DNA of 52,547 nucleotides, counting the filler, from Bipalium vagum (taxonomy: Eukaryota), in the NCBI GenBank assembly GCA_037834085.1. It is 3 parts of 3 records of this genome, joined end to end, with 100 filler letters (N's around TTAATTAATTAA, not from the genome) between each part and the next. Parts side by side here need not be neighbours in the genome. Positions count along the whole stretch, not along the records: positions 1 to 16,515 come from JBBMKC010107214.1; 2 more parts are not named here. One strand, given 5' to 3'. Position 1 is the first letter of the stretch. Every line of letters begins with the position of its first letter. Below are positions 1 through 52,547 of this stretch, piece after piece. The position numbers were made by a program, and so were the translations under genes. The notes under the pieces are model-generated. The model was not told the DNA's origin. It did not search any database and worked only from the letters and a program-made list of their open reading frames with translations.

Positions 1-39
1 ATCTGTCTTAGTTTTCATTTTTATAAAAAGATATTTAAA

Positions 40-73
40 AAATAAAATAGTCAGTTACTTATGAAACACCCTG
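40..73. mobile_element. Terminal inverted repeat end of a Tc1-like DNA transposon (rest lies outside the window)
   Basis: ...cagttacttatgaaacaccctg followed by TA; the reverse complement TA-CAGGGTGTTTCATAAG is a typical Tc1-family terminus. Confidence 0.45.
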
Positions 74-487
74 TAGTAGCATTTATATTAAGTTTCACTT
101 GAGAAGGTTGAAGTTGGACTTAACTTGTAAATTTAATTTAAATACGTGTTCGGAAATGTCAATTGAAATAAATAAATTAAAACTTAAATTTTTATTTAAT
201 ATTTTGCAATGATGAAATACACAGGACAAAAGTAACTGTTTATTAGTTTCGATTAACTTTAAAAATTAAATTTGTATAAGTTTTTGTTTTTCATTACCTC
301 AAATAAGGCAGAAAATAGGAAAAGAAAAAGAACTACTTGTTCTATGCTTGGTGGTCCTCTGGTTAAAAAAAATCTATTCACCGATTTAATAAACCGGCAA
401 AACCAGAAATAAATAGGCTTCTGAGAAATGAAGGAGTGGATAACTACAAAATTCTTTAGATGTTCAAAGTGTTCCTTAACTAATATT

Positions 488-2506
488 TGTTAATATTTTA
501 ATATTACTAATCAACAACAGCTATGCAATCATATAAACACAAGATGATAACTACAATAAAAAAATGAGTGTCTTAAGTTACACCACAAAATATCAAAGTT
601 CTCGTATGTTTAACAAAATCTTCACTGCTTCCAAAACTTTGTATCCCAATATCACCATCTGACATAAGAATGTCTCAAAATAGTGTCCAACTAATTTACA
701 ATAATAACTAAAGCCAAAATGAACTATAAAACAATAAACCAAGATAAAATCATAGGAGATAAACGAAAGTCACTTACTAATGTCATTATTCTATCTTATT
801 GTCTATTTCAGTCCATAAAGCTCTACAGTGACTCGGTACAATCCCTATCAAATGTGTGAAATCAATTTAATTTTAAAGTATCAGAATAACCGTACAGTTC
901 AAATTCAAAATTTTAAATATCAAATTCTTAAAATCTTTAATCAAATTTTCAAATATCTTTAAAGTCACGACTCCAATGATCTCACCGATGGATGATATCA
1001 GTCGAGCCAGTGACTTTTAGATGACCGCTGGGTCAGCATCATGGGGATCTACTTTAAACTTAGTTGTCGCTTATGAATCATGTGTTCTGGTCAAACCCCT
1101 CTTCTTAAATTTTTTGTTTATATTATAATAGTCAACGCGTATCCTGGATTTCCGTGCAGTTTAATTTTACATATCAGACCTTATTTTTCTTAGCTTGAGG
1201 TTGGTATTAAAAAAACCAAACTGATTCTTATCGGTCCGCATGTAGTACTTTGAACAGAACTCCTTGTAGACTTTATCCAGTTTAAAAGAGCTCTCAGTCG
1301 TGACAACTCTTCTTTCATAAAATATTTTTATAAAATTAGCGTAACGCTTTATGAAAGAGAATTATAACTTAGCCCTAAGAGGTTTTTTTAATTTATGGGC
1401 AAACGGGCTTCCCTGTCAAAATCTTTGTCAGGATGACGGTCATTTGATGGTCCTACCTGAAAAACTTTCTTGATCGAAGCTGTTGTTGCTTTTTTTCTTT
1501 CCTTTGACAGTCGTAATAAAAGCTTTGCAACTAATTTTAAAGAGAGTTTTAAAGGAGAACTTTGTTACTATTATACGGAAATGTAGCAACGTGTGCTCAT
1601 CGACTTGTGACTCCTCCCTTTGTGTACTTGTTGTGTTCGGAATCCCTACTCTTTCTCTTTCTATATAAAACACCCACCACTATACCATATCCGCTCCCTC
1701 AAAAATGAATTCGAAATAAAACTTTATTTATATCAACAATCACAAATATTAAATCAATCACAAATAAAATGTAAACTGAAATCCCTCTTTTATATTTAAT
1801 AATGATACTAATTTAATACTAAAATCAAAATATAACGAAAAATAAAATTATCAAAATTATCCTCACCGAGAGCAGCAAGGGGTCCTCAGGTCACCCTCTA
1901 GGCCCGTCTCAGGTTGCCTAGGGGCTCCCTAACTCGCGGGGTCCCCTTGTAGAAAAATCCGACTGCATAATTCTGGGCATAGACATAACAATTACTGGGG
2001 TCGTTTCTCTGGAATCTCTGGGCAGCGTCATCTGAATTTTTTTTTTGACAATCTTCTGAAATTTTTCTGGCAATCTTCCGAATTTTTTTTTCTTTTGACA
2101 ATCTTCTGAAATTTTTTCTTCAACAGAACTTTTTGGGACGACTTAACGGGAGTAGCCGTCTCCTTTTATATGCGTAGGGATTGGTCTACGATCACCAATC
2201 CCTACTCGGAGACGACTATTGTTTTTCACTATCTCCACGCCGAGATAGTCTCCTTACTCCCTGGGCTAATGGATTTCGTCAGGAAATCCATTAGCCTGAT
2301 CAAAAAATATAATCCCCACGGGGGGATTCTGTCATTAAGGAAATGACAAAAATTATTTTTCTTTTAAAAAAATTATTACTAAAAAAAATTATTATTATGA
2401 AAATTATTATTATTATTAATTAAAAATTATTGTTATTATTATTTAAAAATCCTTCTTATTATTATTACTAACTAGAAATCATTATTATTGCTCCAGAAAC
2501 CCAACA
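488..2506 (-). mobile_element. Putative solo LTR or non-autonomous LTR-like element (~2.0 kb)
   Basis: The minus strand begins TGTTGG (2506) and ends AACA (488), with ATATT direct repeats on both flanks (483-487, 2507-2511). It contains a TATA box, a hairpin cluster, a GC-rich stem also found upstream of the Gypsy gag at 42 kb, an AATAAA near 1725 and a decayed ORF. The TSD could be chance in AT-rich DNA. Confidence 0.5.
2148..2348 (-). promoter_or_regulatory. TATA box (TATAAAAGGAGA on minus, ~2159-2170) inside a cluster of five hairpins
   Basis: Perfect stems at 2174-2185/2194-2205 (12 bp), 2228-2235/2242-2249 (8 bp), 2264-2277/2283-2296 (14 bp), 2311-2317/2322-2328 (7 bp) and 2330-2336/2342-2348 (7 bp). 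The same 12-mer occurs at 25218-25229 (+). Confidence 0.55.
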
Positions 2507-2927
2507 ATATTAATATTAAAAATATTTGTAATACTCGATGGATTAATCGAAAGTTAACATTATAATCAATCTGATTCTTTTATACTAGTTGGTTTAACAA
2601 AAGAAACAATCATTTCAAACGACAAAAATTTGTTATTATCGAAATTCCTTTTCACAATCAAATAATATAATAAATATTCGCCATCGTAACACCAAAAAAT
2701 TAGAATAATAACCAATGGTCTATAATATTGATCAAATATTACTCAAATATTACTCAAATCAAATGCCAATCAATTATATCTATAGATTTTATTATTTTAT
2801 TAATTAGTAGATTTTAAAATGTATTTTCTGCTAAATCTTTAAGATTTAGGAAGGATTTAGAAAAGTAAAATAATAAAACTTTCAAAAATTAAAAAAATGT
2901 TGGCAATGATTTAATACTTCGTAGATA

Positions 2928-4398
2928 TAGTGATCGTCATAATTTTTCAAACACCACATAATTATTTACATTCATTTTTAATAATTTTACTTATATATAA
3001 TGTCAAGTTCAAGGGTAATGTACATTACTTCAAGATAATATATCTTTCACTATATTAGAAATATTAATTTTTAAATATTATAATAAGAATTTTGTTAAAG
3101 TTACATTTTAAATTAAAGCATAATTTTTCAAACAGTTAATTATTAAACATTTCCTAATATCTTATTAAACGTTATATAATTATTTGTTATTTTTGCATGA
3201 TATATGTTTTTTAAATTTTAGCAATTAAATGAAAAGTTTGGCGGAAAAATCTCAAGACTTGGCTTTAAAGGAAGATGGATTAAGTTACGCTGAAATAGGG
3301 AAAATTATGAAAATAACAAGAAACTCTTCAATTAGTTTATGCAGATATGTAAAGAAGAAACGTAATAAACGTGATTCAAAGTTTACAATAAGTAAACAAG
3401 AGAATTTAGGTTTGAAAAGAGTAATAGGCAAGTTAAAAGAGGAATATTAAGGTAAATTCAAATAATTTAAAAATTGAATATGATTTGAATATTTCTTTAT
3501 CGACTATTCAAAGGTACATGAGAAGAAGTGGAATGAGGTATATAAAAAAAATACAAAATCTGATTTATTTGAGTAAGAAATATAAGGAAACCCGATTGTT
3601 GAAAGTAAGTACGTGGGTTAGTAAAAATCATGTATGGGAAAAAATTGTTTTCACTGACGAAAAAAAATTTAGTCTGAATGGTCCGGATGATTGGCGAACA
3701 TATTTGTCGATAGCGCCTACAATGAAGTAGTGGCGACGTTATGGTTTGGATGATGACATTGCCCAGTGGCTTATTGTCTTACAATGTTATCAAAGGAAAA
3801 TTTAATTCAGCAGCATTTATAGAGTCATTAAAGACGAGTATTGTGCCATTTGAAAATTAATTTTGCCACAGGTTTTTGGCTACAAGAAGATATCTCCTGG
3901 TCACAAATCCGCCAAAGTCAAAGAATCTACGAAATCCAGTGAAATTAGGATTCCAGATTGGCCAGCTAAAAGTTCTGATCTGAACATTGCAGAAGACATT
4001 TGGAAATAGATTTCAGATCAGGTCTACGACGGTCCTCAATTTGAAAATATCAATGAATTAACTGCTAAACTGAAAAATGTAGCGAAAAATTATTAATTCC
4101 AAAGTACAAAAATCGCAAATTTGTTTACATCCTTCATAAGGTGTTTATGTATAGTTTTATTAAAAAGAGGTTTCTTTTGTAAAAAAAATAAAATGTTCGT
4201 AATAAATATTAAGTGGTTGAATTTACATTTTTTATTTTGTCATTTTATTTACACTACATAGCAAATATTGCATGGGAAACATGATATTTGCAGATTTCAA
4301 AACTCTTTCTATCATGCAGGCACAATTTGAAAAAATTAAACAACATAATACTTGTATAATACTAAATTATGTCCTGTTTGAAAAATCATGACGATCTG
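2928..4398 (+). mobile_element. Decayed Tc1-family (DD34E-type) transposon with TIRs
   Basis: TIRs gatcgtcataatttttcaaaca / tgtttgaaaaatcatgacgatc with TA flanks. The frameshifted transposase shows an HTH (GLSYAEIGKIMK), FTDEKKFSLNGPD and WPAKSSDLNIAEDIW. Confidence 0.9.
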
Positions 4399-4419
4399 TA
4401 TACTTATCCGATTTATACT

Positions 4420-5100
4420 TGGAATTCCCTAGATTCTCAAATTTGTTGATTTTGTGCCTTGATAATTTGTGCTTACTCTGGCTTGATGTTTTTGACTTCT
4501 ATGTTTATTTGCCACGAGTGAAAACCAGAATATAGTCTATATATACCATTCCTCCAAGAATCACCACGAAAACCTTCATCAAGAGTTGCTGAAACGTCCC
4601 TGGTACCAAATGGCATTTTTTAAACAATATTGACTATTCTTGGTTACAAACTCAGTCTTCTCGTGTGAAATTTCCTAAAAATATACTTGATAATATGCGT
4701 TACCAAGGTCTATTGATGTAAAATATTTGGCGAATTTCAAAATATCAACCATTTCCTCTATGTTCGGCATCGGCAAAATTATTCAATTACCTGAAGTCCA
4801 AGCAAAATCGCATCTTTTTCTTCTCTTTCTTCCATATATCAACATTGATGAATTCCAGGGAGAATTACAACGTCTAAATAATTTGTTTTCCAACAAATTC
4901 TGTATCGTTTGGTTGACCTGATCTTCTAGATGCAGAAGTTGACATCATGGCTTGACATGAATTGGCTCTTCCTTTGTCAAAATCTTGTGTTTGGCCCATC
5001 TTGTGTATCAAATATCCCACTTATTAGCGATAAACGTGTCTTGGTATTTCTTTAAAGTCAAAATTAATCTCTGGTCTTCTTTGACTTTAAGTAATTCTAC
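4420..5100 (-). mobile_element. Ty3/Gypsy reverse transcriptase remnant
   Basis: Minus-strand motifs in order: HKILTKEEPIHVKP, CNSPWNS, LPMPNIEEMVDIL, YFTSIDLGNAYYQ, MPFG and VYIDYILVF (mutated YxDD), with stops and frameshifts. Confidence 0.88.
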
Positions 5101-6615
5101 TGCTCTTTTGAATCTTTCTCCAGATACAATCAAATCTTGGTAAGAATCAATACAAGAGATTGTGAAACTTAATACAGCTAAAGGTAAAACCAAAATAGAG
5201 AGCCTTTCAAGCATTTCCAGCAGTAGATAAGATAAGAACACAAGGATGGTGCAATGGAGGAGAATTATTAACTGATTTGGGGCCTAACGGAAAGTAGCAA
5301 CAATTTGAAAAAGATATGACAGTTAGACATGATTATGAAGTAATAATTACAGGAAGAGAAGAACTATTTAATGAAAAAACAGGAAGGATGATGACAACTA
5401 AAATATGTGAAACAAGACATAAAAGTAGTGATACAGAAAAATCGTTAATATTATATTTTGTAAAATGCAGAGTAAAAGAAACTGTATTTGATATAACCAT
5501 AGGAAGTCAATCTCGAGTAGATATTAAATTTAAATACAATCCAATTGTGTTTAAATTTTAAAGAACGGAAATAAGAAACTTTAGTAGATTTTATCAACTT
5601 TTGGTAGCTGCTATAATAGAAATCTACTTTTGAAGCATAGTATAGGCTCAAGAAGAAAAAATTATAGTTGGCCTTCAGTCCAATTTCATTATAATTTTAT
5701 GATAACTTCTGATGATAAATGTCGAAATATGAAATGTCAGATACACTTTGATCTATCAGTGGTACACCAGGAAGACATAAAGTTTCGTTCTGAAAGTGAA
5801 TTTTACGGTCTTGAACTTTTCATTCAATAGCCAGGTTGAAGTCATTGGGTCAGTTTCACCAGGTTTCTTAATTTATAGAGGTCAAGTCTATACGCATCAT
5901 TTGGAACTTCAAAATAGGCCACCTGTAACTCATAATAAAAAGATTTTTATGTATTTTGAAATTAATTCATTTCAATTAATTTTATGAAAAACCTAAAAAT
6001 TAAATGTGGAACACACGAGAGATTTACAAATAATATCACAGTTTATGCTAAATACAAATAGTTAATTGATAAAAGATCTGAGGTCGAATCAAACCAACGA
6101 ATTTCAATTTGAAACAAGAATCTTCTGATCAGAAATACACAATTACGAAAATTTCAGGTACACTGTATCTTAATGTGGGCGGAGGATGGAAGTTATCATA
6201 AGCAGGTTAATTCCAAGACAAGGATTTATTCCGAAGGTGACCCCATTAAACTTTCATGAAAATTTTACTAAAATTATATTAAATTTATTAAAGTTAAATT
6301 AAATTGTATTTTCTTTATGAAATTTTCGTTCTTTTTAACATTTAATATTATTAAATATTTAAAAGATTTTCTTTTTTTTATAAATAATGTATAACCAAAC
6401 ATGCTATAGAAAGCAATAAAAATTTTAAACACATTAAAAAAGTTTTGATACATATTTAAATATAAACTATTTGATCTCATAAAATAGGGTCTAAATTTCA
6501 ATTTAATGATATTTAAACTAAGAGAACATCAAATTTTATTTTTTGATTATATCTTTGTTTTAATCAAAAAAAATTAAAATATTATTCAAACTTGACTGCG
6601 TTTTAGAAAATAATC

Positions 6616-8005
6616 ATGTCTAGTGATAGTGAAGCAGATGTTGAACTTAACAATTTAGAAGACGGCTCCATTCTGAACAAATATAAGATGGCAGCTGAAA
6701 TCGTCCAAAGTTTTTGACTTCTTTATTTGATATATTTTATCTAATTTTTTCAATAGAAATTTTGAAAGAAATAATTGCAAAGTGTGAACCAAAGGCTAGC
6801 ATTTTTGAATTGTGTTCTTTTGGTGATCAGAGATTAAATGAAGAAATTTCGGGAGTTTTCAAGAAAGAAAAAGAAATGAAAAAAGGAATTTCATATCCTA
6901 CAACCATTTGCAAAAACAATCTAGTTGCAAACTTCTCTCCAGAGCAATCCACCGAAACATTGGAAAATGATGATTTGGTTAAAATGTAATAGTCTATTTT
7001 TTAATAGACTTATCTAATAATTTAAAAAATAAAGTGATTTAGGTGTGTACATTGATGGATACGCTGCAATTGTCGGACATACATTCGTTATCGGATCGTC
7101 AAAGGATAACAAAGTCACCGGACGTAAAGCAGATGTAATATTGGCTGCTTATAATGCTGCCGAGGCTGCCTTAAGATTAATCAAACCTGGACGAAACGTA
7201 ATTATTTGATCTGTAATAACTCTATTAATCTTAATTCTTCTAGAGCAAAGCCATATCTGAACCTCTTTGCCAAACCGCCACAGATTTTAACTGTAAAATT
7301 TTAGAAAGTAATCGATATTTTAAAATTATTTTAAACTTCCTATTGATTCTTTGTTATTAAAGACTGCATCGTTTATGGAATGGAAAAGAACATTTATGAC
7401 AACAAGAACACATTTAGCATCAATCCATCGGACGATTTGAAGAAAAGCGCTGAAAAAGTCGAGTTTGATATCAACCAGGTCTACGTCATGGACGTTGTCG
7501 TGACAACAGGCGATGGAAAGATCAAGGAGAAAGAAATCAAGACAACGATGTATAAGCGAGAGCTGACCTCGACCTACCAACTGAAAATGAAGGCTTCGAG
7601 ACGTAAGTAACTTTGACTTTAGGGAGACTTACAATTATCAATTTTATATATTAAATCCATTTATCTACTAATTGTTCAGAGTTCTACAGCGATGTCTGCA
7701 ACAAATCTCTTGGTTACCCGTTCACGATCCGCTCGTTCGCCGATACGACCAAAGCTAAGATCGGCGTCAAGGAGTGCGTCACTCACGGTCTCGTGCAACC
7801 GTTGCCAGTGATGTTCGAGAAGAGTGGCGAATTCTTGGCCCACTTCAAATTCACCGTACTGTTGACCGCGAACGGACCAATGAAGCTGACCGGCCTCGCT
7901 TTTGATTCGAGCATTTACCAATCGACACACAAAGTACAAAACCAGGCCATTAAAACACTTTTATCAGAGCCCGTCAAGAACAAAAAGAAGGCAGAAGCCA
8001 GTTAG
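6616..8005 (+). CDS. PA2G4: Proliferation-associated protein 2G4 (EBP1, inactive MetAP2-fold ribosome-associated factor); exons 6616-6709, 6757-6985, 7035-7197, 7244-7307, 7363-7602, 7680-8005
   Basis: The spliced ORF is 1116 nt with consistent intron phases. Motifs: [75 protein letters not shown]. Confidence 0.96.
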
Positions 8006-10959
8006 ACAGCGAGAGCGGGATAGTGTTTTTGAATAATAATAAATATATTCTGCGTGGTTTTTTGATACTATCTGTCCTTTTATTGATCCGAAATTCATTA
8101 GCAAAATATTGTTTTAGTGTTTGTTTTCTGTGATGATAACCCGGGGTAATATATATAAGTGAAACTGAAAAAAAACTGCACATTTAAATCTCAGTTTTTT
8201 TATTATTCTGTTCAGATATTGATTTTGAATTTATTACAATTTACAGCTTTGAATTTTGAGCTTGTAAAAATCGTCTTTTATGTTTCATAAGCTCGATTTT
8301 CGAAGTAGATATTTGTAATTTAATTCCTCATTGTAATCGTTGTCATTTTTTTGCCCACCGCTGACAATTCCAACAATGTCATTGGCTGACAATTAAATTA
8401 ATATTTAGTTGAGCTCTAATGTATTGTTAGTTTAGATCAATATGCGATCGTATAAAATGGAATATCAATATTTATGTTTTGGTTAGTTTTAGACATTTTT
8501 TTCCAATACCTTTTTTTAAAATGTGATTCTATTTATTTAATTTTGGTGGGGATATTTAAGCTGTTATCATTGATTACATTTTGACCATATCTTTACTTTT
8601 AAAAACAATCTTTTTAAAACTAATTTATTGGCGCCAAAGGTTTTGTCAGTTTGTTTTTTTATTCTATCAAGAAATGGTATTTGGCTTAGATACCAAATAT
8701 GTGTTTTTGTATGAGTGTAGTTGTAAAAAGATATCACAAATATATCACACTTGTCTTTGAAATGGAAGCTTTCTTTGTGATATAATCAAAGTTTTAGCAG
8801 CCATTTTTTTAAATTTCAAGTGGTTGAGACGTGATTAAGCAATTAAGTTTTATAATTAAATTTCTCACGTTAATTGTCCAAGATTTTGAAAAATGGAAAA
8901 TCTGCTGTGTATTTATCGAATTTCACTTCTTAATTTATTTCTAAATTATTTTGCGAAGTTCTGATTATTGATGGATTTTGAGAAAAGAGATTGTCATTTT
9001 ACTATCGATTGGCAATGTTTTATAAACCTAAAATAAGGAGAATGTGAAATTTTAACTCAAATGATCTTTAGGGCTATTGATTAAAATATGTAATTGCATT
9101 TGCTATTATTAATTTCATTTGATAATCCTGATTAGACAAAAATAATTTTATTATAAATAATAGTAGATATAAAAATGTCTCATATTAGTATTCTTTTAAA
9201 ACTGTAATTTGATGAAGAATTTTATAGAATTCAAGCTCATAAGGCAGATGTAAATATTTGTGACCAGTTTATAAAATTGAAATAAAAATAATTGTAAATT
9301 AATACAAAAATAAAACTTGACAAATTCCAAAATAATAATGGCTTCCAATAAAAAAAGTTGTGAGGTCGGTTTATCCACTGTCGGATAGTACAAGTCAATT
9401 AAATTATTTCATAGATTATTTTAATGCTATGGGGCACTGATAATTTTTTACAATGTCTCTATGATATCTACCCTCAAGGCAATCTGACATGAACAGTTAC
9501 ACCAAAGTGTACTGACACAAATTTCAAAGGTTAATAAAACCGAACAGTGTATTTATTAGTAAATTTTCGAGCAATCCAAATTGATTCAGATATTTAAGAT
9601 TGAAAAATACTCAAAAAATTGCCATATTGTATACTAAAATAGTTTATCACGGAGATTTCAATTTTTGATAAAATGAAAACTGAATAGCAAACCAATTATG
9701 TGGATTTTATTTGGCTGAGCAAAGGTAAATGATAATGATAAAGATTTATAGATATAGATAGGAGATCTGGTAAGCTGATTTATAGAAATATTTTGGTTGA
9801 TGACTGATGAATTGCTTTCAACGATGAACTGATGACATATATTTGTATAACTTTACCTCTTCGAAATGAGGGAAAAGTATTAAAAATATTGATTCCTCGA
9901 GTATAATTCTTGTCATTTAACTAATAACAGTTTTGATGGTGGAGTCTCACAAAAAGAACCTTACCCCTTTAAACAGTGATGATCATAAATTTGGTTTATT
10001 TCTATTTTCAACTTTTAGTGTCAAAAATCATTTTACGGATTTTTTTCGACAATAAATAATTTTCAATTTTGAAAATTAATTTCGTATTCTGACGATAGTT
10101 TACATATATAAAATTCTTTTGTAACAATAATAGGTTGAAATGGTACAATCGAAAATAACATTTTCCAAGTGTCCATATGCTATATTGTTTTCTATTTTTG
10201 TGACCACTGAGTTAATTTTAGTGATAATGAAAAGTCATAATCAGAAATTTACTTATTTCTTTTAGAATCTTGATTTTAATGGTTAGTTTTTACCAGATTA
10301 GTTACAGAAGTTTGTGGAGAATAAATCCCAGAACCTACAGCTTTGTACAAGCCTACCACTTTAACTATATATTACATTAAATTTTATTCCAATTAAGTTT
10401 CATTCTGACCTTCTAAACCTTTCTACAGTAGTCAAAGTTGAGTATCATTTTATAATATTTATTTCAACAAAGGCTTTGTTTTGCATGACGTTATATGTGT
10501 TTTTGGAAAACACATTGTTATTGCTTCCTGGTCGATCCTTTTCTCTTATCTCATTTTTATAACCGGGTATTGTATTGTAGAAATTAACATTTTAGGAGTT
10601 AAGTAACAAACGGCGGGTTATCTCACACAGCTATGGATCTAGATTTTCGGTACTTTCACATTATTAAGACTGCTGTATATTTCCATTTTATTAAAATATT
10701 AGGTAAGAAATGCGCGATATTATGAATAACATTTATTACTGCATAAAGGACCAACAAGTGCGCATTTATTTTGTATATTTGTCTCATTTATAATATTTTA
10801 TTAATAGTATCTTTTTTTTCGTTCATAAAATCAATGACAAAAAATATAAAATTTGTATTTGTATGTACTGTGATTTCGAACAAGTAAAGAGTGCCACAGT
10901 ATCATACCGTAAAATATGTGATGTGTGTTGGTGATATTGTTATTAGTAATAGTCAATGC

Positions 10960-11660
10960 AGGAGATGATCTCAACGATTTAAACATTGAAATGTAAATCT
11001 GAAAGATGACCAACACGGACGACTTCCTCAGAGGATAGATGATGATGATTAAAAGAAATCATTGAAGCAGTTTCTCGACAAACTACTTGAGAACATGATA
11101 AGGTAGAATCTTGTTTCAGTTATTGCCGAAGAGGAAAAATGTCTTCGAGAAAAGAAACTAACTTTGGAAGAATTAAAATAAAAAAGAAAAGAATTTTCCA
11201 ACCGATCTGTAAGCTTTTCAACAATGTTTTTGTAATAGGATTATGTATAGGGTTTCATGGAGTTATAGATTCCATAGGCCCGGAAGATCCGGGGATCCAA
11301 TGATCTCTCCGGCGAGTATATTATTTATTGTTCAATTTGTTTTTTTCTTATTGCTTATAAAAAGTAATTCCACACTTTATTTTTTATTGATCATTGATTC
11401 TTAACATTAATTATTCTTCATATTTTTGTCTTCAGACATTGATTGTGATTTTGTGTTTCAGGAATTACTTTATTGTGATTTAAAGAAATTGAATCTTTGT
11501 TTATTACGATTGTTTTTTGTTCCTTTTGGTGAAAATAAAGATTATTGTAATTATTTTGATTCATTTAGTAAGGTTTATTGTGATCAATTTGATTTATACA
11601 GTACAGCGTACTTGGTTATTTTGATTCTCGAACACAGTAATAGCTATTTAAGGGGTCACA
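10960..11660 (+). mobile_element. LTR-like relic carrying the conserved GC-rich stem (11232-11316)
   Basis: gtaataggatt...gatccggggatccaatgatctctccggcgag resembles the minus-strand copies at 41944-42060 and 21287-21375. A purine-rich stretch precedes it and a T/G-rich stretch follows. Boundaries are approximate. Confidence 0.45.
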
Positions 11661-12899
11661 GAAACAGCGAGCATTAAGTTATATTTTGAGTATAATATTA
11701 AAAATATCTAGTAAACTAACAGCTTTTCCCTTGCAGATCAATTCCCTTTTAAATAAAGTTATAACTTCACAATAATTCCTTAACTACAGTCACGATTAAT
11801 TGAGAACTACTGATTCCCATAGGATAATATTAGTTTTGTCACTTGAAAATTATTTCATTTCTTAAGAATTCCAGAGATTTATAAATTATATTAGAAAAAT
11901 CTAATTTTTGTCTTAGAATTTTGAGTATTAGTATTATCCATTGAAAATTGACACTTGTTTAGTCACAAAAATCAAGAGTACTAAAAGAAATGCTGAAAAT
12001 GGTAATAAAAAGATATTTTTGTGATTAAAACCATTTTTCCTGGGAAATTTTAATGATTTTTTGAATTATAAAATATATTTATGGAAATTATATTTAAAAT
12101 AATTGATAGACAAAGGGTGCAACATTGATCCAGAAATCTGATCAAAGATAGACTATAAGTATCAATACGATTCAGAACTATTACTACTTATAATCAGCGA
12201 TAATTTTTTAATTTCCGATACCTAAAAATCATTATAAAAACTTAAATAAGAATGTAAATCAAATTTTAACTTTTATAGGGAATCTGACTATAACCTATGT
12301 GTAAAAATTTAATGAAAAACTGACATCTGTCAAGAAAACCGATAACAGATCAATCCATTGAATGTTCTAATGAAATTCGTACTGTTCTTTAAATTCCCTC
12401 TAAGGTAAAGGTCATTTAATCAGCTTTTATTACCAAATGAAAAAATATATTATTTATTATCTTTTAGTGAACGGAGTTCCGTACTTGAGAAAGAAAAAAA
12501 TCAATAAAATCATGACAAAATCAGAAATAACATTAGCAAAAAAATCAATAAACATTTATAAATGTTTATACAAATAAAGCTAGTGACTTATTCATTGTAT
12601 TGCAGTATAATTTATTATTTGAAAAAATAAAATAATAAAATTAATTGTTAAAGACAGTAAAAAGTTCACATAATTCTATTTTGGAAAATATAAAAAATTT
12701 AAAACATTGACACGGTCTTTCACTTTAGCGAACAAGATTGAAGAATGAAATAAAAATAAATAATAAAATCAAAATTTAATATTTCTTAAATTAATTATTT
12801 TAAGCGGAATTTTACATCATAGAACACACATTCGCAAACCCCTATTGATAGGCTTTGGGATATTTTCATCTCGAAACTTTTCTTTTATTTTTAAAAAAT

Positions 12900-13150
12900 A
12901 ATAAGTTTTTTATTTTTTCGATAGTCATGGAAAATAACTTGAAAAATAACTTAAATTTTGGCGGAAAATTAGATAAAAAATCTATACATTTTACTGAACT
13001 TTTCTCGGTTGAGAGAGTTTGCAGATAACTAAATAAATGATAATCCGCTGATGCCAGAATCTGGTCTAATGATGGATGCATCATTTCTTCTTGGCCAAAT
13101 TCGTTTAGTTTTTGCCGGGATTTCAAAGATATGTGTAGCTGGGATACAAT
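12900..13150 (-). mobile_element. mariner transposase C-terminal fragment
   Basis: KSRQKLNEFGQEEMMHPSLDQILASADYHLFSYLQ is a decayed HPPYSPDLAPSDYHLF motif. Confidence 0.75.
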
Positions 13151-13239
13151 GTTCTTCCTTATTCTTATGATTGAATATCTCCAAAAAGTTGAAACAATCA
13201 ATGGAGGGTATTACGTAAAACTGTTGGATAAGTTGGATA

Positions 13240-13611
13240 GCATCATTTATGAAAAATTATTTTTAGTGCACGTCCATATATAGCATAAGTCAATGAATTA
13301 AAGTACGAACTTCTTTAACATCCCTCATATTCACCCGATTTGGTTCCCTCTGAGTTTCACCTATTTCAATAGCTGAAAATTTTCTCGGTGGAAAGCGCTT
13401 TTTCAGAACAGAAGAGATTTATGAAGCGGTAAATCATTATTTTGAAAGTCCTGATGAAAAAAACAACTTTCGAGAGGGTATAATGGACTTAGAGCATCGT
13501 ATGAAGAAATGCATTAATCTTAAGGGAGATTATCTTGAAAAATAATGTGATTTTTGTTAAAATAAAATTTGTTTTTACTTTTCATTTAGCGAACTTTTCA
13601 AACCACCCTCG
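13240..13611 (+). mobile_element. 3' end of a second mariner with its TIR
   Basis: HPSYSPDLVPSEFHLF at ~13319-13366 and GDYLEK* at the C-terminus; ends gaacttttcaaaccaccctcg-TA. Confidence 0.8.
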
Positions 13612-14453
13612 TAGTTCGTACATTATTGACATCATTAACTCATTTAGAATAAAAATTTTTAAAAAAATCTTTGATTTTTATATTTTAACATAAAACATTA
13701 ACATTTAAGTAAATATAAAATTAAATTTTTGAAAAAATAAGAAATTTTTTTCCCAACCAAGTATTAATATTGATTAGTGTTATTAATATTATTATTAACA
13801 ATAATAATATTATTATTATATCACGGATTTTATTACATTTAGTTTTATTTAATGTTTTGATTTTAACTTCAAAAAGTGTTATTGTTCCATGTTTAATAAT
13901 CTTGAAAAATAATTATTATCGCAATTTTCATTATGTAAAGTCTAAAATTCATAGAATTATATTTTGATTTTTAGAAGTGTTATTTATCGTCATCTCCAAT
14001 ATTCGATAATTAGATTTTCATTTATTATTATAAAATTCACAATTCTCACTGAAAACTGTAACGAATGATAGTCTGTGCATTTTTTCAATTATTTTTGGTA
14101 AAACCAAACTAGTTCCATTTAATTTAACTTAATTTACTTAAACGTTTAAAGTAATAAATTAATTATTTAAATTATTTATTACTTTTTATTATTCTTTTAG
14201 AAAAAATTCTATTTTCAAGCATTTTATGTTTTTTGTTAAAATTTTCTCAGAGCGAATCAGTTTGTCCAAGTAAGTGTTTGATTTTATTATATTTTTAAAC
14301 AAATAATGAGAATATTATGTATATATTATATTAAAAATAACAAATTGAAATAAATATATAATATATATAAAACATATTCTTCTTTTCTTGCCATTTTATA
14401 TAAACCATCAAAATTCTTTTAAGTTTTTAATTTTTAAATTATATTTCATAATA

Positions 14454-16066
14454 TTAGGTATGGTAATTAGTTCTTATAGATTAATTATTATCATAAATAT
14501 CATGTGTTATTGAAAATAAAACTAAAAGTGGTATTGTAATAGATCTATAAGATATCAATAGTTAGTACAGTGCAACTTCTATTTTGAACCACAAAATTTC
14601 AAAAATAGAAGTTGGTCCAATATTAGAAGTTAAGATATAAAAAGGCTATAAAACATGTTTTATATGAACTTATATGGATGTAATAATAGAAATTTAAAAA
14701 ACAACAATAAATCCAATAAATAATAATATATTTCAACGTTTTTGAATTAAATAATCCGTAATTTTAGCTTTTAATTCATGCTCTTCGTATATCAATTATG
14801 AAAATGTTATATAACAAAATATTATTAAAACAAATTATTGAAATTTTTGGACCAAGAATTTTATTCTTTATATGAAAATATCGGGAAATATAATAAGTAC
14901 AAATTATTTGTCCAAATATGGAGTTTGGTCCGATTTAAGAAAGTGGTCCATTTCAGAAATTGGTCCAAAATAGAAGTTGCACTGTATTTGTTTTAACTGA
15001 TTAAATAGCTTATTTATTTTAGCGAAAATTCAAAATCATAGACCAAGAAAACAACTTTTGAGGGAATCATTATTATTTTGCTACGATGTAAAGAAATCAG
15101 CAGCCGAAGCCCATAGATTAATGCAAAAAGCTTACGGTGAATATATACTCATCTGAACCAACATGCCGAGAATGGTATCGACGATTTAAGGCAGGTGACT
15201 TTAACGTCGAAGACAAAGAACGTTCAGGACAATCAAAGAAGTTCGAAGATGATGATTTACGAGGAATTATCAAAGAACATCAATGCCGAACGCTTGAAGA
15301 AACCACACAGACATTGAATGTTGACAAGTCAACTGCTGATAAACGGATGTACGCATTGAGAATGATCCAAAAGTATAGAAAATGGATACCACATGATTTG
15401 ACCAAAATACAGCAAGAAAATCGGAAAACTGTTTCTGAAATGGTTATGACAAGGCACTCATTTTTACCTCGAATTATAACTGATGATAAAAAATGGTTGT
15501 GGTACAGAAAATCATGGACATCATCGGAGAACCATCAAAATCGACTGTAGAAAGATGGACAAGCAAAAGTAAAGAGATGCTATGTATCTGGTGGGACCAA
15601 TGTGGAGTATTGTAACAGCAGAAATTACTCGATTTAAGTCGAAAAATAAGTACCAAGAGACCACAATATGGCCTAAGACATGATTGGATCATTTTGTATA
15701 ACGCCAGACTACATTTTGCAAAACCAGTTAAAGAAACATTGGAATGACTTGATTAGGAGGTTCTACTTCACCTAATGTACTCACCAGACATAGCAACATC
15801 TGACTTCCAATTGTTTCGATCCATGTAGTATTCTCTTGCTGGACAGGCCTTCAATTCCAATGAATATGTCAAAAATTGGGTGGATTAATGGATTGCTTCA
15901 AAAAATCAAGATTTCTTTTACCGCGGAATCCATTCTTTACCAAAAAGATTGTCAAAAGTTGTACCTGTCAACGGAAAATATTTTAACTGAAATAAATGTT
16001 TTGTTACTTTTAAATAAATGACTTTATTTTCATAAGAAAACGATGGCAGTTAATTTCCATACCTAA
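14454..16066 (+). mobile_element. Decayed mariner (Mos1-like) with TIRs, interrupted by a MITE
   Basis: TIRs ttaggtatggtaatta / taatttccatacctaa with TA flanks. Transposase pieces: WYRRFKAGDFNVEDKERSG, WIPHDL, IITDDKKW, MLCIWWDQ, YSPDIATSDFQLF. Confidence 0.9.
14568..14984. mobile_element. 417-bp MITE with pogo/Tigger-type ends
   Basis: 24-bp TIRs cagtgcaacttctattttgaacca / tggtccaaaatagaagttgcactg (23/24 match), TA on both sides, subterminal tggtcc repeats and no ORF. Confidence 0.9.
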
Positions 16067-16515
16067 TATGTCAAAGTCCTGGAGCTTGCAATTATTCTAA
16101 ATAAGTCTGAAAAGGTTTGTAAGAAAAACATCTGATAATTTTAATTGGAGGAAGTAATATAAATTTGATAAAGAATTCATAAAAATTAACACTTCAATTT
16201 GTTTTAATTGTTTTAAATAATTAAATAATTAAACAAAATTTTCAATTATAGGATGAAATATTTTCCAGGCAGTATTTAATGACATTTAAAATTAGCAAAA
16301 TAATATATTATCGATAAATTATGTCTATTGGTTAATAATTTTATATTTATTATAATATTATTATTGCGAATATTACTATACATTATAAACCTTTTTACTT
16401 GAAGGGTTATTTTATATTTTTGTATAATATTATATATAATATACCAGGTTGAGTCAAAAGTCATTAGCGTTTTTATTCAATATATTCAATTACAAGAATA
16501 ACAAAAAAAAATCAC

Positions 16516-16615
16516 NNNNNNNNNNNNNNNNNNNNNNNNNNNNNNNNNNNNNNNNNNNNTTAATTAATTAANNNNNNNNNNNNNNNNNNNNNNNNNNNNN
16601 NNNNNNNNNNNNNNN
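16516..16615. other. Assembly gap with artificial TTAATTAATTAA linker
   Basis: 100-bp N run with a central 12-mer that gives stops in all six frames; identical construct at 35087-35186. Confidence 0.92.
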
Positions 16616-17179
16616 ACAAAGAAAAAGTTGTTTTCATTTACGTAATAGGAAAAGAACCAGTAAATCGGTTAATCCGAAAAATCGGATATTACCAATTTTT
16701 TATGGCAATAGGCGATTCGTAATATCCGGACTAAACTGTAGTTATTTTCGCAACATGAGGTGGTTTATAGAAAAAGCCTTGATGAGAGAAGAATTTATTT
16801 AGTGTACATTTCCACACGTGTATTTGTTATGAAATATTATTTTTCTATATATACTATATATATTGAATATTTTTCTATATATTTCTGCAAAACCCTGTAT
16901 TACAAACTACATAAAATTTTATATTTTATTTATTTATATCTTTATTTATTAAATTTTAGCATATGATTACAATAAAAAATTTATGATTTTTTTAGAAATA
17001 GAATATTTTATATTCCATGGGAAGAGTAACATTATTAATTTAATTTTTAATTTGAATTTTATTTATTAAGTAAATTACCAATCGTCATAAGGTTAAATAA
17101 ATTCATCATCAGATTGAAACTCGAGTTAATAAACCAAAATATTTAGTCCAGTGATTTATAATTTTGAGTATATTATATA

Positions 17180-17610
17180 CAGGGTGACCAGGAAAAACCC
17201 GGATAACTTTTGTTGTGTCCTTGAAAGAAACTTTTCTGTTTTATTAATATAATTTTTCGTTTTTTGAAATCTAGGCACGTTCTAGTATTATGATTGTTTT
17301 GTTTAAATATTGATCATTTTTAGTGTAATTTCCAAAAAGTTCAGATCTTAACGGATGAAAACAGACGAGTAAGACTCCAAAGATGTCGAGTACTGAAACC
17401 GCGGACCACAGGTCAGCGCTGTGAGCGAATTCTTTTCTCAGATGAGAAGTTATTTACAATCGAACAATCCCATAATCACCAAAACTATAGGATATGGTCA
17501 CCAAAGGCTAATGCGAACTCCAAAACTATAGAACACCGCCAAAATCAAGAATCTGTCATGGTCTAGGGTGCTATCTGTGCAAGTGGCAAAACTCCTCTAA
17601 TTTTCGTGGA
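17180..17610 (+). mobile_element. Tc1-like (maT/DD37D-like) transposon fragment
   Basis: TA-CAGGGTG start; ILFSDEKLFTIEQSHNHQNYRIW and VMV*GAICASGKTPLIFVD. Confidence 0.75.
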
Positions 17611-17619
17611 TTGATCAGA

Positions 17620-18500
17620 ACATCAGTTTGATTACAAATTTGGTTGATAAAGACAATACTATGACTTTGTCAAATTTGGTCCGCTTAACAAATACCAATA
17701 GAAAAGCAATTTAAAGAATTCTCCATGACCATTTGGATTAGAAGTCAGTAACAGGCAAATGGGTACCACGTGTTCTAACAAATGAACACACAAAATCGCG
17801 CTAGTCTTTCTAACATAATTGTCCAGGTGCCCTCAAAGCGAAATGCGAATAAGAACGTATATGTAATTGAAGAAAAATGGATTTACTTGAAGCTTTCTCC
17901 TCATGTCAATAATAAAAGGAAGTGGGTATCTTTGAATGGATTGGGTGACTCTTCACAGGTCATAGTGCCACGGAGAACAGTATGACCAAAACGTTTCATT
18001 TGATTATGGTGTGCAACTTTGATAGCGCACTTTACTCTGAATTACTAGAAGGTGACCAAAGTATCGATGGTAAGAGATACATTGAATTTGTCAAAAATGA
18101 AATAGGTGATAGACAAAAATATGGTGGATACAGGATAATGTTTCTCCCCAAAGATCCTTCCAAACGTCTAAATTCTTCCACAATGCCGATATTAGATTAT
18201 TAAAGAAACCTGTTTACTCACCTGATCTCAATCTGCTAGATCACTACATGTTCAGAAATTTCGAAGTTTATCCAGAAAATATTGAATTTGAAAACTTCCA
18301 GAAGGTTAAAGAGAATATCAACCAATTTGTCAAAACTCTGATCCCCAAAATAATGCAAGACCAATGCAAAAAGCTGGTAATACATATCGAACATATTATC
18401 CAATGCAATGGTAATTATGTTTAAGTTTAATTACATTTTTATCATTTTGATTTATTTATCTTCATTTTTTTTAAAACGGCAATTTTTTCCGCTCCCTAAA
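17620..18500 (+). mobile_element. Decayed mariner-like transposase
   Basis: KWVPRVLT at ~17757, IEEKWIY, YSELLEGDQSIDGKRY and a YSPDL-like motif at ~18215-18230. Confidence 0.75.
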
Positions 18501-18759
18501 GAATATTATTAAAATTTAACGAAAGTAGTCGCTATTAAGGCCGCTTTGCTCCCATAAAACGCTCCGGTTTTTGAAAAAAATTGTATAAAATAAAAAATAT
18601 TACATTCATAATTATTAAATTGACCTTGAAAAAAGACCTGCAGTGATATCGAAGTTCAAGCATTAATATCGAACCAACCCACGAAATTTTAAGGTTAATT
18701 AAAATTATTTAATAAGATACTAATTTTACTGAAATATTACAATGGTAGCTGGGAGCTAT

Positions 18760-19146
18760 TCAGAACTTCTTATATGAATTGAAATTGAAGCATAATGCAG
18801 GAGAAGTTGCCCAAAACATTATCTTCACATTTAGAGAGGGTTCAACTAATGAATGAGAAATTCTGCATTGGTTGGACAAATTTCAAAAGGGTGTCTTTAC
18901 TCAACTCAATATGGCCAGGGGGCGCCCGAGGTCCTACTTTATAGCGACGATTTTCGAAGTTGTATTAAATACCGAAAAAAAAGTTTGAGATTTTTATGCA
19001 AATGGGATTCTGAAATTAGTCTCTAGATGGAAAAATGTGTAGAATCCAATGATGAATATTTTAATTAAATAAAATATTTTTTTATTGAATTTTTAAAATG
19101 TTTTTTATTTATTATAAAATCGGACGTTCCATATGTGACAACCTAA
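18760..19146 (+). mobile_element. Internally deleted mariner relic
   Basis: N-terminal mariner-like HTH remnant joined to a C-terminal remnant; mariner-type TIR end ...atatgtgacaacctaa-TA. Confidence 0.55.
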
Positions 19147-19778
19147 TAATTGTCAGCTCAATAATTTGAATATAGTTCAATATATTTTATCTTCCACAGT
19201 ATTACAATAAACTAAATTGATATTTATTTTTTGTTGAAAATTTCCTGGTTAAAATTAAATAACTCAATAATTGGTTATTTAATATTATATAAGGTTAAAA
19301 CTGAATAGGTTTATCATAATTGCATCCAATTTAAGGGAATAATCAGAGTATTAATTTTATTAAGTTATTCAGTAAAGTTGGAAAGCCTGCATTGTTGTAC
19401 CTAAGAAAAATTTCTTATGTATTCAAGTAATGTATTGTTTAATTGAACAAGAAAGATTTGATATAAAGATATGATTAAAAATCTCAGAAAAAAATCTATA
19501 ACTGAAATACGGAAACATTCATATAAAGTTACATGACATCAATAAAATAAAAGAAATCTCATTTTATGTCAAAAGAAAATCAGAATAGATTAGAGAAATA
19601 CTAAAGGGGATGTCAATTTGGTATGTTAAGAAATATTCATCCTAATATAATTGATTAGAGTTATGTAAAAAATTAAAATAATTATATATTATACTAACAT
19701 TAAAATAAACAAAAATAAATAAAACAATATATTTCGTATTTTTTATTAACTTCAATAAATATATGAGATTTATAAATA

Positions 19779-20760
19779 ATGGGTTGATTCATAAGTCCGT
19801 GCGTTTTTAATGAAAATATTATGCATGTTTTAGAGATAAAAATCTAGAAATCAAACAAATTCTATTCAGAAAAATAAAGACCATTATGTTCAACTGTCTT
19901 AATCCAACGATGGGCAAGTTGTTCGATACCACTCCGGTAACATGTTTTATCTTTGGAAAGGAATAATTCACGAAATCCATTTTCAACCTGTTCTACATTC
20001 TAAAACTATCGTCCTCTAAGGAAATGAGCCATTAATCCGTAAAGGTGGTAATCGCTGGGTGCTAGATCTGGACTGAATGCAGGATGTTTTAAAATTTCAA
20101 TTCCTTTTAATTTGGTAATTTTATTTTGCGTTACTTACGCAGTATGCGGACAAGCATTATCCTGTTGCAGAAGCACCCGCTTTCTGTTGACTAAAGCAGG
20201 ATATTTTATGGCTAATTGTTGGTACATTCTACCGAGTTGAGCAGAATATAACTCAGCAGTAAAGGTTTGGCCATCTGGAAGTACTTCAAAGTGTATAATT
20301 CCCTCAAAGTTCCACCACATACACAACATGATCTTTCTCCCGAACCTATCTTGTTTTAGAACAACCTTGAGCTTCTGGCCTGGCTCCAACCATTGATTTC
20401 TCCTGTTCGGATTTTAAAAATATATCCATTTTTCGTCGTCGTATCCTTGAGTCCATGTCACCCATGTTGAATTTTTTGAACCACTTTTGGCAGTTCTTAT
20501 GGACACTGATTTGTCGCCTTCAACTTCACATATTTTCTTTGCAGCGTCTATGGCTCTGAAATTCTGCTTTCAGTAATGTTTCAGAAGTATACGGATTGCC
20601 AATTTATCCACAAACTACATACGTATGACGTAATATAATTAAAAGTAACTTACGCGTTTCTTTCTCAGCTTTTAAATGGTCTGCAACATTTTAATATTTA
20701 AATAAATAATATATTTAAAATTTGCTATTAAAAAAAGCACGAACTTATGACTCAACCCAA
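19779..20760 (-). mobile_element. Internally deleted mariner with TIRs
   Basis: TIRs tgggttgattcataagtccgtgc / gcacgaacttatgactcaaccca with TA flanks; MLCMWWNFEGIIHFEVL, LLQQDNACPH and FSPDLAPSDYHL. Confidence 0.9.
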
Positions 20761-21286
20761 TATTAAAAAATATTATTTAAAAAAGAGGTAAAATAGTTTT
20801 GCCACTGGCAACAAATATTAAACGGCAGATGATGCTTTCTTCCAAAAATGTAATAATAAAAATAATAAAATAAACAAAATCAATAAAGTACAAGTATGCA
20901 AAATGATGAATGATTGAAGAAGTTATATTCTTAATATTTTAATTTGTAACAGCAATCACTCTGGTATTTTTAAATTTCTCTTATATGCACATAATAGAAT
21001 TTGTCATTTAATATCAATTTATTTGGTTAAATTTGTGTTTCAGTTGTTTTTCATTTATTGATTAAAATCATTTTTAATAATGCTTAAAACATTCTACTAT
21101 TAAGCTCTTAACCTGCTCGATCTTTAATTAAGAGATTTGACAGATGTACCAGCAATATGATTATTAATCAACAAAATGTTACCATATTAACATTAAAAAA
21201 TGAATTATTAATAGTAAATTTATTTTAATCGATGAAATGTAGTTAGAAACAAAGCACTTAAAAATAATCATAATAAAAACAAAATT

Positions 21287-21375
21287 CTCACCCGGAGCGA
21301 TCAATGATTCCCTGGGTCCAATGTAAGGTCGACTATAGATTCCAAATATTCACTGAATCCACTGGAAATCCTGTT
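21287..21375 (-). repeat. Isolated copy of the conserved GC-rich stem motif
   Basis: Minus strand aacaggatttc-cagtggattc...gacccagg-gaatcattg-atcgctccgggtgag has the same layout as the copies at 1.9, 11.3 and 42 kb. Confidence 0.6.
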
Positions 21376-21959
21376 GGTTCATTATTTGGTTTAAAACAAT
21401 GTACATATCTGAATTGGCAATCAATGTTCAATAAAATCTGACATTTTCAAAAACAGTCTTTGTAATAAAATATCTTCTAATGGGCTTCGTAAATAAATTG
21501 GTAATTAAATAACTCTAATAATTAAATTAAAACAAAAATTAGGAAAAATTTGAAAATCTCATGGTAGGATAAAGAAATTTCTTTTATATTTGACTTTTTG
21601 TCGACTTATTGTAGAATTTCTTATAATAATACATATCATTATGGCTGAATAAAATGGTGCCGAAAAATATTATCAACTTATGCTAATATGCTCAATATTT
21701 TTAACACGATTAAATTACAAAAAACCAAGGGAACCGAAAATATAATAAGAATCAAAAACTAATTTTTTCTATTATAACTGTTTTTACTTTGGTCTTATAC
21801 TATACATCCATGTTTTAAATCGTTAATAACATCAAATGATTTTAGATAAGTTATTTATTAGTTTGGTTATTTTGGGTCTTAAATAGAATTAAATTGGAAT
21901 GAAAAACCTTCACAAATATTATTAGGGTTTTCAAATTGAAAGTTATCTTTTATTTGGTT

Positions 21960-22098
21960 CCATACACTGATGACACTACAGTTTAATAGAACAGGCAATT
22001 CCTCTAACGTTTGTCGAGGATCTGTTTCGATGATAGCCTTTAATTATCCATCACATTTTATCAATGCTCCGTGGCTTGTTCTCCAAACTGAGGATGTC
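21960..22098 (-). mobile_element. mariner HTH fragment abutting a Tigger-type TIR end
   Basis: Minus strand LKAIIETDPRQTLEEL; ...tagaagttctactg-TA at ~22098. Confidence 0.5.
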
Positions 22099-23439
22099 GT
22101 TACATAGAAGTTCTACTGTATTGATTTTTATTTATTGTAATAAATAACTCGATATCTCAAAATATTCCAATTATTTTTATATAGAAGTTATTAATTATTG
22201 TTTAACTTAATTCATTTATGTTTTATTAATATTCTCAAAATTTTCTAATAATAATTGATGATACTACAAAAATCATATCATTTTTGAAGTGATTTTGACA
22301 TTTTCAGTAATTTAAAATGAAAACTATTTCTAAAATTATTATTATAAATATAATTGTTGTATTAGTATAATAGATTATATTAACATTCTAAACTAAATAA
22401 CTCAACAAGCTAAAATATTATCTGAAGTCTGAAACTTTGACAATTAATAAATTCATTATATTATTATTTCGAGTCACAGACATATTAAGGAAATGCAAAT
22501 AATTATTTTTAACAAATTATATATTCTTTTTAGTATATTTTGTATTGGTTCTATTTTTAAAATCAGACAAAAGTTAAGAAAAATAAAAAAAAAACTTATT
22601 TAGTTTTGATCAAATTTTTTCAATGAATAAATATTAAATTTAATTATTGAACTATAAAATAAAAAGGAAGAAGAGCATGTGATGCTGAAACCGTTCACTG
22701 TTAAACTGTTTATAATTATAAAATTTATGTTAAAAGGTATTGGGGTAAATTGAAAGCAAAGAAGACATTAGTAAATAAAATAAATATAATAGTAATTATA
22801 TAAAAATTAATTCTGATCAAGTAGAATAATTGTCAGTTTGCTTTTAACTTTATAACTTAACCGAAAAAGATTGACAGAAATAAAAAAATAACCAAACGAT
22901 AAAACTTTCATCTGGACATGCATCGCTGAACCGAATTATTCCGAATGGGTTTCATCTTTGGTCTGAAAACTCTCAAACTGAGATTATCAATATTTTAAAA
23001 CATATTTACTTCTAATTTAAAATTATAACTTTTCTGATAAATAAAATTTATATTTCAAAGTTAAATCATGAAAGGTTTTAGGTTTTTTCTTTTTACTAAC
23101 CTTTACCGTAAAATAAGACATATTTTATGCAACATTTTTTGGTTTTTATTATACTTTTATTACTTTTTTGATATTATTTAATTATTTTATAAATATATTC
23201 TTATTTGAACTTTGAAGATTTATTTTATATATTATTAATAAAAGGATTTTTATTAATTTATTAACATTTAGGAATTTTCATTATCATTTTTTGCAATAAG
23301 TGTAAACTACAAATCAATTCGATTGTCATTTTTCATTAATTACTTTTTGAAATATTATTATATTATTTTACAAATATTTGAATCAAAATTTCTGTAATTC
23401 ACTGATGTCTATGTATAAGGAATATCAATATCATAATAA

Positions 23440-24100
23440 GAGTTTGGTAAGAAAAAAGTATTTGCAAAAGCAATAGGAAATTATCAAGCAGGAGAGTGAA
23501 AGTCATTAAGAAAACCAAGGTTAACGAAGAAACATAAATTAGCCTGAGTTCAGGTCTGAAAGCAATATTCACATTACACTGAAGACCAACGACAAGATCT
23601 TATTTTTTCTGGTGAAAAGAAATTTTTATTATTTGGAAATGATTCCGGGTTAAGGCTGTGGATGGAAAATAACGAAAGACTTAATGAGCATGGTGTGACA
23701 ACTATTGAAAAATTCGCTAAAGGTATTATGCTTTTTGCATATTTGGCACACATTAATAAAGGAACTGTAAATAGTGAGATTTTAAATACTAAACTATATA
23801 TTAATACTTCCTATCAAAATATGTAAATCATTCGTTTTATCAAAAAAATACATGTTTTTATAAGTCTAAAAAACCTATGGAGTGTTTTGTACATAATCAT
23901 GTGAATGCGGTTGAGTTTCATACAAAATCCCCAGAATTTACCCATATGGAGAGCCGTTGGTCTACAGTATATGAGAAAATGTCATAAATAATATATATTC
24001 ATAAAAAAGACTTATTATATCACTTTTCGGGGTTTGGAATCAAGAAATATCAAAGAAGGAACAAAATTGGTATTGTAAGACTTGATGATATGACACGGCA
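23440..24100 (+). mobile_element. Highly decayed Tc1-like transposase
   Basis: LIFSGEKKF (from FSDEKKF) at ~23600 and KSPEFTHMESRW (from SPDLNPIENxW) at ~23925. Confidence 0.55.
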
Positions 24101-24309
24101 TTGATATCTCTACATGTTTTTCATAAAATTTAATTATTTCATGCAATCTAATCAAATACAGGTTGGTGGATAATTAGCTCAAGTTTTAAAATGGATATTA
24201 TTTCATTTTTAGACATCAAACATGGTGTAATCTGTTGTAATACATAAATGGATATATTGAATTTATTTTCTAAGCATTAATCTTATTTGTTCCCATTTTA
24301 GACAGATTT

Positions 24310-24480
24310 TAATGGATACATCAACATTAATCGAAATGGTTCAATTATTTGGTATTTCTGGAGAAAGCGCAGGCGTTACTATGCAAGCCTACAAAACCAA
24401 ATATGGTCAGCTTAAAGATCCAATTTTATTAACGATAATCAAACGCTATAACACCAAGTTTGAGTAGACTAGATTCATTA
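24310..24480 (+). mobile_element. N-terminal HTH remnant of a Tc1-like transposase
   Basis: MDTSTLIEMVQLFG...TIIKRYNTKFE*TRFI resembles the N-terminus of the 28661-29242 ORF (TIKKIVEKFKKTGSV). Confidence 0.4.
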
Positions 24481-24582
24481 TTCATAACACAGGCATTCCA
24501 TTTATTGCAGCGATTTTGTCTACACCATTCTTCATTTTCTGATTATCATTTAAGAGATGACATGTTCTTCGGGGGACAAGTT

Positions 24583-24965
24583 TCATTCCTTCTGTCTTGA
24601 TAATTCTGAAAACACTCTTTGAAGGAATATTTGTCTCGTCGGACAGACAACCAATACTACTGGATTGCCGCTTGCGAATGGCTTCGACAATTCGTCGTTT
24701 TTCAGCACAATCTTCCGAATTCCTTCTTCCAGATCCACTCTTTCGCTCCAGTGTACTTCTTTCAAAAAATGTTTTTTCTTAAATCGCGGCCATAATCCTT
24801 ATTGACATGAAATGTCTCCCACAAATCCTCGACTGAATCATATTCGGGCTGGACCTTTCCCATTTTCATTAAGATTCTCTCATAATGGATAAGAAATAAT
24901 ATTTTTTGATCATTTGATAGAGCCATCAATTCTAAAATCAACTTATACAGATAAACAAATAACAA
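24583..24965 (-). pseudogene. Frameshifted ORF pair of unknown function, divergent from the LTR-like module at 25.2 kb
   Basis: ORFs 24762-24965 and 24583-24765 overlap in a -1 relation; protein-like composition but no recognised family. Confidence 0.35.
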
Positions 24966-25179
24966 TGATTACTTATTTTATGAAATAAATAATCGGGTTT
25001 TTTATGGAATGGAAAGTAATAATTTTAACTAATTAATAGTACAAGGTTAATTAAAATATTGATAAAAGAAAAAAAAGTTGTTTATTTTTCAAAGGGTCTA
25101 ATCTTGACAGCGGCGAAACCAAAGAGGGATCGATTTAGGATTAATGATTTATAAAAGGATTTGAGATTCTCCATTAATA

Positions 25180-25890
25180 AAACTTGTCTACGACTGATTA
25201 GTCGTCAACTAGAATAGTATAAAAGGAGAAGGATTTCTCCATATTTTCGCCCTCAACTAGATCAGAAGAAAAAGTAGTGGTAATCTTATTATTGAAGTTT
25301 ATTTCTAAAAAATATTTATTACTGAAGAGAAGTTAATTTCTGAAAGAAGATTTTGTTTTATTGAAGCCTAGTAGTAGAAAGAAGCAGATAGATTGAAAAA
25401 TATCATGATTAAAAAAAAACCCTTATTGCCATTCTGAGAATCATTTTATTGTTAATCAAGTACGTTGGTATACTGACATTGGTCCTGGGATTGTGCTTAA
25501 GTTCCCACCAGAGGGATATCTCCAAGCAACTGTAAAGGCTCAGCTGATAATTCGGGAAGCTTGAACGTATATAACCCGTAGGCTCATTTTATTTTTCTTT
25601 TAACATTTTTTATATTAATTATTATTCAAGTTTGATTGTCGATTTCATTAACTTTAAGTATTTATTTTGTTTTAATTAACTGATTCGATTTTATCGAACT
25701 TTTTGTGCTTGATTGATTACCTAAGATAATTTCAGACATTATTGTGATCCCCTTTTGTTAAGTTTGACACTTTGTGAAATTGTTATCAGTTTGATTTATT
25801 GCGATATAAATACAAGTTATTGCCTTACTGATTGTTGTTTTTTTGCACCACCTAAGAGTTTGAGTCAGGTTTAAAGTTTGATACAATAAA
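25180..25890 (+). mobile_element. Divergent LTR-like module (TATA box, hairpins, GC-rich stem, T/G-rich tail)
   Basis: TATAAAAGGAGA at 25218; hairpins 25190-25205 and 25225-25240; stem ttaagttccc/gggaagcttga (~25507-25564); gatataaatacaagtt (~25803) resembles gatataaataaagtt in the 0.5-2.5 kb element. Confidence 0.45.
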
Positions 25891-27188
25891 AAGTAAACAA
25901 TATTTAAAAATAATATTATATATACAAATAATATTATGTATACTATATAATATAATAATTTACGTTATATATTAATTAATGGTCTTAAATTTTTCTGATT
26001 AAATAATTCGATAAAACTTTTCAATTTTATTTATTTTCAAAAATATTAACCGTCCTTTTTCAATTATTTGTTTTGCCGAATTAATTTCCAATTCTGTATT
26101 ACTATTGAATAAAAGTAGCTTATTCTGTTTATTGAATAAAAATTTTTAAAAATTTTCCTTAGAAATAAATTAAATTCGTTAATTCTATGAAAATGGAACA
26201 AGGAAATAATTTAATTTAACAAACTTATAGTATTATATAGAAGTCCTTTTATTAATACCAATTTTCATAGATAGGCCGCAAAGAAACTGATAATGTTATT
26301 TATGGTTTTTAGTTATATATATAAGGATACTCTAATGAAGTGATTACCATCTATCGTTATTACTGACTCTCAACTCCATCCAACTGGCTCTCGGGGATTT
26401 TGTTGCTTTAAGATAAATTTGATCCAATTCGGTCTTACATATCTTACTTATTCTAGCACCAAAAGAAAAATTAATTACATTTGTCAATAACAGCTCACTA
26501 ATTAACTACCATGTACTCACTTATCAATCGTCGAAAAACCAATCTGAGATATAATAATCTATTTACTTTTATTTTTCTATGTTAAATCTATTACGCCTTT
26601 CATCGCAAGAAATTCATTAATGGGTTCAGAGTTTCCATAAATCAATTCGTGGAAGCATGGTAAATATTGATGATTTGAAAGAATTGTATAATTTATATAT
26701 ATTTAACACTTTACATTGCTTAATTGCATTATTATTATTGTTATCATTTTGAGGGTTTTACAATATTAATATATTAATTTCCATTGGTTATATATTTATT
26801 AATTAATTATCCAATAAATATATTTGTTTTAATTTGATTTACAAATTTTATTATTTAAGTATTTTTCTAATAATATTGAATCTTTGTTTTCCATTTTAAG
26901 TTTTATAAAAGAATTTTCATAATTGTGCTTACAATATCATTTTTACATTTCTTTTTATTCTGAAGTTTAGTAAATTTTGAAATATTTAATGATATAATTT
27001 TAACATTTTTTATTTTTACCGAAAATAATATTTTCATCTTTTTAATATTTACTGTTACGATATAATTTAAAAGAGAATTTTCAAATAAAATGTTTTATTA
27101 TGCATTATTATGTCATGAAATTTAATGTTGAGGAATATTGTGTGATATTAAATCTTAATAAATTCAAAATTAAATGTCTAATAATTAT

Positions 27189-27254
27189 TTTTTGTTTTTA
27201 TCAACAGTTTGAGTTATATTATAATATAAGTCAAACTGTTGATAAAAACAAAAA
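27189..27254. repeat. 66-bp near-perfect palindrome with no spacer
   Basis: tttttgtttttatcaacagtttga-g-ttatatta|taatataa-g-tcaaactgttgataaaaacaaaaa, with a single G/G mismatch. Confidence 0.9.
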
Positions 27255-28660
27255 TGCAAGATAAAAAAACTAAAAATTTGATTTATTTATCGAGTATCAG
27301 ATTCCATGATTTCATTTTATCTTGTACATTTTTGTTTCAAACTATTGATTAAATAAATGTAATTAAACTTTATTAAAATCAAATTTGGATACAGAGTCAA
27401 CATCTTTATATTTTAGGTATAATACTAAAGTCTAGAAGAATAATCGAGTAGATATACTAAATAGAATTATTAGGTCCACCTCAGCGAAGCACGTTATATA
27501 ATAATTTAAGATAAAATATAATAATTAATAATTGTAAAGTAAATTAATAGATATAAAAATATTGTTAAGTCTCTTAAAAAATGAACCGGGTTACGAGCTT
27601 AACGGTTAGAAGGTTTTAGAAGCGTGTTGTTCTATGATTTTTAATCGAGTAAAATAACGATTTATTGATACGAAAAATTATTGATACAAAATGACAATAT
27701 AATTGTGTGAATTTACAGACTAAGAGTGATTGCTATTTCATCAATCCTCTGTAAGAAAACTTTCTCAGAGTTTAGGATCATTTAAAGGAAGGAATTCTTT
27801 TCGCTCTGATAAAAATATCAGTGACTCAAAAGCTCTCAAAGATATGCAATCCGCCACCCTAATTAGTGTGTGAACTGCGAAAAAAAATCTGCAACAGAAA
27901 TGAAGAAGGAACAAAAAAGAATTACTTGATTTTAGGGCTAAACCCTAATATTTACTTTTCAGATAATTATTTTAACAATTGTGTAATTTGTTAAAATTAC
28001 CAATTGGAGGATTGAATTTAATATTTTATTAAATTATTTAAAATTATAGTAATTGTTTAACTCTGTAGAATTACCAATTACGAAAAACTTGTTATTAAGA
28101 AAAATAATATATAATAATTTATAATTCAAACAATTTACTTGAAAGCATAAAAGCCGATAATAAATATTTTTGAGCGATGATTTATTTATATTGGTATTTT
28201 GAATGAGTCTAGCTGGTCCGTCTTGGAATTCCTCTGAGTTATTTTCTTTAAACTTATCTAATATAATTTCTTTTGAGTGTCATTTTATTGTGCGATTGTT
28301 AATAAAATGTGGCTCATATTTATATTTAATTTTTACTAGCTACTTTATTTTTAGTAGCAAACTTTTACTAAAATAATAAATTTAATATTTTTTATATATA
28401 TAAATCTTCCTAATAATAACTTTCGACCATTAATTTTTTTTGTAAAATATTTTTAGTAAGTTTTATTTACTATATAATTTTAGAAGACATTTTTATATAT
28501 TTTTTGTTTTAATTTATGTACAACGATAATAACAATAATAATTATTATTATTTTATTTAATTTTTATTATATATTTAATTTTTGGGAAAGAATTCTTTTG
28601 ACAAAATATAGAAATATAAAAAATAAACATACAACTAATTAAATAAAACAAAGTTTTTAT

Positions 28661-29242
28661 TCAATAATCAAATAATAATATAATTGTCACAGAAATATTA
28701 TATTGCCATTTGGGATGTTTGGATGGTTTTAGAAGTCTCCACAATAAGAATCCTGCTTTCAAAAAACTCTCGTCTGACCATATTATCTTGTTGACCAAGG
28801 AAAAGTCATTTTGGAATTGTACCAACATTATCTGACAAAATTCCATTCTTCGGTCAAAGTCTTCATCGCTGATCTCAATTAGGGTTGACGGCTTAAATGA
28901 ATGAAAGCCTGCTTCATTAATTGTCTTGTAATAAATGCTTACAGTCAGGTCAAGTTCCCTAGCACCCTGCCAAACTGCCAAATTGCTAGATTCTTCAACC
29001 AATTTTTTAACTCTTTGAAATGTTTTCGTTGTTAATACTGAACCAAGTCGGCTGGATTTTACTTGGTCATGAACACTTCCAGTCTTCTTAAACTTTTCCA
29101 CTATTTTTTTAATTGTTTGCCTACATGGTAGTGGAGTGATAAACGTCTTTTTCCAATGCCTAATTACTTCTTCAAAATTATCAAATTTGGAGTTCCATAC
29201 AGCAATTTGAGTTCTTTCTTCCATCGAAAAACGCAAAGCCAT
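28661..29242 (-). mobile_element. 3'-truncated Tc1-like transposase ORF (HTH domains through the first catalytic Asp)
   Basis: 193-aa ORF with TIKKIVEKFKKTGSVHD, RRMEFC and KIIWSDES, then unrelated sequence. Confidence 0.8.
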
Positions 29243-29452
29243 TTTATTTTAAAATTAACTAAATGGGTTATTAAACTTTTAATCCATATAAACAAATTAG
29301 TAATACCTTTATTTTTTAACTTGTAATTTGAAAATAAAGTATGCCAACATACCATAATAAACACCTAGTACATTAACATATATCACTGATTAAAATCTTT
29401 TTTGATAAAATTGTTGTTTAAACAAAATATCAAACTCAAAAATGTCAAAATA

Positions 29453-30340
29453 TTAGGTCGCTTAGAAATTAATGTCGGTTTTATAAATCCATTTTATTTA
29501 ACGTTAGTTTACCATAATTTTGTGGTTTTTAAATATATTTTATATATCATTTTAAAGCGTAAAATTTAAATTATATTTTGTACGCATTTCGTAATTATTT
29601 AATTGTAAATAACGTTATTATTAATATTTTAAGGTAACATGGAAAATAATCAATTACGTACAATTTACTTATATGAATTTAAGCTGAGTCACAGAGCAGC
29701 AGAAACAAGTCGGAACATCAAACTAGAATTGGTTCAACGTTGGTTCAAAAGATTTATCGACGGAGATGAGACACTCGAAGATAATTAAATTGTGGTCAAA
29801 GGAGTTCAATCAATAATGACGAATTGAAAGCATTGGTGGATGCGAATCCACGTACCACAGTTAGAGACCTAGCAAAATAGTTAGGTGTAACAATTGGAGA
29901 AATTTTGACCCATCTGAAAGAAATTGGGAAATCCGACAAGTGGATCCCTCACGACCTAAACGAAAATCAGAAAAATCGACGGTTTGAACTTGCGTCTTCT
30001 CACATGTTTCGCAACAGTAATAAATCCTTTTCTCGACCGGATTGTGACGACTAATGAGAAATGGATAATGTACGACAACAAACGGCGGTCACCTCAATGG
30101 TTGGACCATGAGCAAACTCCGAAACATTTTGCAAAGCCGACGTTACACCAAAAGAAACTGATGGTGACTTTTTGGTGGTGTGCACGTGGTCTAATTTATC
30201 ACAGCTTCTTGAAACCAGAAGAATCAATTACGGAAGAGTTATACTGTAAGCAAATTGAAGAAATGCACTTGAAACTTCAAGAGCATCATTCAGCTTTGGT
30301 CAATAGAAAGAGAGCTGTCCTATTGCACGACAATATATTC
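29453..30340 (+). mobile_element. 3'-truncated mariner (Hsmar1/cecropia-like)
   Basis: Left TIR TA-ttaggtcgcttagaaattaatgtcggtttt; MENNQLRTIYLYEFKL, KWIPHDL, IVTTNEKWIMYDN, MVTFWW, LLHDN. Confidence 0.9.
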
Positions 30341-30499
30341 TAAAAATTTACTGAAACTCAAGTTACATCATTATATAACCAAAAAAACTCCAAAAGAAAC
30401 GGAAAAAAATTTATGAACATGACAATGTTTTTTTCTTATCAAAAAATCACTTATACTCAGTTGTTTCTGTTTTTTATTTTGTAAATCATATAGTTAGTA

Positions 30500-31636
30500 T
30501 TATTGCCATTTCTCCAGAGCTATAATTCAATGTGAGGTGAAAATCAAGAATTTCACGGTATGTGAGTTTTATTTCATTCGGCGTATTTAATTCTGAATTG
30601 TCATTAATTTCATAATGATTATCTCTTTCCAGATCAGCATCATTTAAGTAATGTCAATAAATTGATTATCGTCAACATCAATTACTTTATGTATCTCTGC
30701 ATTTTTGATTTCAAAATTATTATTATCGTTCACAGAATTTTTTTTAACGACCTGTCCAAACAGTTTGCTATAGTCTGTTCACTAACTCTTATCCAGCACT
30801 GATTCAACATAAGATATATCTGAATTCAAACTCAAATCAGTAGGATATTTATCCTTGAAAGCCTTTATTATATCTTGATTTAAAGGTTGTATTTTGGAAG
30901 TACAATTCTTTGCCAACAACAATAAATCAATATGAGAAGATTCTAAATCAATTGAATAAACAGGTGTATTATTCAACACTAGCACTATTTTGCGATTAAC
31001 CTTGCATTGTAGAGTTCTAATTTATTAACCAGATATAAAAAATTTCTGAGGTTATCCAAACTTTATTTGATAATTTGTGATCAAATCTTAGTTTTTTAAA
31101 GAATGATTATTTTTTGGGAAGTTTAGATTTTGAAATTGATACTATATTTAACTTTTTCTCTCAACACACTTACACAGTACAGCAAAGTGATTCTTTCTCT
31201 TTTATATCCACGAAGATTATCATCTTTTATATTAAATGTTTTTTTAAATGCTGCTCAAAAACATCGGTTCGGTTTCGTCTACATTAAAACTTGCTTTTTA
31301 TCATATTCAGAAATATCTTCATAGTTCTTATTACATTTCCATCAACAAAAGCACTCAGATTATATCGTCTTTCACTAAAATTAAAACATATCATTTGAAG
31401 CAGAAAATTTTTCAATATTGAAACCTACTGCTAATTTCTAAGTCATTGTTTTCAGATTAATTTCCGAAACCGGAAATTTATTATAACATTTTAGTAGAAA
31501 CTAATGGAATAAAGGTCCAATAAAATTATTAATGATCCTCAATGTTCTTTGAGTTTTAAAATATAAAAATTATATTTCTCATTGCTTAATGCTAATGTTG
31601 GTTATCAAGAGGGTTCGTCATTTATAGGTTAGACTG
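30500..31636 (-). mobile_element. Decayed pogo/Tigger-family (DDE_1) transposon
   Basis: TA-CAGTCTAACCT terminus at 31636; LVLNNTPVY and NCTSKIQPLNQDIIKAFK correspond to the LLLDNAxxH and NTTSxxQPLDQGII motifs. Confidence 0.8.
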
Positions 31637-33553
31637 TACATATAATGTGGCTAAACATTTATCGAATATCCTTTTTTTAAAAATATAAATTTTAAATGTT
31701 TGTTTAACTCAATAAATACAGAAGTCATATTTGTACATGAATTAAATTGAGAAATGTTCCAAAACTTATCATAGACGATAATAATAACCAATTACTTAAT
31801 GATACTTTAACTTTTATTTATAGTACATAGGACGCCCAAACAGCTTACATTATTAATTATACTTTTAAAATTATTTGTCGACTATTTCTAATTATTTTTA
31901 ATTATTTTAGTTTAAAAAATTATTTTTATAAATAATATTATATATATATATATTATATATTATAAATTATATTTTATAATAGAAGTGAAAAATCAATTAC
32001 CTTAAGAAATTGTATAAAATATTTTCTTTTTATAAAGTTCGTTTTAAATTTTATAACAAAGCAATTATTATTATTATTATATTTTTTTATTACTCATGCC
32101 ATTAATCATATTATATTATATGTAATATTTTTCCTACACCTTTCACAGTAAGGAGGAAAATCCTGTTGCAATTTCACTTATTGTAATCCAAGAGGAAAGG
32201 AAATCCAGAGTTAAAAAGGGATATTGTGTAAGAGAGCAATTAAGATTTGGGTGTACATATTTGTCACTATGGTTTTAGGAGTTTGCAAATCCTGTTATAT
32301 CATTATTTAAAATATTTTAACAATAAAAGGTAAAATTTTATTTTCCTGGAGAAAAACTTCAGTACAATATTTTAATATATTTTCATCTTTGCCTGTTCCT
32401 CTTGTAACATCTTGATAAATATTAATTATATATTGTTCTCCACTGGGTGCTGGTTGCAACCTCCAAATTATGTACCATGTTGCACTTGACCAAGTTGAGT
32501 AAAAGTAAAGCAAGAAAATGAAATTCTCTTTCATTTTCTATCAGATATATTTGCATCCAATCCGATAATTAAATTATAAGTTTTTATTCCATTTTTATTA
32601 ACGAAATTAATTATAATCAAAAATCTAAAATTTTATTATTCCGTTGAGATTTAGAACGGTAAAATTTTAGTTTTCATGAAAAATATTGTCACCATTGAAA
32701 ATTTTATTATTTATTCACCAGATGTTTTGCAGGACGTGGGTCCTGAAGTTACATGGAAAGCTGTTCTCTGTATTTTTCAAGTCTTCATGACCTCAAATAT
32801 TTTTTTATTAATAAATTTACTTCATAATTTGAGATTTTTGTCATTTTTGATAAAATGTTGTGCTTTTTAACCAAAAGCGGAAATGATCCTGTTTTCCCTT
32901 TTATTCTTAATAAAAGAAGTACCTTTTTTCCTTCATATTTCATTGGAACAGCTTTCTTTATTGTTTACCTTCTTTAACCAGAAATAGTTTTATTCCTAAA
33001 AAGATTTTAAGAAATGGAAAAGTATAAATTAAGTATATTTTAATGCGGATTTCCAAGGCCGATAATCTTTCCAGTTTTTAATTTATTTATTAACGTAAGT
33101 TTTCAAGATTAGAAAAATAATCTGTACTTTGTACCACTGAAAAGAGGAACAATATTAAATGGTAAGTGTAATGAATATCAAGTCAGGAGTAATATTAAAA
33201 ACTGAAAGTAAAACCGTCCGTCCTCATGTTACAACATCTGTCACATTTACTTTAAAAGAACTAAAAATTATTACCATACCTGTGGCCCTTGATTGACTCA
33301 AAACTAAATGTTTGAATGAAAAATTCATATATTATGATAAAATATTATTAATGATGAAAATTATTCGTGATAAAGGCTTGCTGCGTATTTTGTAAATGTG
33401 ATTGAATGTCTATAAGGTAAAACGACTGAATGAAACACTTAATTATAAATTGAAATATCAAAAATTCGTTGATAAAAGGAGAAATATTCTTTGTAAACAA
33501 ATTATAAGATAAAAAAGATGTTAAAATATTTAATTTTGAAATTCAACTAAATA

Positions 33554-34122
33554 TTAGGTTGGTGCATAAGTTCTGTAGCACTTAAAAAATATTAGTATTA
33601 TTAAAGCTAATCAATAATATTATTTGAGCACTGCTTGTTTAAATATTCTTATTTCATTATATCCATTAACTCAAGATATAAGTAAAGCATTTAATAAAAT
33701 AAGATTAATAATTTTAGATGTCTTTGAATTGAAATGAACTGCGAATTCTTATTCGCTATTGAGGGAAGCGCAGACTGTCTACAAAAGAAGCTGCAAAAGA
33801 AATATTTGGTGTTAAAAGCGAAGGGACCTTCCACGATACATCTTACAGTCCCAATGCCTCACCTTCTAATTATGGACTTTTCTCTCAATGCAGCAGAACC
33901 TGCGAGGTAAGCAATTCAAGTCAGTGGATAAAGTTGATGATACAATGATTTCTTTCAATCAAAGTGCACGGGTTCCAATGCTTGCAGATCGGTGGGAGAA
34001 CATTATAAGAAATGCAGGACTTTACATTGAAAATTAGATTCCAATGTTTTTGTTTTGTTTAATAAATTTTTGTTATAAATTTAATTGTTCTGTAAATGTT
34101 GCAGAACGTATGCTCCAACCAA
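33554..34122 (+). mobile_element. Short internally deleted mariner (~570 bp) with TIRs
   Basis: Ends ttaggttggtgcataagttctg / cagaacgtatgctccaaccaa with TA flanks; SYSPNASPSNYGLF remnant. Confidence 0.78.
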
Positions 34123-35011
34123 TAATATAATTTAAATTAATTATAAATATTTTAAATAATGAATTATTAACGTTTAATATGAAAAAATATTTTTATTCAC
34201 TTTGTCTTATTCAACTTGGTTTATACGGAAAATATTCAACACATTTTATTCGAACATTAAAAAATCTGTAGTGATTGATGTGATAGTAATAGAAAGCAAT
34301 CAACATTTTAATCACATTTCTTACCACTGCTTAATTATTGTAATAATTATTATAATATTAAATAAACAGTCTTTTTGAATAAATATTTTTTTATGACTTT
34401 CAATTGAACGAAGAATTTATTATTAAATAAATAAAAGAAAGCTGTCAGTTGAGTTACGTGCCTCCTATTATCTCTTCTCAGAGTAAAGTTGGAAAACAAA
34501 AGAAATTGAATTATATTATTTAATATATTAATTTATTCGAAAATTTTTATTTATTTAAGTCACACTAACAAATACTGTCATGTGAGATTGGAATCCTTGT
34601 AAAACAATAAAAAGAAATATTAACAATTTTATATATTTCAAAAAGGGATAAATATAAAATTCATGGACTTCATTGAATATTCAGAGTTTGTAAAGTTTGG
34701 GTAAATTTAAAGTGATTTTAGTGATTTTTTATTAAATATAATTTTCAAAAATGAATATGATATTTGTTTTAGAGCAACTAATATATAATTTTTCTAAACA
34801 TTTCTATTAATTAAAATTTTTAGTTATAAATATTAAGAAAAAAGTGAATAAAAAAAATTTATATCATAAAATATATTATTGGGGTATTTTTATATTATAT
34901 ATTTATATTTTATATATTCAAAATACAGTAAGGGTCAGGTTTCATAGTCAAGAAATTGTATCTTTGAATTTCTTTTCCTTCTTTTTTCTGGGATACAATT
35001 TTGACATAATA

Positions 35012-35013
<2 letters not shown>

Positions 35014-35086
<73 letters not shown>
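35014..35086. repeat. (TTA)n microsatellite running into an assembly gap
   Basis: About 24 perfect TTA units before the N run. Confidence 0.97.
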
Positions 35087-35186
35087 NNNNNNNNNNNNNN
35101 NNNNNNNNNNNNNNNNNNNNNNNNNNNNNNTTAATTAATTAANNNNNNNNNNNNNNNNNNNNNNNNNNNNNNNNNNNNNNNNNNNN
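35087..35186. other. Assembly gap with artificial TTAATTAATTAA linker
   Basis: Same 100-bp construct as 16516-16615. Confidence 0.92.
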
Positions 35187-36029
35187 ATAATAGATGAATG
35201 ATGCCTTTAGTCAGAGGCTAACAGAATCTTATGCAGAATTTTACAAGATTTTTCTTGATGCTATACCAATTATTAAAATTTGTTCGTAATGTGTTTACAA
35301 TGTACGATTTCTAGTAATAAATTTTAAACGTATTTTTTCTTGTTTGACAAATTAATGAAATGAAAAAAAATCTAAGGGTATGTCAATTATCAAATAATGC
35401 AGTTTTTTTTTCAAGATTAGGTTCATCAATTTATCCATCGTCCTGTTTGCAATAATTAACTTAATAATCAACCAACCAGGATTTTGCTCAAGAACACTAT
35501 AAAGAAATTTTATTATGCAAAAGAATTAAAACCCTCATTTTAATTATATTTCAAATATAAATAAAATTTATATGTAGTTTTAAAAATGAGTTATTTATTT
35601 CATGAAAATAAATACAATTCATAAAATTTTATTAATGAAATATTCTATTTATTAAAATACGAGATCAAATTTTACTGCTAATAAAATGGAAAATTTAATG
35701 TTATCATTTTAATTAACAAATTTTTGGATATTAAGCCTGTAATTAAATAGCTTAATGCAATATTTTTAAGATGGGTGATTTGTAAGTTATAAAATGACTT
35801 AAGTTCAAAGAAAAGTTATGAAGCTTGTTATTTTAATAAGTTTTATAGTTCCTAATATTTTAAAACATAATATACTAAATTAAAATTTATCTTTAATACA
35901 AATAAAATAAGATACAAATAATAATTTTAAGTTGCCATTTCTTTAAAGATATTTTGTTATTAAATTCACAAAAATTTTATTTAATAAAAGATTGTTTTAG
36001 TTACTTGCTGAAGTCAAAATTATTTAATT

Positions 36030-37795
36030 ATGGCTAATGTTAATTGTTATATGCCTACAAATGTGAAACCAGACCAACCTGTAAATTCTCAATATATACA
36101 AAAAGTATATACTAGAATTAAACTGTGAAAATTAAAATTACTGATTTTAGATTTTAGACGAAAATGTAGGACTAATTCACGCTATTATTGAAAAACAACA
36201 ACAAAACCAGGAAGCTGAAGATCTATTAAAAAGCTTGCACAAAAACTTAATTTATTTAGCAACAATTGCTGATCAGACTACTTCAGCTGGAAATACTTCA
36301 AATGCAGTACCGGTTCAACAGCATCAGTATAATTACCCTCAATCCCAAATTGCTCACCCACCCTTATCAAATCAAAATTTTCCATCTAGCATGTCTCAGC
36401 ATCCAAGCCAATCTTCGCCGTATGTGACCCAATCCTCTATGGTAATATCACAAAGTGGACCTATAGGTTGTTTATATTAAGACAATTATTTTCTATTTTG
36501 CTATTCAAATAAAATTTATCAATTAAGTAGCTCAATTTAGTAAATCTTTACTTGGCTACGTTAATTATTTATGCTATTAAATAATAAAATCAAAGTAATA
36601 TATAAATTTATTACAAATCATTCAAAAGTGATTTCAATCACAATAAGTTTGAATAAACAATTTTCCTGATTAGATCTCAAAATTGTTTAGTTGGATATGA
36701 TTGTAAACATCACTTGTATTTATAATTTATATGTATGATTATAAGCACTCCATGAATTTTCTATATTTTTTGTGTATACAATGGTCCAACAGATTCATAA
36801 TTTTCTTGATAAAATAATTAACATTCGTAATGTAAAGTTTTTTAGCAATATTTTATTAATTTAAACATAATTTACATAAATAATTAACATGTAAAGTACC
36901 TCAATTTAGACCAATTTTTTAATTTTTAGAAACTTTGGAAAAGAAGCCGCAATCTTCAAACGATGATTCTTATAAAGAAATCAATATCAAACCAGAATCG
37001 ACTTCATCTGTCAATGTCGATATAGATAGAGACATGGAAAAATGCCACCTTATGAGATCAGAGCCGAATCATCATCCGGTAGCAGTGAGCCATAAAAACG
37101 TTGATATCGACAAAGACTGCTCCATGGCACCGGCTTCTGAGATGGCCAAAGAAATCGGTCCTCAATCTTCTGCGAACAGTTCGGAATACATTCAGAAATT
37201 TGACGAGACTAACGCCTCCACGACTTCATCGCACATGCCGAATCCACCAACCATCAAGACCGACATGCCGCCACCGTCACAGCCCATCGGCGGCATACAT
37301 CAGGATAAAAACCCAATGCAGCAGCAGCAGCAGTATCCGGGTAACCAGAGAAACATGTATCCTGGTGTGGCACCGGGCTACAATCAATACAATCCACATT
37401 TCGATCAGAATAGTAAATTTTATCCTCAAAACATGTACCAGCACTCATACAATTATCAAGGCGGGGCCATGTACAACCCGTACAACCAGCCCGTGGCCCC
37501 GCCGCCCGCCGGGCCCGGTCATTACAACCAACACATCATGAACTCGCCCATGTATCCACAGTATCCATACTACCAGCAGCCCGGAACCATGGACCAGATG
37601 CCACCAGGACCTCCCAAGGATGCGTGTTTGCCCCAACAAATGTATCCTCCTAACACAATGCCCCAATCGATGTACCCCCCTCCACCTCAGAACTCAATGC
37701 CTCAGCCGATGCACCCACCGAGCACGTTGTCGCAGTCGATGAAAATTCAAAATTCCGAATCGTTGACTCCGTCAAACTCCCATATTGCTGAATAG
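36030..37795 (+). CDS. SS18: SS18/SSXT-family BAF-complex coactivator (SNH domain plus QPGY-rich tail); exons 36030-36104, 36151-36466, 36930-37795
   Basis: The spliced ORF is 1257 nt. IQK|ILDENVGLIHAI...LHKNLIYLATIAD matches the SSXT domain, and the C-terminus is Q/P/G/Y/M-rich low-complexity sequence. Confidence 0.92.
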
Positions 37796-39199
37796 TGTTG
37801 TGCCCACACTTCCGAGGATCTAATTTTCGAAATGAATTAATGTCTTGAAGAAATCGATTTGTAGCACAATGTATATCAACCGATTTCTTTGAATTGTGCA
37901 TTGCTTAGAATGTTAGTTACGTTTACAAATGCAATCGTAATGGTTCGTTATGTCTTTTTATTAATACTGCTATCTTCAAAAAGTTTATAAACGGTTAAAT
38001 ATTCATTTTACAATGTTCAGATTTCATATTAGTATCGATTAGTTTTTATTAGTAATACTATGAATTTTTGTTAATGTCCTTAGTAGGATTATTTTTATTT
38101 AAATAATATCAAGTATAAATATTAACGATTTTTATAATTTGACATTGCAACTAAATATTTTCTGCTTTGTAAGTAAAAAGTTTTTCGGATTTTCATCTAC
38201 TCAAATTATTTTAATTATTATATAAAGGTTATAAATGGAATTTTAAAAAATAAGGAGCTGTGAAAAATTATCGCAAAAAACAAAGTCCGCAATATATTAA
38301 GATAATATTTACTTTATAGTAATAATTTTTTAATTAAATTAAGAAAGTATATTCTTGATATAAATATTACTGACAGAATATGAAATAAAATGTAAGAATT
38401 AAATTCTTAATTTACTACAGAAAATTTTTTATTTCAAGATATTTTGAAAATCTTTACATAAGTTTATTCAAAATACAATTGTTTTCTCAAATCAATTTGA
38501 CCAAAAAATTTGATTCATCTATAAATGAAAAAATCTCATCTCAAAATTTGAGTGCAAACTGTAGTTGTGTTTAGATTTAGTACGCAAAGGGTACTATTTT
38601 TAACAACCCTGTGTTATAAGCAGACCAATCATAACACAGGGTTATTTTTAGATTTTATTTTATATAGGTATTAATGCTGCGAAAGCAAAATAGAACCAAA
38701 TAAACTTTGCAGTGCTCTCCAATCCGTTATCATTTCAAAGGAACCATATTAGAAAATTGATTTGTATTTTGGCTAACCCAACACTAATTAAATGAACAAA
38801 TTTTTATGAATTAACAAATAAAATTGTTTATTGATTCACTAAATCAAAGTTTTTGGTCTTGCCAGCTTTTAGAAGAGGGTCCGAAGATATAACGTAAATC
38901 AGTATTGTGTATTCATGAAGAGATTGACGGAATATATCAAGATGAAAGTTTACAAGCCGAAGATGAACGAGGACAAAAAAATTGCAGACTGGTCTGCTCA
39001 CATTTCTTCTTTGAGGTCCAGACAATAACTATGAATAGAAATCGATGTGTAAAGTATGTATTGATGTTTAAGACGGATGATAGTAGACAGTTGAGTTTCA
39101 TATCCAAATTACTTAGAAAGTTGATTCACTTTTTGAATTGTGAAGTAATTGATTCGTAAACTGAACTATTTCTCAGATAGATAATGTTTGAAATGTTTT

Positions 39200-42100
39200 G
39201 TGAAATAAAATTTCGATAGAAGTTCGTATATCTTTAAAATTAACATTAATTTCTGATCTCTTTTTGCTTTAAGCAATTCTGTTGCTGTCTTGAATCTTTT
39301 TCCTGATGGAATTAAATCTTTAAATAAAACGTCTAATGCACATTTTCACTCCTCTTCTCTCGAAGTTTCCACTCTTACCATTGCAGGCTAAGTAAAAATT
39401 ACTTCTGCATATCAATTGCTCCCATATCCTCAGATATTATTGTCTCCACCATTAAAAGATCCACTGGTAATCCAATATTCAATGTAACACAAGGCCCCGA
39501 TCACATCCCTTCTGACCGAGGCTGATACTCTCTTTCATAATCTTCCTCATAATTGTCTTCAATATTTACCTTATTCTGGTCTGTGTCATGAATACGCATA
39601 TAAACACGATGGAAAGTGCAAATCCCAATCCGTTTGTTGTTTATTGGTGTACGATGACAGCATATTGAGTAGAGTCCCGCTGAATCTTTCGACTAACCCG
39701 TCTGTTTGCGGTCCATACGGTGACGTATTGAGCTTCAAAATTTCAAATAACACGCATATCTCATTTATCAATTACCTCATAAAGTTAATTCCCTTATCTG
39801 CCAATAGTTTCCTTTGTGCGCCATACCTAAAAATGATTTCCTCAACAAAGATTTTGGCTATGGTCTCTGTTTTTTGATCCTTCATTGGATAAGCTCTGGT
39901 CACTTAGTAAAGTAATCACATGAAACAACCTTAATCTCTAAATCTCTCTAAAACCGTTGGAGTAACTGTTAATTCTGTCACTTGATTCAAGAGATCAATG
40001 ATTTTGTCTTTGTCTCGTAGTGCTCTAGTGATTTTTTTTCCAAAGCTTCAGGAATTCGTCCTGGATCTTCTTGGTCTATATCCACCAATACCACAATAAC
40101 ATTGCCGTTTGTATCCACTTTTTCTTCCAAAGAATCATTCCTTGATAATACTCTGATTTCATTGTCCTGCGATCTGATCATGATTAGTGTTTCGTAACCA
40201 GTTACTCTAGCCAATTATCTTCTGAGTTTATCATTTTCTATTCTCAACCTTACCCTTTCATCTTCATCCTTTATATCTCATAAAGCATTATCTTTTGTAT
40301 TTCCAAATGCCAATCTTTTTACAATTGTTTGCATTTTAAAAATTGAGCTTTTCCATTGATATTTACATTGTCCCTCTGAGGTGGAATTTTCGTCCAATAT
40401 ATCTCTTCGAAGTTGTCTTTCTTATTACAGTGTCTAAAGACCCTTATTTTGCATACTCGGACAAAATGTTCAACCTCGTGTCAATTTCTACAAACTACAT
40501 CTGACAATATCTTTTGATCTCTATCTCGGACCAAACTGGAATCTCTCTTCGGTGCTTTACATTGCCTTGCCAAATGTCCCGTTCTTTGACAATTATAACA
40601 CTTCTTTGGTACCTGTTCTCGATTATCACTGTTATTTTCCGTGTTTCTTGTCCTGCTATTCTCTCTACGATTAGCTCCAAGTTCACAAATAATCGGCGGG
40701 TTTCCTTTAATATTCATCTCTGGTGGTTTCGCTTTTTGTAACAATTTATTCATATCTCCATTCTCAGCAGATACAATAATCCTATGAAAAATTGATCCTC
40801 CACAATTTTCTATATTGTTTCTCTCCATTGATCCTTTTGTCCAAAAGCTCTCTGGACTAACAATTCAATTTGATAAGCATATTCTCCCACCGTCCCACAT
40901 GTCTTCTGTTTTCTCTGTTGAAACATTTGCCTGTACACCCTGCTGATTTCTCCCGGTATCAACTTCTTTGTCAAATCGGTAACCACTTCGGCCTAACCAT
41001 AATTATTTACATTTATATCATAATTGGCTTTCTGTACCATCCCACTCAAATGAATCGCTAATCTCCTCACCATCCGACCCTTATCATATCCCAATGCTTC
41101 GGACTTGTCTGTATTCGGCCGTAAAATCCGCGAACTCCGTTGGCTCTCCACTAAGCACTCTAACAGACAATTTCACTATATCATAATCCATAACTTATAA
41201 TCTTTTCACTTCCTTTACAATATTTTATAAGGATACTCATTGACTAATTTCACTAGAATCTGAATTTCTTTCGAATTTCCTACTTCTAATTGACTACTCA
41301 CTGATTTCACTGAACCTCTGATTACTTTCTTTTGGAAATCACTTGCTGCTCCCTTCTGTTGACCTGAATTAGATTTTCTTCTTCTGTCAGAATAAAACTT
41401 GAAACATCGCCGGGCTTTACAAGAAGTTCTCAAAAACCAAGTCAAATTCAAAAAAAATAAAATAAACAATTTTATGCCACACAAAACTTACAAAAATCAA
41501 AAATTACTCAAGTTTTATCAATATCAATAATCAAAATCACAACACTCTAAATTTAAATTCCCTCACAAATCAATAATTCCTTAGTACACAATTTTGTGTT
41601 CGTTCACTATTATCGCTACACAAATTTGCCTTTATTAAATGAAAACTCTCACAATAATACTGTATTCGCACCCTAAAATTGAATCAAAACGAATCAAAAC
41701 AACAGCCTGACATATTTGTCGTAACAGGAAATTCGTCTCAATGCCTGATGATCACACAAAACAAAAACAAAATAATCCAAATGTCGAATAACAAAAATTA
41801 AACTAAGTTTCAATCAACTTGCTAAAAGATAATCAAAATCAAACACAAAAATAAATAATAATGACATGATTATATAATTTTAAGATAAATGTCAGATGGT
41901 CACATAAAAAAGTGAAGTTAAAAGGAAACAAAATATAACGATATCATCGAGAGCCACAAGGGATCCCCGGGTCGTCCTCTAGGTCCTTTGCAGATCACCT
42001 AAGGATTCCCAAACTCGAATGGCCCCTTGGTAAATCCTATTGCATTGTCATTAGCATAACCACGGAAAGAATGATAATTACTGAAAGCGAATTATCCTCG

Positions 42101-42210
42101 TTAAGATAAGATTAGCTTAGACAAAGTTAGACAAAAGAAACAAAATAATTACTTCGACGGAGTTCATTATTATATTTATTTTAAATTCTTACATCAAAAT
42201 CGCGACGCCA
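39200..42210 (-). mobile_element. Internally deleted Ty3/Gypsy LTR retrotransposon (leader, gag, integrase)
   Basis: gag remnant from ~41200 (LSGEPTEFADF) with CCHC knuckle CYNCQRTGHLARQC. Integrase fragments: DYFTK, EIIFRYG, TSPYGPQTDGLVERF, DWDLHFPSCLYAY. No RT or RNase H motifs were seen between them. PBS-like TGGCGTCGCG at 42210-42201. Confidence 0.88.
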
Positions 42211-43092
42211 AGATTTTAATGTATCACTTTAGAAATTTCGAAAGCCATTGTTGCCTTTCTTTTCCTTTTATAATAAAATCCAATTGAAAAGTTCAATCAA
42301 TGCCACTATTATTTTTATTATTAGTAGTAGTAGTAGGGAAAATCGTCTTAGACATCATATGATTTTATTTTACCTGTTAAACAATCTCAAAGTTGCAATT
42401 ACAAGCTAATGGTATATGCCTGTTTATGTCGCTTCTGCTACCACTCAAGAACAATATGGAGCGAAAAATGTTCTTTCTTAACACTTTCTTTATCTAGAAA
42501 CCATTTCCGATTAATCTTCATTACTATTCAGTTTTTTAATATGAAAAGTAAATATTTTAACATTTAGACCTTAAACTGATTACATCGAGGTCACCATTTA
42601 TATAGTCAGGACCCCAATGATCCTCCTAATAAATTTTGCCGATAAACTCAGTGACTCCAATTTGGCTTCATTGGCTTCATTGTCACTTTGAAATACATGT
42701 TCAGGACCAAGCCATCTTAGGACAATCACTCATAACCAGAGTGAGTTAAAACAAGAAAAATGTATAACAAGAAAAATGTAAGTCTTAATTTACTGTTATC
42801 AATTTTAATTATTTCAGTTTATTTAATTTAATTAAATTTTAAATTGATATATACTACAGAAATTAGTTCAAAATAAATTTAGATAAGATCTCAAATATAA
42901 ATTTGAAAGTTTTTGAATTAAAAAATTTTTAAAAAATTTAAATTAATCATTTATTGAAATGAATTTATTAACCTTTAGAATAATTTTCCTTCACATTTTT
43001 GGTTTATGTTATAAAATGATAATCTTCATTTTGAAAATGATAGTTAATATTTGTTTTATCGGATTTTATTAAGAACATTTTTAATTTTTATA

Positions 43093-46000
43093 ATGCCTGT
43101 AAAAATATTTGTGCCGAAGATATCTTCTAACGAGGTTGAATTATTTTCATTTTAATTTAATCACCTTTTTAATATTAAACAATTCAGAACGATTTTATCT
43201 CTTATATAAAAAAAATATGCAATCCTTCAAATTTGCGTATATCAAAAAATCAAGATGGTTCTTCTTTTTGGTAACGATTTTCGTATAATTTTTTATTAAA
43301 TTATGATTTAGTGTTATAATGCTTAACTATGATGAAAACATTAAATGTGCTAATGATATTATCAAAGAAATCAGTGGAAAAGTTATTGGTGATGTTGTCC
43401 TGAAACCTAGAATTTATGTTGATCAAGGCTTAGTCACAAAATTTAGGTATAATTATTTGAAAAAATAACAAATTAAAATTTTATATTTAGTAATGGTAAT
43501 TATAATAATAAAGGTAAAGTTTGTAAATTGTTATGATTGTTAATGTCAGATCATCATTATCTTAAAGAAATACCAGATGACGTTGTCAACACTACACATT
43601 TCCAAGATGGATTTTACTATATTCAATTATTAAGTGAAAAAGACAGTAATGTGGTATTAACATCCCTGTTACGGAGCTTATTCGAAGATTACAAATCTGG
43701 TACAATTTTACCATTAAGTCTCGATGAAATCGTTATCGGAAAATTGTACGCTACTTTTTACAATGATGATCAACAATTTTATAGAATTAAAGTTATTGAA
43801 AAAGCTAAAGATGTAAGAGTCGTTAATTTACATATAAAATTGATTTTCATTGAAAATATTGATTTATATTTCAAGTCACCCATAATTTAAATATTCATGT
43901 ATTTTTAATTGAGTACTTCGATGAGAAACTTTTTTTTACAATTTTACAAAGATTCGAATTTTAAAACTCAAATTATTAACTATTTATTTTTATATATTTA
44001 ATGAGAATCAATTTTATGGAGAACATCACGTAACAATGTAACAAAAATTTAATAATCACTTAAGATCAAAGTAATATTTATCGATTATGGCAACGATGAA
44101 TGGGTGCCCAGTGAGAACATAGTCAGTTTGACAGAAAAGCTTGAGCAAATAGCACCAATGGTACACAAATGTGTGGTCAGTGGAGTGAAAATTCTCGATC
44201 ATGTTCGACACGAACTTGTGGCTCGAGAAATTCTCCATCGTAATTATCGAGCAAAATTGACGAAGAAGCGTGACAGTCAGTTGAACATGGATAGAGTTGT
44301 CACTGTGGATTACCTGGATTTTACTTCTATCACATATCGGAACTATTTGATTGTGGAAGGTATAGCAGATGAGTGTAAATCGAATGGGTACTTTTAAGAT
44401 AAAAAAATTAACGTAACTTTTGATCGATAATTTTATTAATTTCAGAATAATTACTGAAAAGTCTAACGGATTTAAGGAAGAAGATACATCTGTTATTTTG
44501 ACTCATTTTGAATCTTTGGACGAATTTTACGTTCAGCCAGTTACTAAAGAGACTGACGACATCATGGTATTATTGAATACGTCGATTAAAGAACTCGTTT
44601 CAAATTTGGAAAATAGCAGGTCCGAATATCTATTATTTGTTGTAATGTTATAACTGAATTAATTTAGAAAATTTATTAATTGATATTGATTAATTATTAT
44701 TAAATTTATTTATAAATTACAAAATTCTTTTTCTATATAGAACTGTTAAGTCATATTTTGCATCATTTATTGTGGATTTATGTTAAATTTACTTTTCATT
44801 ATTTGCTATTTTTCAAAAATCTATAAATAGACTTGTTGGTTATGTTATGAGCATGAACAATAATGAAATAGTTAAAAAAACAATAATTTAAAATTAATCA
44901 ACTAATTATCTTTCGCCCAAGACAGTCTTATATCTATATTCGTCTATAATTGTGAAATTTTTGATATTATATTGGGTATTAATAATTTTTAGTTCAAAAT
45001 ATACTTACAAAATTAACTTATAATATTTTAAAATTTAGTCTATTAGTTATTTTTTTATTTGTCATTGGTGTTTACTGAAATACTAGAAAAATTAAAAATC
45101 TGTTTATTTGACTTTGAAATTTTCAATCAATTAGTGATAATTTTTTCTATGAAAGAAAATAATTTTTGAGTTTTCTATTTTCGGTCCAACTTGAATGTTT
45201 TAAGTTACTATAGAGGTAGTGGGTCAAGTTAATCTAAGATTTGTAGTATAGTAAAGGTTTCTGTATGGATTTATAATGTAATCAATATTAGTTAAGATAT
45301 TAGATAGTTTGACAGATTATTTCTCGAGACACGATATTCCCTTTATTAATTACACAATCAGTATTTTGGATGTTATGTAAGAATTTCGTTTTAGTGAGTA
45401 TTTTTCATTCGCGTTGGTAATTCTATAGTTCTTTTAAGTATAATTTTTACATTTTACAGTCTAAATTCTTGCTATCATAATATTTGAATGGGTTTATTTC
45501 ATTGATATATCCATATGTTAATTTTCTTTTAAGATGGAATATATTGATGGTTTCTTAATGGTTCTCTTAAAATAGGTCTGAAAATCTATTGATTTATTTA
45601 AAATTAATTTTCTTGAAAACTAAATTCACTTAATTTATTGATCATTCTAGTGATACCCTTCAATATATTGGACCGGATCATATGTACTTAAGTCAATTTA
45701 GCCAAGATTTAAATTGGTACAGGTGTCGAGTAATTGAAGATAAATTTGATGAGCAGGATTCTTACTGCGTTGTACTTTTTATCGATTTTGGAAACAGTGA
45801 GAAAAAGTACAGTACATTCGACTTGAAACCATTAGTGAGAATTTGGAATTGTGTTTTTGGATAAAGTATATCATTGATTCAGATTGAAGAGTTCGGTCCA
45901 CAAGCTGTTGAAATATCGAAAGTTCCACCATGTGCTAACAAGTGCAAATTCAATGATGATCTTATTTACGCTTTGAGCAAAGCTAAAATGGAAAAAGATT

Positions 46001-49000
46001 ACTTCCAACAAAACTTTGTTATCTGTGAAAAAACAGTTGTTTTTCAGTACTTTTTCGATCGATCTAATAAAGTATTTCATATATATTAATAATTGAAATA
46101 TTTGAGTTTTTTGCACTATCAGGTTTGGATCGTGGAAAACATCAAAATGGATAATGAAGAAATAATGTCGATTGTGTTGCAGCAATGTGAAAATACGAAA
46201 AAAACCGATATTTATCGATTGAGTAATTTAGAAAATTTGAACAAGATGTGGTTTCAATTGGTCAAGTCAATTGATCCCACAGTTCAAGACCAAATAACAG
46301 TTCTTGAAAAGTGGGGAAGGGAGCAAAACACAAGGGACTTGGAGTGAGAATTTTATTGTTATTATTATTGATTAATAGAATAATTATTGGCTTATTAAAT
46401 TATCAATTCTAATCAATTAGAGCTGTAAAGCAATTTATACCTAATCATGTCTATTGCGGGCGGCTCAAGTCTGGTATTCTGGTCAGATGTCGCTTGATGG
46501 GTAAAAATATACACATTGGCATGATCCAGGTCATAGACACAGGGGTTTATCACACGGTTTCTCTAGAATCGATTTTCTATTTACCCGAATCATTAAGCTG
46601 CATCAAACCAATGGCCAAATCGTTAAAATTGGTATTTAATAGCATTTGTGCTGAGGAAGTGAGAATTGATTTTTGTTGATGTTGAAATGATATTTGTGCT
46701 TTAGTATCAGATCGAAGACAAAATCATACAGATAATCGGAAATTCCAACGTTGAATTGGATATGATCGATGAATCTAGTATTCGTGATGTGATTATCAAA
46801 GAAAAAAGTCTTGTCCAATGTTTGGCACAATTGGATTTCGTGCAACCTAAAGTCGGAGTTAAAGTTCAGAAATATTTGGAAATGAAAAATGATTACCAGG
46901 ATTTACCTGATTGTCTGTTGCCCAAAGTTGGAGAAACGGAATCTGTTGAAGTCGATTTCTCGGTGACAAGTGTTGAAAAAATGAATGAAGTACTTTTTAA
47001 TTCGATATTGAAATATTTTGAAGACAATACAGTTTATGTTGTATTGTGTTTTGTGTCTATAGATTTTTAAGATATTTAACAATTATCGCTTTTTTCCAGG
47101 TTCCATTGGAGATATCTATTCTTAATTCCAAGGTTCGATTTTTGAGGAAATTATTCAGTATTCAAAGTGACAATATTTTTAATACGTGGTTCAAAGTCGT
47201 GGAAAGCTGTGATCGCGTTGTAACCTTAATTGATTGTTGCAAAGAGGTCGATGAGTTGACTGAATCGATTGAAACGTTGAACAAAAAGTTTACCTCTATG
47301 TCTTGTAATATCAAAACCAAATTGCGAAATTTGGAACCGTTAATTGAGGAACGAACGAAGTTTTGTGAAAAGGTTTGTGAACTCCATTCGCGACTTGGTG
47401 TTTTGTTGCAAGATATCTCGTACGAAAAAGTCAAATATCTCCATGATGACATTGAAAAAATGCTTCAGACTATTGGGAATTTCACTGAAATATTATCCAT
47501 ATCAATGGATAGGAATTCCGATGGAGAAGAAATCGATATAGAGGATGTTCAAGCACAAATCACCGAGTTTCGCAACTCTGACACGTACGCAGAAGTCAGA
47601 GATCAATTGGATATGCAGAGTAAGACGACCAACGAGCTTATCGTTAAATATCGAGACATGATGGACGCGATGTATCGTGATTATGAGCTCGGGGACGTGT
47701 TACCGAATTCGACTTCTTCTGCAGTGCCTCTCATTGATCGTACATACGAAATTCACATTGCTCTAAAATCTGAATTTTCCAGTTTCCTCAAAGTGCTCAG
47801 TCAAGAGGATGTTGTCAACCATTTCAACATGACAACTATCATTCACAGTTACGAAAGTTATTTACAAAAACAGAAGATCGAGTTGGAAATGGTCATTGCA
47901 CGCACATCTCAGTTGGAGTCATTGCACGATTATGCAAACTTAATCTTAACTGATGATTCTTTAAGTTATCAGAAAATCGAAAGTAATCACAAAAAAATCA
48001 TATCGTATCGATCATCATTGAAACACCGGATTGCTGACATGGAGGATGCTGAAGAGCAAGATGAACCCGAAAAGGTTGAAGAGATTTTAAAGAAAATCGA
48101 TAATATTCGGAAAACTTTGCACGAGTCACTTAAAGAATCAATGAATATAATAGGTATTGATTGTTTTCGTTATATATTTTTATATTATTGATTTTATTAA
48201 ATATGAACTGAAATTTTTATAAATATTGATTTTAAGTTTTTTAAGTAAAAATAATAAATACATTTTTTTATCAAAAATTAAGTCAGCTTTTATTTTAATT
48301 TTCGATAAAATATATTCCGTGATTAATATTTATTTATTTTTCAAGAACTATTTAATATTTAATTATAGAAATTGATCGAATTTCAGTCACATTAAAATTG
48401 TATATTAAAAATTTATTTGCATATTGAATTTTTTAAAATATTAATTGATAATTATTTAAATATGACAATAAATAATAAATTTTAAATATAACAATTTTAA
48501 TTGATTTTATTGAAAAAATTTATTATGGAAAATTAGAGGTTTTCTTAAAAAATATAATATTTTTAAATTTTTCAAATATTTAGTTAATAAAAATTTTATT
48601 AATTCTTTTTTTTAATCACACATTATTCAATGTTCCAACTTCACAGATCCCGATATTCGCAAGCTTATGTTGAGAAAACCAGAATTTCAATTGAAAAACC
48701 AATCGATTTTCTTTTGTGAAGAAGGCATTCCAGTTTTTTTGTGGGACTCAATTTTCTTTGAACTTCCTCATAGCGATTCTTCATTCGTTGATTCGTTTAC
48801 CACACGATTTGGAGACGAGGTTTTAAACATGAAAAAGTTGCCATTGACCACGGAAAACTATCGGACGATTCTGCTCAATTTAACAACATATTCTTCTCGT
48901 ACAAGCACCACTCTTACAAATAATGATTCGATGATAATCGGCCTACTACCAGTTTTATGTGCTTTTTTGTCAAAATCTGAAAATAGTACTGTGTACATGC

Positions 49001-49865
49001 TGATGCCAAGTTTTACTGGTGTTCATTCTTTGCCAGTAAATTTCCGCAAAAGTTTATCTTCCATCATCAGCTTTTTCAAATCGACCATCACTCAGATTTT
49101 GAATCTCTGGCATTCAGGATTCACATTTAGCGAGTCAGATCTCGAGAACGGGCTTTATGTAACTCTGGGTGATGATAAAAATGATGTCTGCTTGCCTCTT
49201 CCCCTAGATTCGATATGCAATCGGGAAAACATCAATCATCAATGTGAATCGATAAAAGTCTACTTTTCCAAACTGGGTGACTTGTTTCTCGATGTAATCA
49301 ATTTAACTTTTATAGATTGTCATGATAATATACTTTTCGATTTGTTATTTATTTAGTCACTCAATTGTTGCACGGAATCAACTATTGAGGTAAATCATAA
49401 TGATGTACAAGTGCTGGTAAACGATATCAAAAACTGCAAAGGGGTCGAGGAGGCCGAGAAGATTTTCGAAGATTTGGATCAATTTCTTTTCAAAAATCCA
49501 ATTATTGAAAGTAATTCGCACATGATTTATTTTTATTTCCATATCTATTTAACTATAAATTTTAAGCATATGTTGATTCGTCAAATGAAATCTGCGCTGA
49601 AAATGAAGTAGAGGGTTTTGATTCTTCTTCCAGTGAGAAGATCGATGGCGATGATGAAGCGTGCTCTTTTGAATCGTCAAATGAAAACATCAATGGAGTC
49701 GACCAAGAGTACAGAGAGAAGACTTTGGTGTCCGTCGAAAATTCCATCGAAGTGGATGAACCATCGTTGTCCAATCATGTCGAATTAAATCGGTCTCAAG
49801 GTGAAGACGAAAACGATGTTCTTGTAACGGAACAAGTTCTTGAAATGTATGCTAATGTTGAATAA
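43093..49865 (+). CDS. STK31/TDRD8-like protein: RRM-like N-terminus, 3 Tudor domains, coiled coil, degenerate kinase domain, acidic tail; exons 43093-43134, 43188-43270, 43312-43446, 43491-43513, 43550-43812, 44065-44387, 44446-44619, 45651-45834, 45883-46071, 46123-46343, 46421-46658, 46705-47031, 47100-48153, 48647-49293, 49357-49510, 49567-49865
   Basis: The phase-consistent spliced ORF is 4356 nt. Tudor motifs: DQQFYRIKV..VIFIDYGN, DLNWYRCRV..VLFIDFGN, LVRCRL..VIDTG. SLKHRIADMEDAEEQDEPEKVEEILKKIDNIRKTL and GLLPVLCAFLSKSENSTVYMLMP resemble the STK31 pre-kinase and kinase segments as recalled. The 5' exons are least certain. Confidence 0.85.
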
Positions 49866-51178
49866 AATGTTCGTCGAAATTGAAATGGATTTTGATGATA
49901 TAAATATATTGCATTTTTGTTGATGTTTTAGTATGAATAAATATTAAATTTCATTTGTTTTCTCTTAATTTTCAAAAATCCAAAAGAATAGTAGCAATTA
50001 ATTATCATTTGATTTTCTATTTGAGAAAACCAACCATCAATAGAAATTAAGTGTTTATAAATAATAAAAGAGATAATAGATAATAAAATAGAATTTGTAA
50101 TATTGAAGTTTAATTTCTTATGGGTAATTCAAATAGTGATTTATAATGAAAAATCGAGTAGAAAAGAGTAAATGTAGTAGGTTATATTTATGATATTTTT
50201 GCTTTATATTGATTTAATTTTTAAAGATAATTAACACAAGTTTAATTTTTTAAAAATTAAGATATCGATATAGTATGTAATATTTATTTTTCAGAAAATA
50301 AATTTATGAATATAAAAGATTATTACAATTGGAATTAGGTATTTACTTGTAAGAAAGGTGACTGGTAAATTTTCACCAAGACTTAAAAATTTTTTTGAGC
50401 TTTATTACTATGTTTTGGATTGTTGACTAATTTCGTTCTCAAAACCTCACAAATGTGTAATCAGAGGAATATAATTAAATTAAATTTCTAAAAATTTTTC
50501 CTATTAAACTAAAATTTTAATGTCATGGATGTCTAACTTATAATTAAAAAAAAGTCAAAACTTTTCTAAATAGTAAACTAGTAATCTCTAAATAACTCTA
50601 GGAAGCGGACATCAGATGTTGGTAAGTAAGTCAAGCAAGAAAACTTAGAAAAGCAAAATTATCTTTAAAATAATGAAGATTTATTTAAATTTGTTAAATA
50701 ATTTTCAATTACTTTGATTTTAAGTATTATTGGACTTTCGTATAGCTAATATTAGACAACAAAAAATAATTTTAATATTTAGATAAGATACAATTATTAA
50801 TGAAATTATTTGTCATATATTCTGTTGATAATTCCATAGTTATATTTTCAAGAAATTTAAGTAAAATTAAAATACTGAAAAATATTGTGAAAGGTTTTAG
50901 AAAATTATAAGTTTGATTATATTTTGAGAATTATTATTGTGAACGTAAATAAAAATTAATCATATTCTACAAAATATTCTGAAAAAATATTTATTTTAAA
51001 TTGGTCAAATAAATTTCTTGAACTTAGTTTTAAAAATTGGAAAATTACTAATAAGTTATATATTAAAATTACATAATTATTTTGAAACAAAATAAGTGAA
51101 ATATTTTTAAGTTCAAAGCTTGTGTTTAAATAATAATTCGCTTAAGTTTTATTTTCGAATAATATATTATGATATAAA

Positions 51179-51607
51179 ATGAAGGCATTTAATTGCTATA
51201 AAAATATTTTTGTCAATAAAGTAAAGTCTGTCATTAACATAGATGTCCGGCATCGGTATGCTCTTGATCCTGGAAGTCTTAGACAAAGATTATTTAAGGC
51301 TATTACACAGCCAATTTTACGTGAACCTCCTAAGGAAGAAATTATAAAAGACAAAAATGAATCCCCTCCAAAAGTCAGTATTTGTTTTGTATTAAAATTT
51401 GATGTTATGTATCTGATAGAAAAAATTAAACAATTATGGAGAATTTTTAGTATCAAAATGTAAAAGGGAAATAATTGATTCCGCGAAGGGGAAAATGATA
51501 CTGATTTTTCAAATGAATCATCACAAAAAATATCATTTATTTGAATTGGAAAGTGCATTATTTGATCTTGGCTTGAAATATTTCTATTACCCTTCTTCAA
51601 TTATGAA
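51179..51607 (+). CDS. MRPL10: Probable mitochondrial ribosomal protein uL10m, exons 51179-51373 and 51420-51607; 3' end uncertain
   Basis: Presequence-like N-terminus, then RQRLFKAITQPI..PP and YGEFLVSKCKREIIDSAKGKMILIFQ..FELESALFDLGLKYFYYPSSIMK. These parallel the MRPL10 segments RQKLMAVTEYIPP and [27 protein letters not shown] as recalled. The intron is a 46-bp phase-0 GT-AG intron. Confidence 0.65.
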
Positions 51608-52547
51608 GTAACTTTACATTTCTCATTTAATTTTATTTGCCTTTCAAATTGATTTAAAACTTATTTAAATTACTAAATTTCTAATTAACTTTAGAAAGGA
51701 TAAAACTATTTTGGAACTCCAAAAGAAATAATTAATAAATAATAATTGAAATCCATTCTAAAGTATTGAAAGAGGGGAAAGTTTATTCGTGTTTTATAAA
51801 AATATTGAAATTGATTATTATATTTTAAATGACTGTTAATGTAAAATAAACATCTGTTAAAATATAAAATTTGATTTTTTATTTATGTTGTGAACTAAGT
51901 ACAGTGCTCACTCTGATTTTTACCATAAATAAGAGCATGCGAAAAATGACAATAATTAGAGGTCTCATAGTCATAATTATTAGATAATTTTTTCCTAAGT
52001 CACTGATTTAGATTCTTGAAGCACCATTTCAGATTGAATTTCAGTTTAAGTAACTATATAGGATCTAAAAATCGATCTTTAATGGTCAAGTCCAAATGCA
52101 ACATCTCATCTTGACTAATTTTATCTATTAGACCTATCTCGTTTGTTAATTTTTCATAATTTGCAAGTTTAATGGGTTTTATGGTGAGCTTATTTAAAGA
52201 TTCTTCTTCGGTGAGCCCTTTGTGGCGCAAGAAATTTCTAATAATACTGGACCATACACATCTTTGAAGTCTGCAAAAATTGAAAAAGTTTGACTGGAAA
52301 GTGATGATACATGCATAATTTATTTTTATCTCCTGAACTCTTTCAGAATAAAACACAATTCAGCTTTATGAAATAATGTGACGAATAATTGGTGAACTTT
52401 GCCAAAATCCAGGAAAATTTTCAGTATTGAACTTGTGAGTATTTGAACATGTTTTTGAATTTTTAAATTTTAGTGTCCTTTTTAAAATCCGATATGAATA
52501 TTCATTAATTTAATGTATTAGTTAATTTTAAAATATTAATTTAATTT

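What the first reader, a model, noticed from the sequence alone, without database searches (positions are those of the whole stretch)
1862..1985. Dispersed GC-rich stem motif with compensatory changes: candidate undescribed structured RNA element of an LTR-like family
Seen in sequence: four clear copies (1862-1985 minus, 11232-11316 plus, 21287-21375 minus, 41944-42060 minus) and one divergent copy (~25495-25585 plus). They share the layout GGATT(T) - long irregular stem - CTC(T/C)-containing linker - GG(T/C)GAG-like end - T-rich tract. The closing helix differs in sequence but still pairs: caagggg/ccccttg; caagggg/tcccttg; gggtttc/gggatcc; cagtg-attc/gaat-cattg; ttaag-ttccc/gggaa-cttga. The inner helix covaries between the 1.9 kb copy (taggC...Gccta) and the 42 kb copy (taggT...Accta). 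Inference: selection on RNA structure, for example a packaging, dimerisation or export signal, a structure presenting a major splice donor, or an unrecognised ribozyme. One copy lies in the leader upstream of a Gypsy gag.
Basis: partly seen in the sequence, partly recalled or inferred. Interest (0 to 1): 0.8.

Follow-up and report, generated by a model that had tools for sequence, protein, structure and literature searches.

The report
Conserved RNA stem-loop inside retrotransposon LTRs
The GC-rich motif is not a free-standing element but the best-conserved part of the long terminal repeat of a very abundant retrotransposon group, and it keeps the same RNA stem-loop through compensating base changes, so it is probably an undescribed control signal of the element's own RNA.

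Summary
Both copies in this piece are real: 1850-1963 (minus strand) and 11232-11328 (plus strand). Neither is a free-standing element. Copy 1 lies inside a 944-bp solo LTR (2506 to 1563, minus strand). The LTR has TG..CA ends, and a CCAAT palindrome and TATA box about 200 nt upstream of the motif. AATAAA lies about 120 nt downstream. Copy 2 is a decayed copy with a 17-nt deletion, in an older, related LTR.

A covariance model gave 150 of 150 scored genome hits at E below 1e-15. The first look gave about 60,000 rough candidates. Full elements carry a primer binding site right after the LTR (290 junctions against 0 in the control).

Between LTR lineages the motif is the most conserved island. 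A structure-blind alignment of 13 lineages folds into the same four-helix stem-loop. Eleven of its 24 pairs show compensatory double changes. Three structure pairs rank 1, 2 and 4 among 6007 column pairs.

Rfam, ARAGORN and coding-frame tests are negative. A conserved GTGAG, which looks like a 5' splice site, follows the stem.

My best reading is a new R-region cis-acting RNA element of a Ty3/Gypsy-like LTR retrotransposon group. Its function is inferred only, because no RNA data exist.

The parts
1563..2506 (-). Solo LTR (944 bp) of the young, abundant family, running TGTTGGG...TAGTAACA. This copy has no matching target-site duplication.
   Evidence: Sharp repeat boundaries at 1561-1563 and about 2506-2526 in 29 genomic copies at 78-93% identity. 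4-bp duplications are seen in L008 (CTAG) and L015 (CTTG).
2174..2205 (-). 11-nt perfect palindrome GTAGGGATTGG / CCAATCCCTAC holding a CCAAT box, just upstream of the TATA box. Inferred U3 promoter.
   Evidence: Read directly from the sequence. The region 180-240 nt upstream of the motif is the second conserved island between lineages.
2163..2170 (-). TATA box TATAAAAG. The inferred transcription start is about 25-30 nt downstream.
   Evidence: Sequence. A TATA box lies 174-243 nt upstream of the motif in six lineages.
2037..2116 (-). Three 22-28-nt tandem repeats (TTCAGAAGATTGTCAAAA-like) between the inferred start site and the motif.
   Evidence: the repeat finder family D2.
1850..1963 (-). 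The 113-position motif as modelled (covariance model R1), including the GGATT start, the stem-loop, the linker and GTGAG.
   Evidence: 110.5 bits, E 1.2e-27. Alignments A2, A3 and A4.
1940..1949 (-). P1, 5' strand (CAAGGGGACC).
   Evidence: Pairs with 1876-1885 in the minimum-free-energy fold and in the de novo consensus fold.
1876..1885 (-). P1, 3' strand (GGACCCCTTG).
   Evidence: Pair 18-86 is U-A, G-C or C-G in different lineages.
1927..1931 (-). P2, 5' strand.
   Evidence: Consensus fold columns 33-37 with 74-79.
1886..1890 (-). P2, 3' strand.
1916..1924 (-). P3, 5' strand (CCCCTAGGC).
   Evidence: Five of its pairs show double changes.
1894..1903 (-). P3, 3' strand (GCCTAGAGGG, with one bulged A).
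1904..1915 (-). Apical part: conserved GACC...GG with a 2-bp P4 (CC/GG) and a variable 5-6-nt loop.
   Evidence: Column conservation weighted by lineage. Consensus fold.
1862..1866 (-). GTGAG, preceded by CTCTCG. It resembles a 5' splice site or U1-binding site and lies 9 nt after P1.
   Evidence: Kept as GTGAG or GTAAG in most lineages. Lineage-weighted conservation is 0.65-0.96 per base. Its use is untested.
1723..1728 (-). AATAAA, the inferred polyadenylation signal marking the end of R.
   Evidence: Sequence. AATAAA lies 95-235 nt downstream of the motif in most lineages.
11185..11705 (+). Remnant of an older, related LTR (R-U5 part). Its tail can be aligned with the tail of the young LTR.
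   Evidence: Genome hits at 68-87% identity covering 11185-11705. Tail similarity read directly.
11232..11328 (+). Copy 2 of the motif. It is decayed: a 17-nt deletion removed the P3 3' strand and the apex, and GTGAG has mutated to GCGAG.
   Evidence: 71.1 bits, E 2.1e-16. Alignment A2. Its fold differs.

Best explanation
The motif is a cis-acting structured RNA element carried in the R region of the LTRs of a very abundant, probably Ty3/Gypsy-like, LTR retrotransposon group of this AT-rich animal genome. In the genomic RNA it would be present near both ends.

It folds into an irregular stem-loop of about 75 nt. A 9-11-bp closing helix (P1) leads to an asymmetric internal loop, then a short GGG/CCC helix (P2), then a 9-bp helix with one bulge (P3), and then a GACC...GG apex (P4). 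Several unpaired adenines are invariant.

Nine to ten nucleotides after the stem sits a conserved GUGAG, and AAUAAA follows 100-230 nt later.

The mechanism I commit to is inferred, not shown. GUGAG is a U1 snRNP site, possibly also the splice donor for a subgenomic RNA. It would keep the poly(A) signal of the 5' LTR silent. The adjacent stem-loop would set how accessible that site is, or would bind a factor, so that the 5' and 3' copies of R behave differently. This is what has been shown for foamy viruses.

My odds by step:
- It is part of an LTR: about 0.95.
- The stem-loop is under selection as RNA: about 0.75.
- It lies in R: about 0.6.
- The U1/poly(A)/splice mechanism specifically: about 0.3.
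For: LTR identity:
- Sharp repeat boundaries and TG..CA ends.
- 4-bp target duplications in L008 and L015.
- The LTR-end plus primer-binding-site junction occurs 290 times, against 0 in the reversed control.
- An Integrase_H2C2 hit lies 6.2 kb downstream, on the same strand, of one such junction on contig C15724.

Position in the LTR:
- CCAAT and TATA lie about 200 nt upstream and AATAAA 95-235 nt downstream in several lineages.

Selection:
- The motif is the most conserved island between LTR lineages. Collinear BLAST cover is 0.38-0.55 over the motif, against 0.2 or less elsewhere except about 0.29 at the LTR end.

Structure:
- RNAalifold on a structure-blind MAFFT alignment of 13 lineages predicts P1 to P4, and 11 of the 24 pairs show double changes.
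- 89.7% of cells are paired. There are 21 double-change cells, against 6.8 +/- 2.2 in shuffles (0 of 500 reach the observed value) and 3-7 when the partners are slid.
- In a scan of all 6007 column pairs, structure pairs rank 1, 2 and 4. The hypergeometric P for three of the top five is 5.6e-7.
- The L088/L013 lineage has five of nine P3 pairs replaced, and all of them still pair. It is 74% identical in context to another lineage.
- Seven lineages give the same architecture when each is folded alone.

GUGAG:
- It is kept as GTGAG or GTAAG across lineages.

Analogy:
- In foamy viruses the major splice donor lies upstream of the poly(A) signal in R. [quoted passage not shown]
Against: - No RNA data exist. 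The start site, poly(A) site, splicing and even transcription are therefore all inferred.
- Single-sequence folding z-scores are modest, from -0.7 to -2.6.
- RNAalifold predicts nothing when decayed copies are included.
- The RNAalifold covariation term is small, at -1.15 kcal/mol.
- There is no covariation within the young family.
- I chose the 13 lineage representatives among well-scoring model hits, which favours paired cells.
- G-U versus A-C counts do not clearly mark the strand.
- GTGAG is no more conserved than many other motif columns.
- All lineages come from one genome.
- The Ty3/Gypsy link rests on a single co-location.
Confidence: 0.5

Rival explanations
1. The stem-loop is a real RNA or cDNA structure, but it serves reverse transcription or particle assembly. 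It could promote minus-strand strong-stop transfer between the two R copies, or act in dimerisation or packaging by Gag. Under this reading the neighbouring GUGAG is incidental.
For: The structure evidence is the same as for the best explanation. The motif lies in the repeated R region. From established knowledge, R hairpins such as HIV-1 TAR and the poly(A) hairpin take part in strand transfer and RNA regulation (see PMC2645353, listed). Residual conservation in long R regions has been linked to stem-loops (PMC3601003).
Against: The apical loops are not palindromic (UGAGAC, GUUCA, GGAUU, UGAAAA), so no kissing-loop dimer site is apparent. Packaging signals usually lie after the primer binding site, so that only unspliced RNA carries them. 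GUGAG conservation is left unexplained.
Confidence: 0.25
2. There is no RNA function. The block is conserved as DNA, for example as a downstream promoter, enhancer or insulator element of the LTR. Alternatively it looks conserved only because the lineages are related, and the apparent compensations are chance plus my selection of well-pairing copies.
For: RNAalifold finds no consensus structure when decayed copies are included. Folding z-scores are weak. There is no G-U over A-C excess overall. The model-based alignment A3 is biased towards the structure. All data come from a single genome.
Against: The structure-blind alignment gives the same helices. Slid-partner controls that keep relatedness give 3-7 double-change cells against 21 observed. 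Structure pairs rank 1, 2 and 4 of 6007 column pairs. P3 is fully re-written yet still pairs in one lineage. A protein-binding DNA site would conserve sequence rather than complementarity.
Confidence: 0.15
3. The block is a captured small-RNA gene or SINE module in the LTR, with a Pol III promoter as in Cassandra, Helenus and Ajax. Alternatively it is a self-cleaving ribozyme.
For: Small-RNA-derived sequences in LTRs are known (PMC10886601). In copy 1 the T-rich tract after the motif could be read as a Pol III terminator.
Against: No Rfam family, including tRNA, 5S, snRNAs and all ribozyme families, reaches E of 10 on the window or E of 1 on six diverse copies. ARAGORN finds no tRNA. The TTTT run is not conserved in the older lineages. 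No ribozyme core motif is conserved.
Confidence: 0.05

Closest known systems
Foamy virus R region: major splice donor upstream of the poly(A) signal, regulated by U1 snRNP and RNA structure (Schrom et al. 2013, PMC3694450)
   Same: A 5'-splice-site-like sequence lies inside the repeated R region, upstream of AAUAAA and next to a stable RNA structure. Both are present in the 5' and 3' copies of R.
   Different: The host element is an invertebrate LTR retrotransposon, not a vertebrate retrovirus, and there is no sequence similarity. Here nothing has been shown experimentally: not U1 binding, not splicing, not the poly(A) site. The distances also differ.
Retroviral R-region hairpins (HIV-1 TAR and poly(A) hairpins, PMC2645353; the remark that long R regions keep conservation through stem-loops, PMC3601003)
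   Same: A conserved stem-loop in R that is maintained by complementarity rather than by sequence, and that is the best conserved LTR module apart from the promoter and the termini.
   Different: The shape is different, an irregular four-helix stem of about 75 nt. There is no Tat-like partner known, and the poly(A) signal is not inside the hairpin. It is not in Rfam.
Cassandra, Helenus and Ajax: LTRs carrying 5S rRNA- or tRNA-derived modules (Kojima 2024, PMC10886601)
   Same: A compact, GC-rich, structured, RNA-like block embedded in an LTR and spread through the genome with it.
   Different: There is no similarity to any small RNA (Rfam and ARAGORN are negative). The LTR is long (944 bp) and has a Pol II-type CCAAT/TATA promoter. 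The element is not a miniature TRIM.

Membership tests
LTR of an LTR retrotransposon | Terminal TG...CA with short inverted ends and sharp repeat boundaries | tested here: met
   TGTTGGG...TAGTAACA. The boundaries are shared by 29 copies.
LTR of an LTR retrotransposon | Short target-site duplication flanking the insertion | tested here: inconclusive
   4-bp duplications in L008 (CTAG) and L015 (CTTG). There is none in the window copy or in L023.
LTR of an LTR retrotransposon | Primer binding site two bases after the 3' end of the 5' LTR in full elements | tested here: met
   The pattern GTAACAnnTGGTGAGCCCGACG gives 290 matches against 0 in the control. It is seen in L006 and L016. From memory it resembles a tRNA-Trp site, but a pattern for such a tRNA gene found nothing.
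Ty3/Gypsy superfamily | Internal gag-pol in the order PR-RT-RH-IN between two LTRs | tested here: inconclusive
   There is only one co-location: Integrase_H2C2 lies 6.2 kb downstream of an LTR/PBS junction on C15724.
R-region structured RNA element of a retroelement | Lies between the transcription start and the poly(A) site | tested here: inconclusive
   Inferred from TATA 174-243 nt upstream and AATAAA 95-235 nt downstream. There is no RNA evidence.
R-region structured RNA element of a retroelement | Secondary structure maintained by compensatory change | tested here: met
   Caveats: one genome, selected lineages, and no R-scape.
Functional 5' splice site / U1 site | GU with consensus flanks, and observed exon junctions | not testable with these tools
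   The sequence G|GUGAG(G/A) fits the consensus. No RNA run is available.
Any Rfam family (including ribozymes, tRNA, 5S, snRNA) | Covariance-model match | tested here: not met
   No match over the motif at E up to 10 (window) or up to 1 (six diverse loci). ARAGORN finds none.
TRIMp3 (Cassandra/Helenus/Ajax) | Small-RNA-derived Pol III promoter module in a short LTR | tested here: not met
   No small-RNA similarity. The LTR is 944 bp with CCAAT/TATA.

The most novel reading that the evidence does not exclude
The stem-loop and its adjacent GUGAG form a conformational switch. It exposes a U1 snRNP site in the 5' copy of R, silencing the nearby poly(A) signal and perhaps donating a splice. It hides that site in the 3' copy. 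This would be the foamy-virus solution to the two-LTR poly(A) problem, found independently in an invertebrate Ty3/Gypsy-like retrotransposon group and defined by a new RNA family.
Probability: 0.2. Interest if true: 0.6.

Novelty: new member of a known kind. Interest (0 to 1): 0.42.

Why it matters
Conserved RNA structures are well studied in the R regions of vertebrate retroviruses. As far as my literature searches reached, they are hardly described for invertebrate LTR retrotransposons.

Here one compact stem-loop is the best conserved part of an LTR group that fills a sizeable share of a 440-Mb genome. It could therefore define a new Rfam-type family and help annotate and classify these LTRs.

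It also gives a concrete, testable handle on how such elements avoid premature polyadenylation in the 5' LTR, or how they control splicing, export or packaging.

It is not a new kind of biology. It is a new example whose function is still open.

Tried and rejected
- Within-family covariation: 27 copies of the young family gave none (covariation term -0.02). Dead copies decay independently, so this test is uninformative.
- RNAalifold on a mixed alignment with decayed copies: no structure.
- Pseudoknot between the internal loop (columns 29-32) and the linker (92-95): no better than shuffled or slid controls. Rejected.
- Strand test by G-U versus A-C counts: inconclusive.
- Rfam at permissive thresholds and ARAGORN: nothing on the motif.
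- Coding frame: stops in all six frames in most lineages and no 3-periodicity.
No gag-pol ORF lies in the loci I hold.
- A tRNA-Trp-like gene matching the primer binding site: pattern search found none.
- Cross-species copies: two exact-pattern scans of metagenome contigs found nothing.
- In notebook entry 1 I jotted by eye a majority string for the roughly 100-nt non-coding motif. I did not use it further. I built no consensus of an LTR, gene or element.

Full report
**What is at the coordinates**

On the minus strand, 1985-1862 reads GGATTTTTCTA, then CAAGGGGACC, an irregular GC-rich interior, GGACCCCTTG, CTGCTCTCG, GTGAGG, and then an AT-rich tract. The second copy in my piece (11232-11316, plus strand) has the same order of parts. 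The surrounding genome has about 20-36% GC in most 500-bp windows, so both blocks stand out.

**It is part of an LTR, not a free-standing element**

- A 500-bp probe around copy 1 found 1495 first-look candidates in the organism's own 440-Mb assembly. Forty-four matches were reported, from 40 scored candidates.
- BLAST of the window against 29 of these loci shows a repeat with sharp ends at 1561-1563 and about 2506-2526, and nothing shared outside it.
- In element orientation the repeat starts TGTTGGGTTTCT and ends ATAATAGTAACA. Two copies with both flanks have 4-bp target duplications: L008 (CTAG) and L015 (CTTG). The window copy and L023 do not.
- In L006 and L016 the LTR end is followed after two bases by TGGTGAGCCCGACGTGAT, a primer binding site.
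- The junction pattern GTAACAnnTGGTGAGCCCGACG occurs 290 times in the genome and 0 times in the reversed control. Many hits belong to a sister family whose LTR ends TTAACA.
- From memory this site resembles the tRNA-Trp site of avian retroviruses. A pattern for a matching tRNA gene found nothing, so that identity is unconfirmed.
- One Integrase_H2C2 hit lies 6.2 kb downstream, on the same strand, of such a junction on contig C15724. This is a weak pointer to Ty3/Gypsy.
The loci I hold contain no gag-pol ORF.

**Where in the LTR**

- Upstream of the motif lie a perfect 11-nt palindrome with a CCAAT box (2205-2174) and TATAAAAG (2170-2163).
- Downstream lies AATAAA (1728-1723).
- The LTR ends at 1563.
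- In the better preserved lineages a TATA box lies 174-243 nt upstream of the motif. AATAAA lies 95-235 nt downstream, and the LTR end about 280-380 nt downstream.
- The motif therefore most likely sits in R, about 150-270 nt into the transcript. That would place it near both ends of the genomic RNA. This is inference from sequence signals only.

**Copy 2**

- The block at 11185-11705 matches many old copies at 68-87% identity.
- Its tail can be aligned with the tail of the young LTR.
- Copy 2 is thus the same module in an older relative.
- It has lost 17 nt (the P3 3' strand and the apex), and its GTGAG reads GCGAG. Its own best fold is different. It is a relic, not a working second example.

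**Abundance**

- A covariance model built from 27 copies (R1) gave about 60,000 rough first-look candidates. All 150 scored places had E below 1e-15.
- In the 16.5-kb window it finds only the two copies.

**Is the structure real?**

- Within the young family there is no covariation. This is expected, because inserted copies decay independently.
- A mixed alignment with many decayed copies gives no consensus fold.
- The informative comparison is between lineages. The 70 copies in my loci fall into 28 clusters at 15% distance.
- I took 13 lineage representatives and aligned them with MAFFT, without any structure input. RNAalifold then predicts:
  - P1: columns 15-24 with 80-89
  - P2: columns 33-37 with 74-79
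  - P3: columns 40-48 with 61-70
  - P4: columns 51-52 with 59-60
- Eleven of these 24 pairs show a change on both sides that keeps the pair.
- On that alignment 89.7% of cells pair. There are 21 double-change cells, against 6.8 +/- 2.2 in shuffles (0 of 500 reach the observed value) and 3-7 when partners are slid by 1-3 columns, a control that keeps relatedness.
- In my own scan of all 6007 column pairs, structure pairs rank 1 (18-86), 2 (46-63) and 4 (40-70). All 24 structure pairs lie in the top 17%. Three of the top five being structure pairs has hypergeometric P of 5.6e-7.
- Pair 18-86 is U-A in six lineages, G-C in four and C-G in two. Pair 46-63 is G-C, A-U (in two unrelated lineages) or C-G.
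- The L088/L013 lineage has P3 as TTTCTGAG(T/C) with GCTCAGCAAA, instead of TCCATAGGC with GCCTAGCGGA. Five of nine pairs are replaced and all of them still pair.
- The model E-values for these two copies were marginal (6.7e-4 and 5.5e-3). However, L088 is 74% identical to the L089 lineage over 177 positions, including P1 and the downstream flank. I therefore accept it as homologous.
- Seven lineages folded alone give the same architecture, with modest z-scores from -1.2 to -2.6.
- A pseudoknot that I suspected between the internal loop and the linker is not supported.

**Selection**

In collinear BLAST comparisons of 10 lineage representatives (420 nt on either side), the motif is covered in 38-55% of pairs. 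Elsewhere cover is 20% or less, apart from about 29% at the LTR end. A smaller peak lies over the CCAAT/TATA region. The motif is the best conserved LTR module. No reading frame is open across it, and the differences show no 3-periodicity.

**What it is not**

- No Rfam family matches the motif at E up to 10 on the window, or up to 1 on six diverse loci.
- ARAGORN finds no tRNA.
- This excludes a captured small RNA of the Cassandra, Helenus or Ajax kind (PMC10886601) and every described ribozyme class.
- The TTTT run after copy 1 is not conserved in older lineages.

**How it most likely works**

- Shown: LTR membership, conservation, and complementarity kept through change.
- Inferred: the position in R.
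- Conserved single-stranded features are A38, A50 and A88 (numbering of alignment A3), the GACC...GG apex, and GTGAG (or GTAAG) 9-10 nt after P1.
- The arrangement is a stable structure, then a site resembling a 5' splice site, then AAUAAA 100-230 nt further on, all inside R. This is the arrangement of foamy viruses. There, U1 snRNP at the major splice donor suppresses the 5' LTR poly(A) site, and an alternative RNA structure blocks U1 at the 3' LTR (PMC3694450).
- I take this as the most likely mechanism, at about 0.3.
- Roles in strand transfer, packaging or export come next. The apical loops are not palindromic, which speaks against a kissing-loop dimer site.
- None of this could be tested. 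The only public run holding the sequence is not on record as RNA. I did not send those places to any search tool afterwards.

**Comparison and novelty**

Conservation of long R regions through stem-loops is an established idea for retroviruses (PMC3601003; PMC2645353, listed). This is a new, undescribed member of that kind in an invertebrate LTR retrotransposon group, not a new kind of system.

**Caveats**

- All lineages come from one genome.
- I chose the representatives among good model hits.
- R-scape was not available.
- The alignment tools print consensus lines on their own, and in notebook entry 1 I jotted a majority string for the short non-coding motif. I built and used no consensus of an LTR, gene or element.

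Noticed in passing
L016:1009-1510 and L061-L071 (for example L066:3-950, minus strand): A second high-copy repeat (2242 first-look candidates) encodes one ORF with a weak parvovirus-type phospholipase A2-like domain (PF08398, E 4e-4, below cut-off) followed by an rve integrase core (E 7e-13). This is an unusual domain pair. In L016 the repeat sits in the leader of the LTR element.
   Followed up: partly
L006:908-1665: After the primer binding site the element has a leader of more than 750 nt without any ORF. It carries repeated GACCTGTGTGG(C/T)A-like motifs.
   Followed up: no
window 2926-4402: 38-nt inverted repeats (87% complementary) at 2926-2963 and 4365-4402 flank ORF fragments (3229-3730) that by eye look like the helix-turn-helix start of a Tc1-type transposase. 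The Pfam scan gave nothing significant.
   Followed up: partly
window 15137-15550: A 137-aa ORF with a weak match to the Mos1 transposase HTH_48 domain (E 9e-4, below cut-off). It is probably a mariner remnant.
   Followed up: partly
window 14566-14591 and 14961-14986: A 26-nt inverted repeat, 96% complementary, with arms 369 nt apart. It looks like a miniature inverted-repeat element.
   Followed up: no
window 6714-8005: Short plus-strand ORFs in the most GC-rich part of the window (44.8% at 7501-8000). By eye and from memory they resemble exons of a PA2G4/EBP1-like host gene. Pfam was negative on the two fragments I tried.
   Followed up: partly
window 2174-2205 (minus strand): A perfect 11-nt palindrome GTAGGGATTGG / CCAATCCCTAC lies immediately upstream of the LTR TATA box. 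It gives a CCAAT box in both orientations.
   Followed up: no
window 2037-2116: Three tandem 22-28-nt repeats lie in the LTR between the inferred start site and the motif. Similar CAGAAGA-rich repeats lie upstream of the motif in the older lineages.
   Followed up: no
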